From Limnochordia bacterium (GTDB lineage: Bacteria > Bacillota > Limnochordia > DTU080), in the NCBI GenBank assembly GCA_050951545.1, contig JBMNJG010000005.1, forward strand, positions 96,001 through 160,000: DNA of 64,000 nt. The letters run 5' to 3'. The notes under the pieces were generated by a model, which saw only the letters and a program-made list of their open reading frames with translations, was not told the DNA's origin and did not search any database. Position numbers and translations under genes: made by a program. Below are positions 1 to 64,000 of the stretch, one piece after another. Position 1 is the first letter of the stretch; each line of letters opens with the position of its first letter.

Positions 1-1
1 G

Positions 2-796
2 CCATCTGAGAGAAAGGTGGCGCAGTACATTCTCAGCAACCCTGAGTCTGTAGTGGAACTGCCGATTACAGAACTGGCTAGGTTGAGTGGTGTGAGCGAC
101 GCCACAGTCGTGAAACTCTGCCAACGCGTGGGCTATTCCGGGTTTCAAGAACTGAAGATCAACCTCGCGCGGGAGCTTTCTATGCCGTATAAGCGCGTGT
201 ATGGGAAAGTGAAACCTGGCGACACCATGGAGGAGATCAAGGAAAAAGCGTTCAGCCACAACGAACGCGCTCTGCATGACACGGCTCGTATTCTCAACAG
301 TGTTGAACTCGAAAGCGCGGTCTCTGCTCTTAGTGCCGCGCCTCGCATTCACTTCTATGGCTCAGGGGCATCGGGTATTGTGGCCTTAGACGCTGAGCAG
401 AAGTTTCTGCGGATTGGGATGAACTGTCAGGCCTTTAACGATCCGCATCTTGGTGCCACAGCCGCGGCCTTACTTGACAAGGGCGCTGTAGCTGTGGGCA
501 TTAGCCATAGTGGAGCGACCCGCGATACGGTAGACTCTCTAACGATTGCCCATCGAGCAGGTGCGACGACCGTCTGTATCACCAACGCCATGGGTTCGCC
601 TATTGCGCAAGCAGCCGACACTGTTCTTCTCACAGCCGTGGCAGAGAGCGACTTTCGCGGAGGGGCTATGGCTTCTCGTATAGCCCAGCTAAGCGTCATC
701 GACATTCTTTTCATCGGCGTGGCACTAGGGCGTCACGATCATACGATGCAGTGTCTTGCCAAAACCCTTGAGGCGGTGGCACATAAGCGGTACTGA
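2..796 (+). CDS. RpiR/MurR family transcriptional regulator (5'-truncated at window edge)
   Basis: N-terminal HTH (ITELARLSGVSDATVVKLCQRVGYSGFQELK) and SIS domain (GSGAS, ISHSG). The frame is open from position 2. Adjacent to murQ. Confidence 0.92.
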   Translation, partial: PSERKVAQYILSNPESVVELPITELARLSGVSDATVVKLCQRVGYSGFQELKINLARELSMPYKRVYGKVKPGDTMEEIKEKAFSHNERALHDTARILNSVELESAVSALSAAPRIHFYGSGASGIVALDAEQKFLRIGMNCQAFNDPHLGATAAALLDKGAVAVGISHSGATRDTVDSLTIAHRAGATTVCITNAMGSPIAQAADTVLLTAVAESDFRGGAMASRIAQLSVIDILFIGVALGRHDHTMQCLAKTLEAVAHKRY

Positions 797-826
797 AGGC
801 TGCCTGACCGCCAAGGAGGTTCTTTA

Positions 827-1732
827 GTGGAGAGACTCGCCGACCTAACCACGGAATCACGCTCGCCTTATACCGATCTGGATACACGAAGCATACCTGA
901 GATTCTGAGCATCATCAGTCAAGAGGATGCACGGGTTCCGGCTGCTGTGGCCCAGGAGTTGCCCCAGATCGCTCGAGCTGTCGAGCTTATTGTGAGTCGC
1001 CTTGCAAAAGGCGGGCGTCTTTTCTACGTCGGAGCTGGCACGAGCGGACGCCTCGGCATGTTGGATGCTGCAGAGTGTCCGCCGACGTTCGGTGTGCCAA
1101 CGGATATGGTCCAAGGAGTGATCGCGGGAGGCCAGGCCGCCCTCGTCTCGTCCATTGAGGCCGTCGAAGACAGCCAAGAGGTAGGGGCTAGTGACCTTGC
1201 TGCGCGGGGCTGCAGCCAAACAGACGCCGTCGTAGCTATTGCCGCTAGCGGACGCACCCCCTATTGTCTAGGGGCTTTGCGCTACGCCGCCTCCGTAGGA
1301 GCCGCCCGTATTGCCTTGGTGTGCAACACCGACTCCCTGATGTCAGCAGAAGCCGAAGTCACCATTGCACCCGTTGTGGGGCCAGAGGTCATCATGGGCT
1401 CAACACGCATGAAGGCGGGTACTGCGCAGAAGCTGGTGCTCAACATGCTGAGCACCGCGTCAATGATCAGGCTGGGTAAGGTCTATGGCAATCTCATGGT
1501 CGATCTGACCCCAACCAACAGCAAGCTAATCTGTAGAGCCCGGCGTATAGTAGAGCTGGCTACAGGCGCAGACGCGTCCACGACTAGTGAAGCTTTGCAG
1601 GCCAGCGGCTACGACGTCAAGGCAGCCATCGTGATGATTTTGGCCAACTGCCCGTTCCAGACAGCCCGAGAGTTGCTTAGTGCAGCAGACGGTCGTGTGC
1701 GAACCGCCATCCAGATGGCTCAGGAAAGCTAG
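827..1732 (+). CDS. murQ: N-acetylmuramic acid 6-phosphate etherase
   Basis: Motifs GAGTSGRLG, DAAECPPTFG, GPEVIMGSTRMKAGTAQKLVLNMLST, GNLMVD. AAGGAGG RBS. Confidence 0.96.
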   Translation: MERLADLTTESRSPYTDLDTRSIPEILSIISQEDARVPAAVAQELPQIARAVELIVSRLAKGGRLFYVGAGTSGRLGMLDAAECPPTFGVPTDMVQGVIAGGQAALVSSIEAVEDSQEVGASDLAARGCSQTDAVVAIAASGRTPYCLGALRYAASVGAARIALVCNTDSLMSAEAEVTIAPVVGPEVIMGSTRMKAGTAQKLVLNMLSTASMIRLGKVYGNLMVDLTPTNSKLICRARRIVELATGADASTTSEALQASGYDVKAAIVMILANCPFQTARELLSAADGRVRTAIQMAQES

Positions 1733-1781
1733 GTGCATCACCATCGACGCCAGATCACGTAACTGCCGCCTCCCCTGGCCT

Positions 1782-3014
1782 ATGCTGGTGGCCTGCATGA
1801 CCGAAGGCATTGCCTGGGCCGTGTTGCATGGCTATGGTCCTCTGTATCTGCGCCAAGCTTTGGGCGAAACTCGCTTAAGTATGGTAGCCCTGTGCACAGG
1901 CCTAATGTCACTCACTACATGCGTCATGGCCAATGTCTGGGGACGGTGGGCCGATAGAGGAATCTCTACGTTTGGACTTATCCGGGGCGGCCTGACGGGA
2001 GCGACGGCTATAGCACTCCTGTTTCCATGGGTGAAGCACTCGCTCCTGTATGTCATGCTATGCATGTCCATATGTGCCTGTCTGGCGGGGGTCGCCCCCC
2101 TAACGCTAGCTTGGGCCACTGCGCAGAACCCAGAGCAACCAGGAAGGCAGGTTAGTCGGTTCTACCGCACACGAGCGATCGGCAGCACCCTGGGCAGCTT
2201 TGGCGGTAGCCTGCTGGTGAGATTGACGGGCATTGAGGGTTTCGTGCTCGCCTTGCGGACAACAGCCGCTTTCTTCCTGATGGCGGTGCTTGCCCTCCGC
2301 CTGACTGGGCCTGGCTACACCGATCCCCGCACCACGCGCAGTCTCGGCAGGCCTGTTCCCCCACATGCCGTGGGGGCGGCTTCCCTCTGGCGCGACCCCT
2401 TGGTCACAGCCATGGCGGTGGCGGTCTTTTTCAGCTTTGGTAGCAACGAAACGTTCTTCTCTCTCGTGGGCCCCTACTACACCGAGTATCTGGCGGGGTC
2501 AGCAGCAGATCTGGGACTAGCCCTTGGGGTCGCTGGCATTGTTGGATTGCTGGCGTCGGGCCCGGTGGGCCGTTTGGTCGACTGGCGCGGGCCTCGCAAC
2601 GCCTTCATCTTCGGCACCATCAGCTATATTGGGGTCTACGGGCTACTCTGCCTCTTCCATAGCCCGCTCGCCGTCCTGATCCTGTTTGCCGTTCCTGTCT
2701 ACCCACTGATCGCCATCGGCGCTACTGGACTGCTAAACCAGCACGTGGCGCCTGGGCAACGAGCCGAAGCGATGGCGACTTTTGAGGGAAGTGCAGCCTT
2801 AGCCCTAGCTGGCGGCAGTCTCTTTGCGGGCCTAGGAACCGACCGTTTGGGCCTGGCTGCGCTACCGTTTATCTCTCTAATCCTGGCGATCGTAGGAGCT
2901 GCTATCACCTTGCTCAGGGTCAGAGAGCTGACCCGCTTGGCAGGGAAAGCTGTTGAGCGTTATAGCGCAACACATCGATCAGAGTCCTGGTTCCCCCGTG
3001 ACCAGGAAAGTTGA
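1782..3014 (+). CDS. MFS transporter (start uncertain; ORF open from 1680)
   Basis: About 12 hydrophobic segments. MFS motif-A-like loops WGRWADRG and GRLVDWRGPR. Confidence 0.85.
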   Translation: MLVACMTEGIAWAVLHGYGPLYLRQALGETRLSMVALCTGLMSLTTCVMANVWGRWADRGISTFGLIRGGLTGATAIALLFPWVKHSLLYVMLCMSICACLAGVAPLTLAWATAQNPEQPGRQVSRFYRTRAIGSTLGSFGGSLLVRLTGIEGFVLALRTTAAFFLMAVLALRLTGPGYTDPRTTRSLGRPVPPHAVGAASLWRDPLVTAMAVAVFFSFGSNETFFSLVGPYYTEYLAGSAADLGLALGVAGIVGLLASGPVGRLVDWRGPRNAFIFGTISYIGVYGLLCLFHSPLAVLILFAVPVYPLIAIGATGLLNQHVAPGQRAEAMATFEGSAALALAGGSLFAGLGTDRLGLAALPFISLILAIVGAAITLLRVRELTRLAGKAVERYSATHRSESWFPRDQES

Positions 3015-3687
3015 TCAAGATCGCTCGCGGGGCCTTGGCCTCTGCGGCGATCCCCGCTCCTTGAGCATTGTGCCAGTTGTCAACGACGATCTCGGGCTTA
3101 GCCTTGATGAGCTCTGCCATCTGCACCGCTGTCAGCTCCTCGCCGCCGCCGAAGACACCTACCACCTCCAAGCCCATCCAGCGCGCATACTTCTGTAGAA
3201 ATCCGTGTACAACAGCTCTTTTGCCCATAAGGCCTTTCTGCTTCGCCTCTGTCAAGATATCTGCCGTGACGCGATCTAGCTCTGCCTCCCACTTGGCCTG
3301 CGCAGTCTGGGTGCCGAAGACCTTGGCCAAGGCTTGCGTCTGCTCTTTCAACGTCGCAGGAACGTTATCGGTAAAGACTGCCACCATCTTGTCAACGGGA
3401 ACCGCACCTGCTGCCTGAATCTTACGCATGAACACTTCATAGCCAGCCCACACCACGTAATCAGCATCCATCACGCGCTTGATATCCCCAGGCTTGAAGT
3501 CATACTCTGGTGGATGTCTTAGGTCAAGGGGAGCCAAGACGTCCACACGCGTCGCCCCTGCTGCTTCCGCTAGCGCTCCCACCCAAGAGGTAGAGGCTAC
3601 CACCCTCACCTCTCGCGCAGTAGCAGTGCCAGCTATCGCGAGACCAATGATCACTGCCCACACCGCAATTCTGCTCCGATACTGCAT
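2920..3687 (-). CDS. Metal ABC transporter substrate-binding protein (ZnuA/TroA-like)
   Basis: Signal peptide, VVASTSW, HPPEYDFKPGDIKRVMDADYVVWAG. GGAGG RBS before ATG 3687. In an operon with a permease and an ATPase. Confidence 0.8.
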   Translation of the reverse strand: MQYRSRIAVWAVIIGLAIAGTATAREVRVVASTSWVGALAEAAGATRVDVLAPLDLRHPPEYDFKPGDIKRVMDADYVVWAGYEVFMRKIQAAGAVPVDKMVAVFTDNVPATLKEQTQALAKVFGTQTAQAKWEAELDRVTADILTEAKQKGLMGKRAVVHGFLQKYARWMGLEVVGVFGGGEELTAVQMAELIKAKPEIVVDNWHNAQGAGIAAEAKAPRAILINFPGHGGTRTLIDVLRYNAQQLSLPSGSAL

Positions 3688-3704
3688 CAGAACACCTCCG
3701 CTGA

Positions 3705-4544
3705 CTATAGTACTGGCGATCGCTGCGCCGCCGGCAATCTGATAAGCTGACAACCCGCCAACACAAGCACTCCCACCAAGGCCACGGTTGCGCTGATAGG
3801 CAGATCCCATACCACTGCTACCAACAGCCCCAGCCCACTCTGCACCAACCCAAAGATAGCGGTGAAGATCATGGCCTGTTTGAGGCTACGCGCGCGTGGA
3901 AGGGCAGCTGTCGCAGGGATCAGTACGATGGCATCCACCATCAGGGCTCCTACCAGACGCATGGCCACACCAATGGCCAGGCCCAGGAGCACGAGAAGCG
4001 AGTAGTGCACAAGCCCTGTCCTCACGCCAAGCGCGGCTGCCAACTCCTTGTTGTAGAGAACCAAGTTCACCTCCCAATACCATATAGACATGATGAAGAC
4101 CACGCAAACCCCCAGGGCCAGCGTGATCCAGACATCCCTCCCCGACAGCATAAGAATGCTGCCTGTAAAGATGGAGAATGCATCCATGGCTGGAATGTTG
4201 GCCTTGTACAACAGCAAGAAACTCACCGCTAAGCTTCCCGTCATGAAAAGCGCACTGGTCATGCCCACATTCAGCTTTGCCCGATCAGAGACGGGGCCAA
4301 AAAGCAACGAACCTCCCGTAATAGACACCATAGCGAGAATCAGGGGATCGAGTCCACTGATCAAGGCAGCCGTAGCCCCAAGGAGACCTAGGTGCATCAG
4401 TGCAAAGCGCAAGGCAGAAAGGTTAAAGACGACCACCACAATACCTAGCAAAGAAAGGGTCACTGAAGCTACCAGCAGGCTAACCACAGCTCGTTGCATG
4501 AAAGGCAGCGAAAACAGGGCCAGCCGTTCAGCAAGCTCAGCCAT
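3705..4544 (-). CDS. Metal ABC transporter permease (ZnuB/MntB-like)
   Basis: PFMQRA, ALMHLGLLG, YNKELAAALGV, VGALMVDAIVLIPA (ABC-3 family pattern). Confidence 0.88.
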   Translation of the reverse strand: MAELAERLALFSLPFMQRAVVSLLVASVTLSLLGIVVVVFNLSALRFALMHLGLLGATAALISGLDPLILAMVSITGGSLLFGPVSDRAKLNVGMTSALFMTGSLAVSFLLLYKANIPAMDAFSIFTGSILMLSGRDVWITLALGVCVVFIMSIWYWEVNLVLYNKELAAALGVRTGLVHYSLLVLLGLAIGVAMRLVGALMVDAIVLIPATAALPRARSLKQAMIFTAIFGLVQSGLGLLVAVVWDLPISATVALVGVLVLAGCQLIRLPAAQRSPVL

Positions 4545-5226
4545 GTGCGACCTCCTCAATCCTCATGTCACGAATAGTAAGCATCCTCGCACAATGTGCG
4601 GAGACAAGCTCGTGATCGTGAGTGATTATCAGAAACGAGATGCCCTTTCGCCTGTTCAGTTGAGTGACCAGATCCAGAATACCTCGCTGCGCCTCTGGAT
4701 CCAGGAAAGTCGTGGGCTCGTCCATCAGAATGAGGTCCGGCTCTCGCACTACTGCCCGCGCCAGAGCCGTTCGCTGCTGCAGTCCCCCCGACAACTCTCG
4801 CCAATCGAGATCCTTGTAGGCAGAGAGTGCCACAGTGTCTAGGGCCTTTTCTACCGCTTGCCGGTCCTCTCTGCTTGGGCGTCGTCGCCCCTTGAAGGAG
4901 CTCCCCCAGCGTCCGATAAGCACCGAATCGTAGACGGAAATGGGCAGAAGTCCAGCACTGCTCTGCTGCGGCACATAGCCGAGCCTACGTCGGGCTGTGG
5001 TGATTCGCTTGGCGCTCGTCAAGGGTAGCCCCAAAACCTCCACAGTGCCGCTTACTGGCCGCAAAAGCCCGAGAATTACCTTAAAGAGTGTGGTCTTACC
5101 TATCCCATTGGGACCGACTAACCCAACACATTCACCCTGGCTTACTGTCATGTGTGCCTGGTCCAGCACCACATGCCCCGGGTAGCCAGCGACGATCTCA
5201 TTCAGTTGGATGCAAACCTCAACCAT
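4537..5226 (-). CDS. Metal ABC transporter ATP-binding protein (ZnuC-like)
   Basis: Walker A GPNGIGKT, GYVPQ, LSGGLQQR, Walker B LMDEP. Confidence 0.9.
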   Translation of the reverse strand: MVEVCIQLNEIVAGYPGHVVLDQAHMTVSQGECVGLVGPNGIGKTTLFKVILGLLRPVSGTVEVLGLPLTSAKRITTARRRLGYVPQQSSAGLLPISVYDSVLIGRWGSSFKGRRRPSREDRQAVEKALDTVALSAYKDLDWRELSGGLQQRTALARAVVREPDLILMDEPTTFLDPEAQRGILDLVTQLNRRKGISFLIITHDHELVSAHCARMLTIRDMRIEEVAHG

Positions 5227-5842
5227 CGGCTCTTTTGCCTCCAACCAGGTAGAAATCGTCGGTATCGCAGACCTCGGACACCACAAACCCAACCTCGAGC
5301 AGGTGCTGTGCCACCTGCTCTGCTGGCTCCAATAGATCCTGCCGGATTAGCGCATCACGAGATGAACCATGTATGGCATTGATAAAACCCCGACTACGAA
5401 AATGCGATACGGCAATTCTCGCTCCCGGTCTAGCCACGCGCGAAAGCTCGAGCAGAGTCCCCTGTCTGTCAGCGAAATGAGGGTAGACTCCGTTGCAGAC
5501 AATCACGTCGACAGAAGCATCATCAAAGGGCAGATCAATGGCATCCGCGCGCAGGAAACGAAGTGTTTCCTGGCCCTTATACTTCGCTGCAGCCACCTCG
5601 AGCATCTTCGTGGAAAGGTCGCAAGCGATCACTTGTGCGGGCTGCTGCTCCAATAGGTAGCGAAGCAAAAAACCTGTTCCGCTGCCCACGTCGAGTACGA
5701 CATCCTCCGGACCGATGGCCAAAACAGACAACAACCGTCCCACATGCCTCTCTGCCGGAGCGACCATAGTAGCATCCCATGTCACCGACAACTGATCAAA
5801 ATAGGCTGCTCGCCGATCATCAAAGTTGCGCACGATGGCCAC
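5219..5842 (-). CDS. Class I SAM-dependent methyltransferase
   Basis: VLDVGSGTG, DLSTKML, DAIDLPFDDASVD. Overlaps the start of the downstream ATPase. Confidence 0.9.
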   Translation of the reverse strand: MAIVRNFDDRRAAYFDQLSVTWDATMVAPAERHVGRLLSVLAIGPEDVVLDVGSGTGFLLRYLLEQQPAQVIACDLSTKMLEVAAAKYKGQETLRFLRADAIDLPFDDASVDVIVCNGVYPHFADRQGTLLELSRVARPGARIAVSHFRSRGFINAIHGSSRDALIRQDLLEPAEQVAQHLLEVGFVVSEVCDTDDFYLVGGKRADG

Positions 5843-5987
5843 CTCGCGTTGTTGCTACGAACCCCTCGTATCGTGTTACTACCTGTGCGTATTTGCCCAC
5901 CGCTCCCCATCTTCCTGCCAGGACGAGCTAGTTGGTTGTCCAATGTCGCGGCAAAAGGAGTCGGCAACTCCTCGCCCCGAGGTGTCA

Positions 5988-7358
5988 TCAATACCCTTCT
6001 CGACGCAGCACCCACCACACCCCTACCAGCTGCAAGACGGCCGTCAACATGCTGTCTGTGATCACCGCCCAGAGCACCCCAGTGATGCCCCACGCTGGCT
6101 GACCAGCCAGCAAGCAAACCATGAGCACGCGCGCTGCATTGCCTACCATACTACTGGACATCACCCAGGTGGTGCGGCCAAGTCCGTAGAGGACGTCGGC
6201 GCTGACTGCCCCCAAAAAAGTGAATGGAGCAACTATGCCCAGTGGCTTAATGAGACTGCCCACACTGGCATCGCCATAGAGCAAAGAACCGAGCCAGGCT
6301 GCCCGCCACCAGAGCAACGGGGCCACCACCGCGCTCACCCCCAACGTGCCCAGGTAGACCTTGCGCAAGAGCCTCTTGAGCTTGGCGATCGAACCGGCTT
6401 CATTCTGAGCAGCCAACCGCGTAATCTCAGGCAACATCGTCTGTGTGACGGGGAGTATGAGTACCATCGGCATGTACAACGTGGGTACCGCCATACCCGA
6501 CAGACGCCCGTAGGCGCGGGTCGCCTCCTCAATGGTCAAACCAGTCTTCTGCAGCAACCGCGGGATAAGAGCAACGGTAATGAGACTCATAGCATTGTTA
6601 AGCAAGCCAGTGAGCATCACTGGCACGCCGAGACCGAGTAGGGTCCGCACACGCAGTGGCGGACAAGCCATCGCTGGCCGATGTCTTCTCCCTCTGCCGT
6701 AACCTTCTACAGCTTTTCGCAGACCAGTCCGCAAGACGAAGAAGCAGCCAAGTTCACCAACCAAAAAGCCCGCAGCAACAGCTCCTGCCAAATAGGCAGG
6801 CCCGTAAGGCAGTGCCAATACCACAAGGCACAACGTGACAGGAATGCGCACTGCCACCTCGGCAATGTCACTGCCAGCCATGAAGTCCTGGCGTTGCAGG
6901 CCCTGTACCACGCCTCGCAGAGCAGAAGTAGCAGCAATCGGAATCAGCAGAATAGCCAGAATGACGATTGCCATCTCTGTACGCACGTCTGCCAGCACCA
7001 CAGCAGCAAAGAAACGGGAAAAGAGAGCTTGGACTGCAAAGGCAAGAAGAGAAGCTCTGAGCATAAGTGCGGCGGCCATGTGATAGACAGTGAGATCTGG
7101 CTTCCTCTGCAGCTCACTGCGCTCCGCTGTGAGCTTCGCTACAGCCACTGGTAACCCCATCGTGGCCACGCTGCGAGCAATGCGGTAGACAGGTAAAGCG
7201 AGCTGGATCAGCCCTACAGCATCCTGGCCGGCCGCTCGCACTAGAGCCACCCGGTATACCGTACCCATGATGCGACCAAAAAGCGAGCTGGTGAACAAAG
7301 CCAGCATCGACTTGACCATGGGTCGGTCTGTTAGAGCCTTAAGCTTGAACAAGAACAC
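5988..7358 (-). CDS. MOP-superfamily flippase, SpoVB-like polysaccharide biosynthesis protein
   Basis: GRIMGTVYRVALVR, TMGLPVAVAKL, LIPRLLQKTG...YGRLSGMAVP. Many TM segments. Confidence 0.82.
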   Translation of the reverse strand: MFLFKLKALTDRPMVKSMLALFTSSLFGRIMGTVYRVALVRAAGQDAVGLIQLALPVYRIARSVATMGLPVAVAKLTAERSELQRKPDLTVYHMAAALMLRASLLAFAVQALFSRFFAAVVLADVRTEMAIVILAILLIPIAATSALRGVVQGLQRQDFMAGSDIAEVAVRIPVTLCLVVLALPYGPAYLAGAVAAGFLVGELGCFFVLRTGLRKAVEGYGRGRRHRPAMACPPLRVRTLLGLGVPVMLTGLLNNAMSLITVALIPRLLQKTGLTIEEATRAYGRLSGMAVPTLYMPMVLILPVTQTMLPEITRLAAQNEAGSIAKLKRLLRKVYLGTLGVSAVVAPLLWWRAAWLGSLLYGDASVGSLIKPLGIVAPFTFLGAVSADVLYGLGRTTWVMSSSMVGNAARVLMVCLLAGQPAWGITGVLWAVITDSMLTAVLQLVGVWWVLRREGY

Positions 7359-7416
7359 CCCTCCTACGCCACCATATCGGCGCAGAGGGGTTTTCATACC
7401 GGCAACTGCAAAGCAA

Positions 7417-7887
7417 TCACATGTTCATCTCGAGCAATCGCAGATGCATCGCTTGCCGAGAAACACCAAAATAGGCTGCCAGCCGCAGAAAGCTCATGGT
7501 AGAAGCTAGATGCTGCACCTCGCGAGCCGGCATAAGCAACTCAGCGGCAAAACGATTGGCCTCTCGCTCGAATGGGTCTCTGTCTGAGGGAGAAAAGGCA
7601 TGCACCCGTCTCATGTAACGGTGCATCGCGTAATGCCCCAGTTCGTGAGCGCAAGTCCAGTTGCGGCGACAGATGCTGTCGCGCATGTTGAGAAGGATCG
7701 CATGCGTGTAGGGACCGCAGCGAACCAGGTACCCGGGCCGATGCGCTGGTAGAGGCCCGCATTCCACTTTGAGGCCCGCCCGACGGGCTAGCTCTACGGG
7801 ATCCAACGGGGTAGAGCCTCCATACCGACGACGCATCCAATGAGCGGTCACAACAGGATTCGGGCGAGATACATAGCCACAGTGCAT
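7417..7887 (-). CDS. ImmA/IrrE family metallo-endopeptidase
   Basis: RRNWTCAHELGH (HExxH), EREANRFAAELLMP, C-terminal HTH-like LAAYFGVS. GGAGG RBS before ATG 7887. Confidence 0.9.
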   Translation of the reverse strand: MHCGYVSRPNPVVTAHWMRRRYGGSTPLDPVELARRAGLKVECGPLPAHRPGYLVRCGPYTHAILLNMRDSICRRNWTCAHELGHYAMHRYMRRVHAFSPSDRDPFEREANRFAAELLMPAREVQHLASTMSFLRLAAYFGVSRQAMHLRLLEMNM

Positions 7888-7955
7888 CAAATCGCCTCCG
7901 TAACCCTCACGCAAGCGACTTCTTCGGGTGACACGGAGATTCCTGCCAGCCATAC

Positions 7956-7967
7956 GAATGTTTGTTC
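7956..7967. promoter_or_regulatory. Putative LexA (SOS/Cheo) box
   Basis: Minus strand GAAC-AAAC-ATTC, one mismatch to GAAC-N4-GTTC, about 70 bp upstream of the ImmA-like start. Confidence 0.5.
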
Positions 7968-7968
7968 T

Positions 7969-8325
7969 TCAGCGTCTTTCCTCTCTTATCCGCCGTTTGT
8001 ACGCCAGATACTCCTTCACAAAGACCACATCCTCGTCAGTAGCACCGACACCCCGAAGCCACACACCAAGCTTCTCAAGCTGTTCTTCGGGCGACTGGCT
8101 ACGACCAGGCAGCGACGGTGACGGGTCGTCCGTTTCCCCGAGCAGCCAATCCGCGCTTACCTTGTAGCAGCGGGCAAGTGCAGACAGAGTGGCACTATCC
8201 GGATCGCGCTGATCGCGTTCATACATGTTCAGCGCGCTGCGTGATACCCCCACTTCTCTAGCAGCCTGTGCTTGCGTCAGTCTTCGTAGTTCCCTGACCT
8301 GCCGCAGCCTCTCTCCCAAGGACAA
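7969..8325 (-). CDS. XRE family HTH repressor (ImmR-like)
   Basis: LGERLRQVRELRRLTQAQAAREVGVSRSALNMYERDQRDP...VSADWLLGETD. Confidence 0.92.
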   Translation of the reverse strand: MSLGERLRQVRELRRLTQAQAAREVGVSRSALNMYERDQRDPDSATLSALARCYKVSADWLLGETDDPSPSLPGRSQSPEEQLEKLGVWLRGVGATDEDVVFVKEYLAYKRRIREERR

Positions 8326-8414
8326 GCGTGGCCCACCTCCATCATCCTGCCACGCACGTATTGCACATAGCCGGGCCGCGTCCTACGCCCCGAGGCGAAA
8401 TGTGCCAATATAGC

Positions 8415-8443
8415 TTGACCTTTGGCACTCCGCGTGCCAAACT
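8415..8443 (+). promoter_or_regulatory. Palindromic operator between candidate -35 (TTGACC) and -10 (CAAACT) boxes
   Basis: Perfect 8-bp inverted repeat TTTGGCAC-N5-GTGCCAAA (8421-8441) between divergent XRE genes. An extra half-site GTGCCAA lies at 8402-8408. Confidence 0.6.
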
Positions 8444-8473
8444 GAGGTTAGCCATGGGAAAGGACCCTGTTTC

Positions 8474-9091
8474 ATGACCCGTCCATCTGGCAAGCATGCC
8501 TCCCTCGCCAAGACGCTTGGCGATCGTCTGCGCCAAGCTCGGATAGCCGCGGGCCTCACACAGAGCCAGCTGGCTGGCAGCGAATTGAGCCGCAGTTTCA
8601 TCAGCCAGATCGAAAGCGGCACTGCCCTCCCTTCCCTTCAGTCGCTGCGCATTATCGCCGCGAGATTGCAGCTCCGACCAGCGTGGTTTGTTGGATCAGA
8701 AGCATCGCAAGAACAGCCACTCCCCGTTTCTGCAGGAGCAAGGCTCAAACAGGCACGACTCCAATGTGGCCTGAGTCAGCACAGCCTGGCCCATCCCGGC
8801 TACACGCGAGGCTATGTAAGTCAGATTGAGTTGGAGGAATCAGACCCTTCGTTGGAGGTCCTCGCCGTCTTTGCAGAACGTCTCGACAAATCTGTCGCCT
8901 GGTTTCTCGAAGGCCTACTGCCGTTAGAGATCGAGCCAGCCTCACCTCCACCCCCAAAGGTGCCACGGCCCCACAGATACCGCCGTTCCCTTAACGATGC
9001 GGAAAAGGAGCTGCTGGAGATGTATCGCGAGATGGAAGAGCATCGCAAAACGCAGCTCCTGCAGCTGGCAAGGAGTTTGTCTAGAGAGTAA
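8474..9091 (+). CDS. Transcriptional regulator with two tandem XRE HTH domains
   Basis: Two similar domains: GDRLRQARIAAGLTQSQLA..SRSFISQIESG and GARLKQARLQCGLSQHSLA..TRGYVSQIELE. Confidence 0.88.
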   Translation: MTRPSGKHASLAKTLGDRLRQARIAAGLTQSQLAGSELSRSFISQIESGTALPSLQSLRIIAARLQLRPAWFVGSEASQEQPLPVSAGARLKQARLQCGLSQHSLAHPGYTRGYVSQIELEESDPSLEVLAVFAERLDKSVAWFLEGLLPLEIEPASPPPPKVPRPHRYRRSLNDAEKELLEMYREMEEHRKTQLLQLARSLSRE

Positions 9092-9198
9092 CCCGCGGAG
9101 AAAGCATGGGGCGGGACTGTCGCCCCACCCCATGTGCCATAACATGATCAACAGCCGACCTGAGCAAGCCCATCGGACCCGCCAGATCACACGTTAGT

Positions 9199-10467
9199 CT
9201 ACTGTCTCAACAGCTCGGCTGTAGCTTGCAGGGCCGCTTGCTCAAGCCCAGCAGACGGGCTCACAGCACCGCTGAAAATGGAGTTGATGTGCTGCGCGGC
9301 GATGGGAACTGCCGACGCATTCCCGACAAAGGGCCAAAGTGCTCCGACCTCTGCCATGTGTCCAAACACATCCATGTAGGGTCTCTCTCGGACCACACGT
9401 CGCCAGGCCTCGGAGCTGTAGACCGAGCGCAGAGGTACGAGGCGGGTAAGGATATTCACCATCTGCGCCCGCGTCTCAGCACACGTGTAGTACTTCACGT
9501 ACTTCCACGCCAACTCTGGGTTCTTCGTGGAGTTAAGTACGGCCACCATGTTGCTCCAGGTCACTGTCGATCTGTCTTTTCCCATAGGACCGGGTGGCAT
9601 GGAGGTAAAGCGGAAGTTCATTTCGGGTCGAGAGCGTTTGAGTGAAGGGCCCGCGAAATTCCCGTAGTTAGAGGCCATGGCCGAGGTACCTTCAGGGATT
9701 GCCCCTCCTACCACACCTAGGCCGTCACGCAGTTCTAGAAGAAACTCGACTGCTCCTCGCGCCTGCGGCGTGTTGAGCGTGATCTCGCGCAGGTCGGAGC
9801 TATATAATGACCCCCCATTGGCCGATACCCAGTACGAAATGGCTTGCCCGCCGTTCATGCTCCCAGAGAAGCCGTAGCGGGTTACTCGATCGCCATCACG
9901 CAGTGTGAGCTTCTTCACAGCCTCTCGCAGAGCGTCCCAATTACGGATAGCGAAGGGCTCCGGGTCAAGGCCTGCGTACAGGAAAGCGTCAATATCATAC
10001 ACGAGACCCGCGCTCTGGATATCGTGTGGCATGGCATAGATCACATTGTCTTTGGTAGCATACATCTGTGATACTGGAAACAGATCTCGCCAAATCGCCT
10101 GGCCGTCCCTCTCCACATACTTGTTAAGTGGCATCAGGATACCCAAGTCATGCAGCTCACGCACAAAGGCTACCGATACCTGCGTCACATCAGGGGCAAT
10201 CCCTCCGGCATAGGAGACCACGAGCTTCTGCCGAGCATCCGCTGTACCCGAATACCACATATACTCAATCTCGACATCAGGGTTGCGCTTCTCGAAGTCC
10301 TCTTTGATGAACGCCCACCAGTGAGCCATGTCACTCGTGGTAGGATCTGCACTCTGTGGGTTCCACCAGTCAGCGACCGTAAGGACAGTCTTGGCTGCCG
10401 AAGCCATGCCAGAAAGGGCCAGTAGCAACATCACCATGACCACGGAAACACGTCCCAACCGATACAT
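9199..10467 (-). CDS. Sugar ABC transporter substrate-binding protein (SBP_bac_1-like)
   Basis: Signal peptide, FEKRNPDVEIE, AGGIAPDV, STKNPELAWKYVKY. No permease genes adjacent. Confidence 0.88.
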   Translation of the reverse strand: MYRLGRVSVVMVMLLLALSGMASAAKTVLTVADWWNPQSADPTTSDMAHWWAFIKEDFEKRNPDVEIEYMWYSGTADARQKLVVSYAGGIAPDVTQVSVAFVRELHDLGILMPLNKYVERDGQAIWRDLFPVSQMYATKDNVIYAMPHDIQSAGLVYDIDAFLYAGLDPEPFAIRNWDALREAVKKLTLRDGDRVTRYGFSGSMNGGQAISYWVSANGGSLYSSDLREITLNTPQARGAVEFLLELRDGLGVVGGAIPEGTSAMASNYGNFAGPSLKRSRPEMNFRFTSMPPGPMGKDRSTVTWSNMVAVLNSTKNPELAWKYVKYYTCAETRAQMVNILTRLVPLRSVYSSEAWRRVVRERPYMDVFGHMAEVGALWPFVGNASAVPIAAQHINSIFSGAVSPSAGLEQAALQATAELLRQ

Positions 10468-10600
10468 CCACATCACCTCTCTAGTGTCTTGTCTATAATC
10501 AACTGATGCTCTGGTTATCAATTCGCAGTTTATCTTCTTCGTCAAGTGTAGCCAAATCCTACAAGGGCTGGCAAGGATACACTGGCCATTGGCCTATGCC

Positions 10601-13033
10601 TCACGTGGCGATGTACTTCAGCTCACCAGCCTGAAGATCGATGGCGACGTGGCGCTCACCTATCTGGAGCGTACCTTCGGCTGCGTGGCTATGCATTTCG
10701 TTCAACAGAAGCCTCACCCTAGCGTTGTCCCACTCCGCTGACTGCACGTACACCGATTGGGCATTCACCTGAAGAAAGGATGCCTCTGCGGGCAAGCCGT
10801 CTGCGCTGCTCGCGCCGAACGCTGATTTATCCGTCGCCAACTGACGTCTTCTCACAGGCGTGTTCACTGCGAGAGCTCTGCGCGCCACTGGCTGCTGCTT
10901 CCATGCGCCACGAAAGGGGAAAATACAAAATTCATGCTGATAGGTGCCGAAAAACAGTTCCTCGTCCCACGTATTGAAGTGGGTGATTCTACCCTCGCCT
11001 GCGTTGACGGTCATGGTGTCGGGATCCTTGGCGGGACCGCCCACGGTAGAAGCGCCCAGACCAAGCCTGAGTTCCCCCTTGGCCGGATCAAACCAGAAGG
11101 ACTGCGCCCCCGTGGAAGAGACGGCAACCATGCCCCCCTCGCTGACCTGTATACCGGCAAACTGCAGAGCCACCAGATATCCGGCCTCACGATTGGCATG
11201 CTCCACTACCGCGTATCCGGCGTCATAGAACACCTGGCCAGGCTGTGTTCTCAGGCTGACTGCGAGCCCGTCCGGGCGAAAGTAGTCTTTGGTACCTAGC
11301 AGGAATGGTCGGCTGCAGTCAAACGTCCATTTACACCGCACCATATCGTCTTCGAGAGTATAGCGTTGCACCAAATGCATACCGAACGTCAGCTCATAGT
11401 GGAGCATCAGTTCCGGACACATCCCATCGCGAACAAACACCTGTGGCTCTCCCGGATCACCAAGCTCCCTTGCCACCTGACCCTCAGCCTGAGACAACTC
11501 TCGGACGATCTTGGGCAAGCGGTAGCTAATGGAACAGCTTTGGCCAACCAGCTGGAGCTGCACCTGTCCATCCGCATACTCCAATGAGCAGTGAGCTCCA
11601 CTCACTTTGGTCCCCACATGCCACGCTCTGCTCTCCGGCGCACGTTCATCAGTCAGATAGACAACAGTATAGCCATAGGATGGTAGCGACACCCGAGCCC
11701 GCACTAAGCACCCCTGGCTTTCCCATACAGTTTCCGCTAGCAGCGGCTGACCAGTACTATCTAGCACACTACGGGGGCTTTCCACCTCAAACACGCACCA
11801 AGCATCTCGAGCCGGGGCACCGTTGAACAGAAGAACAGGAATCCCTGACGGTTGGAGCGGGATCCTCTGACCGATGTAGCTAAGAGCATTCTGTAAGCAG
11901 CGCCTGCTCCACTGACTGCTTTGACGAAGCGCATGTGTATGTTCTAGGCGACGCTCATGCAATGGATACCAACCGCGGGCATCGCTGTTGGTCCCCCATG
12001 ACAAAAGGAAGCTAGCCATGTCGAGCTGGCTCACCGCTCCCCTGTCGTCAGCTAAGTGCTGCTCAATGACGCTGGCGAATTCGGAGGGTTGCTCAATATC
12101 CGAAGTGCCAATATCGGGCACCAGTTCGTGCAAGGAAGCAGCCGTATTGGCATCGTATCCCCAATGGTGGCGCACCAAGCCCGCCAGAATCCTAGCGTCA
12201 CGCAAGTCGTTCATCGCTTGCATGCTGGCAGCATGGACACGGATGTCTTGAGGGTCACTGCACCAACGACTAAAATGCGGCGCTTCCACGGGTTCGGGGA
12301 AACGGCAGGTCTCCATGAACACTTCCTTGGTTGGGGGGAATCTTCGCAAGTAGTCCGATACAAGGGTGATCTCCAAGCGCACATCTTCCTGGGCTAAGGC
12401 GTGGGCCATCTCCAAGGCAGGTGCCAGCCGCTGATACATCTCGAAATCACCCACATACAGAAACAGGCTGTTGTCGGGGACCTCGCCGATCGACTGAGCA
12501 AGCGTCCGCCATGGTATGCGAGCGATGGGAATCCCATACACCCGACTGCCGTCGAAACCGCGCAACACAAAGGGTTGCGTAGTCTCAGGTGGTGACGGAA
12601 CCGACACCCATCTGACGCCAAGTTGCTTCATCGCCCAGGGCAATTGTGGCGTATATGACTGTTCCTGCGCGAAGAGGCCGTCAATGGGGCCACACGTCTC
12701 TGCGACGATCTGGGTACCGAGCCGCAGAGCATCCATATGGGAATTACCGTCCATACAAGCGTTGACGGATGCAGCAAAGTAGCTGGCACAAAAGGTAATC
12801 TGCCCTCTGTCAGCCAGCCGTCGTAGTTGAGCGATAGTATCGGGGGCCCAAAGACGCAATGTCTCCACAGAGAGTCCGGATAGTTCCACATGCCCCTTCA
12901 ATTCTGGGTACTGCATGAACTCGTCGATCATCACCTGATAAGCCAGAGGAAATTGCCTCCGAATGGTGTGTTTGGTGTAGCGGTCATAGCTCATGTTGCC
13001 GTGAAACACCCAAGCCAGATAAACTGTCTTCAT
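10601..13033 (-). CDS. Glycoside hydrolase with GH57-like N-terminal barrel and GH38-like C-terminal region
   Basis: VFHGNMSY, LFAQEQ (candidate nucleophile), VGDFEM, WGTNSDARGW. C-terminal LFNG, LPSYGYTVV and LLLNEM resemble GH38 C-termini. Confidence 0.65.
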   Translation of the reverse strand: MKTVYLAWVFHGNMSYDRYTKHTIRRQFPLAYQVMIDEFMQYPELKGHVELSGLSVETLRLWAPDTIAQLRRLADRGQITFCASYFAASVNACMDGNSHMDALRLGTQIVAETCGPIDGLFAQEQSYTPQLPWAMKQLGVRWVSVPSPPETTQPFVLRGFDGSRVYGIPIARIPWRTLAQSIGEVPDNSLFLYVGDFEMYQRLAPALEMAHALAQEDVRLEITLVSDYLRRFPPTKEVFMETCRFPEPVEAPHFSRWCSDPQDIRVHAASMQAMNDLRDARILAGLVRHHWGYDANTAASLHELVPDIGTSDIEQPSEFASVIEQHLADDRGAVSQLDMASFLLSWGTNSDARGWYPLHERRLEHTHALRQSSQWSRRCLQNALSYIGQRIPLQPSGIPVLLFNGAPARDAWCVFEVESPRSVLDSTGQPLLAETVWESQGCLVRARVSLPSYGYTVVYLTDERAPESRAWHVGTKVSGAHCSLEYADGQVQLQLVGQSCSISYRLPKIVRELSQAEGQVARELGDPGEPQVFVRDGMCPELMLHYELTFGMHLVQRYTLEDDMVRCKWTFDCSRPFLLGTKDYFRPDGLAVSLRTQPGQVFYDAGYAVVEHANREAGYLVALQFAGIQVSEGGMVAVSSTGAQSFWFDPAKGELRLGLGASTVGGPAKDPDTMTVNAGEGRITHFNTWDEELFFGTYQHEFCIFPFRGAWKQQPVARRALAVNTPVRRRQLATDKSAFGASSADGLPAEASFLQVNAQSVYVQSAEWDNARVRLLLNEMHSHAAEGTLQIGERHVAIDLQAGELKYIAT

Positions 13034-13096
13034 AGCGGCATTCCACCCCTTTGCTCTAGCATTACGGCTTCCTGCGCAGGTCCTTCCTCGCCAGAA

Positions 13097-16273
<3,177 letters not shown>

Positions 16274-17605
16274 CTAGATAGTAAGGCTCTTGAACTGCGG
16301 CAGATAGTCAGCGTTCTTGTTGAGCATCTTCTGAACCAGATCTTTGATCTCTGCCAGGGACAGAACCGCAGCGGTGAGCGGATCGTAGCAGCAAGCCTGA
16401 TAGACCAACCGTGGATCGCCAGTCAGTGCTGCTTCCACGGCCATCTCCTCGACCGCCACACTGATGTTATTGAGGGCTGCTAACTGCGGCGGCAGCTCGC
16501 CCACATGAATGGCATTGAGGCCGCGGCGATTGACCACCACGGGCACCTCTACACATGCGTTTTCGGGCAGGTTTGTGATCAGCTGCGTGTTAGGCACGTT
16601 ACCGTTGAACTCATAGGGTTCTCCACCCATATAGGCATTGATGATATGGGCAGCATACTCATTGCCACGCTTCAGGTTGAGAGGTTCTTTTCTGGCAAAC
16701 CAGGCCTCGACGTCCTTCTTCCACTCTGCCTCTCGGCGGAGATAGTGGTCGAGGATGTAGGCGTAGACGCCCGGATTCCAGCCCGTACCATGGGTGCAAT
16801 ACTTCTCAATGAGGTCTGGACGCTTGCGGAACCACCAGTTGTACTCGGAGTTGTGGCCGCTCGATTCAGTCACGTAATAATCCAATGCCAGGAAAAGCTC
16901 GTTGCGCACAATCTCTTGCTGATAGATCTCAGGCTTGGCGACAGCTTGGCGGATCAATGGATAAGCGTCCTCGCCCTTCCAGAGATACTCGAGATACCAA
17001 GCCTGGTGGTTGATGCCAGCGCATACGTAGTCGATCTCGTCGGCCGGGGCGCCGATCCATCTGGCCAGCATGGCAGCTGTTCCTTGGACACTATGGCATA
17101 GTCCAGTGACCATGGCCTTCGATTCCCTATGCATCGCCCTACACAGCATGGCCATGGGGTTCGTGTAGTTCAGCACGATGGCCTTCGGGCAAAGACGCTC
17201 TACGTCATGAGCGATGGCTAGCATCTCCGGAATGGTACGCAGTGCCCGAAATATCCCCGACACGCTTCTGGTATCGCCAACGTTGGTATCTACTCCATAC
17301 TCTTTGGGGATCTCGATGTCGTATCGCCAGATGTTCACGCCGCCCGAGAGAATGGTGATAACCACAGCGTCAGCACCGTCTAGCGCTTCTGCTCTGTCCA
17401 TGGTTGCCTTGACCTTGGCCGGATACTTGCCCTCAGCCACGATACGCTCTGAGGCCCGACGGGCGAAATCTAGACGCTCTTCGTTTATGTCCATCAGTGC
17501 GATCTCAGCATCAGCAAGCCTGGGGAATGTCAGAATGTCACGCACCAAGTTGCGCGTAAACCCCAGACTTCCAGCTCCAATAAACGCTATCTTCGCCACC
17601 TGCAT
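16274..17605 (-). CDS. melA: Alpha-galactosidase, GH4 (NAD+-dependent)
   Basis: [55 protein letters not shown]. Confidence 0.92.
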
Positions 17606-17637
17606 ACTCCCCTTTCGTCAATGTGCACAGTCTTTTT

Positions 17638-18348
17638 CTACTCCGCTGTGGCCTTTCCTCTGTTGAGCACACCTCGATAGACATCCAAGGCCTCTGCCCC
17701 GTCTGAGGTTATCTGGTAGACGCCACGCTCTACACGGTCGAACCACCCATAGTGATTCCTCGCCACGATGGAAGGTACCTTCGAACTCGGAATCGCCTCC
17801 CTCAGATCACGGAGTCTTGTCGGTCCGTGTGTACGTAGGAAGGAAGCGACATGAAGAGCCAATTCCCGATAGGCCGTTACCACGGGCTGGCTCCCGGGCG
17901 AGCCCCCCTCGTTGTAATCACCAGTACGCTGCCAAAATTCCTCGGACAGTAGCTTGCGACGACGCTTGTTTAGCCTTGGTGAGCTTGCGCCGGGTTCACG
18001 AACCACCTCGACGTCCAGCGCATCGCCATCAATCTCAGAAAAGTGGACCGCCAACAGCCCTAAGCCCAGGCGAGTACATAGCCTCTGAATATCCCTCCAC
18101 TGAGAACACCTGTACGGACTCGAGGGCGCCTCCACTCCCAGATACACATAGGGGGTGATGGTCTGCCGGTCAATGCCCTGGAAAACTAGAGCGAGGTTGA
18201 AGACAGGCTTCAGTTCGACCACGACGGTCACATCATCGCGAATCGCGACAACGTCGCACTCTTTCACCTCACCACGGACACGGAAGCCACGACTGGTCAG
18301 AAACTGCTTGACCGGACCGTACAGATCGCTTTCTCGCCTGATCGACAT
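17638..18348 (-). CDS. DUF2161 family putative PD-(D/E)xK phosphodiesterase
   Basis: RESDLYGPVK, VRGEVKECD, VVELK, TAYRELAL, NHYGWFDRVERGVY. Confidence 0.85.
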   Translation of the reverse strand: MSIRRESDLYGPVKQFLTSRGFRVRGEVKECDVVAIRDDVTVVVELKPVFNLALVFQGIDRQTITPYVYLGVEAPSSPYRCSQWRDIQRLCTRLGLGLLAVHFSEIDGDALDVEVVREPGASSPRLNKRRRKLLSEEFWQRTGDYNEGGSPGSQPVVTAYRELALHVASFLRTHGPTRLRDLREAIPSSKVPSIVARNHYGWFDRVERGVYQITSDGAEALDVYRGVLNRGKATAE

Positions 18349-18482
18349 CACCAAACCTCGTTTCCTCAGTTTCCCGTTTCCTGTTGCTTCTTTTTCTGAC
18401 GCGCCAGAACTAACGCGGATCAGGTTAATGTCTCTGCTTCTCACCGACACTATAGGCAGATCACAATCGGGAGGGTTATGCA

Positions 18483-19010
18483 ATGAAAAGGTACTGGATC
18501 TGGGGACTTGGTCTGATGGCACTCCTGCTCGCAGTGGTGTTCGCCATACCCCAACAGTCACAGAACGGCAGGGTAGATCAGCGCCTGATCCCCGGAACCC
18601 CCACACGCACGGATCTCGACACGAGTCAGCTACGGACACCCGACACGAATCCTCCGCAGACCCCACAGTCTGTGACCATGTCTGCCCGGCTGAGCAACCG
18701 CGTTACAGATGCGGCACGTAGTGTCGAAGGAGTAGAGCAAGCCTGGGCAGCAGTAAAAGGCACCACCGCTGTGGTGGGCCTTACAGTAGATCCGTCGCTC
18801 AACAAAGACGCTACGGCTGACACAAAGAGCGCAGTTGCCGAACAGGTGCGGGAGCTGCCAGAGATCTTGCACGTGGGAGTAACCACTGACCCCGACTTGA
18901 TTCGACAGATCCGCGACACTAGCCAAGCAATCGCCGCCAATCAGCCGCCCACACAGTGGGATAGTAAGTTACAGACCCTCATTGATCAACTGGTTCCATC
19001 CACCCGTTAG
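18483..19010 (+). CDS. YhcN/YlaJ-like sporulation protein
   Basis: Signal peptide, SVEGVEQA...TAVVG, VTTDPDLIRQI. GGGAGG RBS. No clear lipobox Cys. Confidence 0.7.
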   Translation: MKRYWIWGLGLMALLLAVVFAIPQQSQNGRVDQRLIPGTPTRTDLDTSQLRTPDTNPPQTPQSVTMSARLSNRVTDAARSVEGVEQAWAAVKGTTAVVGLTVDPSLNKDATADTKSAVAEQVRELPEILHVGVTTDPDLIRQIRDTSQAIAANQPPTQWDSKLQTLIDQLVPSTR

Positions 19011-19017
19011 AAACCCT

Positions 19018-19048
19018 GTGCGGCACCATCTGGTATCCGGTGCCGCAC
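19018..19048. terminator. Hairpin between convergent genes
   Basis: GTGCGGCACC...GGTGCCGCAC 10-bp inverted repeat. Confidence 0.65.
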
Positions 19049-19053
19049 TGCGT

Positions 19054-19641
19054 TCACTGTTCCCGGGGCTCAACACCCTGTAGCAGCCGGGCGATGTTCG
19101 ATCGGTGCTGCCACATCATGACCGCCCAGGCCAATACCAGAGTCCATGTGCGAGAGTTCCACCCATAAATCAGCCATGCGGCCAGAACAAAAGCCACTCC
19201 AGCCACAAAAGAAGCGACAGAGACGACGCGCAGCGTCTTGCGCACGACAAAGTGCGTAACAAAGGCCAGCACCGCGGCAAAAGGAAACATGGGAATGAAC
19301 GCGCCCAGCGTGGTATTCACACCCTTGCCGCCTCGGAAGCGTAGGTAGGGAGTAAAGTCATGCCCCAAGATGGTCAAGAGTGCCGCCCCTTCAACCAGAT
19401 ACGGTGTGGGGTGCGAACGGTTCCACATGATGGCGATGACCGTCGGGATGACGCCCTTAAGCACATCGACCGCCTGGGTAAACAATGCAGCTCTGCGGCC
19501 AGCCACTCTACCCACATTGGTGGAGCCGATATTGCCACTGCCCACGGTCTGAATATTGATACGTCGGGTAATCCATACCACTATATAGCCTGTGGGGATC
19601 GAGCCAACGGCATAAGCGAGTAGCAATATCAACCAGTGCAT
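19054..19641 (-). CDS. plsY: Glycerol-3-phosphate 1-O-acyltransferase
   Basis: GSIPTG, GSGNIGSTN, DVLKG, GHDF..FRGGKGV, HRSNIARL. Confidence 0.95.
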   Translation of the reverse strand: MHWLILLLAYAVGSIPTGYIVVWITRRINIQTVGSGNIGSTNVGRVAGRRAALFTQAVDVLKGVIPTVIAIMWNRSHPTPYLVEGAALLTILGHDFTPYLRFRGGKGVNTTLGAFIPMFPFAAVLAFVTHFVVRKTLRVVSVASFVAGVAFVLAAWLIYGWNSRTWTLVLAWAVMMWQHRSNIARLLQGVEPREQ

Positions 19642-19673
19642 AGGAACCCTCCCGTTAGGCTTGCCGGTGTGGA

Positions 19674-22600
19674 CTATTCTAATTCTACTACGCGCCAGCT
19701 AATCCCTGTCTCTTTACTCAATTTCGGCAGGATTTCGAGCTCACGTTGCCGACACGTGAAAAAGAGCACTTGTACTCTCTGCGATACCTGCAACAGCGTC
19801 TTTAGTGCCTCGCGCACGCGGTGATCATCGTAGTGAGCAAAGGCATCATCAAGGATCAGCGGAGGTGCCCACCTATCGCCACAGATCGCCTCTGCAGCGG
19901 CCAGGCGAAACGCCAAGTAGACCTGATCGCCTGTGCCGTGGCTTACTGCATCGAGACTCACTGGTCTCGCGTATTCCGGGTCCTGCAGCATGATGTCCAA
20001 GGTCTCTGAGACCGCCAACCGCTCATAGCGACCGTGAGTCAGTGTATGGAGAATCTCCGAAGCCTTAGCGTTAAGCACTGGCGCAAACTGCCTGTGTACC
20101 TCCTCCGAAGCCTCATCAAGCTCCTGACGAGCGAGCATCACGGCCCGAATCGCCTCTTGCACTTGCTCCCGATCCTGTCTTATGATACCCCATTCGGCTG
20201 CCACCCGTTCTTCACCCTCACAGGCGTTAGCATGGCTCTTCATATCGCCTGCCATCTCCGCCCGTAGCTCCCGCAGGCGAGTTAGTTCGCCCTCCGCCCG
20301 AGCCAACTTGTCCTCCCAAAAGATCCGCCCGTGCTCACTGGGAGTAACCTGTTCGCAGGGTAACCCAGTAAGTGAGGACCAATCCTCCTGCCGCGCCTGG
20401 AGCTCCGCACTAATCTCATCGAGAGTTGCCTCTCCTAGGAAGGCAGCTAGCTGCCGCTTCTTGCCGTCTAGATCTGTCACGGTCTGTTTCCAGTGCAAAT
20501 GGTTTTCGCACAGGGTCTCAAAAGCAGATACACTGTCGACCCCGGCCTGCATCAACAGGCTATCTCGCTGGTTGACCAGTTCCTCCAAGGCGTCTTGTCG
20601 CTCGGAAATCGCTTCGCGCTGGCCTTGTAGTTCCGCTGCCTGGGCGATCCAGTGTCGGTATATCTCTTGCACCCCATCAATCCGACTGAGAGCGCTGTCA
20701 AATGTCTCTTGCCACACACGTATATCCGCTGGTTGAGCCCCTTCCCCGAGTAGCGACAGACCAGCTGCCTTGAGGACAGGTTCAACCTCACCGACAAGCA
20801 ACGAGAGTGCACGAGCCAAATGGCGCTCGCACGCCTCTTGGCACATGGCGCGCACTCTTTCCTTTTCCCCAAGCTGCTGCCGTAGATGCTCACGCTCTTG
20901 CCAACGCCAGTGAAAGGCCGCTACGTCACTGGTACCCGCCTGTTCCATGATGGCCTCCACAAGCGATAGGGCCTGTTGGCGTGCAGCGGAGATCGCGCGA
21001 CCCCAGCGGTCCATGAAACCAGCGGTGGGAAGATCGGCAAGCAATTCGTCGAGGTCTGCGGACCACAACAGACCCGGGAGGCCTGTACCTTCGACCTGGT
21101 ATACCAAACCACTATCACTTGCTACCTTCTCTAATGCTGCGGCAGCCTGACGCACGGGTTCGGCGAGCGAGGGCACGGCCTGCAGCCGCGTCTCAAACTC
21201 CTGAGTGGCCTCGCGGCTCGAGCGCACCTCGTCAAGCAGTTGCTGCGCATCACGGACAAGCGCAGGTAGCTCTTGAGGCATCATCTCTACATCACGCCGC
21301 AGCTCCTTGTAGCGTCTGTGTCGCTCCATGAAATGCTCGATATTCTCACTAGTCCATGGAAGATCCATAAGCTCATCTTCTGTCTCTCTCTGACCCGGAT
21401 GGATACCGGCCATCTCTAACCAACGAAGAACCTGATCTTCATGGGCGCGACGCCGTGATAGCATCGCTTGCAGACGATTCTCGTGCTCTCGAATCTGACT
21501 CGCAACTGCCTCTTTCTGCAACATGAGTGCCTGGTATCGCCGCCACCAATGTAGCAGCTCAGCAGGGCTTTCCACATGGGCTGCTTCCAGGATGCTGGAC
21601 AGCTCGCGTCCTGCGCCCTTCACCAAACTGCTGGCCGTCGTTAGCATCTCCTGCACCCAGGCTATATTAGGTTCAGCGGGAGGTTCTGCATCCGGGAAAA
21701 GCAGACGTATCGCGTCGACCGTATCGTCGTAGAGCGTACTCAGCCGAGCATGCTCGTCAGCTAGGTCCCTTTGCACCGCTAGCCTGTCCCTCAGTTGCTC
21801 CTGCCGCGTGACAATGGCATCTCCCAGGCCCCGAATCACCTTACTCAGGCCCAGGCGGTCGCTGGCTCCAACCGCTGCGGGCAAAGATATGGCGGAGAGT
21901 GCTTGGCGAGCCTGGATGATCACGCCATTGGCCGATGCACGTCGTTGCGTAGCCAGAGTCAGCTGGTTTTGAATGGTCGCCCGCTGCTTCTGTAACTCCT
22001 CCAGTCGCGCCCAGCTGTTCCGCCAAGCTGGCACAGATGGTTGGCGCACTTCGGCCAAAAGCGCCCGAATCTCCGCACTCACTTTCTCTGCAGCCGCGTT
22101 AGCCTCGCTCCTTTGGCCATAGTGGCGATCGCGCTCCTGGATTACCTGCCTACGCGCGAGTGCCCCCTTCACAAGCAAGGGTACGCCACAGAGAATCATG
22201 GCTAGCCCTAGACCAGCCATGGCCACAGAGCGGAAAGCAATGAAGCTCAACAGCATACAAGCAAAGCCGGGTGTCATCAGAGCCAACGCTGATCGCATCC
22301 GGCCCACAGGCGGCAGCTCAAGCGTCTCGGCTACAGCAGCTGACTGGCGTGCCCGCTCCCGCAAGTCGGCCTCCTGCTTCACCAACCCCTCTGCCCGCGT
22401 GAGACTCTCTATTCCTGCTGCCGCAACAGCCTGCAAGGGGAGCATGGCCGTCTTGCTCTTTGCGTCGGCAGCTGTTGCAGCGTTCACCGCCTCAATAGCT
22501 GTAGCCAACTCTTCTTCCGCAGCTTGCCAACGCCCGAGCCACCCTTCCGCGGCATGCACTTCGCTCAGAGTTAACAGCGCCAAGTGCTGGGTGCCTTCGA

Positions 22601-24284
22601 GTTCCTCCTCAAGTTTTTGCAGCGTCGCTCGGCGCTGGTTCTGACGATCCAGCACTGCTTCAAGCTGGTCCACCAACGTGCGCACAGCAACGAGGCGCTG
22701 CTCGCCGCTGCGCGTGCGCAATTCCAGCTCATGCACGTGAGATTCTATCCCCTCGGGCAGTGAACTCAGCGCATCGTAGCTCGCCAATTCCTCTTCCAGT
22801 TCAGCCGCCTTTCGCAGAAGTGTCACCTGTGCCGTGCGGGTATCCTCCATACCTCGAGTGACAGCCTGAATCTCGGCTATCAACTCCTCCATGCGGCGCC
22901 CAGCATGATCCGGAAGTGCATCCATGATCTCCAGATCCACCAGCTGCCGCATGGCTGTGCGCGCTCTATCCTCGTAGCTGTGCAAATGCTCCGCCAAGAT
23001 CCTCCGCCGGCGCGACTGGGCCTGCAGTCTCTCCACGAGAGCCACAGCCTGCCGAGCAGACGCGTCCAGTTCAGCCATTGCGTGCAGCGTGCTATCGGGA
23101 AGCTCAGCCATGGGCGCGAAGGGTAGCAGATCCTCAGAGGCCCTCTGGACCTCTTCATCCGCTCTCCGCTTGGCCTGCTCCGCTTCATGGAGATGCTGCA
23201 CGGCCTCGGCGAGGCGGATGTTGACCGAGCGAGCCCGTTCCCCATAGCCCGTGTCGGCCGCCAGAGCTGGCACCAATCCCTGCGCGCCTGGAAGTGCCTG
23301 CAGTTGTTGATCGGTACGCCCCAACTGCTCCTCCAGTTGGCAGACCGCTGCTCCAAGTGCCTTCACGGCCCCCTCGCCCTCTTCTACACGTGTATGGAGC
23401 TGTCCAAGCTGGGCACGCAGCTCTATTGGTACTTGCGCATAGGGAGCAAGAAGCTCGAGCCTTTCCTCCAAGACCGCTATTTGATCCTCCATGGCGCAAA
23501 TCGTGGACTGTCTGTGTTGCAGGTTCGCAATATCAGAAGCCAAAAGTGCAACGAGCGCCTCCCGCTGGTTCTCTGCTGCTCGCTTCTGCCTATGCCCCAC
23601 ATCCTGCATCTGCAACTCGAGTTGACGCACAGCCGAGCGGTGAGTGAGAATCGTCTCCAGTGCCTGATGCGCCTGCTCTTCTCGCAGTTGCAGCTGATTC
23701 TGACGGGTTACTAGAGTACGACGAGCGCTCTCTAGGCTATCAACGGCGCGCCGAACTGAGGTGGCCTCATCAGCCGACTCCTGCAGGTTCGCAAGACGTG
23801 CGGCCAGTTCTTGGCGCCCTTTTTCGGAGCTTATGTCTGGCATGTTGCTAATGCAGACTGTACTGGAGAAGACGAGTTCGTTCATACCAGTGAAAGCCTC
23901 GGCATATAGCCGCTCCCGGCGGACATCCAACTCAAAGAGCGTAGAGACATCACGACCTGTCACGGCATCAAAGATCTGCACGCGGTCTTGGTCCTTGGCA
24001 AAGGCACGCTCCACATAATACGTGCGGCCCTCTGAAGTGCTAAACTCAAGTGCGCCTATGTAGGGTTTGCCGCTCCAGGGGGCATAGCGCTCAAGATCGG
24101 CAGTCCATCTGCGCCGCCGCGCATCAGGCTCTTTAAACCCATAGAGCATTCCTCTCAGAAATCTCTGAATGGTGGTCTTGCCGCTTTCGTTGGGACCGTA
24201 GAAGACATTAAGTCCACTCTCTAGATCTATCTCATGACCGACGAATTTCCCAAACCCAACGAGATGAAGCCTGCGGATGATCAA
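19674..24284 (-). CDS. SMC/Rad50-like AAA ATPase (YhaN/SbcC-like), 1536 aa
   Basis: N-terminal GFGKF and Walker A GPNESGKTT. C-terminal SHGTGDQVYLAFRLA, LILDDAFAHYD and FFTC. Long coiled coil with a central hydrophobic hairpin. Confidence 0.9.
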   Translation of the reverse strand: MIIRRLHLVGFGKFVGHEIDLESGLNVFYGPNESGKTTIQRFLRGMLYGFKEPDARRRRWTADLERYAPWSGKPYIGALEFSTSEGRTYYVERAFAKDQDRVQIFDAVTGRDVSTLFELDVRRERLYAEAFTGMNELVFSSTVCISNMPDISSEKGRQELAARLANLQESADEATSVRRAVDSLESARRTLVTRQNQLQLREEQAHQALETILTHRSAVRQLELQMQDVGHRQKRAAENQREALVALLASDIANLQHRQSTICAMEDQIAVLEERLELLAPYAQVPIELRAQLGQLHTRVEEGEGAVKALGAAVCQLEEQLGRTDQQLQALPGAQGLVPALAADTGYGERARSVNIRLAEAVQHLHEAEQAKRRADEEVQRASEDLLPFAPMAELPDSTLHAMAELDASARQAVALVERLQAQSRRRRILAEHLHSYEDRARTAMRQLVDLEIMDALPDHAGRRMEELIAEIQAVTRGMEDTRTAQVTLLRKAAELEEELASYDALSSLPEGIESHVHELELRTRSGEQRLVAVRTLVDQLEAVLDRQNQRRATLQKLEEELEGTQHLALLTLSEVHAAEGWLGRWQAAEEELATAIEAVNAATAADAKSKTAMLPLQAVAAAGIESLTRAEGLVKQEADLRERARQSAAVAETLELPPVGRMRSALALMTPGFACMLLSFIAFRSVAMAGLGLAMILCGVPLLVKGALARRQVIQERDRHYGQRSEANAAAEKVSAEIRALLAEVRQPSVPAWRNSWARLEELQKQRATIQNQLTLATQRRASANGVIIQARQALSAISLPAAVGASDRLGLSKVIRGLGDAIVTRQEQLRDRLAVQRDLADEHARLSTLYDDTVDAIRLLFPDAEPPAEPNIAWVQEMLTTASSLVKGAGRELSSILEAAHVESPAELLHWWRRYQALMLQKEAVASQIREHENRLQAMLSRRRAHEDQVLRWLEMAGIHPGQRETEDELMDLPWTSENIEHFMERHRRYKELRRDVEMMPQELPALVRDAQQLLDEVRSSREATQEFETRLQAVPSLAEPVRQAAAALEKVASDSGLVYQVEGTGLPGLLWSADLDELLADLPTAGFMDRWGRAISAARQQALSLVEAIMEQAGTSDVAAFHWRWQEREHLRQQLGEKERVRAMCQEACERHLARALSLLVGEVEPVLKAAGLSLLGEGAQPADIRVWQETFDSALSRIDGVQEIYRHWIAQAAELQGQREAISERQDALEELVNQRDSLLMQAGVDSVSAFETLCENHLHWKQTVTDLDGKKRQLAAFLGEATLDEISAELQARQEDWSSLTGLPCEQVTPSEHGRIFWEDKLARAEGELTRLRELRAEMAGDMKSHANACEGEERVAAEWGIIRQDREQVQEAIRAVMLARQELDEASEEVHRQFAPVLNAKASEILHTLTHGRYERLAVSETLDIMLQDPEYARPVSLDAVSHGTGDQVYLAFRLAAAEAICGDRWAPPLILDDAFAHYDDHRVREALKTLLQVSQRVQVLFFTCRQRELEILPKLSKETGISWRVVELE

Positions 24285-25414
24285 GGTAGTCGCACCTCTC
24301 TTCCAGCCAGAGCGTCCAGCCCCATCTTCAGGGCTTGCCGTAGCAGCGGCTCTTCCTCGGGCGTCGCTTCTTCGAGACGGGATCGCAAGCGCTGCACAAA
24401 GACGGCCCTAGCGGAGTAACCCTGAGCTAGCGACTCAAGATCGTAGGCAACAACTGTCTCATCCCGCACAAAAAAGGCAAACTGGTCGCCGCCGAGTTCC
24501 TGCAGTCTGCTGTGATCAAGCTCAAGATCCGGCTGCCGTTCCCCGCATATGACGAGTCGCACGAGGTCAGTTTGGGGAACATCAGCTAACATGCGTTGTG
24601 CAGCTTCTGACACCCTCTCCATGGTGTCCATTGCACTTATATCCACGTAGAGGCGACGGTACTGCCGAGCCGCCGCAGGAACTAGATCAAGCCGGGCTCC
24701 CCCCTGCCCGAGCTCACCGACAAAATACCCGTGTGTCCCCTCTTCAGAGAAAGTAACTGGCTCCAGAGCACCGCTGTAGGCGGCCCGAACCCTCCCGTCG
24801 ACCTGCCAGAGGAGCTGAGGCGTGTGCAAATGTCCCAGGGCCACATAGTCGGCACCGACAGATTCAAGATCTGCTTGGCACACAGGGCAGTATGCGGATG
24901 TAGAGGCGCCACCAGCCACATAATCGGCGTGTAGCAACACCACGTGCAAGCCGACTGCTGCACCGTCACCTGCTACGTACTCCCGCAGCACCGGGATGGC
25001 CGACTCCGGCTCGCTAAAGCCACACCCATGCATCGTCAGATCGAGTTCATCCACCCGCACGCTTTCCCAATCGCCCAGGAAAAGATGAACATTGTCAGGC
25101 CATTGCAGGGTTCGATAGAACGAATCGGAGGCTGCGAAATCGTGGTTTCCAGCTGCTATGAAGACCTTGGTCCTCGTCAGATCGCCCAGGAAATCGCGCA
25201 CCTCCAGAACTGTTGACTTAGGGACAGTGTCGTGCTCAAACAAGTCACCTGCGACTAAGAGCAACGGGATCTGGGCTTCCTGCACGCGCTCCAGACATCG
25301 ACGTAGGGTCATGAGGGCATCCAATCGTCGTTGGGCCACTTGCTCGCTCGAAAGGCCACCAGCCTGCAGTCGACCCAGATGGACGTCCGCTAGGTGCACA
25401 AAAGGAATGGCCAC
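24281..25414 (-). CDS. DNA repair exonuclease, SbcD/YhaO/Mre11-like metallophosphoesterase
   Basis: HLADVHLG, AGDLFE, GNHD, YVALGHLH. 4-bp overlap with the ATPase start. Confidence 0.92.
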   Translation of the reverse strand: MAIPFVHLADVHLGRLQAGGLSSEQVAQRRLDALMTLRRCLERVQEAQIPLLLVAGDLFEHDTVPKSTVLEVRDFLGDLTRTKVFIAAGNHDFAASDSFYRTLQWPDNVHLFLGDWESVRVDELDLTMHGCGFSEPESAIPVLREYVAGDGAAVGLHVVLLHADYVAGGASTSAYCPVCQADLESVGADYVALGHLHTPQLLWQVDGRVRAAYSGALEPVTFSEEGTHGYFVGELGQGGARLDLVPAAARQYRRLYVDISAMDTMERVSEAAQRMLADVPQTDLVRLVICGERQPDLELDHSRLQELGGDQFAFFVRDETVVAYDLESLAQGYSARAVFVQRLRSRLEEATPEEEPLLRQALKMGLDALAGREVRLP

Positions 25415-25868
25415 ATCCACTCGCCCCTTCTGCTGTGGGAGTCTCTGCACAGAGAGTTCACACGGCCTCATACGCATCTTGGTGCTGCTGTGCTTTCTCA
25501 CTACGGGAAAGGTCTTGTTTCTCCTTCCCCGCCTCCGTCTGCACAATGCGACGTTGAGACGCAAAAATCGACTCCTATTTGTCTGTTACACACTGGAACC
25601 AGATTAAAAATGTGATATGATAACAACGAATAGACAGGTAGATGCCAGGCAGCTGTTGGCCTATCAGTATCGTCTATAGGAGAACCCATTTGCCCGCATC
25701 TTGAAAGCGCCCCGATCAATGGATTTACGTTCTATGTTGCTTATGCAGGGTAAATGTCGGTGAACGGACCAATGCATACAGCACATCGTTGGTTTTCGAG
25801 CAAGTTCGTTCTACCTTTCCCCCCATAACCTCTGATCGTCGTGACAGGTTCGCTGAGATAAAGAGAGG

Positions 25869-26531
25869 GTGAGTGCAACGATGACCATGGCTCGCAGAGC
25901 TGCTATCGAGAAGGAGACGCAAGGACGAAGGGCCCTTGAGCAACATCTGAGTGAAGAGACGACGCATGCTAATGATGATCTGCACCGCGAAATAGGGGAA
26001 CGGCTGACCGCCGGAATACTGGGGGTTTTTGATCTGTTAGCCAACCTTGGCCACCGTGACTGTTCCCAACTCGACGTCTCGATTGTGTCAGAAGCAATCC
26101 GACAAGTGATTAGCATGGAACTGCAGAATCTACGGGTAGAGCTTCACGATCTACGTGGTATGCTAGAAGAAGTGCGGGCTGGCATCAACCGCATTGACAG
26201 GTTTACCATGCAAAGGCTATACCGTTTTGATGAGGGCGAGGCTGATGTCGGACCCGAAGGCACGGTTCCCCGTGTGTCAGCTACACGCGCTCCAGCAGGC
26301 GGCCGTGCTTCCCGAGAAGTCGTTATCGATCGCGTGTTCAGTACTGCACAAAGACTAACTGACGACGGGCAAGACATCACAGAGATGACATCTACAGCCC
26401 TGGCCCATGCGGCTGGCGTAAAACCAACGCAGTTTACATACGCCTTCAAGACGCGGGCCAATTTCGAGGCACAGTTTGCGCGCTGGAGAGAGATGGCACA
26501 GACCAACGCTGATGCAGAAGCCGATGCCTGA
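25869..26531 (+). CDS. Hypothetical protein with coiled coil and C-terminal TetR-like HTH
   Basis: GAGAGG RBS. Heptad-like region (LQNLRVELHDLRGML). C-terminal TSTALAHAAGVKPTQFTYAFKTR. Confidence 0.65.
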   Translation: MSATMTMARRAAIEKETQGRRALEQHLSEETTHANDDLHREIGERLTAGILGVFDLLANLGHRDCSQLDVSIVSEAIRQVISMELQNLRVELHDLRGMLEEVRAGINRIDRFTMQRLYRFDEGEADVGPEGTVPRVSATRAPAGGRASREVVIDRVFSTAQRLTDDGQDITEMTSTALAHAAGVKPTQFTYAFKTRANFEAQFARWREMAQTNADAEADA

Positions 26532-26542
26532 CAATCGCACAA

Positions 26543-26668
26543 GCGCGATGGGGATGGGCCAGGTTGGGTAATGCTGACCAAGCAGAACAGCCTGGCCACG
26601 GCCCACTTCATAGGCCGCCCATCCATGCGCATCACCTCCTCCTCCGCAAAATCGAGGAGGGTTTTTTT
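26543..26668 (+). promoter_or_regulatory. Structured leader followed by an intrinsic terminator (candidate riboswitch)
   Basis: Nested complementary segments 26543-26630, then CCTCCTC/GAGGAGG stem + T7, just upstream of an ABC operon. Confidence 0.5.
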
Positions 26669-26724
26669 GTGCAGTGGAGGGTTTTGGTGCCGATGCTGGC
26701 GAAAGGGACAGGTGGTGATTAGGT

Positions 26725-27507
26725 GTGATCATCCAAGTTGGGGAGATTACCTTTGGCTACAACTCACATCCGGTGCTCACGGACGTCAACTTTGCCCTGC
26801 ATGCGGGGGAAATAGTCGGCATTGTGGGTCCAAACGGCTCAGGAAAGTCGACCTTGCTGGGGGTGATCAGCCGCGCTCTGCTACCAGCGAGCGGCAGTGT
26901 CTGGGTTTTCGGTACGCCCATACAACGCCTACCTCGCCGAGACCTGGCTCGCCTGATGTCTGTCGTGCGCCAGCAAGAAAATGTAGCCTTTGATTTCACG
27001 GTACGGGAAGTCGTAACCATGGGGCGCTCTCCCTACGTGGGACGCCTGGGAAGAGAGAGCCCAAGCGACCTCGAGGTCGTCAATGCCGCGATGCGAATCG
27101 CTGAAGTGGAGCATCTGGCTGCCCGACGAGTCTCCGAACTCAGTGGAGGTGAGTTCCAGCGCGTTATTCTGGCCAGAACACTCGCCCAGGACACACCCGT
27201 CATTTTGCTTGATGAACCGACTGGCAGTCTAGACCTGAAGTACCAGGTCCAGACATTAGGGCTGCTACAACAGCTAGCCAAAGAGGGGCGAAGCATCATC
27301 ATCACGATGCACGATCTCACTTTGGCTGCGCAATACTGTGATCGGCTGCTTCTGCTTCATGAGGGACGCATCCGAGCCGCGGGAACTCCTGCGCAGATTC
27401 TTACGCCGCCGCTGCTCGAAGAGGTGTACGAACTCGCCACCGTAGTGATCAAGCACCCGGTGACCGGACTGCCTGTTGTCTTACCAAGTCACGATGCCTT
27501 TTTGTAA
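26725..27507 (+). CDS. Corrinoid/iron-chelate ABC transporter ATP-binding protein (BtuD/FecE-like)
   Basis: GPNGSGKST, MGRSPY, LSGGEFQR, LLDEPT, MHDL. Confidence 0.92.
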   Translation: MIIQVGEITFGYNSHPVLTDVNFALHAGEIVGIVGPNGSGKSTLLGVISRALLPASGSVWVFGTPIQRLPRRDLARLMSVVRQQENVAFDFTVREVVTMGRSPYVGRLGRESPSDLEVVNAAMRIAEVEHLAARRVSELSGGEFQRVILARTLAQDTPVILLDEPTGSLDLKYQVQTLGLLQQLAKEGRSIIITMHDLTLAAQYCDRLLLLHEGRIRAAGTPAQILTPPLLEEVYELATVVIKHPVTGLPVVLPSHDAFL

Positions 27508-27525
27508 CCTATGGGAGGTCTTCAT

Positions 27526-28419
27526 ATGTCCGTAAATAAACGCTACACCACCTTTTCGCTGCTACTCCTGCTTCTTCTTAGCACCTGCTACGCCAACGCA
27601 GCTTTTCCTCTGACCATCCTCGATGACCTGGGGCAGACGCTTACCATCAGTACTGCACCGCAGCGCATCATCTCCTTGGCTCCCAGCAACACCGAAATCC
27701 TTTTTGCTCTCGGGCTCGACAATAGGATCGTGGCCGTCGACACTGACAGCAACTACCCGCCAGCCGTCCAGGGAAAAACCCGGGTGGGCTCTGGCCTCTC
27801 TCCATCGCTGGAGAGTATCGTGGCCCTAAGGCCGGATCTTGTTCTACTCTGGGACAACTCCGCCAAAGAACTGCAACAAAAGTTGCTGCAGCTGAACATC
27901 AAGGCGGTCGCCTTCGCCCCGCAGAGACTGACAGAGATCTATGGCTGCATCGAGCGAATAGGACGCATTACAGGGACCGAAGAGACCGCCCAGACAGTGG
28001 TCGCCGGGATGCGTCAGAAGGTAGCCACTGTTACCGCCGCGGTAGCCAAGAATCCGGGCAAGCCGTTGGTCTTTTACGAAGTCTGGCCTGACCCTCTTTT
28101 CACTGCTGGTCCGGGCAGCTTTATCGATGAGCTGATCAACTTAGCAGGCGGCACAAACATTGCCGCAGACACTAAGACTGCGTGGCCTGTCTTGAGTATG
28201 GAGACGGTCATCGTGAAAAACCCTGACGTGATTCTGACACCTTTTGCTAGGGCAGAATCGGTGGTCTCAGGAAAAAACAAAGCTTCATGGGCGAACATCA
28301 AGGCTGTGCGTCAGAACCGTGTCTACCAGATTGACCAAGACATCATGAGCAGACCTGGGCCGCGACTCGCAGACGGATTGGTGACCATCGCGAAGCTTCT
28401 GCACCCTGGGTTGCTGTAG
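27526..28419 (+). CDS. Corrinoid/iron-chelate ABC substrate-binding protein (BtuF-like)
   Basis: PQRIISLAPSNTEILFALG, ESIVALRPDLV, AGGTNI, SRPGPRL. Confidence 0.9.
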   Translation: MSVNKRYTTFSLLLLLLLSTCYANAAFPLTILDDLGQTLTISTAPQRIISLAPSNTEILFALGLDNRIVAVDTDSNYPPAVQGKTRVGSGLSPSLESIVALRPDLVLLWDNSAKELQQKLLQLNIKAVAFAPQRLTEIYGCIERIGRITGTEETAQTVVAGMRQKVATVTAAVAKNPGKPLVFYEVWPDPLFTAGPGSFIDELINLAGGTNIAADTKTAWPVLSMETVIVKNPDVILTPFARAESVVSGKNKASWANIKAVRQNRVYQIDQDIMSRPGPRLADGLVTIAKLLHPGLL

Positions 28420-28457
28420 AGCAAATGACGAAGCTGCAACGGGAAGGCCAGGTGCAT

Positions 28458-29495
28458 ATGCTCACGCACAGCACACGAAGGAGAAAACCTCTTACGCTCA
28501 TCGCCGCTTTGGGAGCCTGGCTGGTAGTGGTCCTAATGTCAACCACATTGGGTGCCGTACGCATTCCGCCCACGGCGATCGCTGCTATCATCGCCAACCA
28601 ACTGGGCCTGAGCTTACCAGTCACTTGGCCGGCGGAGTATGAAACCGTGGTGCTGTATCTGCGGTTGCCTCGCGTCATCCTAAGCAGCTTGGTAGGCGCG
28701 GCGCTGGCCTTAGCCGGTGTCACCTTTCAGGGCCTGTTGCGAAACCCCCTTGCCGACCCCTACATCCTTGGTGTCTCCTCTGGGGCTTCTTTGGGAGCGG
28801 TGCTGGCCATCTCGCTCGGCGTCGGCGGAAGCCTCCTAGGGTTCAACGGCGTAGCTCTAGCGGCTTTCGTCGGGGCCCTGACGGCCATGACGTTGGTCCT
28901 GCTGCTAGGTCGGAAAGGCCAAAGAATGCCGGTCCCCACTTTGCTGCTGGCCGGCGTAGCGGTGAGTTCTTTTCTCTCATCATTAGTTTCTTTGGTCATT
29001 CTGTTCAGTGAGAAGCATCTGGGATCTTTTTTATTCTGGCTTATGGGGGGGTTAGGCAGTGCCGATTGGAGGACCGTCGCAGCCATGCTACCCTACCTAG
29101 TTGTCGCTAGCGCGACTCTAGGATGGCACGCCCGTTCACTCAATGCTCTGGCTTTTGGCGAAGAGAGCGCTGGTCATCTGGGAGTCGATGTGGAACGCGT
29201 CAAGGTGACGCTGGTCTTGGCAGCCTCACTGATCACAGCCTCTGCAGTAGCCAGCAGCGGAGTCATTGGCTTTGTCGGGCTGATCACGCCACACATCGTT
29301 CGCCTCGTTAAAGGGCCTGATCATCGCGGGCTGGTGCCGCTGGTCATGGTGGTAGGCGCCACGTTCCTCGTCATAGCTGACACACTGGCGCGGACGGTAT
29401 TGGCTCCACAGGAGTTGCCTGTAGGTGCTATCACCGCTTTGTGCGGGGCACCTTTTTTTGTGCATCTTCTTCGTCACTATGGCGAACGTCGCTAA
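28458..29495 (+). CDS. FecCD/BtuC family permease
   Basis: LRLPRV, QGLLRNPLADPYILGVSSGA, GEESAGHLGV, IGFVGLITPH. Confidence 0.94.
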   Translation: MLTHSTRRRKPLTLIAALGAWLVVVLMSTTLGAVRIPPTAIAAIIANQLGLSLPVTWPAEYETVVLYLRLPRVILSSLVGAALALAGVTFQGLLRNPLADPYILGVSSGASLGAVLAISLGVGGSLLGFNGVALAAFVGALTAMTLVLLLGRKGQRMPVPTLLLAGVAVSSFLSSLVSLVILFSEKHLGSFLFWLMGGLGSADWRTVAAMLPYLVVASATLGWHARSLNALAFGEESAGHLGVDVERVKVTLVLAASLITASAVASSGVIGFVGLITPHIVRLVKGPDHRGLVPLVMVVGATFLVIADTLARTVLAPQELPVGAITALCGAPFFVHLLRHYGERR

Positions 29496-30192
29496 GGGCG
29501 GGCCCCATCTTTCTCAAGCTAAGTCGGGAGCGCAAGGCCCAAATGCGGGCGGCACGACGCACAAAGCCGGGGCTTCGTTGGTAGTGATCGAGGGCCTCTA
29601 AAAACACTTGCCGAGCTTCAGCGCTCTTCCCGGCCTGTAATAGCACAGAACCCATTCGGTAGCAGACTTCAGCATCGCCGTAGCGGATGACACCCGTCAC
29701 CCACGCCTCTACCTGCTCATCCGTTGCGGTCTGCCCCAACTCCAGCATGTCTAATGTCACCTGAGCCAAGTACACATAAGGCATCCCATGGGCTACCTCC
29801 GGTCGCAATCCGATAGCCTTTCGCAGGATCGGGACAGCCTCGGCGAACTGCCCTGTTTCTGCATACGCCGCACCTAGGTAATAGAGGGCATGTGCATGAT
29901 CGTCCATCTTGCTCGCAGCCTGCTCCAGACAGGGGAGTGCCTCTTTGGGCCTTCCCGCAGAAAGCAGCATCGCCCCCAGTTCCATCAGCGACTTCGCATC
30001 CGCTGGATTCAGGGTGACGGAGCTTCGCAGCTGCCTGATATGTGCCGCTCGACGCCATGACCGCGTGACATCAGGCAGCAACCCTGAAAAGCGTCGGTTC
30101 ACCACGAGGTAGATGATCACCACGATGACAAGGGCCGCAAGCGGATGGCCCAGAAGTCTAGCTAGCAACAAAAACGAGAGTAGATTACCCAC
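29431..30192 (-). CDS. Tetratricopeptide repeat membrane protein
   Basis: N-terminal TM segments followed by TPR-like helices (ALYYLGAAYAETGQFAEA, VCYRMGSVLLQAGKSAEA). Confidence 0.8.
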   Translation of the reverse strand: MGNLLSFLLLARLLGHPLAALVIVVIIYLVVNRRFSGLLPDVTRSWRRAAHIRQLRSSVTLNPADAKSLMELGAMLLSAGRPKEALPCLEQAASKMDDHAHALYYLGAAYAETGQFAEAVPILRKAIGLRPEVAHGMPYVYLAQVTLDMLELGQTATDEQVEAWVTGVIRYGDAEVCYRMGSVLLQAGKSAEARQVFLEALDHYQRSPGFVRRAARIWALRSRLSLRKMGPALSDVRHSDEEDAQKKVPRTKR

Positions 30193-30334
30193 CCCGGCAG
30201 CCTCTTCCCCTTTGCATTTCCCAAGTCGCCTGCTACTGCACCCATATGCGGGTCACGAGCCCTTATCCATAAGTCACAAAAAGGCCCCGTAGTGCATGCA
30301 ATATCACAGCTAGGCAAGGACTGGGGGTCTCACC

Positions 30335-30658
30335 ATGAGAAAACTCCCTGCACGAAATGACCAGTGCCAGTGGTGCGCTGAGATGACCTCACGCCGTCAC
30401 CTGTGCCAGCGCTGCTGGGATAGCGAACGCCAGATATGTTACGCTCGCATGTTCCTAGCATGTCACCAATTGGCTCGCCGCCCACGCTCTGCTTCTGGAG
30501 GTCTCCGCTATCGCCGTCTGATGCTTATCATCGCTATACTTCGTCATCACCCCATGCTAGGACCAAAGCTCGTTTCAGCTCTTTTCCGCAGACGCAAACA
30601 AAGACTTAGCATAGGCCACGTCCTCACTGACGAGCCGATCTACAGCATCGCCCGTTAA
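30335..30658 (+). CDS. Possible small Cys-rich (zinc-ribbon) protein
   Basis: ATG preceded by GGGGGT, CQWC-x9-CQRC motif. Its 3' end overlaps the convergent gene by 84 bp. Confidence 0.35.
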   Translation: MRKLPARNDQCQWCAEMTSRRHLCQRCWDSERQICYARMFLACHQLARRPRSASGGLRYRRLMLIIAILRHHPMLGPKLVSALFRRRKQRLSIGHVLTDEPIYSIAR

Positions 30659-31393
30659 GTCGCCTCCTGTGCTCGGGTCACTATACTCTGCTGTCAAGCA
30701 GACGGGGCCCGTAAAGCCGCGCTCTCGTAGCAGGCGGGCTGTCTTACGCCATGATACGTAGCCATGACGACCGCTTGTCCAGTAGATACGCCATTCAGCT
30801 TCCTCAGCTTCAGGCCCATTGATACGCATGCGAAAAGCGCTCTTAAGATTGACCATGCACAGATGGGACCAGACGATATCCATTGCCATGTCCTCTGGCT
30901 CACCTGACAGCCCGCAATGGGCCACATCCAGTACAGCCGCTATCTGTGCCGGATCAAACGCCTCTATGAGGTGCATGACTCCGATCGCGCTGCCGACAAA
31001 CTTGTTGCAATGGTTCTGCACACCAATCGTCACATTGTGCCGTTTCAGAACGGGCAACAACTCCATGTAACGCTCCTGTATGCTACGCACAGACGCCATG
31101 TAGCCGAGTCCCAGGTCTACACGCTCGCAGACGCGGATGATAGGCACCCCGGCCGCCCCGCAAGCAGCGATCGTCTCCTCATCGGCGGAGGCCGCAACGC
31201 TGTATATCCGCTGGCCATAGCGCTCGAGCTCCCTAGCAGCACGAGGCAGCTCATCCATCATGTTCTCCGGTGAGACTGGGTAGCCCGGCCTCACCGGAAG
31301 CTCCAATCCATCTACACCGAACGCGGCCAGCTTCTCACCAATCTCAGCGATACTACATTTCCACGGCTTCGTAAAGATTGTGATCGGGTTCAT
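30575..31393 (-). CDS. Sugar phosphate isomerase/epimerase (AP_endonuc_2 TIM barrel)
   Basis: GVDGLELPVRPG, VQNH, LDVAH, VNLK, GFTGPVCLTAEY. GGGAGG RBS. Confidence 0.82.
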   Translation of the reverse strand: MNPITIFTKPWKCSIAEIGEKLAAFGVDGLELPVRPGYPVSPENMMDELPRAARELERYGQRIYSVAASADEETIAACGAAGVPIIRVCERVDLGLGYMASVRSIQERYMELLPVLKRHNVTIGVQNHCNKFVGSAIGVMHLIEAFDPAQIAAVLDVAHCGLSGEPEDMAMDIVWSHLCMVNLKSAFRMRINGPEAEEAEWRIYWTSGRHGYVSWRKTARLLRERGFTGPVCLTAEYSDPSTGGDLTGDAVDRLVSEDVAYAKSLFASAEKS

Positions 31394-31409
31394 CAGTATG
31401 GGCCTCCCT

Positions 31410-32639
31410 CTACTCAGCGAGCACCTGATGGTGTACCTTCTTCCCCTTGCGAAGGACTAGCCTTCCCGACCGAAAATCGGCTGGCCCGATCACCTGTTCT
31501 GCCTGGATGACAGTCACATCGTTGACGTAGACGCCACCCTGATCTACGAGGCGCCGCCCCTCACTCTTGCTTGTGACAAGACCCGTTTTAAGCAGCAGGT
31601 CGACGACCGAGATTCCAGCGGAAACTTCCTTCTCGCTCAGTCGGGTGCTTGGCATTTGGCTGGATGATATCTCGCCGCCAGCAAATGCGGCCTCAGCAGC
31701 TTCCTGGGCTCCTTGGGCCGCCTCAGTGCCATGCACGATGCGAGTCACTTCGAAAGCAAGAACTCGTTTGGCCTCGTTGACCGCTCCTCCTTTCAACGAA
31801 CCCAGACGTTCTACCTCCTCCATAGGCAAGAAGGTCAACAAAGACAAGAGTCTCCTGACGTCTTCATCGGCTGTATTTCGCCAGTACTGGTAGAAATCGT
31901 AAGGACTCGTCTTCTTTGGATCCAGCCAAACAGCTCCGCTCTCCGTCTTGCCCATCTTCTTTCCAGTGCTTGTCGTCAGCAAAGAGAGTGTCAGACCGTA
32001 AACATCGGCGCCTTCCTTGCGACGAACGAGATCGACCCCGGCCAGAATGTTGGACCATTGGTCGTCTCCCCCCATCTCCAAGCGGCAACCGTACTTGCGG
32101 AACAGCGCGAGGTAGTCGTAGGCTTGCATGAGCATGTAGTTAAACTCCAAAAACGAGAGCCCACGCTCCAATCGGGCCTTGAAGCACTCGAAGCTCAGCA
32201 TGCGATTCACAGAGAAGTGCACGCCGATCTCACGGAGCACATCCACGTATTTCAAGTCCAAGAGCCAGTCTGCGTTGTCCACCATAAGAGCCTTGCCCGG
32301 ACCGAAATCCAAAAAACGCGAGAGCTGCTGTCGGAAACGCTCCCCATTGGCTCGGATTTCCTCCCGCGAAAGCATCGGTCGCATGTCGGTCTTGCCGCTT
32401 GGATCGCCCACCATGGTAGTACCACCACCCACCAGAGCAATGGGCCTGTGACCATGCCTTTGCATGTGCATCATAGCCATGATGGTCAGAAAATGACCGA
32501 CGTGCAAGCTGTCAGCGGTGCAGTCGAAACCAACATAGAAGGTGACTGGCGAGTTTCCAAGCAACTCCCGCAGCGGCTCATCATGTGTCACCTGGGCTAC
32601 GTAACCCCGCTCAAAAAGCACATCGAAAACGTTGCTCAT
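31410..32639 (-). CDS. tyrS: Tyrosine--tRNA ligase
   Basis: [28 protein letters not shown]-terminal S4 domain (RKGKK). Confidence 0.97.
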
Positions 32640-32732
32640 AGCTATATGGCCTCCCCCGTGCATTGTTGTCTACATTAGCGCCCCTCATGTACCCGCTTGG
32701 ATGCGAGTATCCGAGCCCGCACGAAAACCCCA

Positions 32733-32980
32733 AAAAAGAAAACCCCATCGCAAGGACGAGGGGCTCGTGGTACCACCTTGACTTCACGCCGTATGGCGCC
32801 TCAGCCGGAAACATGCTTCCAGTCCGCTATAACGGGCGACCCGGCCTTGTCTACTCGAGTTCAACAGGCAGCTCCAGAAGGTAATTCGCCGTGTGCCGTG
32901 CTGCCGACCTCGCACCCGAGCGGCCGACTCTCTGAGGCTGTAACCGACACCAGCTACTTTGTTTCCATCATAGCCTTTCG
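32733..32980 (-). promoter_or_regulatory. T-box riboswitch (Tyr)
   Basis: Minus strand: AGTA, AGAGAG and GGTGCGA stem-I elements. Specifier GAAT-TAC at 32881-32883 (Tyr codon). T-box AAGGTGGTACCACG (32766-32779) followed by a terminator with a U-tract. Confidence 0.93.
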
Positions 32981-32984
32981 TTCA

Positions 32985-33012
32985 GAGTACCACATTAGCC
33001 AATGGCCTTCAA
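32985..33012 (-). promoter_or_regulatory. sigma-A promoter of the tyrS leader
   Basis: TTGAAG -35 and extended -10 TG-G-TACTCT immediately upstream of the T-box leader. Confidence 0.6.
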
Positions 33013-33050
33013 GCTCTGGAGGGAAGGTGGGTGCACACGTGAAATCGCGG

Positions 33051-33064
33051 CGAACACCCGTTCC
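33051..33064. promoter_or_regulatory. Putative LexA (SOS) box
   Basis: CGAAC-ACCC-GTTCC, a perfect GAAC-N4-GTTC core. Confidence 0.55.
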
Positions 33065-33621
33065 TAATCATGCTGCCTCCCGCCTCTCCCAGAAATCGTC
33101 CCACTGTTCACCGTGGGAGTATGCTGCAACGTTTGGCATCTGCTGTGCCCCAAGTTGGCTCCAACGCATTCCAGATTGCCTGTGGCGCCTAACAACAACC
33201 TGCTTACAGGCGCTTTCTACGCATCCGCTGCCAATGGGGTAGCCAGCGGCCTCCAGCCTCGGATAAAGGGTTCATCTCCTCCTGCGAAGGTGCCTCTTGA
33301 GTGCGTGTCAACCCACGAGTAAATCTTACCGAAGACCGTATGGCTCGCTCACCAAAGATCTAACCCAACGCTTGTCTAAGTTAGAGCAGGCATAGGCTCA
33401 CGACTACTGCTACGGACTCTCTGGGATGCATCGGTGGCCTCGGCCACCGATGCAGTTGGTGGGCCTTGGCCGATCAGTTGTTCAATCCTGTGGTGCATAG
33501 CCAGTGGGTTTAGCTCACGTTGCCGCTTCTGCACGATCGCCGGCGGCGGGTGGACGCGCACTAACATTGGCTGCACGGCTGATGTGAGCCCTGACGAAAC
33601 GGACAAGGCGACCCAGGGTGA

Positions 33622-34398
33622 TTACTCGTCTTGCTTTCTCTCAGATTGGCTGGCGGTTCCCCAGCCACGCTCATCTATTCTTTGCTGGTACTCACCGCAT
33701 CTACACTCGAGATAGTTGATGAGCCTCCGGTTGAAGTCCTGACCGCGCCGGAATGGCAGCCGCCTGTGAATCTTGCGCTCGATGATCTTGCAGGACAGCT
33801 CGTGAGCCTGAATCACGATCAGCTTGATCTTCTTCTTAGCGCAGATCTGCTGTTTGGTCTGGTCACGGCATTGCTGCTTATGGACCTGCTCAGCCGAATT
33901 CCCCTCAGTGACGCGGTAGTGTTGCGCCCCATTGAACTCCATGGCCGTATTGTGCAGGTAATAGAAGAGATCGACCTCCAGACGCTTGCCAGTTGCTGGG
34001 TTCCTCATGAAACCTGGGCGCATTCCGTCGTCGAAGTCAAGGCAATCGACAAGCGCCAAGAAGATAGCCTGCATGAGAGCCTCTCCGAGGTGCGTAGCGC
34101 GGTGGAGCTCATCCTGCACGTCTAGTATTTCTTTTACATTTCGCTTATCAACCGGGTTGTGGAGAGTGAAGCGAATCGGTGCCCGCTTGTGCGCCTGCTC
34201 CATCTCCAGCCAACCATGCTTGGCCAACTGACGAGCCGCGTGTTTGATGGTTTGGGGGCTCAGACTCATCCGGCCGGCTAACTCAGCGTATGTGAACTGC
34301 CTTTTGCGAGGTGGGTCCGTAGGTTTGGACAGCAGTAGGGCATAAACCAATTTGGCCTGTGCATGGATTTCAGTAGCCATGACTAGCTCGACAGGCAC
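33622..34398 (-). CDS. Winged-HTH + PD-(D/E)xK/Vsr-like nuclease domain protein (probable C-terminal part of a split gene)
   Basis: HTH region TYAELAGRMSLSPQTIKHAARQLAKHGWL. Nuclease-like GE...LEVDLFY...AMEFNGAQHY...RDQTKQQIC...KLIVI. Confidence 0.7.
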   Translation of the reverse strand: MPVELVMATEIHAQAKLVYALLLSKPTDPPRKRQFTYAELAGRMSLSPQTIKHAARQLAKHGWLEMEQAHKRAPIRFTLHNPVDKRNVKEILDVQDELHRATHLGEALMQAIFLALVDCLDFDDGMRPGFMRNPATGKRLEVDLFYYLHNTAMEFNGAQHYRVTEGNSAEQVHKQQCRDQTKQQICAKKKIKLIVIQAHELSCKIIERKIHRRLPFRRGQDFNRRLINYLECRCGEYQQRIDERGWGTASQSERKQDE

Positions 34399-34682
34399 GG
34401 AGACCCTGTCCGGGGATGGCTTCTGTGCCGCGGTCTGGCTAGGCCCCGCCTAGCCGGTGGAGCAAACCAGCCCTCGGTGGTTAACTTGGCTGTCGCCCTG
34501 CGAACGGTAGGCCGGGACATACCCGTGCGCCGCCCCAGGCGGCTGGGCGAGAAAAGGAAGCTTTCCTCCAGCTGATCATCCATCGTTAAGGCCATCCAAA
34601 CGATCTTCTCGCTGGCTTTTAGCTCGCGAGTCAGTAGCAGTGAGAGCGGCACGTTCACCTCATCTACATAGAGAGAGTACAA
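34383..34682 (-). CDS. Winged-HTH protein (probable N-terminal part of a split gene)
   Basis: VPLSLLLTRELKASEKIVWMAL...SPSRLGRRTGMSRPTVRRATAKLTTEGWF, paralogous to the HTH of the downstream ORF. GAGGTG RBS before TTG 34682. Confidence 0.65.
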   Translation of the reverse strand: MYSLYVDEVNVPLSLLLTRELKASEKIVWMALTMDDQLEESFLFSPSRLGRRTGMSRPTVRRATAKLTTEGWFAPPARRGLARPRHRSHPRTGSPCLSS

Positions 34683-34700
34683 GGGCCTCACCTCACACAA

Positions 34701-34735
34701 CGATCATGTGTTCGATTGTCTCGATGGGATGTTCG
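34701..34735. promoter_or_regulatory. Putative LexA box(es) upstream of the HTH-nuclease gene
   Basis: Minus strand CGAAC-ACAT-GATCG (34701-34714, one mismatch) and a weaker CGAAC-ATCC-CATCG (34722-34735). Confidence 0.45.
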
Positions 34736-34843
34736 GTACGTGAGGCCAGAATCCTTCCACAGCTTTCGCTGAAAACGCGCGCATTGCCGGCTAAGACCCG
34801 GTGGCCACCGGGAGTCGACAGCATTTCCCGCTCGGATCATCGG

Positions 34844-37038
34844 CTGAGTGGGAAAAGGCTATCGACACTGTTCGGTTATGTACCGCCCGGTAGCTCCAGA
34901 AGGGCCACCAAGGCGGGAAAGCGTGCCTCTTTTGGGGGGAAATGAGCCCTTCGGGCGGTCAAAATGAGCAAAAAGGGCTCCGCGAAGGCCGCATCGCTGC
35001 ACTTTTACCACGTACATTGGGCCCGGGGGTTAATGAGGCGGCTCTTTTGCCATCGCGGTCGGATTCTTGGCCCCGACTCACATACCAATCCGGGTGCATC
35101 TGTCCGACTACCGAGCGAGTCTCGCGAGCGTGTCCATTGATCCGTCCATTCTCTTCCAAATGCACCGACCGGGATAACACCGAAGGGTCGGTCCGCAGAG
35201 GGACCCGAGTGAGCCCGCCGTGATCGCGCACTGGGGAGCTGACCCCATCGGCTGAGTGGGAAAAAGGCTATCGCTCACCGTTCGGTTATGTACTGCCCGG
35301 CAGCCCCAGAAGCGGAACCAAGGCGGGAAAGCGCGCTCTTAGGCGGGGAAATGAGCCCTTCGGGCGGTCAAAATGAGCAAAAAGGGCTCCGCGAAGGCCG
35401 CATCGCTGCACTTTTACCACGTACATTGGCCCCGGGGGTTAATGGGGCGGCTCTTTTGCCATCGCGGTCGGATTCTTGGCCCCGACTCACGTACCAATCC
35501 GGGTACATCTGTTCGACTACCGAGCGAGTCTCGCGAGCGTGTCCATTGATCCGTCCATTCTCTTCCAAATGCACCGACCGGGGCAACACCGAAGGGTCGG
35601 TCCGCAGAGGGACCCGAGTGAGCCCGCCGTGATCGCGCACTGGGGAGCTGACCCCATCGACTGAGTGGGAAAAAGGCTACCGCCACCGTCCGGTTATGTA
35701 CCGCCCAGTAGCCCCAGAAGGGCCACCAAGGCGGGAAAGCGTGCCCTTAGGCGGGGAAATGAGCCCTTCGGGCGGTCAAAATGAGCAAAAAGGGCTTCGC
35801 GAAGGCCGCATCGCTGCACTTTTACCACGTACATTGGCCCCGGGGGCTAATGAGGCGGCTCTTTTGCCATCGCGGTCGGATTCTTGGCCCCGACTCGCAT
35901 GCCAATGCGGGTGAATCCCGTCCGACTACCGAGCGAGTCTCGCGAGCGCGTCCATTGCATCCGTCCACCTTTTTCGAAATACACCGACCGGGGCAACACC
36001 GAAGGGTCGGTCCGCAGAGGGACCCGAGTGAGCCCGCCGTGATCGCGCACTGGGGAGCTGACCCCATCGACTGAGTGGGAAAAGGCAGTCACTACCGTTC
36101 GGTTATGTGCCGCCCAGTAGCCCCAGAAGGGCCACCAAGGCGAGAAAGGTGCGCTCTTAGGCGGGGAAATGAGCCCTTCGGGCGGTCAAAATGAGCAAAA
36201 AGGGCTCCGCGAAGGCCGCATCGCTGCACTTTTACCACGTACATTGGCCCCGGGGGTTAATGAGGCGGCTCTTTTGCCATCGCCGTCGGATCTTGGCCCC
36301 TACTCACGTACCAATCCGGGTGCATCTGTCCGACTACCGAGCCAGTCTCGCGAGCGCGTCCATGCATCCGTCCATTCTCTTCCAAATGCACCGACCGGGA
36401 TAACAGTGAAGGGTCGGTTCGCAGAGGGACCCGAGCGAGCCCGCTGTGATCGCGCACTGGGGAGCTGACCCCATCGACTGAGTGGGAAAAAGGTACCGTC
36501 ACCATCCGGTTATGTACCGCCCAGTAGCCCCAGAAGGGCCACCAAGGCGGGAAAGCGCTCTCTTTTGGGGGGAAAAGAGCCCTTCGGGCGGTCAAAATCG
36601 GCAAAAAGGGCTCCGCGAAGGCCGCATCGCTGCACTTTTACCACGTACATTGGGCCCGGGGGTTAATGAGGCGGCTCTCTTGCCATCGCCGTCGGATCTT
36701 GGTCCCTACTCGCATGCCAATGCGGGTAAATCCCGTCCGACTACCGAGCCAGTCTCGCGAGCGCGTCCATGCATCCGTCCATTCTCTTCCAAATGCACCG
36801 ACCGGGTTAACACTGAAGGGTCGGTTCGCAGAGGGACCCGAGCGAGCCCGCTGTGATCGCGCACTGGGGAGCTGACCCCATCGACTGAGTGGGAAAAAGG
36901 TACCGTCACCATCCGGTTATGTACCGCCCAGTAGCCCCAGAAGGGCCACCAAGGCGAGAAAGCGTGCCCTTAGGCGGCGAAAAGCACCCTTCAGGCTGTC
37001 CAAACCAGCCAGAAGGGCTTCGCGAAGGCCGCATCGCT
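34844..37038. repeat. Tandem array of ~408-bp non-coding units (5 full + 1 partial)
   Basis: Anchor CTGAGTGGGAAAA at 34844, 35252, 35661, 36071, 36478 and 36885 (periods 408, 409, 410, 407, 407). Units are highly similar with scattered substitutions and indels. Confidence 0.97.
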
Positions 37039-37287
37039 AGGTTGTTACCACCAACCCAAGCGAACGCAGGGAGATTACCGCAGTTTTTGCGTGGCCCCAG
37101 GGAAGGTCCGTCGACTACCACCACCTATTAGTGTAGCCCCGATCCCGAAAAAAACACTGTGCCTACAGGTGTAAGAGTTTCCATGCGGAAATACCCTCAT
37201 AGTACGCGTATGTGACGATTCCAATGCACTGTCTGGCATCATCCGAGACCGGGCTACGCCACTAACGCTGTAGAAAGAAGGTAACAC

Positions 37288-38130
37288 TTGAGCATTCGCA
37301 TTGTGACCGACAGTTCCTGTGACCTCCCTGCTGAACTCGCCCAGGAGCTAGACATTGAGGTTGTGCCTCTAACCGTGATCATCGATGGCCAGGAGTACGT
37401 TGAGGGTGTGACCATGGATGCCTCGCGTTTTGCGCACGTGATGCGCAACAGCACGGAACTGCCCAAAACATCACAGCCGAGCCCGCATGCTTTTGCATCT
37501 GCCTTTGAGCGTGTGGCCACTACCGCGAATAAAGCTGCCGAGGTGCTGTGTATCACGCTTTCATCGAAGCTGTCTGGCACCTTCCAGTCGGCGTGCATGG
37601 CCCGCAAGTTCTTTCGAGGCACCGTGAATGTGATTGATTCGCGCTCGGGAACGCTCGGTCTGGGTCTCATGGCATTGGAAGCTAAACGCCTAGCCACCCT
37701 GGGACTCTCCCTTAGTGAGATCACAGAGAAGATCGAAGCCATGCGAGAGCAGATCTCCGTCTTCGTGAGCCTGGACACGCTGGAAAACGCGGTCAAGGGC
37801 GGCCGTGTGCGACGAGTCGAGGCCGCTGTGGCTCAGCTACTGCGCATGAAGATCTTTGTGCGCACCAAAGACGGTGAGGTAGTAGTCTGCGGAAAGGCAC
37901 GTGGACGCAAGAACATGCTTGCCGGTTTCCTCGAAGCGATGCAGACCAAGGCTGAAGATTACCGTGATCGTTTCGTAGGTATCACGCATGTTGATAACGT
38001 CGCCGATGCCCAAGTTCTAGCCGATGCGATTAGGCACCGCTTTAGCCCGGCCCGGATCATTATCGCTCCAATGGGCAGTACCATCGCTACCTATGCTGGA
38101 GTAGGAGCCTTGGCGCTGGCCTACTGGTAG
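37288..38130 (+). CDS. DegV family fatty acid-binding protein
   Basis: IVTDSSCDL, PKTSQPSP, LSSKLSGTFQSA, VIDS, KGGR. Confidence 0.95.
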   Translation: MSIRIVTDSSCDLPAELAQELDIEVVPLTVIIDGQEYVEGVTMDASRFAHVMRNSTELPKTSQPSPHAFASAFERVATTANKAAEVLCITLSSKLSGTFQSACMARKFFRGTVNVIDSRSGTLGLGLMALEAKRLATLGLSLSEITEKIEAMREQISVFVSLDTLENAVKGGRVRRVEAAVAQLLRMKIFVRTKDGEVVVCGKARGRKNMLAGFLEAMQTKAEDYRDRFVGITHVDNVADAQVLADAIRHRFSPARIIIAPMGSTIATYAGVGALALAYW

Positions 38131-38151
38131 CCGCCACGACTGACTTCACGC

Positions 38152-38173
38152 AGACCGCCCCTACGGGCGGTCT
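38152..38173. terminator. Hairpin between convergent genes
   Basis: AGACCGCCC-CTAC-GGGCGGTCT. Confidence 0.7.
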
Positions 38174-38194
38174 TCCATGTTCTAACCCAGCCAG

Positions 38195-38965
38195 CTATCT
38201 GCCAAAGTAAGAAGCCAGCCCATCACGAATCCCTTCGCCCGCCAGGGTATGGTACCACTCGCTACACAGGAGCTTCTCCTCGTCTGCATTAGACAAGAAA
38301 CCAAGCTCCACCAGGACCGCTGGCATGGGCGCCTCAACGACAACGTAAAAGCCCTTTCTAATCGCACCTACACTGCGGCCACCCAGACGGTTAACCAAAG
38401 CATCTTGCACGCATTGCGCCAACCTGGGAGAGCCCCAGTAGTAGGTAGTTGTACCTGTGAGAGCGGGATTGGGGTTCCAATCATTGTGGATGCTGATGAA
38501 TACATCGGCCTTGGCCTGGGCCGCAATCCGAACCCGCTGCTGCAATCGATCAGACAGGGCCGCGCCCTGATCCAGCAACTCCAGATTGGGCTCATGATCG
38601 CCCTCCCGTGTGAGCACCACTCTCACACCCACCTCCTCCAATACTCGCTTGATGGCCAGGGCAGCGGCCAATGCATTGTCCTTCTCACGACTGCCGGCAA
38701 CTCCAATAGCCCCGGTTTCGGTCCCTCCGTGGCCCGGATCAATGGCCACGACCTTCCCCGATAGCACACGTGCCTGAGCCGCAATAGTGGCTGCTGGTGC
38801 GCGAGTAGAGGGTGATGCTTCCATGTCTGATACATCCGACTGCGCCTGGTCAGCGGGTACCGGAACAGACAGTTCGTCAACAGGCACGCCTGCCTGCAAT
38901 AGCGCGTACCAGATGAGAAGGAGGGCCAAGACTTTGGTTATGTTGCCCGGTTGTATGATGCCCAA
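38195..38965 (-). CDS. N-acetylmuramoyl-L-alanine amidase (Amidase_3)
   Basis: IDPGHGG, EK, VLTR, FISIHND, PAVLVELGFLSN. N-terminal signal/TM segment. Confidence 0.93.
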   Translation of the reverse strand: MGIIQPGNITKVLALLLIWYALLQAGVPVDELSVPVPADQAQSDVSDMEASPSTRAPAATIAAQARVLSGKVVAIDPGHGGTETGAIGVAGSREKDNALAAALAIKRVLEEVGVRVVLTREGDHEPNLELLDQGAALSDRLQQRVRIAAQAKADVFISIHNDWNPNPALTGTTTYYWGSPRLAQCVQDALVNRLGGRSVGAIRKGFYVVVEAPMPAVLVELGFLSNADEEKLLCSEWYHTLAGEGIRDGLASYFGR

Positions 38966-39253
38966 GCTACTGGTCCTTTCCGCAGATCAACTGCAGCGAT
39001 GCTTCCGAGTAACACAACCGTTTGCGGAAACCACCATCATCCCCTACATGCAAACAACCCCGGCTGAGGAAGCAAATGCCTGGGCTGCCTGGTTAAGGTG
39101 CTCTGCATCACATTCACAAGCTTTCCCTGAGAAAGGTAGAAGCGCTGGTAAGGGGAGCACCAAGGCCGCCGGGCGCTCACACCAGAGCAAATGGAAGGTC
39201 GGGGATCATGATTCAACGGGCTCAGAAAATGGATACTTCGGGGCTTGTCTGGG

Positions 39254-40183
39254 TTACTCAGGCTCTGAAGCCCGAGACTGGCGAGAGGTGGGACGCGCGA
39301 GAACCTCAAAGCCTTCGCCCAAGACACTGCGAACATCCGAGATGATAACGAACGAGTGAGGATCCACCTCTGCCACCAGATCCGTCAGTTGCCTCAGCTC
39401 GCCCCGACTAACCACCACTAGCAGAAGACAACGCCCCTCTTGTGTATACATTCCCTTGCCTGCCAGTGCCGTAACGCCTCGACCTAACCGCACGAATACG
39501 GCTTCGCTCACGGCGGAGGCCTTGGCTGACTCGGTGACTACGAGCGCTTGACGTGCATAGGGAATCCCCTCTAGAACCACGTCAATCACGAAGCTAGCGG
39601 CAATAAGCGACATCAGACCATAGAGGGCTAGCTCGGGACTGAAAGCCAAGGCGGCAAGCAGCAGCACAACACCATCAGCCATGAGCAGGTAGGTACCGAA
39701 CCCCTGGCGTCCTGAGCGATGCTGCAGTAGCGAGGCAGCAACGTCCGTACCCCCAGTAGAACCCCCGCTGCGAAAGCAAAGACCCATCCCCACCCCTGAC
39801 AGCAGACCGCCGGAGATAGCCGCTAAGAGCGGATCACGCGTCAGAGGATGTACCAAAGGGGCTAAGGTATCGATGAACAGACTGACAAGCGACGCCCCGA
39901 GCACGGTCTTGATAGCCATGCGCCAACCAAGCATGATCACCGCCAACACGAGCAGAGGCACGTTAAGCGCCATGCTCACAGCACCAACTGGCAATCCCAC
40001 CCAGTGAAAGACGATCGTTGCCAGCCCGCTTACGCCTCCCGCAGCAATTCGATTGGGCACCAAGAACCAGTCAAGGGCTAAGGCTACAAGCAACGCCCCA
40101 AACACAATGAAGAACACATCCTGTAGGACTCTCGCCAAGCGTCTTAGCAAGGAACTCACCCCTTTCGTCCGCTTCTCCACCAT
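39254..40183 (-). CDS. YitT family membrane protein
   Basis: AAGGVSGLA, LNVPLL, GGSTGGTD, GRGVT..GKGMYT, VDPHSFVII..V..VLGEGF. Confidence 0.93.
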   Translation of the reverse strand: MVEKRTKGVSSLLRRLARVLQDVFFIVFGALLVALALDWFLVPNRIAAGGVSGLATIVFHWVGLPVGAVSMALNVPLLVLAVIMLGWRMAIKTVLGASLVSLFIDTLAPLVHPLTRDPLLAAISGGLLSGVGMGLCFRSGGSTGGTDVAASLLQHRSGRQGFGTYLLMADGVVLLLAALAFSPELALYGLMSLIAASFVIDVVLEGIPYARQALVVTESAKASAVSEAVFVRLGRGVTALAGKGMYTQEGRCLLLVVVSRGELRQLTDLVAEVDPHSFVIISDVRSVLGEGFEVLARPTSRQSRASEPE

Positions 40184-40224
40184 TTCGCCAATCCTCTCCC
40201 GGGGCCTATCGACGCAGACGTCCC

Positions 40225-40845
40225 TCATTTGAACCTTCTCGGGCGCCCCTGCGCAGACTCCATACGACGAACATAGGCGCGCACACCGAAATAGAAGGGG
40301 ATCCATGATAGCTTCCACCAGGCCTTCCCCCGGCGTTGCCTCTTCTGTTGACGGGCAATCAAACTTAATCGTTCAGCGCGCCGTTCGTAGGCTAGACCAT
40401 GGTAGATGGCGATCAGGGCGCAGAATCGCAACGTATGCGACAGTAACGAGGCGGTCGCTGTCTGAAGGCTGAGATGAGCATAGCCCCACACCGCAGCCAG
40501 CACATCGGAGACCAGTGCCGCCAGAGCCCATACCACAGCGATTGGCAGCTGCAGAGAAGACTGCTTAGGCAAGTACTGAAGAAACAGTGTGCCTTCCACA
40601 AAGCGGGGCCCGGCGAACGTGACGAGACCGACGCCCACGAGTTTGGCTACGATCACATCCGCATTCCAGAAGTTGAGATGACGTCGAATGACCAGCTCAA
40701 TGGCTATAGCTATGGCAACACTCCATAGACCACCGCTGTAGAACAGTCCAAAAGCTCGCCACCCTGAAGCCAAAAAAAGACTCCCCCAGGTCAGAAGCAG
40801 CGTGCTCACCCACCACCACCCCGACCCCATGGCCATTGTGTGCAC
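40225..40845 (-). CDS. Hypothetical membrane protein
   Basis: About 5 hydrophobic segments and a basic C-terminus. No recognised motif. Confidence 0.6.
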   Translation of the reverse strand: MHTMAMGSGWWWVSTLLLTWGSLFLASGWRAFGLFYSGGLWSVAIAIAIELVIRRHLNFWNADVIVAKLVGVGLVTFAGPRFVEGTLFLQYLPKQSSLQLPIAVVWALAALVSDVLAAVWGYAHLSLQTATASLLSHTLRFCALIAIYHGLAYERRAERLSLIARQQKRQRRGKAWWKLSWIPFYFGVRAYVRRMESAQGRPRRFK

Positions 40846-41058
40846 CCCCTAAGTTCGCCAGGCACAAGCCCTCTTCCGCCATTTTATCCCGCTAGCGTAT
40901 CCCCTAGCCAGAATGCACAGCAACAACGAGAGATGCTTCACGTTTATGGGACAGCGGAAGAACGTACCAAGAAGGAAATCACCTACGTGGTGCAAAAGGT
41001 AGATAGACATCTCAGAGGCTCTGAAACCGTAGGCGGATGGGAAAGGGGACACGCTGTC

Positions 41059-41997
41059 ATGGATCCGATTGAGCAGTATCTGAAGGAGATTACCCCACGC
41101 CTTCCGCGCCATAAGCGACTGAATGTCCTGGCGGAACTGCGCCGCAACATTAATGATCGCATCGGCCAGCTCGAAAGCGAAGGCTACGAGTCAACGGCGG
41201 CCACGGTCAAGGTAGTGGCTGAGCTAGGTGACCCTAACGAACTGGCCGCTGAGTATGGGGGCGGCCGGGTGATCATCCCCGCCACCCGCTACCACATCTT
41301 CAAGGCTTCTGCTTCAGTGCTGGTCGGCCTGCATCTGCTGGCCACATGTGTCACCACCCTGATGGATGTGGACGTACTGCTGCTTTTTGTGCGCTTACCC
41401 AATCTACGAGGATGGTCAGCACATGAGGTGCTCTGGGTGCTAACCATACAGGTGTTGGCTGATATAGGTATCGTCACTTTGTTTTTCTGGTCTGCCGATC
41501 TGACGCTGCCCCGAAAGCTCGCAGGGATGGCGGTCCGCGCTCGGACAGCAGAGGCCAAACCGCATTGGTCAGGACTCATCCTTCCTCTGATTCTACTCGG
41601 CGTGTTCAACATATGGCGCAACGAGCTCTTTGTTCTGCAGACTGCAAATGCCGAGACCTGGTATGAGCTGCCCATTTTGAGTCCGGCGTTCATCCAAACC
41701 TACCTGTGGCCAGTAAACCTGGTGCTGCTGCTTGCCTTGGGGATACACACCTACAAGATCATCAGTGGACCTACGCTCGCTGCAGCATGTGCGGAACTGA
41801 TCTATCGCCTCTCCGCCTTCGCACTCACTGGTGCCTTGCTTGGCGTAGAAGAACCCTTTGAGCTCAACGTAGGTCAGCTTCAGTCACTAGAACCGGTACT
41901 GGTTGGGGTGTTTCGGTTGGTGTTGCTAGCCGCTATGTTCTCCAATGCATTCGCTACGTATAGGGCAGGAGCACGCGTGCTCGACCGCGTGAAATGA
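41059..41997 (+). CDS. Membrane protein with N-terminal HAAS/permease-prefix-like domain
   Basis: IEQYL...LP...ELRRNI.D...VVAELGDPNELAAEY followed by multiple TM segments. AAGGGG RBS. Confidence 0.7.
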   Translation: MDPIEQYLKEITPRLPRHKRLNVLAELRRNINDRIGQLESEGYESTAATVKVVAELGDPNELAAEYGGGRVIIPATRYHIFKASASVLVGLHLLATCVTTLMDVDVLLLFVRLPNLRGWSAHEVLWVLTIQVLADIGIVTLFFWSADLTLPRKLAGMAVRARTAEAKPHWSGLILPLILLGVFNIWRNELFVLQTANAETWYELPILSPAFIQTYLWPVNLVLLLALGIHTYKIISGPTLAAACAELIYRLSAFALTGALLGVEEPFELNVGQLQSLEPVLVGVFRLVLLAAMFSNAFATYRAGARVLDRVK

Positions 41998-42017
41998 GGC
42001 GAAGAGAGGTCTGACCA

Positions 42018-43172
42018 ATGTCCAGTCCGCGAACCACTGGGATCGCCCTTGTCGGCTATGGAGGGATCGGCAAAGTTCACGCTTTCGCATACAAAGCGCT
42101 GGCGTTGTTTTACCGCCAGTTGCCGCTGCATCCCAGCCTAGCCTGGGTCGCAGTGCGCCGAATGGAGAGCGGGATTTCGGCGCAAAAGGAGATCGGCTTC
42201 TCAAACCTCAGCACAGACTACACGGAAGCAGTATCGGCCGCCGATGTCGACATCGTGGACTGCTGCACTCCCAATCACCTGCATGCCCCGGTTATCTTGG
42301 CTGCACTTGCGGCTGGGAAGCACGTCTACTGTGAGAAACCCCTTGCCATGGACGTGAATGAGGCCCGCACGATGCTTCGGGCTGCCGAAGAAGCGGGCGT
42401 GGTTCATCAAGTCGCCTTCAACTACCGCTTCGTCCCAGCGGTATGGCGAGCAAAGCAGCTCATTGCAGCAGGTCGATTGGGCGAGATCTATGGTTTCCGC
42501 TTCCTGTATCTGCACTCCGGGTACACAGACAAAGCTCGACCGCTCTCATGGCGTCTGCAGAAGGCATCCGGAGGTTCGGGAGCCCTGGGTGATCTGGGTT
42601 CGCATGTGATCGACATGAGTCGCTACCTTCTTGGCGAGTACGCGGCAGTCTCTGCCACTTTGCACACCTATATCAAGACGCGCCCGCTACCTACCGCCCC
42701 TCATCTCTCGGGTGCGGTCGATGTAGACGACATCTTCCTATGTCAGGTGCAGCTGGCAGGCGGGGCAGTGGGCACCATTGAGGCTTCACGCATGGCCACC
42801 GGATCCAACGATGACCTGCGCTTTGAGATTCACGGATCGTTGGGCGCCCTACGCTTCAACCTTATGGATCCAAACTGGCTCGAGTTCTATGATGCCACCA
42901 AGCCACGTGAGCCGTTGGGCGGTGAGCGCGGCTTTACGCGTATCGAGACCGCTGGCCGCTATCCGGAGCCCTCCTGCTTTCCATCGGCTCGGGCACCAGT
43001 AGGCTGGCTACGCTTCCACATAGCCAGTCAATATGACCTGCTTTGCCGCGTAGCGGGCCAAGAGGCACACGGGGCCACCTTTGTCGATGCCCTTCGCGTA
43101 CAGGAAATCATGGCCGCCATCGAGAAGTCCTCACAGACAGGAGCTTGGGTGACGGTGTCACACGCCACATAG
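42018..43172 (+). CDS. Gfo/Idh/MocA family oxidoreductase
   Basis: GYGGIG, TPNHLH, GKHVYCEKP, GALGDLGSHVID. Confidence 0.93.
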   Translation: MSSPRTTGIALVGYGGIGKVHAFAYKALALFYRQLPLHPSLAWVAVRRMESGISAQKEIGFSNLSTDYTEAVSAADVDIVDCCTPNHLHAPVILAALAAGKHVYCEKPLAMDVNEARTMLRAAEEAGVVHQVAFNYRFVPAVWRAKQLIAAGRLGEIYGFRFLYLHSGYTDKARPLSWRLQKASGGSGALGDLGSHVIDMSRYLLGEYAAVSATLHTYIKTRPLPTAPHLSGAVDVDDIFLCQVQLAGGAVGTIEASRMATGSNDDLRFEIHGSLGALRFNLMDPNWLEFYDATKPREPLGGERGFTRIETAGRYPEPSCFPSARAPVGWLRFHIASQYDLLCRVAGQEAHGATFVDALRVQEIMAAIEKSSQTGAWVTVSHAT

Positions 43173-43176
43173 GCCT

Positions 43177-43749
43177 CTAGCTTCTTCCGAGACGCTTTCT
43201 GCCCCGTGACAAGCCGCTTTCCCACCAAGCCAAGATCCGCGCTACCCGATAGACGATCATGTTTGCGTGTTTTATCGCCGGGCCTTTTCCCAGCGCCTTT
43301 CCGGCGACTGTCAGCGTGGACACAATCGGCGCCATAATGACAATCAAAAGAGGCTTCTGCAAAGATGCCACCAGCATCGCTCCCATAGCACCACTGAGCG
43401 TACCAGCGACATCTCCGACGAGGTCGTTGCAGAAGTTCGAGACTTCTCCCGCCCTTCTGACTAACCTGACCGCGTGGCTGGCGCCAAAGACCCTCTTGGC
43501 TGCCATGGCATGAAATGGTGATTCGTGGGCTGAGACTACTGCGGTGCCGATGATATCAAAAAGAATGCCGATAAGGATGACGATAAGGAGAAGCACGACG
43601 GAGATGAAGGGTGAGACTGCCTCCAAGAATCCCCTGGTTGCCCCACTGACAAAAAACGTTACCACAAAGGTTGAGACCGCAATGAGCCAGATCCTGTGGT
43701 ACCCTTGATTTATATGCCCGGAAATCCTTCGACGTTGCCTCATCGACAT
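43177..43749 (-). CDS. oapA: OLE-associated protein A (DUF21/CNNM-like membrane protein)
   Basis: Immediately downstream of the OLE RNA. GILFDIIG, PFHAMAA, VSNFCNDLVGD, TVAGKALGK. Confidence 0.85.
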   Translation of the reverse strand: MSMRQRRRISGHINQGYHRIWLIAVSTFVVTFFVSGATRGFLEAVSPFISVVLLLIVILIGILFDIIGTAVVSAHESPFHAMAAKRVFGASHAVRLVRRAGEVSNFCNDLVGDVAGTLSGAMGAMLVASLQKPLLIVIMAPIVSTLTVAGKALGKGPAIKHANMIVYRVARILAWWESGLSRGRKRLGRS

Positions 43750-43817
43750 GAGCGCCTCTCATTCATGTGCTCGTGGCGGGGCAACCTGGAGGCTTTTGCA
43801 CTGACTCCACAAAAAGA

Positions 43818-44417
43818 CGAAAGGTAGTGGCAGCCAGACGAGTAAATATTGTGGCTTAGGTCCAGTAGGTTTTCCCAACAGAACACTGGTGCGTTGCCGC
43901 CTCCAGCGGTTCCCCTTTCAGCCCTGCTCTGGCTTGCGCCAGGACTGGATTACCACTTAGTCCACACTGCAATCCCCGAATGACTTGCCCATCGAGCAAC
44001 AGCCTAGGAGATTTCCTCAACACCACAGGCCATATCCTAGCCTCTCTTGCAGGGCGGGTTTCAAGCGGAAAGCTTCGAGGATGATCCAGAAATCTCCGCT
44101 ATCCCAATCGCCCCACTCAAGGCAGGCTACTCTGCACCCCACGCAGCTCAAGATACTTGCGCATTACTCACTACATCGCGTGCAGGTTCCTCTTCCATGC
44201 CGTAGAAGGCGCAAGCTCCACGCACATGGATCTCCACGGAGCAGGGTCAACGCCTACATGCCGTTGTAGATCGCCCTAACTCCTTAACCCTCAGCACCAC
44301 CCCCGACTGGGCGTCGAAAGCCAGCACCAAGGACTTCATCGATGTGCCCCTGACGGATTCTTAGGCCCGCCTTCAGATATGGAAGCAGTGACTAGGATAC
44401 TGCACCACTACCTCTCG
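43818..44417 (-). ncRNA. ole: OLE (ornate large extremophilic) RNA
   Basis: About 600 nt without a credible ORF. Recognisable segments GGTGCAGTATCCTAGTCA, GAAGGCGGGCCTAA, GGGCACATCGATGAAGT, GTAGCCTGCCTTGAG, GGACTAAGTGGTAATCCAG, GGGAAAACCTACTGGACCTAAGCC. A 13-bp closing stem pairs 44405-44417 with 43818-43830. Confidence 0.9.
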
Positions 44418-44427
44418 AATTACGTTC

Positions 44428-44456
44428 ATTATAGCCCTATCACGAGTGCGATGCAA
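44428..44456 (-). promoter_or_regulatory. sigma-A promoter for ole-oapA
   Basis: TTGCAT-N17-TATAAT about 10 bp upstream of the closing stem of the RNA. Confidence 0.8.
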
Positions 44457-44673
44457 TGAGGCTGGTCAGCGGTCGTTCAGCCAGCACACGACATGAGCGT
44501 AGACAAAAAAGGTGTCACAGTTGGCAGGAACCACGCCCCGAACAGCCAAACTCAAGTATGTCTCGACAATGGCTCAAAACGCCATCGTCGGTACATATCA
44601 CCTTCGGCCCCTAAGAGGCCGTCATGTTACAATATGATGACGTCGTATTTTTGATCTGGGGAGGCTCGGGGCG

Positions 44674-45024
44674 ATGAGGCGGCTGAGCAAAAAAGACCTC
44701 AGCTTTCTTTTCATAGTTCTATGTGCGTTAACGCTTGCCGTGACATCCATAGAAACCCTCGCCCTGACTAATCCTGTAGCTGGCCGTGAAGAGGCCGAGT
44801 TGGGGTTTCTCCCTCAAGCAGGCACACTGTTCATCCTCGAAAACAGCTTCAAGAATGAACCGCTTCCCTTGCGTCCGGTACTGGTCATGGCTGGGATGGC
44901 TGTCTGTGCGATTCTAGCTACCCATGGTCATTGTATCGGTTACTTCCCCGCACCTACCTCATTGCCGACGGATTACCGGCTCTTTTTTTTGCTGCCCGTC
45001 TTTAACAGCAAATTCAAAGATTGA
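44674..45024 (+). CDS. Upstream ORF of secDF (candidate translation-arrest monitoring peptide)
   Basis: GGGGAGG RBS, extended -10 TGTTACAAT, N-terminal signal/TM segment, second hydrophobic segment. The stop region is complementary to the secDF SD. Confidence 0.7.
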   Translation: MRRLSKKDLSFLFIVLCALTLAVTSIETLALTNPVAGREEAELGFLPQAGTLFILENSFKNEPLPLRPVLVMAGMAVCAILATHGHCIGYFPAPTSLPTDYRLFFLLPVFNSKFKD

Positions 45025-45091
45025 TCCCTTGTAGCCGTCACCACTTCACGCCTTCTTGTCTTACATGTACACACCACTAAGGGGGATTAGC

Positions 45092-47171
45092 ATGATTCCA
45101 AAGAATGAACGTTGGAAGGCTATTGCTATTCTGGTGCTCGTCGTCGTTGGTGCCATAGCCATTTGGCAGCGCCCACTTCATCTTGGACTGGATCTGCGAG
45201 GCGGCACCAGTATCTTACTCGAAGCCGATAGCGAGGGCCGTGCTCTAGAGAGCGGCACGATGGAGCAACTGATTGGGGTAGTCGAACGGCGCGTCAACCA
45301 GCTAGGATTGACCGAGAGTGTCGTCCAACGCCGAGGCACTGATCGCATCGCGGTGGAGCTGCCTGGCTATGATGATCAGGACGCTGCGATAGCAGCCTTA
45401 GGTAAGACCGCCCTACTGACCATGAGCGATGAGCATGGCAACGTAATCATCACTGGTGCTGAGCTCAAAGAAGCTACCCTCTCAAGAGACAACTATGGGC
45501 GTCCCGCGGTCGCTGTAACCTTCCGCCCTGATGGCGCTACGAAGTTTGCCACCTTTACTCGGGCGAATGTGGGCAGGGCACTTGTCATCCGCTTGGATGA
45601 CGATATCCTTTCCACAGCTGTCATCCAGGAGCCTATCACAGATGGTCGGGGCCAGATTAGCGGCCGCTTCTCTATCGACGAGGCCAAGGAGCTGACAGCG
45701 TTGCTTCGAGCTGGTGCCCTACCCGTTCCGGTCAGGGTGGTTGAGGCGCATACAGTCGGCCCCAGCTTGGGTGAGGCATCTGTGCAGCAAAGCCTCCAAG
45801 CCGCCATTATCGGGTTGATCGGTACCGTCGTCTTCATGATTCTCGCGTACCGCGGTCTAGGTCTCGTGGCGGCTCGTTGCCCTCTGCATCTACGCCGTGT
45901 TGGTGGCTGGTGGACTCATGGGCATGGGCGCCGTGCTTACCCTGCCTGGTATCGCGGGCCTGATGCTCTCAATCGGCATGGCCGTAGACGGCAACGTGTT
46001 GGTCTTTGAGCGGGCCAAGGAGGAGTATAAGAATACCAACAGCGTCTACGCAGCCATACGCAAGGGCTATGAGCGAGCGTTTTCAGCCATCGTTGACTCT
46101 AACGTGACCACATTACTGGCTGCACTGATCTTGTTCTTCTTGTCCGCAGGCGCTGTCCGAGGCTTTGCTATCACTCTGGGCATCGGTGTACTCGCTAGCT
46201 TCATCACTGCCGTTACAGCCTCGCGCATTCTGACCTACATCCTAGCTGGCATCGGAATGCAAGAACGCCCTGCGGCCATGGGCCTCACCACGAAATTTAG
46301 GTCCACTAACTGGAACGTGGTGCGACGCCGTGGCCTGTGGTTCGGCATTTCCGGCCTGCTGATTCTCATCAGCTTGTTCTCTTTAGTAACGAAAGGTCTT
46401 GACTACGGTCTGGATTTCGCGGGCGGTACGCTGGTGGAAGTGCAGACCAACCGCAGCCTGAACTTGTCGGAGATCGAGAGCCATACAGCAGACGTGGGCA
46501 TCACTAATGTCTTGATCCAGCCTAGCACACAATCGTTCTCACTCAAAGGCAAGGATCTCTCCAAAGAGGATGTCCAGAAGTTGGTCAGCGAGCTCGAGGA
46601 GGACGGCCTGGAGCCGCACCTGATTCGACAAGAGTATGTAGGTCCCTCTATCGGCAGCGAGGTGCGGCAGAAAGCTGTGTTGGCGCTGCTACTCGCTTTG
46701 ATCGGACAGATCATCTACGTCAGCATCCGCTTTGAGTGGCGTTTTGCCATCTCGGCTGTGGCGGCCCTGTTCCACGATGTACTGCTACTGGTAGGGCTCT
46801 TCTCGATTCTACAGCTAGAGATCGATGGGACCTTCGTTGCAGCTCTACTAACGATCGTCGGTTACTCCATCAACGATACCGTGGTTATCTTTGATCGTAT
46901 CAGGGAGAACCGAAAGCTTATGCGAGATGCGCAGTGGCCCGATCTGGTGAATAGTTCCATCACCCAGACGATGTCCCGCTCGCTCAACACAGGTCTGTCG
47001 ACGCTGATCGTCTTGGCTGCACTGCTGTTCTTGGGTGGAGACACCCTGTTTAGCTTCGCCTTGGCCCTCTTCACTGGTGTTGTCGTGGGTACCTACTCGT
47101 CAGTCTTTGTCGTCGGTCCCCTGGTTGCTGTCTGGCATGACAACACACACAGGAGGCAAAAAAGGGCCTAG
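45092..47171 (+). CDS. secDF: Fused protein translocase SecDF with an apparent frameshift near 45870
   Basis: First frame: LGLDLRGG, VGPSLG. Second frame: TLPGIAG, GMAVDGN, IVDSNVTT, GLDFAGG, GYSINDTVVIFDRIREN. The SecD TM region continues across the frame change. Confidence 0.92.
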
Positions 47172-47198
47172 GCTATCACGAAGTGCAACCCAGATGGG

Positions 47199-47228
47199 AA
47201 GGGGACGCTGGTCGTCCCCTTTTCTTTG
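47199..47228 (+). terminator. Intrinsic terminator after secDF
   Basis: AAGGGGACG-CTGGT-CGTCCCCTT followed by T-rich sequence. Confidence 0.8.
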
Positions 47229-47320
47229 CAGGAGATCACGCCGGGTTTCATGACGGGTGCCTGTTGATGTAGTGGTCTCTTTCGGGCATAATGAGGACGA
47301 TATGAAGGGACGGGTTTACT

Positions 47321-48949
47321 ATGCCAACATCCAGAGGATCTCAACGCCCACCTGCTCGCAGACCGCGTAGCGAGGACGCGCAGCGAGCCCTTCCACGCAG
47401 ATCCCCACACTCTGCTCCTGTCGAGCCGTCCCAGCTGATGCAAGACTACATAGATCAATTGGTCACCGCTCGGGGGGCCGAGCTCCTTGGTGTGGCCCAG
47501 CAGATGGCCCGCCACGGTAGCGATGCGATCTCAGCGGTCGACCGTCTTCTCAACTCGCGTAACAAGCACTTGCGCCTGGCCGGAACCCTTGTCCTCAGCC
47601 ACGTCGGACACCCCAGGGCAGTCCCCGGGCTAGTCCATGCCCTACAGGATGATGACAACGCCGTTCGCCTCCAAGCCGCCGCAGGTTTGGGTAACCACAA
47701 GACGCGCCAAGCACGCCATGCCCTCTTTACTGCCTTCCCCGACAGATCACCAAGCATATCCGTAGCGCTTCTACGCTCTATGGAGAAGATGATGACGCCC
47801 GAGATGGCGGATGCACTGCAGGCCATGGAACGTCAGAGACTCGCGCCTCGCGTCCGCACTGAGATCGAACAGATTCTGGCGCGTAGCCAAGTGAGAAGCC
47901 GAGGCCAGCAGAAGCGCCATTCTGACTCGAAGGTGGAGCGCAAGGCCAAAGCAAAACAGCCGCCCTTAGCGTCTGCTCCTTGGTTGCGCCTGCTGCCAGG
48001 AGGGCGGTGCGTGGGTCGGGTAGTTCCCGGTCTCGAGGACACCGTCGCCACCGTTCTGACTTGGCGCATACCCAGTGCTCATGTCATCGACGCCAAAGAT
48101 GGACTGGTCCGCTTTTCCGTTGATAAGGGCGACATGTCGCGACTCGTGCAAGCGCGGTTGCTTAAGTCGGTGTCACTGAACCTGGAGCGCGCACCTGGCG
48201 TAGATCTTGTAGAGGACCGAAACCTTATCAATCCCCTCTACGCCTTTGCCCATGCCAAGGGGCTGCAGTCACTGGTCATCACTGGCGATATCTCCTCAGT
48301 CGATGCGCGGGTACTGGGACAGCTGTTGGGTCTGCGTAGCGCCAGACCTCCTGGCTACGCCGATACGCTGCGCCTACACATCACATCACCCGAGGTATTC
48401 GTAGAGTTTTTGGCCCCCGACGACTACCCAGCCCTCCGAAACATGACGCCCATATCAAGAGCCTTGGCGGCCTGTCTGGCCGCGCTTACGGTCTCTGGTC
48501 CGACAGACGTCTTCTGTGATCCCTTCTGTGGAGATGGGTCGGTAGTTGTCGAACGCAGTCTGCTGGGCCCCTGGAGCAAAGCCTATGCGTATGATCTGGA
48601 TGCTACACACTTGCAGACAGCACAACATGCCTGGAGAGTCTTGGCTTCCCTAGGAGACAACCCGGTTGGATCGACGCAGTTCACCACCTGGCAGCAGACG
48701 AGACTCCCTCTTGACTCCACCACTGTGGATGCCATGGCCGCGATTTTGAGCCCCGAGATGAATGATGTGCTTCTCCCTCGCCATATCGCGGAAATATCCC
48801 GTGTGCTCCGAGCTGGCGGCCGGGCAGCCTTCCTTACGGCGGATAGCACTCGCCTAGCTGAGCGTCTTCAGGGTAGCGAGCTCGCCATTCGTCAGACGAT
48901 TGCTGTGGGTGATCCCCTCATAGGTGAGATCGTCGTACTGGTCAAATGA
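47321..48949 (+). CDS. HEAT-repeat protein fused to a THUMP/UPF0020-like RNA methyltransferase domain
   Basis: HEAT repeats (AVPGLVHALQDDDNAVRLQAAAGLG). SAM motif FCDPFCGDGSVVVE and EISRVLRAGG. Confidence 0.72.
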   Translation: MPTSRGSQRPPARRPRSEDAQRALPRRSPHSAPVEPSQLMQDYIDQLVTARGAELLGVAQQMARHGSDAISAVDRLLNSRNKHLRLAGTLVLSHVGHPRAVPGLVHALQDDDNAVRLQAAAGLGNHKTRQARHALFTAFPDRSPSISVALLRSMEKMMTPEMADALQAMERQRLAPRVRTEIEQILARSQVRSRGQQKRHSDSKVERKAKAKQPPLASAPWLRLLPGGRCVGRVVPGLEDTVATVLTWRIPSAHVIDAKDGLVRFSVDKGDMSRLVQARLLKSVSLNLERAPGVDLVEDRNLINPLYAFAHAKGLQSLVITGDISSVDARVLGQLLGLRSARPPGYADTLRLHITSPEVFVEFLAPDDYPALRNMTPISRALAACLAALTVSGPTDVFCDPFCGDGSVVVERSLLGPWSKAYAYDLDATHLQTAQHAWRVLASLGDNPVGSTQFTTWQQTRLPLDSTTVDAMAAILSPEMNDVLLPRHIAEISRVLRAGGRAAFLTADSTRLAERLQGSELAIRQTIAVGDPLIGEIVVLVK

Positions 48950-49010
48950 AAAAAAGGCCGTGGCATGGGCACTCTCGTTGCAGAGTGAGCGCCCATTTCC
49001 ATGGCCTTTT
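48948..49010. terminator. Long bidirectional hairpin between convergent genes
   Basis: AAAAGGCCGTGG..ATGGGC.CTC / GAG.GCCCAT..CCATGGCCTTTT with A- and T-tracts on the flanks. Confidence 0.8.
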
Positions 49011-49015
49011 CGCTT

Positions 49016-50207
49016 TCAGACCGCCTTCTCTCCGCCAATCCACACACTGCACACACGCGATTGCACGTCAAAGGGATGTCCCGACCACAGCACCAAATCG
49101 GCGTCTTTCCCTGGTTCGATGCTGCCTAGCCGCGATTCCAGTCCCAGAATGCGCGCTGGGTTAATCGTCAAGGCGGCAAGGACCTTCTCCTCCGCCATGC
49201 CAGCCTTCATGACCAGAGCACCCACCATCGGCAGGTGTTCAATAGGTACCACAGGATGGTCCGTCGTCAGAGCCACGAGCACTCCGGCGTCTGCCAGGGT
49301 TCCTGGGAGTGGAGAAGCTCTTGTCCCTTACCTCGATCTTGGATCGTGAACTCAGGGTGGGCCCCACGATCGCGGGTACCCCTCTCTCAGCTAAGAAAGC
49401 TGCAATCTTATGCCCTTCGGTGCAGTGCTCGATGACGATGCGTACGCCGTACTCCTCAGCAATACGTATGGCAGTAACGATATCATCTGCCCGATGCGCA
49501 TGGGCCCGCAAAGGCACTTCACCCCGAATGACTGGCAGCAACGCCTCAAGCTTGAGATCCGTTTCGCACTGGTCGCCCTTCTCAGCTGCTCGAGCCCTCT
49601 TCTCGCCATAGTCTCTAGCTTTGGTCAACCATTCGCGCAGTAAAGCCGCAGTAGCCATGCGCGTAGAAGGTGCCTTGTCCTTTGCACGGTATACTCTTTT
49701 GGGATTCTCGCCAAAGGCAATCTTCATACCCACTCTGTCTGCAACAAGCATCTCGTCAACGATATTGCCCCGCGTATGGACCACAGCAGCTGCCCCACCA
49801 ATGACATTAGCGCTTCCTGGTACCACACAGACGGCCGTTACTCCGCCGTGCAGAGCATCTTGCACTCCAGTTTCGTGAGGATTTATACCATCAATCGCTC
49901 TCATATCTGGTGTGACGGAGCTTGTGGTCTCGTTGTAGTCTGCACCCTCCCAGCCGAGCCCCTGCTCGTGAATTCCGAGATGCGAATGAGCGTCAATGAT
50001 TCCGGGCATAAGCACGCCACCTTGGCCATCTACAACCTCAACTCGGCCAGCCGATAGGGCTGCTTCAACCTGCGGACCAAGAGCACTGGCACCTTGCGCA
50101 CTTAGAGCTCCTACAGCGATGATCTTGCCGTCTTCCCAAGCGACCGCGCCTTTGACGATAGGGGTAGACGTGATGGGATAGACGGTGACGTTTTGGACCA
50201 AGAACAC
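49016..50207 (-). CDS. Amidohydrolase (imidazolonepropionase-like) with an apparent frameshift near 49305
   Basis: PGIIDAHSH, KIAFGENPK, HAHRADDI, EHCTEG. Continues in another frame as GVLVALTTDHP...TINPA...GSIEPGKDADLVLW. Confidence 0.9.
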
Positions 50208-50361
50208 AGCAACCACCTCTGCTTTCCGTAACACATTCTCATTAATCCTACTACTACACCATTAGTGGAGTAACCTCCCCTGCCTCGTGCATAGGTTGGT
50301 GAAGGAGGGCGAACCACTGTGCTAGAAACATGAGTGTACGTACAGAAGGAGGCCACGTGCT

Positions 50362-51312
50362 GTGAGAACGAACCGAAACGCACTGTTGGTACCATCCATC
50401 TGTTTATTAACCCTGCTTCTTCTGATCGGATCGTGTGCAGCATTGGCTGCAGAAGTGGCTGTTACCGAAACAACCACGCAAGTGCAGGTCGGTCGTGACA
50501 TCGTTATCCCAGCAGACACGGTTGCGGCAGGCGATGTCGTTGCCGTCTTGGGCAGCATTGACATCCTCGGCGAGGTGCATGGCAACGCCGTCGCCGTCGG
50601 GGGAAGCATTAGCGTCAATGGCCCCGTAAAAGGTGATGTCGTCAGCGTAGGTGGCATGGTGCGTCTGGGTGCTGACGCCGTTGTGGACGGAGAGGTGACG
50701 GCCATAGGTGGCGGAGTTGACCGCAACCGGGCCGCCCGCGTCTCTGGTACCATAAACAGCATCGGCATCGGTGAGGTCTTTCGACACCCCCGCCTACGCC
50801 TAAACCTGGGCCGCTGGCGTTGGTGGTCACCGTATGCCGCTGTCAGCTACCTTCTGTATGTGTTGGGCCTCTACGCCTTGGCATTACTCGTCATAGCGCT
50901 CGTACCTTCCCATGTAGCGAGTGTGAGCAGGGCCATCGAGATCGAGTGGCGTCGCGCCCTGTTTTTGGGCCTGATGGCACTGCTGCTGATCGGCCCAGTT
51001 ACGATCGTCGTAGCTATCACCATCATCGGCATCCCACTGGCCCTTCTTATCTGGCTCGGCTTCATTCTGGCCAAGATACTGGGCTACGCGGCCTTTGTCT
51101 CTTATCTGGGAAGCAGAATAGCTGGGAGCGAAAGAAACCTTCATCGACTGGCCCAACTCGCTATCGGCGTGGCTGTCCTGGCCCTTGTACGCTACGTGCC
51201 TCTTCTAGGACCCGTTGCTAGCTTCTTTGTAACCTTAGTCACCCTTGGCGCAGTGCTCGATACCCGATTCGGCACCAACCGCCCCTGGTTGCCGCCTCGT
51301 CAGACTGAGTAG
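50362..51312 (+). CDS. Membrane protein with bactofilin-like beta-helix repeats
   Basis: Signal peptide, repeated V-x-G-D/N-V-V-x-V-G-G units, then about 5 TM segments. Confidence 0.75.
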   Translation: MRTNRNALLVPSICLLTLLLLIGSCAALAAEVAVTETTTQVQVGRDIVIPADTVAAGDVVAVLGSIDILGEVHGNAVAVGGSISVNGPVKGDVVSVGGMVRLGADAVVDGEVTAIGGGVDRNRAARVSGTINSIGIGEVFRHPRLRLNLGRWRWWSPYAAVSYLLYVLGLYALALLVIALVPSHVASVSRAIEIEWRRALFLGLMALLLIGPVTIVVAITIIGIPLALLIWLGFILAKILGYAAFVSYLGSRIAGSERNLHRLAQLAIGVAVLALVRYVPLLGPVASFFVTLVTLGAVLDTRFGTNRPWLPPRQTE

Positions 51313-51318
51313 CACGCG

Positions 51319-51735
51319 ATGCGCTGGCAACGCAGACTCAGAAGGCTGCATCTGCAATCGTTCCGCTTCAAAGGCGGCAAGCTACTTCACATAGGCCTTG
51401 AGCCGGATGAAGGGATCCAAGCGCTAGGGCGGGATTTTGTCTCTATTCGGCGTGAAGACCGGCTTTACGTGATTCCCTACAGAGCGCTTCTTTTGGCGCG
51501 CGGGACTCTTCGGGTCAATCCCAATCCAAGCGTGTCCATTACCCTGCGACAGCAACTCGTACAGTGGATAGACCCAAAGAGCAGTCTCTGGCACTACTTC
51601 ATCTCCCGACGCGGCAGACTTTTGAGAGGCGCTGTGATGGCCGTAAGCCAAAGGGGCGTATGGATTCGCGGACCCGAACACCTTCATCTGCTTCGGTGGC
51701 GAATTCTCGGGGCTGCAGTTGAGATACTGGAATAG
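51319..51735 (+). CDS. Hypothetical protein
   Basis: Starts 6 bp after the upstream stop and fills the gap to rex. Basic, no recognised motif. Confidence 0.5.
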   Translation: MRWQRRLRRLHLQSFRFKGGKLLHIGLEPDEGIQALGRDFVSIRREDRLYVIPYRALLLARGTLRVNPNPSVSITLRQQLVQWIDPKSSLWHYFISRRGRLLRGAVMAVSQRGVWIRGPEHLHLLRWRILGAAVEILE

Positions 51736-51753
51736 ATAGACGTGGGTCTGGGG

Positions 51754-52449
51754 CTACTTGGCCTCCACCGAGTCAGCCTCCAAGCTCTTGTGCAACTGAT
51801 ACGCCAAGGACATGAGACTATCACTGAGGTGGACATGCTCTAGAAGCACTGCAGGCGGTACCTGTAGGCGGCGAGGAGCGAAGTTCCACAGGGCGCGGAC
51901 ACCATTGCTCACCAAGACGTCAGCCACTTCCTGTGCAGCACCTGCAGGCACGGTTAGCACCCCTATATCGATCCTGTGGCACTGCAAGTAGCCTGCCAGG
52001 TCAGCAATGGGCATCACCTCAATGCCTGCCACTCTGCTTCCCACGACACTTCGATCGACATCGAAAATGGCCACGATATGAAACCCGCGCCGCCGAAAAC
52101 CCTCATAGGCCGCAAGCGCTTGACCCAGATGCCCCGCTCCTACCAACACCAACTTGTGCTTCTGCGTAAGTCCCAGAATGACGGTAATGATCTGGAAGAG
52201 CTCGTCTACTCGGTAACCGTAGCCGTGATGACCGAAACTACCAAAATGGCTCAGGTCTTGTCGCAGCTGCGACGCTGTAACACCCATATGTGCACTAAGG
52301 TCTGCTGATGAGATCCGTTCTACACCGCTCATAATCAGTCCATGCAAAAATCGGTAGTACATTGGCAACCGCTGAGCAACGCGGGTGGGTACCGTGGTAT
52401 TCTTTCTGATCTCAGGCATTTCGTCTCGCTTCGTATCGCCCCCGCCCAT
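51754..52449 (-). CDS. rex: Redox-sensing transcriptional repressor Rex
   Basis: RLPMYYR, QLRQDLSHFGSFG..GYGY, VGAGHLGQAL, WNFAP. Confidence 0.96.
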   Translation of the reverse strand: MGGGDTKRDEMPEIRKNTTVPTRVAQRLPMYYRFLHGLIMSGVERISSADLSAHMGVTASQLRQDLSHFGSFGHHGYGYRVDELFQIITVILGLTQKHKLVLVGAGHLGQALAAYEGFRRRGFHIVAIFDVDRSVVGSRVAGIEVMPIADLAGYLQCHRIDIGVLTVPAGAAQEVADVLVSNGVRALWNFAPRRLQVPPAVLLEHVHLSDSLMSLAYQLHKSLEADSVEAK

Positions 52450-52484
52450 GTGCCTACCTCCTTGATTGATGACACCACGCTCTG

Positions 52485-53282
52485 CTACGTTCGAAGCCCA
52501 CAGGCCCTGCGCAGCAGCTGGCGCAGATCCTCGAGTGTCCCCGTGAGATCAGGAACCAACTCGGTCTGAGAAGGAGCAGAGGAAGGTTCGAGCTGCAGTA
52601 ACGGTTCCTCGATAGCATGAGCAGTGACTCGCTCCGCCTCTATTTCCTCCTCCGTCATAGCCGGACGCTCACCCGTCACCAAGAACGTCTTCATACCCAC
52701 GAGCTGCGCGGATAAATCGTTTGCAGGGTCATTGCCTACCATTAAGCAGGCACTGGCCTTCAATCCCAGATGCTGTGCGATCTCGGCGAAATACCCCGGC
52801 TGGGGTTTGCTGTAGTGCATGTTTTCAAGACTCGTCACAAGATCCCACGCTATGTCCTCAAGCCCGCCCCAGGCCAAGCGCTGCTGAATGGCGCTCTTGG
52901 GAAACACCGAATTGGTGGCCAAAACTACGCGCAAACCCAGATCAGCAGCCTCTTGTACAACCTCGCGAGCCCCTCGAGCAGGTCGAGCGAACCGACCCAA
53001 GCGAGCGTACTCCCCAGCGTAGTAATCCGCGAAGATGGACATGTCTGCAGGTAGATCCAGGGCTGTGAAAAAGTGATCAGCAAAGCGATCAATAACCAGC
53101 TGTTCACCATCATCAGCACCCATAAGATGCAGCGTCGAATCCACGATCTGCCGCCGAACGTGTTCTGGTGACAACGCAGTGGGAAAGCACTCTGCCACGT
53201 CCCTGAAGTACGTTCTCATGAGCCTCGCGTTGTCTGCTATAATCAGCGTGTCATCCAAGTCGAACAGCACGGCTTGCCACAT
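52485..53282 (-). CDS. HAD family hydrolase
   Basis: FDLDDTL, LATN, SKPQP, MVGND...D. Confidence 0.9.
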   Translation of the reverse strand: MWQAVLFDLDDTLIIADNARLMRTYFRDVAECFPTALSPEHVRRQIVDSTLHLMGADDGEQLVIDRFADHFFTALDLPADMSIFADYYAGEYARLGRFARPARGAREVVQEAADLGLRVVLATNSVFPKSAIQQRLAWGGLEDIAWDLVTSLENMHYSKPQPGYFAEIAQHLGLKASACLMVGNDPANDLSAQLVGMKTFLVTGERPAMTEEEIEAERVTAHAIEEPLLQLEPSSAPSQTELVPDLTGTLEDLRQLLRRACGLRT

Positions 53283-53372
53283 TACACACGAACCTCCACA
53301 TTTCGCTTTCGAGAGCTCTCTATAGATTGGTGCGGCTAGCTTTCGAGCCAGCCGCACCAACACAAACCAACA

Positions 53373-54713
53373 CTACAGGAGTGCATACGGTTCTGGAAGG
53401 GCGCCCTTGTGCGATGGATCAAACCACAGCAACAGGTCCTTCTCAGCTTCCCACAGCTCCTCAAACATCTCGCGTATCTTGCCTAACGGCAGTATGGCCG
53501 CAGTGAGCGGATCGAGAGCGCAGGCATGGAACGCCGCCTCCCGGTCGCGTTCGAGCACGGCCTTGACTGCCAGCTCTTGCACCGCCACGTTTGAACGGTT
53601 TAGCGCAGCCAGTTGCGGAGGCAGGTCGCCGACGTAACACGGATGTACCCCTCTGCTATCAGTCATACAGGGCACTTCCACACAACAGCCCTGCGGCAGG
53701 TTCGTAATCAGGCCAGTGTTCATCACGTTGCCGTTAAAGGAGAAGGGCACGTTAGTCAACACTGCCTCCATGATGGCACTGGTATACTCGCGTGAGCGCC
53801 TCAACTCGCCCACGGGCAGATTCTCGTCGCCTGTCACGCCAGTGTCCCTCATCCAAGCGCGCACAGAGGGAGGCCCATCGGGCACCTCCCTCAGCGTCAG
53901 ACCAAACTCCGCCATCTCCTCTGCTGTTTTGCGAAAGTAGGGCATATACTCGGAGTCGTGTGGACTGCTCTCCGTAGGGAAATACCCGAAATGCTTCATG
54001 ATCTCAAATCGCACTTTCTCTTTTGCCAGCAGCTCGGGCTGCTCCATGGCCTTCCAGATCAGCGGGTAAAGATCGTCGTTGCCTCGTCTAAACTCCAGGA
54101 ACCAAGCGAGATGGTTGATCCCAGCACACCAGTAGGAGACCTCTTCGTAGGGCACTCCGATAGCGCGAGAGAGCATCATGGCGGTGCCCTGCACGCCATG
54201 GCACAAGCCTACATTGCGCACACCCGAATCAACCGAATGCAGCCACGTAAGCATCGCCATGGGATTCGTATGATTCAACACGAGTGCTTCAGGGCAGAGT
54301 TCCTCGATGTCACGGTAGAATTGGTGTTGCACAGGTCCGGTCCGCAGGAAGCGAAACACCGCTCCCACGCTTGTTGTATCAGCAACAGACTGTTCGATGC
54401 CGTACTTACGCGGAATCTCGATCTCGGCCTTGTAGGGATGGCCGTAGTAGGCCCCCCCGCCGACAGAGATGGACGTGATCACGAAATCGGCACCGGGCAA
54501 TAGCTCCCGGCGATCCGTGCTGGCAACGACTTTGGTCGGTAGGTTGTAGCGCTCTGCCGTTCGCTGCACATAACTTCGAACTTTCTCCAGTCTGCCCGCA
54601 TGGACGTCGCATAGACAGATAGTAGCGTCTTGAAGGACCTCCCGAGACATGATATCAATCGACAGCCTACCGCCAAAACCGCTTCCCGCACCGATGATCA
54701 CAACTTTGGTCAA
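53373..54713 (-). CDS. GH4 alpha-galactosidase/glucosidase (second paralog)
   Basis: IIGAGS, EIPRKYG, NHTNPM, GLCHGVQ, AGINH, TESSPHDSEY, DPLTAA. Confidence 0.92.
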   Translation of the reverse strand: MTKVVIIGAGSGFGGRLSIDIMSREVLQDATICLCDVHAGRLEKVRSYVQRTAERYNLPTKVVASTDRRELLPGADFVITSISVGGGAYYGHPYKAEIEIPRKYGIEQSVADTTSVGAVFRFLRTGPVQHQFYRDIEELCPEALVLNHTNPMAMLTWLHSVDSGVRNVGLCHGVQGTAMMLSRAIGVPYEEVSYWCAGINHLAWFLEFRRGNDDLYPLIWKAMEQPELLAKEKVRFEIMKHFGYFPTESSPHDSEYMPYFRKTAEEMAEFGLTLREVPDGPPSVRAWMRDTGVTGDENLPVGELRRSREYTSAIMEAVLTNVPFSFNGNVMNTGLITNLPQGCCVEVPCMTDSRGVHPCYVGDLPPQLAALNRSNVAVQELAVKAVLERDREAAFHACALDPLTAAILPLGKIREMFEELWEAEKDLLLWFDPSHKGALPEPYALL

Positions 54714-54769
54714 CTGGATCCCCCATTTCCCTGGTGCCTGTTCCGCCTAGGGTGTATCTAGTGGTTATG

Positions 54770-55873
54770 CTAGACTGGAAGAACGGTGGATCTTGACTTC
54801 TCAACTACCTCGGCCGCACTGACCTCGCGGCCCAGAGCTTGAGACATGTAGATTCCTTCACTGATTTGGGCTACTTTCAGTGCCAGTGCAGCGGTGGGCA
54901 GAAGCGGCACACGGCCTCGCAAGGCGGCTACCCAATGGTGCTGAGAACTATCGTATGAGTCGTAATCAGCGGTCCAGCGATGCCAGCGGTAGTCTGCGCC
55001 GTTTACGTCAACCTGTGCAGAGACCTCGATGTCTGCTTGTGTGGTGAAGTAGGTCAAAGGATTGAGTTTCAGACCGCCTTTGGCACCCAGAATCTTGCTA
55101 GACTCAGAATCCTCGTAATGGATGGCCCAGCTCTCCTCAATAGCCAGGCTGATACCCCCTGCCAGACGAGCAAAACCGACCCCTAGCTCCTCCACACTGT
55201 AGCCAGCGCGGCGAGCGGGCTCCTCGTACATATCAATCTCCTGGTGTGTAGCCCCGGTTACGGTCTCCACATCCGGATTGCCAAGCAGATCCAGTACCTG
55301 AGCGAGGTGGTAGACTCCCATGTCAAAAAGTGCCCCGCCTCCAGATTCCGCCCTCTGCACAAATGGAGGCGTACCATAGCCATCCACATACACCCGACCA
55401 CGGCGACGGAAACCATGCGAACGCGCATAGTATATCTTGCCCAGCAGACCCTCCTGGATCATCCGCTTGGCTGCCTTGTGCTCCTTGCTGTATAGGGTGC
55501 TCAGCTGAATGTGCAGCATCCTATCAGTGCGTTTGGCCGCTTCCATCATGGCCCTAGCATCATAGTAGGAGCCAGCCATAGGTTTCTCGCAGTAGACGTG
55601 CTTGCCTGCCTCTAACGCGGCGATAGTGATGGGAGCGTGCTTGTTGTTGTGGACACATACGTCGACTGCCTGTACATCATCCATGGCCAAAATGCGCCGA
55701 AAGTCTGTGAATACATTAGGAATACCGTTTGCCGCCGCCACTCGCTGCGCCTCAGGAGCATCGATATCGGCTACCGCCACTACGTTAACCCCTGGTATCC
55801 CAGCGTAATTCCTGATGTGAGACTTACCGATCATCCCCGTACCTACCACGCCAATACGGACCTCATCTGTCAT
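54770..55873 (-). CDS. Gfo/Idh/MocA family oxidoreductase
   Basis: GTGMIG, GKHVYCEKP, GGGALFDMGVY. Confidence 0.92.
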   Translation of the reverse strand: MTDEVRIGVVGTGMIGKSHIRNYAGIPGVNVVAVADIDAPEAQRVAAANGIPNVFTDFRRILAMDDVQAVDVCVHNNKHAPITIAALEAGKHVYCEKPMAGSYYDARAMMEAAKRTDRMLHIQLSTLYSKEHKAAKRMIQEGLLGKIYYARSHGFRRRGRVYVDGYGTPPFVQRAESGGGALFDMGVYHLAQVLDLLGNPDVETVTGATHQEIDMYEEPARRAGYSVEELGVGFARLAGGISLAIEESWAIHYEDSESSKILGAKGGLKLNPLTYFTTQADIEVSAQVDVNGADYRWHRWTADYDSYDSSQHHWVAALRGRVPLLPTAALALKVAQISEGIYMSQALGREVSAAEVVEKSRSTVLPV

Positions 55874-56156
55874 GGGTTTTGTTCCCCCTCCGCTTTGAGA
55901 TAGCTCAACAGCCTGATGCCTTCATCACATCCACTCGTGTGGGCCAGTCTACGTTGTCATTCGACTGAACAGTGCTGGATCCTTGACATTTCCCTTTCGT
56001 GCATGGCGGATCTTGCCTGACCGCAAAGGTTTTCGGTATGAAGTGGCGCATGTATAAAGTAGCAGTAGCAAGCTCTGGTCACATACGGCGAACACTGAGA
56101 GTGGCCGTCCAAGGCCACCAACATGCCCGCACAGCGTAACTTTTCTGGGGAGGTCG

Positions 56157-57950
56157 ATGCTGGTGACGAATACGTTTGGACTCATCGGAAGCCTGCCTAA
56201 GGTGGGCATCCGCCCGACCATTGACGGGCGAAGGCAAGGTGTACGCGAATCGCTCGAACAGCAAACCATGGGTATGGCTCAATCAGTTGCTCAGCTTATC
56301 TCCAGCAGCCTTCACTATCCGGACGGTACGCCGGTACAATGTGTCATAGCCGATACGTGCATTGGTGGCGTAGCCGAAGCCGCACTATGTGAGAACAAAT
56401 TCCAGCGCACAGGCGTAGGCCTTTCGATCACCGTTACCCCCTGTTGGTGCTACGGTACAGAGACCATTGATATGGACCCACTACGGCCCAAAGCCATCTG
56501 GGGCTTTAATGGCACCGAACGACCAGGTGCAGTCTACTTGGCCGCCGCGCTGGCTGGTCACAACCAGAAAGGCCTACCCGCCTTTTCGATCTACGGCCGT
56601 GATGTCCAAGATGCTGACGACCCGCAGATCCCTGGCGATGTCGTTGATAAGCTTCTGCTCTTCACCAAGGCTGGACTAGCCACAGCGATCATGCGAGGCA
56701 AGTCGTATCTTTCCATTGGCAGCGTCTCCATGGGGATAGCGGGCTCGATGGTAGATGACAGCTTCTTCTACGAGTACCTGGGCATGCGTAACGAGTATGT
56801 CGACATGACGGAGCTGAAGAGACGCCTAGACCGTCAGATCTACGACAAGCAGGAGTTTGAGAAGGCCCTGAGCTGGGTGAAACGCCACTGCAAAGAGGGG
56901 CCTGACCGCAACTCCGCTGCTTCCATGCGCACGCGCGAGCAAAAGGACGAAGACTGGCAGACGTCTGTCAAGATGGCCTTGATTGCTCGAGACCTTATGG
57001 TAGGCAGTCCACGGCTAGCTGAACTCGGTTTCGTTGAAGAGAGCATGGGGCACAACGCTATCGCTGCAGGGTTCCAAGGGCAACGGCAGTGGACGGATCA
57101 CCTGCCGAACGGTGATTTCATGGAAGCCATCTTGAACTCGTCGTTCGACTGGAATGGCATACGAAGGCCTTTCATTCTAGCCACGGAGAATGACTCCCTA
57201 AACGGTGCAGCCATGCTATTTGGCTACTTGCTCACCAACACGGCTCAGATTTTCTGCGACGTGCGCACCTACTGGAGTCCGCAGGCTGTAGAAAGAGTCA
57301 CTGGCGAGCGTCTGACTGGCCTCGCCGCAGGCGGTATCATCCATCTCACCAACTCTGGGGCCGCCGCTCTCGATGGCACTGGTGAACAGCAACTAGATGG
57401 GCAACCCGTTATTAAGCCATTCTGGCAGATCACTGAGCAGGAAATGGAGGCCTGTTTGCAGGCGACGACATGGGGCCCCGCCGTGACCGAGTACTTCCGG
57501 GGAGGTGGCTTCAGCTCCACGTTCACGACCCGCGGCGGCATGCCCATGACGATGTCCCGAGTAAACATCGTCAGAGGTCTCGGACCTGTGTTGCAGATTG
57601 CTGAAGGATACAGCGTGAATCTACCGGACCGCGTCCACGACACCCTCTATCAACGAACTGATCCCAGCTGGCCGACCACTTGGTTTGCCCCCAGGGTAGA
57701 CGGGAAACACGCTTTCCGTGATGTCTATAGCATGATGAGCAACTGGGGCGCCAATCATTGCGCTCTCTCCTATGGGCACATCGGCCCAGAGCTCATTACC
57801 CTCGCCTCACTGCTACGCATACCGGTCTCCATGCACAATGTGGATGACCAACGGATCTTTCGGCCCTCCGCCTGGGCTGCGTTTGGCACGCGAGATCTCG
57901 AAGGCGCAGACTATCGTGCCTGTGCCAGCTTGGGTCCTTTGTACGGATAA
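56157..57950 (+). CDS. fucI: L-fucose isomerase
   Basis: [60 protein letters not shown]. Confidence 0.97.
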
Positions 57951-58049
57951 CGCGGGCGATGGTTTGGCGAAATCCCGTCGCAATGGAAGGAATCCCCGGA
58001 TAGGCGACTAATACTACGTTGTGAAGCAAAATACTGAAAGGGGCGTTGG

Positions 58050-58709
58050 GTGATGAAACGGTTGACCAGGGTAGTTGCAGCATTGAGCCTCGCACTGTGT
58101 CTGGTTTTAGCTTTGGGTGCCTTTGCTGCAGCGGCGAATCTCGAGATGACGGTTCCAAAGGTAAAGAAGGCTCCGGCGATCGACGGCAAGCTTAGCGATG
58201 CAGCCTGGCTCGAGGCCAGCATCAAGGGCGGTAAGACGGTAGTAGACCTTGACAACAATGGGATCATGCTGACAGAGTATCCTCGCATTGCCTACATCTG
58301 CTACGACGACACGGCTCTCTACATCGCTTTCAGGATTTTCGCGCCGGACGTGAACAAGCTCATGACCACGGCGGGCAGCGTCTGGTCCAACGATGAGGTC
58401 GAGATCTTCCTAGAGCCAAACAAGAAGGGCGCCTACACACAGTGGGGAATCGACGCGGGCGGCGTGCTCGATAGCAGCGACGCCTCGAAGAAGATTGAGC
58501 ATGCCATTTCCAAATCTGGTATCATCTGGAACGTGGAGACGGCCATCCCCTGGAAGACCGTTGGCGTCACGCCTAAGGTCGGCGACAAGTGGGGGCTCAA
58601 CTTCTGCGGACACCAGATTGCTGCTGGCGCAGTTTGGGTTTGTTGGAACTGCACCTTTGGTGGCTTCCACAATCCCGGTGGGTTTGGCACAATCGTTTTC
58701 GGCGACTGA
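58050..58709 (+). CDS. Secreted CBM9/DOMON-like sugar-binding protein
   Basis: Signal peptide, APAIDGKLSDAAW, YDDTALYIAF, DEVEIFLEP, VETAIPW. Confidence 0.85.
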   Translation: MMKRLTRVVAALSLALCLVLALGAFAAAANLEMTVPKVKKAPAIDGKLSDAAWLEASIKGGKTVVDLDNNGIMLTEYPRIAYICYDDTALYIAFRIFAPDVNKLMTTAGSVWSNDEVEIFLEPNKKGAYTQWGIDAGGVLDSSDASKKIEHAISKSGIIWNVETAIPWKTVGVTPKVGDKWGLNFCGHQIAAGAVWVCWNCTFGGFHNPGGFGTIVFGD

Positions 58710-58762
58710 TCCTCCAGCACATAGGCAGATGAACGCACTTTTTCGGTAGTTCCCGGAAACCC

Positions 58763-58798
58763 CGTGGTGCCTCGACGAAAGAAGGTCGAGGCACCACG
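58763..58798. other. Perfect 14-bp intergenic stem-loop
   Basis: CGTGGTGCCTCGAC-GAAAGAAG-GTCGAGGCACCACG with no long U-tract. Confidence 0.75.
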
Positions 58799-58880
58799 TT
58801 ACCTGGATTTACAGGCAGGAAAACTCTAGCACGTGAAGAACTTGCCATCGCAGTTCAAAATAGGAGAGGGGCGTTTCGTT

Positions 58881-59522
58881 GTGAAGAGATCAACAGTAGT
58901 GCTTCTCGTCTTGACGTTAGCTCTGGCCTTCAGTGCCATTGCTTCCGCTGCCACACCCAATCTCGAACTGGTCATCCCAAAGGCGAAGGCGGCTCCAAAG
59001 ATTGACGGCAAGTTGAACGACGCTGCTTGGCTCAATGCCAGCATCAACGGCGGTAAGGTAGTCATCGACGTTGATAACACGGGTTCATGGATCGTAGACT
59101 ATCCCCGCGTAGGCTACCTGACCTACGATGCCGACGCCCTGTATGTCGCTTTTAGGATCTTTGCCCCCGATGTCACCAAGCTGCTGACCACCGATCCCAG
59201 CTGGTGGAACAATGATGAGATCGAGATCTTCCTCGATCCCAATCAGAAGGGCTTGGCTACGCAGTTTGGCGTTACCGCTGGCGGTCAGACCAACAGCGAT
59301 GCGATCAAAGCGGCCATCGATAAGTCCGGCATCCGTTGGACGGTGGAGGTAGCCATTCCCTGGGGCGCTGTCAACGCCAAGGCTCCCGCAGTCGGCGACA
59401 AGTGGGGCCTGAACCTCACTGGTCACCAGATCGCGGCGGGTACGTCATGGGTAGCCTGGAACACCACCTATGGTGCATTCAACAATCCAAGCAAGTTCGG
59501 TGTCGTCACCTTCGGTAACTAA
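58881..59522 (+). CDS. Secreted CBM9/DOMON-like sugar-binding protein (tandem paralog)
   Basis: Same motifs as the upstream gene: APKIDGKLNDAAW, YDADALYVAF, DEIEIFLDP, VEVAIPW, GDKWGLN. Confidence 0.85.
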   Translation: MKRSTVVLLVLTLALAFSAIASAATPNLELVIPKAKAAPKIDGKLNDAAWLNASINGGKVVIDVDNTGSWIVDYPRVGYLTYDADALYVAFRIFAPDVTKLLTTDPSWWNNDEIEIFLDPNQKGLATQFGVTAGGQTNSDAIKAAIDKSGIRWTVEVAIPWGAVNAKAPAVGDKWGLNLTGHQIAAGTSWVAWNTTYGAFNNPSKFGVVTFGN

Positions 59523-59550
59523 GAGACGTAGAGTAAGAGCCTGCTCTCGG

Positions 59551-59583
59551 GGCGCCCCGGGCATCATGCCCGAGGCGCCTTGC
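59551..59583 (+). terminator. Hairpin after the second CBM9-like gene
   Basis: GGCGCC-C-CGGGCA-TCA-TGCCCG-A-GGCGCC. Confidence 0.55.
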
Positions 59584-59667
59584 CTTACCACAGCAGGAAA
59601 ATCCACCTCCCGAGAGTAATATTGCGTGAAGGAACGCAGTGAGCACTCTGATGAGAGGGAAGACGTG

Positions 59668-60948
59668 ATGTGTAGAGCAACCGCAAAACCCCACATGAAG
59701 CTCATCTGCACGGGCCTCCTGCTGCTAGCCGCTCTGGTGGTGCTCCCGGCGTCACGGGTTTTCTCCACTTCAGCCCCTCCTGTTTATGTCCGTGTACGTC
59801 TCACAAGTACCTTTCCAGTGCAGCTGAAACCGAATGTGCCGTCTACTTTGTTACTCGATAATAGCGAAATCGAGACCGCACCAGGAGAAGAGATTGTCGT
59901 TACCTGCACCTCGTCAGGGCTAGAGGTTTTTTTCCAGGGCAAGGTCATCCCAGTCAGATGGATGACCCTCAAGCCCCAATCAATGCCTCCTGCTAACCAG
60001 CCAGCACTGGCTCATGGCGTAAGGATCAACGGCGGTCATCTCTATCGCGGGGCCATGGAAGCCCTCACGTACAACGGCCAACCGCTGCTTATTAACGTAG
60101 TCCCGATGAATGACTACCTTTACGGAGTTCTAGGCGCCGAGATGCCCTTGAGTTGGCCTACGGAAGCTCTCAAGGCACAGGCTGTAGCGTCTCGCACCTA
60201 CGCGCTCTACCATACCTTCTACCGCGGCCCCAATGATCCCACGCCCTGGGACGTCGGCGATACCCAAGACTCCCAGGTCTACTGCGGCACCAGTAAAGAG
60301 AGCCCCAGGGCATACGAGGCGGTACGACTCACTGACCGGGAGGTGCTCGTCTACAACGGGCCTGATCCCAACTACCAGGGCAAACTGATCGACGCTGTCT
60401 TTCACTCCACCAGCCCCGGGCGCACGTTCAATGCCGAGGATGTATGGTCTTCGTACCGCCCCTACCTACGCGCTCGCGACGATGCGCTCTTCTCTCAGGT
60501 CTCCCCCCGCTTCTCTTGGGGTCGGGAGTTTGTCATCTCCATCTCAGCCTTAGCTTCGTGTCTCGGCATGAGCCAGATTACGCTGTTGACCCCAGTGTTC
60601 AGTGGAGACGATGCTCACCGTTACACCGCTAGTGGTGATGGAACGGTGAAAACCTTCACGAAAGAACAGCTACGCAAGTGGTTTAACCTGCCCAGCCCAG
60701 CCTTCGAGCTGAAGACCATTAACGGCCAGCCCATCGACGGACCCACACCACCGGGGGAGAAACTCGCGGCTGTCGCGGGAAAAGGATATGGTCATGGCGT
60801 GGGCCTGTCGCAGTACGGCGCCAAAGCGATGGCGGATGCTGGCTGGTCCTACAAGAGGATTCTCACCTACTACTATACCGACGTGCAAGTGATACCCTAC
60901 CGGTTGTGGGGGATGCGCTTGCCCAAGGATCACCCTGGCCGAGAGTGA
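59668..60948 (+). CDS. SpoIID/LytB domain protein
   Basis: YLYGVLGAEM, EALKAQAVASRTYA, SQVY, GYGHGVGLSQYGA, ILTYYY. Confidence 0.93.
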   Translation: MCRATAKPHMKLICTGLLLLAALVVLPASRVFSTSAPPVYVRVRLTSTFPVQLKPNVPSTLLLDNSEIETAPGEEIVVTCTSSGLEVFFQGKVIPVRWMTLKPQSMPPANQPALAHGVRINGGHLYRGAMEALTYNGQPLLINVVPMNDYLYGVLGAEMPLSWPTEALKAQAVASRTYALYHTFYRGPNDPTPWDVGDTQDSQVYCGTSKESPRAYEAVRLTDREVLVYNGPDPNYQGKLIDAVFHSTSPGRTFNAEDVWSSYRPYLRARDDALFSQVSPRFSWGREFVISISALASCLGMSQITLLTPVFSGDDAHRYTASGDGTVKTFTKEQLRKWFNLPSPAFELKTINGQPIDGPTPPGEKLAAVAGKGYGHGVGLSQYGAKAMADAGWSYKRILTYYYTDVQVIPYRLWGMRLPKDHPGRE

Positions 60949-60951
60949 CCC

Positions 60952-62676
60952 CTAGGCGGTCGCCGGATGTGAGCGATGCAGCCCGGCATAAATGCCCCCT
61001 TTTTCGAGCAGCTGGTCATGCGTTCCCATCTCCTGCACTCTGCCATCCTCCATGACTACGATTCGATCGGCATCACGAATGGTAGAGAGCCGATGCGCAA
61101 TGACCACGGTCGTTCTTCCCTCCGAAAGCTTCTCCAGCGACTGCTGTATCTGGCGTTCTGTCACGTTATCCAACGCTGAAGTAGCCTCGTCGAGTATCAG
61201 AATAGGCGGGTTCTTGAGAAAGACGCGGGCAATAGAAATGCGTTGTTTTTGGCCACCCGACAGCTTGACTCCGTGTTCCCCGACATTCGAGTCGTAGCCA
61301 TCGGGTAGGGTATTAATGAACTCATCAATGCTGGCGTTTCTTGCGGCTTCCATCATCTGTTCTTCCGTAGCGTCGGGCCTACCATACATGATGTTTTCGC
61401 GGATAGTGCCACTAAAAAGGAAAACATCCTGCTGCACTAGCCCAATGCTCTCACGCAGGGCCTTCAGCCGAATATCCCTCACATCCGTACCGTCGAGTAG
61501 GATCTGACCCGAGGTCACATCGTAAAAACGCGGAATCAGGCGCGCCAAGGTAGTCTTCCCGCCACCCGACGAACCGACCAAGGCGACCGTTTCCCCGGGG
61601 TGAATGGAAAGGCTCACGTTATGAAGCACTTGCTCACTTGTCTCATACTCAAACGAGACGTCAACAATCTCGATGTGCCCCTCCACATGGGAGGGTACCT
61701 GAGCGTACGAGCGGTCCACGACTAGGGGCTTTTCGGCCATCAGCTCCACAAAACGCTCAAAACCAGTCATCCCCAACTCGTACTGCTGTACGAAGTTGGT
61801 CAGCTGCCGGATAGGCTGCAAGAAGTAGCTGACGAACATGAGGTAGGCGGTGAGATCAGCATAGTCGATAGTGCCATGGTGGACGTAGAGACCACCAGCT
61901 CCAAGCACCATGATGTTGAACATATTGGAGAGGAAATCGAGCCCTGAAGAGTACTCAGCCATCCGCCGAAAAGCTTGTTCCCGAGCGACGCGGAACGAGT
62001 TGTTCGCCGTCTGGAACCTACTGATCTCGAATTCCTCGTTCGTAAAGCTCTTGGCCTCCCGTACGCCCGCCAGGCTGTTCTCCAGATCGGCGTTGATCAA
62101 TGCTACCTCTTCGCGTTCGCGCCGAAAGGCTTCATTCATTCTCTTGCGCCGGGTCAGCGCAAACCACGCGAAAACAGGCACAAAGGCAAAGACGATCAAG
62201 GTCAACTGGGCGTTGATGTGCATCAAGTACGAAAAAGAGCCCACCAGCATCAGTGTGGCGAGGAAGATATCCTCAGGTCCATGGTGTGCCAGCTCAGAGA
62301 CATCACGCAGATCGTTGACAATGCGCGACATGAGGTAGCCAACCCGGGTACTATCAAAGAAACTGCAGTCAAGCGTCTGTAGATGTTTGAACAAATCCCG
62401 GCGCATAGCGAACTCCATGCGCACCCCCACGACATGGCCCCAGTAGTTGACCACGTATTGGAGAACTAACCGAACTAGATATAGCCCCATAAGAGCAAAT
62501 GACCATCGAATCATCAGCTCTATCTGTCCGTTGGGGATGAATTCCTTCATGAACCGACGGGTCATGATGGGAAACAGTAGACTCAAGCCAGCAATACCAG
62601 TAGCGCATACCATGTCTAGCAGAAACAACTTCCACGCATACCGGTAGTAGTAGACGAACTTCCTTACCTTCTCCAC
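60952..62676 (-). CDS. ABC exporter, fused permease/ATP-binding protein
   Basis: TM domain (SELAHHGPED), GSSGGGKTT, LSGGQKQR, ILDEATSALD, IAHRLST. Confidence 0.95.
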   Translation of the reverse strand: MEKVRKFVYYYRYAWKLFLLDMVCATGIAGLSLLFPIMTRRFMKEFIPNGQIELMIRWSFALMGLYLVRLVLQYVVNYWGHVVGVRMEFAMRRDLFKHLQTLDCSFFDSTRVGYLMSRIVNDLRDVSELAHHGPEDIFLATLMLVGSFSYLMHINAQLTLIVFAFVPVFAWFALTRRKRMNEAFRREREEVALINADLENSLAGVREAKSFTNEEFEISRFQTANNSFRVAREQAFRRMAEYSSGLDFLSNMFNIMVLGAGGLYVHHGTIDYADLTAYLMFVSYFLQPIRQLTNFVQQYELGMTGFERFVELMAEKPLVVDRSYAQVPSHVEGHIEIVDVSFEYETSEQVLHNVSLSIHPGETVALVGSSGGGKTTLARLIPRFYDVTSGQILLDGTDVRDIRLKALRESIGLVQQDVFLFSGTIRENIMYGRPDATEEQMMEAARNASIDEFINTLPDGYDSNVGEHGVKLSGGQKQRISIARVFLKNPPILILDEATSALDNVTERQIQQSLEKLSEGRTTVVIAHRLSTIRDADRIVVMEDGRVQEMGTHDQLLEKGGIYAGLHRSHPATA

Positions 62677-62716
62677 AGCATCAAGCCCCTCCGAATTCTA
62701 TTTTCACAACCCGCCG

Positions 62717-64000
62717 TCAACGCACCGACGATCGTCTTCGCCAAGTCAACGGCAGAAAGAGAACCATCACAGCGAAGATCTCCAGACGGCCTACCAACAT
62801 GAGCACACTGAGTAGCACTTTCGCCGACGCTGGCAAGGCGGCGTAGTTACCATGCGGACCCACGATACCGAAGCCAGGCCCCACGTTCCCAAGGGTTGCT
62901 GCTACGGACGATGCTGCACTCAACGGCTCAAGACCATATCCAGCCATGGCCAGCATCCCCAGCAGGAAGACAATCAGATAGGCCGCGACAAACCCCAACG
63001 CAGAACTAACCACCCGCTCGTCAACCACCTCTCCATCAAGGGTAACGTAGCGCACCGCCCGAGGGTGAACTAGCCGCAGCAATTCCCTGTACACGTACTT
63101 CACCACAACAATTACCCGGACAACCTTGATCGCTCCTCCCGTTGAGCCAGCACTGCCCCCCACAAACATGAGTAGCAGCAACAGCAAGCGTGACAATGAG
63201 GGCCAGGTGGCAAAGTTCGCTGACGAAAAACCTGTAGTAGTCATGATAGACGCCACCTGAAAACTGCCGAGTCGAGCCGCCTTTACCAGGCCAACACCCA
63301 GCTGACTCCAGAGATTCAACGTTACCAAGAGACTGCCTATCAGCAAGATCCCCAGATAGACCAAGAACTCCTCACTGCGCAAGAAACTACGCCGCGACCC
63401 AGTCCTCAAGAACCGATAGTGAATCGCGAAATTGGTGCCAGCAAGCACCATGAAAACGAGGATCACCATCTCTATATAGGGGTTCTGAAAGCTCTCGACG
63501 CTGAGGTTGCGACTTGAGAAGCCTCCCGTACCCATGGTACTGAAAGCATGGACTGTGGCTTCGAACAGGCTCATGTTGCCGATGACAAGCAGCAGGGTCA
63601 GAATCAAGGTCAGCCCGGCGTACATCCCCCACAGCACCCTGGCAGTCTGGCGAATACGCGGTCTGAGGCGTTCCGAAACCAATCCGGGCACCTCTGCCTC
63701 AAACAGCTGGCGGCCACTCACCCCAAGTTTGGGCAATACGGCAACAGACAGAACAACAAAGCCCATACCGCCCAACCAATGCAGAAGACTTCGCCACAGG
63801 ATTGTGGCCCTGGGTACCCCTTCTACACCGGCAAAGACGGTTGCCCCGGCAGTGGTTATCCCAGACATAGCCTCGAAAACCCCATCAACGTAAGTGGGCA
63901 GACTCCCCGAAAGCCAGAAAGGCATCCCCCCCAGCAGTGCTACCAGCATCCAGCCGAGCGTGACAATGGCAAAGGCTTCCTTGTGCAGGACGTCATCATC
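62717..64000 (-). CDS. trkH: TrkH family potassium uptake protein (5'-truncated at window edge)
   Basis: FEAMSGITTAGA, WLGGMG, TGGFS, TTTGF, GGSAGSTGG, GNVGPG, GRLE. Confidence 0.93.
   Translation of the reverse strand, partial: DDDVLHKEAFAIVTLGWMLVALLGGMPFWLSGSLPTYVDGVFEAMSGITTAGATVFAGVEGVPRATILWRSLLHWLGGMGFVVLSVAVLPKLGVSGRQLFEAEVPGLVSERLRPRIRQTARVLWGMYAGLTLILTLLLVIGNMSLFEATVHAFSTMGTGGFSSRNLSVESFQNPYIEMVILVFMVLAGTNFAIHYRFLRTGSRRSFLRSEEFLVYLGILLIGSLLVTLNLWSQLGVGLVKAARLGSFQVASIMTTTGFSSANFATWPSLSRLLLLLLMFVGGSAGSTGGAIKVVRVIVVVKYVYRELLRLVHPRAVRYVTLDGEVVDERVVSSALGFVAAYLIVFLLGMLAMAGYGLEPLSAASSVAATLGNVGPGFGIVGPHGNYAALPASAKVLLSVLMLVGRLEIFAVMVLFLPLTWRRRSSVR

Follow-up and report, generated by a model that had tools for sequence, protein, structure and literature searches.

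In iteron replicons, tandem iterons of 17–22 bp recur at a spacing of about 22 bp at a plasmid origin, and in plasmid P1 (oriR-repA-incA) the repeats lie on both sides of the gene. REPs are palindromes of 20–40 nt that are dispersed as single copies or pairs, RAYTs belong to the HUH enzymes, and CRISPR repeats of about 23–55 bp are separated by unique spacers. Among mobile elements, 9-bp duplications together with inverted tips are a hallmark of DDE transposition of the IS4/IS5 type (IS10, IS50, IS903), and in Tn7 the restriction-fold nuclease TnsA partners the DDE enzyme TnsB within the element. Ty3 and Dictyostelium TRE are retroelements that insert upstream of genes transcribed by RNA polymerase III.

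Here we analyse a locus in a 64,000-nucleotide stretch of DNA from a Limnochordia bacterium (the window), in which an array of units of about 408 bp adjoins a gene for a protein with two winged helices and a nuclease domain. An earlier note had singled out this pair as a candidate undescribed repeat and nuclease system. The observation itself is confirmed and its interpretation is partly supported: array and gene are, with near certainty, parts of one multicopy transposable element. Our best overall reading, which we regard as evenly balanced, is that the element belongs to an undescribed transposon family that is moved by its single protein and whose array serves as a binding platform of the iteron type. 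In line with the claim of novelty, no published description of the family was found in the full-text literature, a scope outside which ISfinder and subscription journals fall.

The array and the gene between tyrS and degV

Tandem Repeats Finder reports a single array at 34838-37038 (period 409, 5.4 copies, 91% matches, score 3529). Units start at 34838, 35248, 35656, 36065, 36472 and 36879, with start-to-start distances of 407–410, and the last, partial unit is more diverged and extends to about 37051; both results agree with the five full units and one partial unit of 407–410 bp noted earlier. Unit lengths (385–434 nt) are not divisible by 3, variability along the units has no 3-base periodicity and there are stops in all six frames, and the units thus read as non-coding, as had been argued from their periods. 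The conclusion that this is not a CRISPR array likewise stands: the 407–410 bp units are all homologous and unique spacers are absent.

The flanking genes are those originally named, both identified with Pfam (Table 1). The adjacent gene is indeed on the minus strand, but its distance from the array, given as about 160 bp in the earlier note, is 138 bp, and its reading frame is split into ORFs at 33622-34398 (258 aa) and 34383-34700 (105 aa). A 1-base deletion at ~34443, visible when an intact copy is aligned, accounts for the split; the extra base is present in contigs of four runs, and intact copies encode 356–360 aa. The window copy is evidently disabled through this frameshift. The promoter of the gene presumably lies within the conserved spacer, although a consensus promoter was looked for there and none was found. 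To the other side, the optional segment of the left arm is missing between GCCAGCGGC repeats in several copies (alignment of 10 copies), and other element copies have a short left arm, with their own tip ~135 bp beyond the stop codon. Two small ORFs in the left arm of the window copy gave no Pfam matches.

Table 1. Features of the window copy of the element and its surroundings (window positions).
Feature	Position	Strand	Remarks
tyrS	31410-32663	-	confirmed with Pfam
T-box leader	32749-32980		beside tyrS; begins at 32980
Putative tyrS promoter	32984..33012	-	-35 TTGAAG 33007-33012, -10 TACTCT 32984-32989, 17-nt spacer; predicted from consensus matches
Left 9-bp target-site duplication	33020..33028		AGGGAAGGT; identical 9-mer flanks the element's other side
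Mobile element	33029-37098		4.07 kb, comprising array and gene
Left tip	33029..33059	+	GGGTGCACACGTGAAATCGCGG...; imperfect terminal inverted repeat; inter-copy homology begins at 33029
Long left arm	33029..33621		optional segment ~33250-33535; conserved gene absent
Gene, tandem winged-helix and Vsr-like nuclease	33622..34700	-	frameshifted by 1-base deletion ~34443
Conserved gene-start-to-array spacer	34701..34837		82-98% identity across other copies
Tandem array	34838..37051	+	5 full units of 407-410 bp and a partial unit (unit positions 1-173)
First 28-nt core	34988..35015	+	GCCGCATCGCTGCACTTTTACCACGTAC; one core per unit, six in all
Remaining five cores	start 35397, 35805, 36215, 36621, 37028		last core degenerate
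Unique right end and right tip	37052..37098	+	...CCGCAGTTTTTGCGTGGCCCC; inter-copy homology stops at 37098
Right 9-bp target-site duplication	37099..37107		AGGGAAGGT; identical to left 9-mer
degV	37288-38130	+	confirmed with Pfam

Copies, ends and insertion sites

The earlier note had seen a module without mobility genes; the module is itself the mobile unit. The genome holds 15 gene-bearing copies, which share 97–100% amino-acid identity, plus fragments, and an array of 1.7–5.9 units lies beside the gene in all 15. Copies have common boundaries at window positions 33029 and 37098, and among seven complete copies the flanking 9-bp duplication is perfect in five, matches at 8/9 positions in one and fails at 4/9 in the last (C2). 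The left tip matches the reverse complement of the right tip at 18 of 31 positions in the C4 copy, a level reached by 9 of 20000 shuffles, and at 13 of 31 in the window copy. Gene-less derivatives with tips also exist, one of which retains tips, array and an 8/9 duplication. In G002, a genome of the same genus, tyrS and degV lie ~350 bp apart and the element is absent; the congener intergenic region is 75–79% identical and too diverged for a base-level empty site, and our claim concerns the element's absence and the gene order. Contigs from two other studies span the right junction. Since array and gene travel as one mobile element with multiple copies and 9-bp duplications, they are not a fixed chromosomal system.

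With its defined ends, target-site duplication and copies at unrelated sites, the element resembles insertion sequences, and IS4/IS5-type elements in particular likewise have inverted tips and a 9-bp duplication, spread to multiple copies, give rise to gene-less derivatives and keep a single gene under purifying selection. Unlike these, it contains a long internal tandem array and keeps a fixed distance from a -35 hexamer, and its protein has no detectable DDE or other known transposase family.

Three sister subfamilies (B, C and D, alongside subfamily A of the window) bear direct repeats of their own, of 94, about 260 and about 160 bp. Tips and repeats are specific to each subfamily and correspond to its protein, and the protein of subfamily B is 54% identical to that of subfamily A. 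In subfamily D the unit core recurs once across the gene's other side, in the same orientation, and copy homology mostly ends at the array, with two copies running on into a further arm. These subfamilies, together with the 15 of 15 copies, bear out the coupling of array and gene proposed earlier.

Insertion sites follow a common geometry, in which the duplication is followed by 7 nt and then by the -35 hexamer of a sigma-70-type promoter. Of 24 flanks, seven have TTGAC exactly at +17 from the tip and two more have it there with a single mismatch; at other offsets it occurs once each (P = 3e-16 for one fixed offset). TAnnnT follows at a spacing of 17–18 nt in eight of the nine flanks with a +17 TTGAC. 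At the window copy, the predicted -35 hexamer of tyrS starts 17 nt outward from the left tip. Among 12 promoter-side flanks, four enter tRNA genes within 60–90 nt, and the targets include tRNA operons as well as the tyrS leader. These consensus matches show that the element inserts at a constant distance upstream of promoters of the sigma-70 type. Among the few tips available from subfamilies B, C and D and from other genomes, the +17 pattern did not appear. The fixed -35 spacing is more precise than is usual among bacterial elements, and the pattern suggests that the element is tethered to the transcription machinery and could serve as a natural tool, which would place DNA just upstream of promoters while leaving them intact. 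Ty3 and TRE similarly insert a short, constant distance upstream of where transcription starts, with tRNA genes among their targets, but they are eukaryotic, have an RNA intermediate and use a transcription-factor tether, whereas this is a bacterial DNA element.

The protein and the movement of the element

Both winged helices match HTH_36 and MarR-type Pfam models, and structure comparison of the predicted model (pLDDT 92.2) places the D..EFNG.QHY stretch in a domain of Vsr-like fold, so that the two winged helices and nuclease-like domain recognised from the letters hold up. Residues D241, E252 and H258 are conserved. In fold comparison the tandem winged helices of the N-terminal half align to the iteron-bound initiators pi and RepE, and the C-terminal domain is similar to Vsr and to the homing nuclease I-Bth0305I. 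PHROG homing-endonuclease families match the protein at 1e-11 to 6e-6, DUF2726 matches 11 of 89 family members, and PHROG and Pfam matches include replication-initiator and DnaD-like helix-turn-helix families. Pfam and NCBIfam matches of the protein itself are to helix-turn-helix families only, as are the weak matches in PADLOC, and DDE, HUH and serine/tyrosine recombinase families were matched in none of Pfam, NCBIfam and PHROGs.

The protein has in common with EDxHD/Vsr-like homing endonucleases its catalytic domain and PHROG matches, as well as a selfish-element lifestyle. Unlike theirs, its gene is free-standing in a transposon rather than in an intron or intein, and the element, flanked by 9-bp duplications, sits at many unrelated sites instead of at one allele. 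Its multidomain layout, in which DNA-binding parts precede the nuclease, is that described for I-Bth0305I (Taylor et al. 2011, PMC3239194), except that its N-terminal module consists of tandem winged helices.

We consider the protein to be probably the element's own mobility enzyme. Its two winged helices share their arrangement with those of iteron-binding initiators and would recognise specific DNA in the tips and array cores, and perhaps also in the -35 region or a promoter complex; the Vsr-like domain would make the cuts, with a 9-bp stagger in the target, and joining would rely on chemistry new for a Vsr-like fold or on host repair. Against this, cleavage by I-Bth0305I leaves 2-base 5′ overhangs, not 9 (PMC3239194). 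The dissimilarity of tips and core is a further point against the protein as the enzyme: they have no significant common sequence, so one protein would need two specificities.

Alternatively, a conventional transposase (e.g. DDE) encoded elsewhere could move the elements in trans, with the winged-helix nuclease as cargo that acts in regulation, in addiction or defence, or as a free-standing nuclease of the homing type. Such a transposase would fit the DDE-like 9-bp duplications and inverted tips as well as the gene-less derivatives with tips, and nucleases of the Vsr-like fold are, to our knowledge, known for DNA hydrolysis and not for joining. Yet tips of the window type are found only on elements with the same gene family or deletion derivatives thereof, and in each subfamily tips and repeats match the resident protein. 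Moreover, a pN/pS of 0.18 across 13 intact gene copies fits selection for a function that the element needs, the protein has no transposase match in Pfam and the minimal element contains no further conserved ORF. The element encodes a single protein and, unlike Tn7-type elements, holds no second gene. We judge movement in trans to be unlikely.

Should the single protein move the element, the few kinds of enzyme known to transpose DNA would gain a new catalytic type, and plasmid initiators and iterons, homing endonucleases and insertion sequences, which are usually kept apart, would be linked. It is tempting to go further and propose a new class of prokaryotic transposon, whose sole enzyme, a Rep-like tandem winged-helix protein with a Vsr-type nuclease and without DDE, HUH, serine or tyrosine chemistry, reads sigma-70-type promoters (possibly the polymerase-bound -35), inserts 16 nt upstream of the -35 and is assembled or restrained by the arrays. 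This extended proposal is tentative, and we hold it to be doubtful as a whole.

The likeness to initiators also admits a replicative reading, in which the array is an origin, the protein its initiator, and the element excises or copies itself as a replicating circle after the nuclease nicks the origin. As with pi (R6K) and RepE (mini-F), to which the tandem winged helices align, the gene adjoins rows of direct repeats that each carry one short conserved core, in all four subfamilies and on both sides of the gene in D, and the replication-initiator and DnaD-like matches point the same way. The protein differs from pi and RepE, however, in its extra Vsr-like nuclease domain and in not matching the Pfam family Rep_3, and repeat periods of 94–409 bp are far from the ~22-bp spacing of iterons. 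Unlike an iteron replicon, the element is a chromosomal multicopy transposon whose clean 9-bp duplications mark a transposition-type insertion; no homologue was found among 72,556 plasmid records, and in phages the nuclease domain alone matches. A replicating circle is accordingly a very unlikely account of this element.

The array, its units and the 28-nt core

Across 53 units, the most conserved block is the 28-nt core, at an identity of 0.96–0.99 as compared to ~0.85 elsewhere in the unit. A weight matrix of the core gave 76 hits in the genome, 75 of them inside arrays, and found no site in the element arms. Units of subfamily B have the core in common with those of subfamily A. We regard the 408-bp array as possibly an iteron-like platform, a reading that we place just short of evenly balanced. 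Each unit would offer one 28-nt high-affinity core, and on the cores lined up beside the right end many molecules of the protein would be loaded or retained in cis; the held protein would help to assemble the ends, or the array would soak up nuclease and so limit its activity.

An alternative explanation is that the array is a functionless satellite, a stretch by the right end that was amplified via slippage or unequal crossing-over and hitch-hikes on the transposon. Near-identical elements vary from 1.4 to 5.9 units, differences that appear to have no visible consequence, and the unit tree is a mosaic, as is typical of unequal exchange. The uneven constraint along the unit does not fit this explanation, nor does retention of the core in subfamily B despite 54% protein identity; direct repeats are kept independently by all four subfamilies, and no gene-bearing copy out of 15 lacks the array. 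On the other hand, signals of RNA, coding, promoter and terminator function are all absent from the units, and the 408-bp unit is present in only one of 41 genomes searched, the source genome. Long arrays are also missing from most homologues elsewhere: one was found at 1 of 18 homologue loci in one set, and of 80 loci from other genomes, 56 lack any tandem repeat out to 1.3 kb, so that the family as a whole does not require long arrays. A tandem repeat does lie near the homologue at the other 24 of the 80, and repeats are enriched near homologues (29 clusters versus 10.7 expected, although the near zones are probably richer in non-coding DNA), which agrees with the association that the earlier note had proposed to check. 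We retain the platform as the preferred reading of the array and consider the functionless satellite an unlikely competitor.

The same note had suggested that the array might act through unit-derived RNAs, or by analogy to REP elements and their RAYT nuclease, and neither suggestion fared well. Transcription of the array as a non-coding RNA (guide, scaffold or regulator) partnering the nuclease is suggested by the G+C-rich units with their many short hairpin-like palindromes, and by an alifold consensus that pairs 93% of cells with 52 one-sided pair types, as compared to 19–31 in shifted controls. Nevertheless, fold-energy z-scores of the units (+0.5 and +0.2) are no better than shuffles, there are 3 compensatory pairs as compared to 1–5 in shifted controls, and units of A and B keep primary sequence, not hairpins. 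The variable stretches of units are point variants of a single sequence, not spacer-like, no Rfam family matched within the array, and promoter and terminator patterns sought in it were not found. An RNA partner is, in our estimation, very improbable. As for REP/RAYT, the locus has in common with it repeated non-coding sequence tied to a nuclease-type gene, but a search of the genome with the unit gave 84 matches, all within ~26 tandem arrays or fragments associated with the element rather than singly scattered; the units are 408 bp long and the protein has no HUH match.

We also considered the unit as a reiterated tip, that is, a pseudo right end. In subfamily A, 60-nt tips and unit align no better than shuffles, shared 12-mers are not above shuffles and the core matrix has no site in the arms, and this candidate was rejected.

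Of the 80 homologue loci, four carry non-Bacillota labels (two from a 'Mycobacterium leprae' MAG, one Bacteroidota and one Actinomycetales), which are probably binning or labelling noise. In an RNA run (X16), contigs fall on the gene (33671-34479) and none on the array; DNA may be present in the library, and the run is uninformative on transcription of either.

The arrays can be viewed as bacterial satellite-like DNA born within a transposon, and offer a test case for binding-site arrays that regulate a selfish nuclease. For annotation, the element accounts for ~26 long repeat arrays and 28 'MarR-like hypothetical' genes in a Limnochordia-related genome, and explains breaks of short-read assemblies at the arrays. 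In runs X1 and X10 the summed depth of the element is many times that of the flanks, the values being sums over all contigs and not copy numbers.

Copies, ends and variants of the element

The earlier note had described a tandem array of units of about 408 bp upstream of a minus-strand gene, the pair lying between tyrS and degV. These neighbours were confirmed, as was the array, the sole one that Tandem Repeats Finder reported in the window; a separate repeat search recovered six unit starts spaced 407–410 nt apart. The units cannot be coding, as the note had also held, because their lengths range from 385 to 434 nt, they show no 3-base periodicity and they contain stops in every frame. The gene is present, but its frame in the window is broken into two ORFs by a 1-base deletion at ~34443; intact copies elsewhere in the same genome encode 356–360 amino acids.

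Coordinates of the features in the window
Feature	Position	Strand	Details
408-bp array	34838-37038		Period 409, 5.4 copies, 91% matches, score 3529 (Tandem Repeats Finder)
Nuclease gene, window copy	ORFs 33622-34398 and 34383-34700	minus	Split frame
T-box leader, upstream of tyrS	32749-32980	minus	82.4 bits, under the Rfam gathering score of 93

The module is not stationary: it belongs to a multicopy element with common ends, a single-gene transposon with 9-bp target duplications, promoter-proximal targeting and arrays that carry one constrained core per unit. Across the window's own genome (G000; 3.64 Mb, 16 contigs) the unit matches at 84 places, in ~26 arrays or fragments. The gene is found in 15 copies at 97–100% amino-acid identity (13 intact and two frameshifted, the window copy being one of the two), with a further 13 more distant paralogues, and all 15 copies adjoin arrays of 1.7–5.9 units. 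Homology among the copies starts at window position 33029 and ends at 37098. The window copy has AGGGAAGGT on either side, a 9-bp duplication; among the seven copies with both ends, the target duplication is perfect in five, matches at 8/9 positions in one and is lacking in the C2 copy (4/9). The tips form imperfect inverted repeats: those of the C4 copy match at 18 of 31 positions (as good a match arose in 9 of 20000 shuffles), and those of the window copy, with one T fewer, at only 13/31. In the same-genus genome G002, tyrS and degV lie ~350 bp apart on one contig and the element is absent; the two genes are likewise neighbours in a second congener, G001. Short-read contigs break at the element, and its right junction is spanned by contigs from two further studies.

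The copies vary in structure. Some have the long left arm seen in the window copy, or deletion forms of that arm; others have a short left arm that ends in a tip of its own. One derivative lacks the gene but retains tips and array, and a mini-element of ~290 bp abuts two copies. The optional left-arm segment (window 33250-33535) is missing from several copies, having been lost between GCCAGCGGC direct repeats. The mini-element (G000 C7:457608-458150 and C16:1995-2332) is bounded by a right-type and a left-type tip, with 15 nt between it and the short left end of either neighbour, and the C7 composite has its own 9-bp duplication. At C7:660068 and C11:1508, the left-tip flank of one copy is the reverse complement of the other's right-tip flank, which suggests that copies have recombined to give an inversion or that the assembly was joined at the repeat.

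Target sites next to promoters

Counting outward from the tip, TTGAC starts at exactly +17 in 7 of 24 flanks, every other offset being seen once; given a frequency of 9.8e-4 per position for TTGAC, 7/24 at one fixed offset has a probability of 3e-16. Two more flanks have TTGAC at +17 with one mismatch, including the tyrS side of the window copy (TTGAAG). Of these nine flanks, all with a -35-like hexamer at +17, eight have a TAnnnT hexamer beyond a spacer of 17–18 nt; the tip on the promoter side is the left one in six of the nine and the right one in three. Among the seven complete copies, five have the exact TTGAC at +17, the window copy has TTGAAG there, and the C4 copy, whose left tip adjoins a promoter as well, has TTGAC at +12. 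From these offsets, insertion targets a 9-bp stretch upstream of a -35 box, with 7 nt between the two, and occurs in both orientations. The site could be recognised via a DNA motif or via a promoter complex.

tRNA genes lie within 60–90 nt in 4 of 12 promoter-side flanks; these (G000 C2:124430, C3:130861, C16:2332 and C12:190826) face Ala-Ile-Ala, Val-Asp-Phe-Gly, Leu and Pro genes or operons. At the window copy, the tyrS T-box leader starts a few nucleotides downstream of the -10 adjoining the element. On the right side of two copies of the sister subfamily D (G000 C5:216262 and C16:78535), a right-type tip with TTGCGT or TTGCAG stands at promoter spacing from an outer TATAAT, beyond which one of the two has a tRNA gene; tip and TATAAT may form an outward hybrid promoter.

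The array and its conserved core

In a tree of the 53 full G000 units, the units form a mosaic, grouped neither by array nor by position. They differ by 5–20% (median tip branch 0.072), against 1.7% (pS 0.048) for the genes of the same copies. Rapid evolution of the units may account for the gap, or the units may be old paralogues that conversion has shuffled. Consensus positions ~125-185 reach 0.96–0.99 identity versus ~0.85 elsewhere and include a 28-nt core; a weight matrix of this core finds 76 sites in G000, 75 of them within arrays and six in the window. Because arrays run from unit position 1 to about 173, n units carry n+1 cores. Comparison of tips and units led us to reject the array as reiterated element tips. 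Given this uneven constraint within the unit, a functionless satellite is a rather unlikely account of the array. An RNA product is improbable, and the earlier proposal that the array supplies an RNA partner for the protein was not borne out: fold energies gave z-scores of +0.5 and +0.2, compensatory pairs stayed within the range of shifted controls (3 versus 1–5), and the array contained no Rfam family and no promoter or terminator pattern.

Each sister subfamily in G000 has its own type of direct repeat near the gene. Relative to P0003, the intact protein of the window-type subfamily A, subfamily B (four copies, 54–55% amino-acid identity) has ~260-bp units, ~3 per array, with arrays called in 2/4 copies; D (seven copies, 47–50%) has 94-bp units, 2–4.6 per array; and C (two copies, 47–48%) has three dispersed repeats of ~160 nt. 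Between A and B units the core persists as primary sequence (46–84 nt, 71–78% identity), but the hairpins do not. In D, a further copy of the unit's 45-nt core lies on the opposite side of the gene, in the same orientation. In the wider family, the expectation that homologues are flanked by long tandem repeats held in part: repeats of period >= 30 within 1.3 kb are enriched 2.7-fold (29 clusters versus 10.7 expected) and occur at 24 of 80 loci, but the remaining 56 have none within that distance and long-period arrays are rare (1/18 loci). The 408-bp unit itself is confined to G000 among 41 genomes searched.

A whole-genome tandem-repeat scan also found true CRISPR arrays of two repeat types, unrelated to the 408-bp array (G000 C5:2109-3024, C6:153894-159109, C16:153015-157743 and C9:15169-16945), and other long-period repeats (142, 611, 210, 339 and 311 bp) unrelated to the element (C16:38327-38910, C11:82585-83748, C2:145828-146613, C7:558103-558807 and C6:82375-82996, respectively).

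The protein and its proposed role

Pfam returned only helix-turn-helix families for the protein, at two places in it (HTH_36, MarR, GntR and others). Of the 89 family members, 11 match DUF2726 (restriction-endonuclease clan) in their C-terminal part; NCBIfam and PDB sequence searches added nothing. In PHROGs, residues ~235-310 fall in phage homing-endonuclease families (1.4e-11, 1.2e-9, 5.9e-6); the N-terminal helices group with replication-initiator and DnaD-like families. An AlphaFold2 model built from 89 homologues (pLDDT 92.2, pTM 0.86) had no Foldseek match at E <= 0.001; above that E value, the only matches covering both winged helices were RepE-iteron and another Rep. An independent structure search aligned residues 6-180 with the pi initiator on iteron DNA (2nra_C; score 8.5, 165 residues, rmsd 3.9), 199-337 with Vsr (1cw0_A; 8.0, 107 residues) and 200-313 with the I-Bth0305I catalytic domain (3r3p_B; 7.8, 93 of 98 residues). 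I-Bth0305I is described as a homodimeric multidomain homing nuclease with a 60-bp footprint and 2-base overhangs (PMC3239194).

The protein is probably the element's mobility enzyme, with the initiator-like winged helices contacting DNA and the Vsr-like domain cutting it. The 13 intact gene copies differ by 1.7% at the DNA level (pS 0.048, pN 0.0084, ratio 0.18); the gene is under purifying selection, as expected if the element needs it. Mobilisation in trans by another transposase is unlikely: tips of the window type were seen solely on elements with a gene of this family and on forms derived from them. The element itself encodes no recombinase of a known class, and it has no other conserved ORF. 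The array, beside the right end, is tentatively read as an iteron-like row of binding sites that would help the complex assemble or titrate the nuclease, a reading we hold at slightly under even chances. Despite the initiator-like helices, there is little likelihood that protein and array form a replicon-type origin; no homologue matched plasmid records. The four alternatives (satellite, mobilisation in trans, RNA product and replicon-type origin) are in part not separate from one another or from the main reading. Joining is the weakest step of the proposed mechanism, because DNA hydrolysis is, to our knowledge, the only known activity of the Vsr-like fold; either host repair would complete insertion or the chemistry would be new.

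The element resembles insertion sequences in its ends and duplications but contains no known transposase class; like iteron systems it pairs a protein with repeats, but without a plasmid or 22-bp iterons; and it shares its catalytic domain with EDxHD homing nucleases, but lies in neither an intron nor an intein and does not home to a single site. It is thus a transposable element outside all three groups. No published description of the family was found in open-access literature text; the possibility that it moves by a categorically new mechanism is a real one.

A search of a representative library gave 1568 relatives at E <= 0.001, with 149 at the stricter cutoff of E <= 1e-30, those among the matches listed being mostly 300–400 amino acids long, near the query's 356. 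Phages matched the nuclease domain only, not the rest of the protein. A protein search of two congeners gave no matches, which may partly reflect repeats missing from short-read bins. Matches occurred in 13 of 40 related genomes, several of them multicopy (17 and 13 matches). The 80 named loci belong to Limnochordia, Symbiobacteriaceae, Thermaerobacter and unclassified Bacillota or Clostridia MAGs, four being oddly labelled. The organism itself is present in digester, bioreactor and landfill metagenomes.
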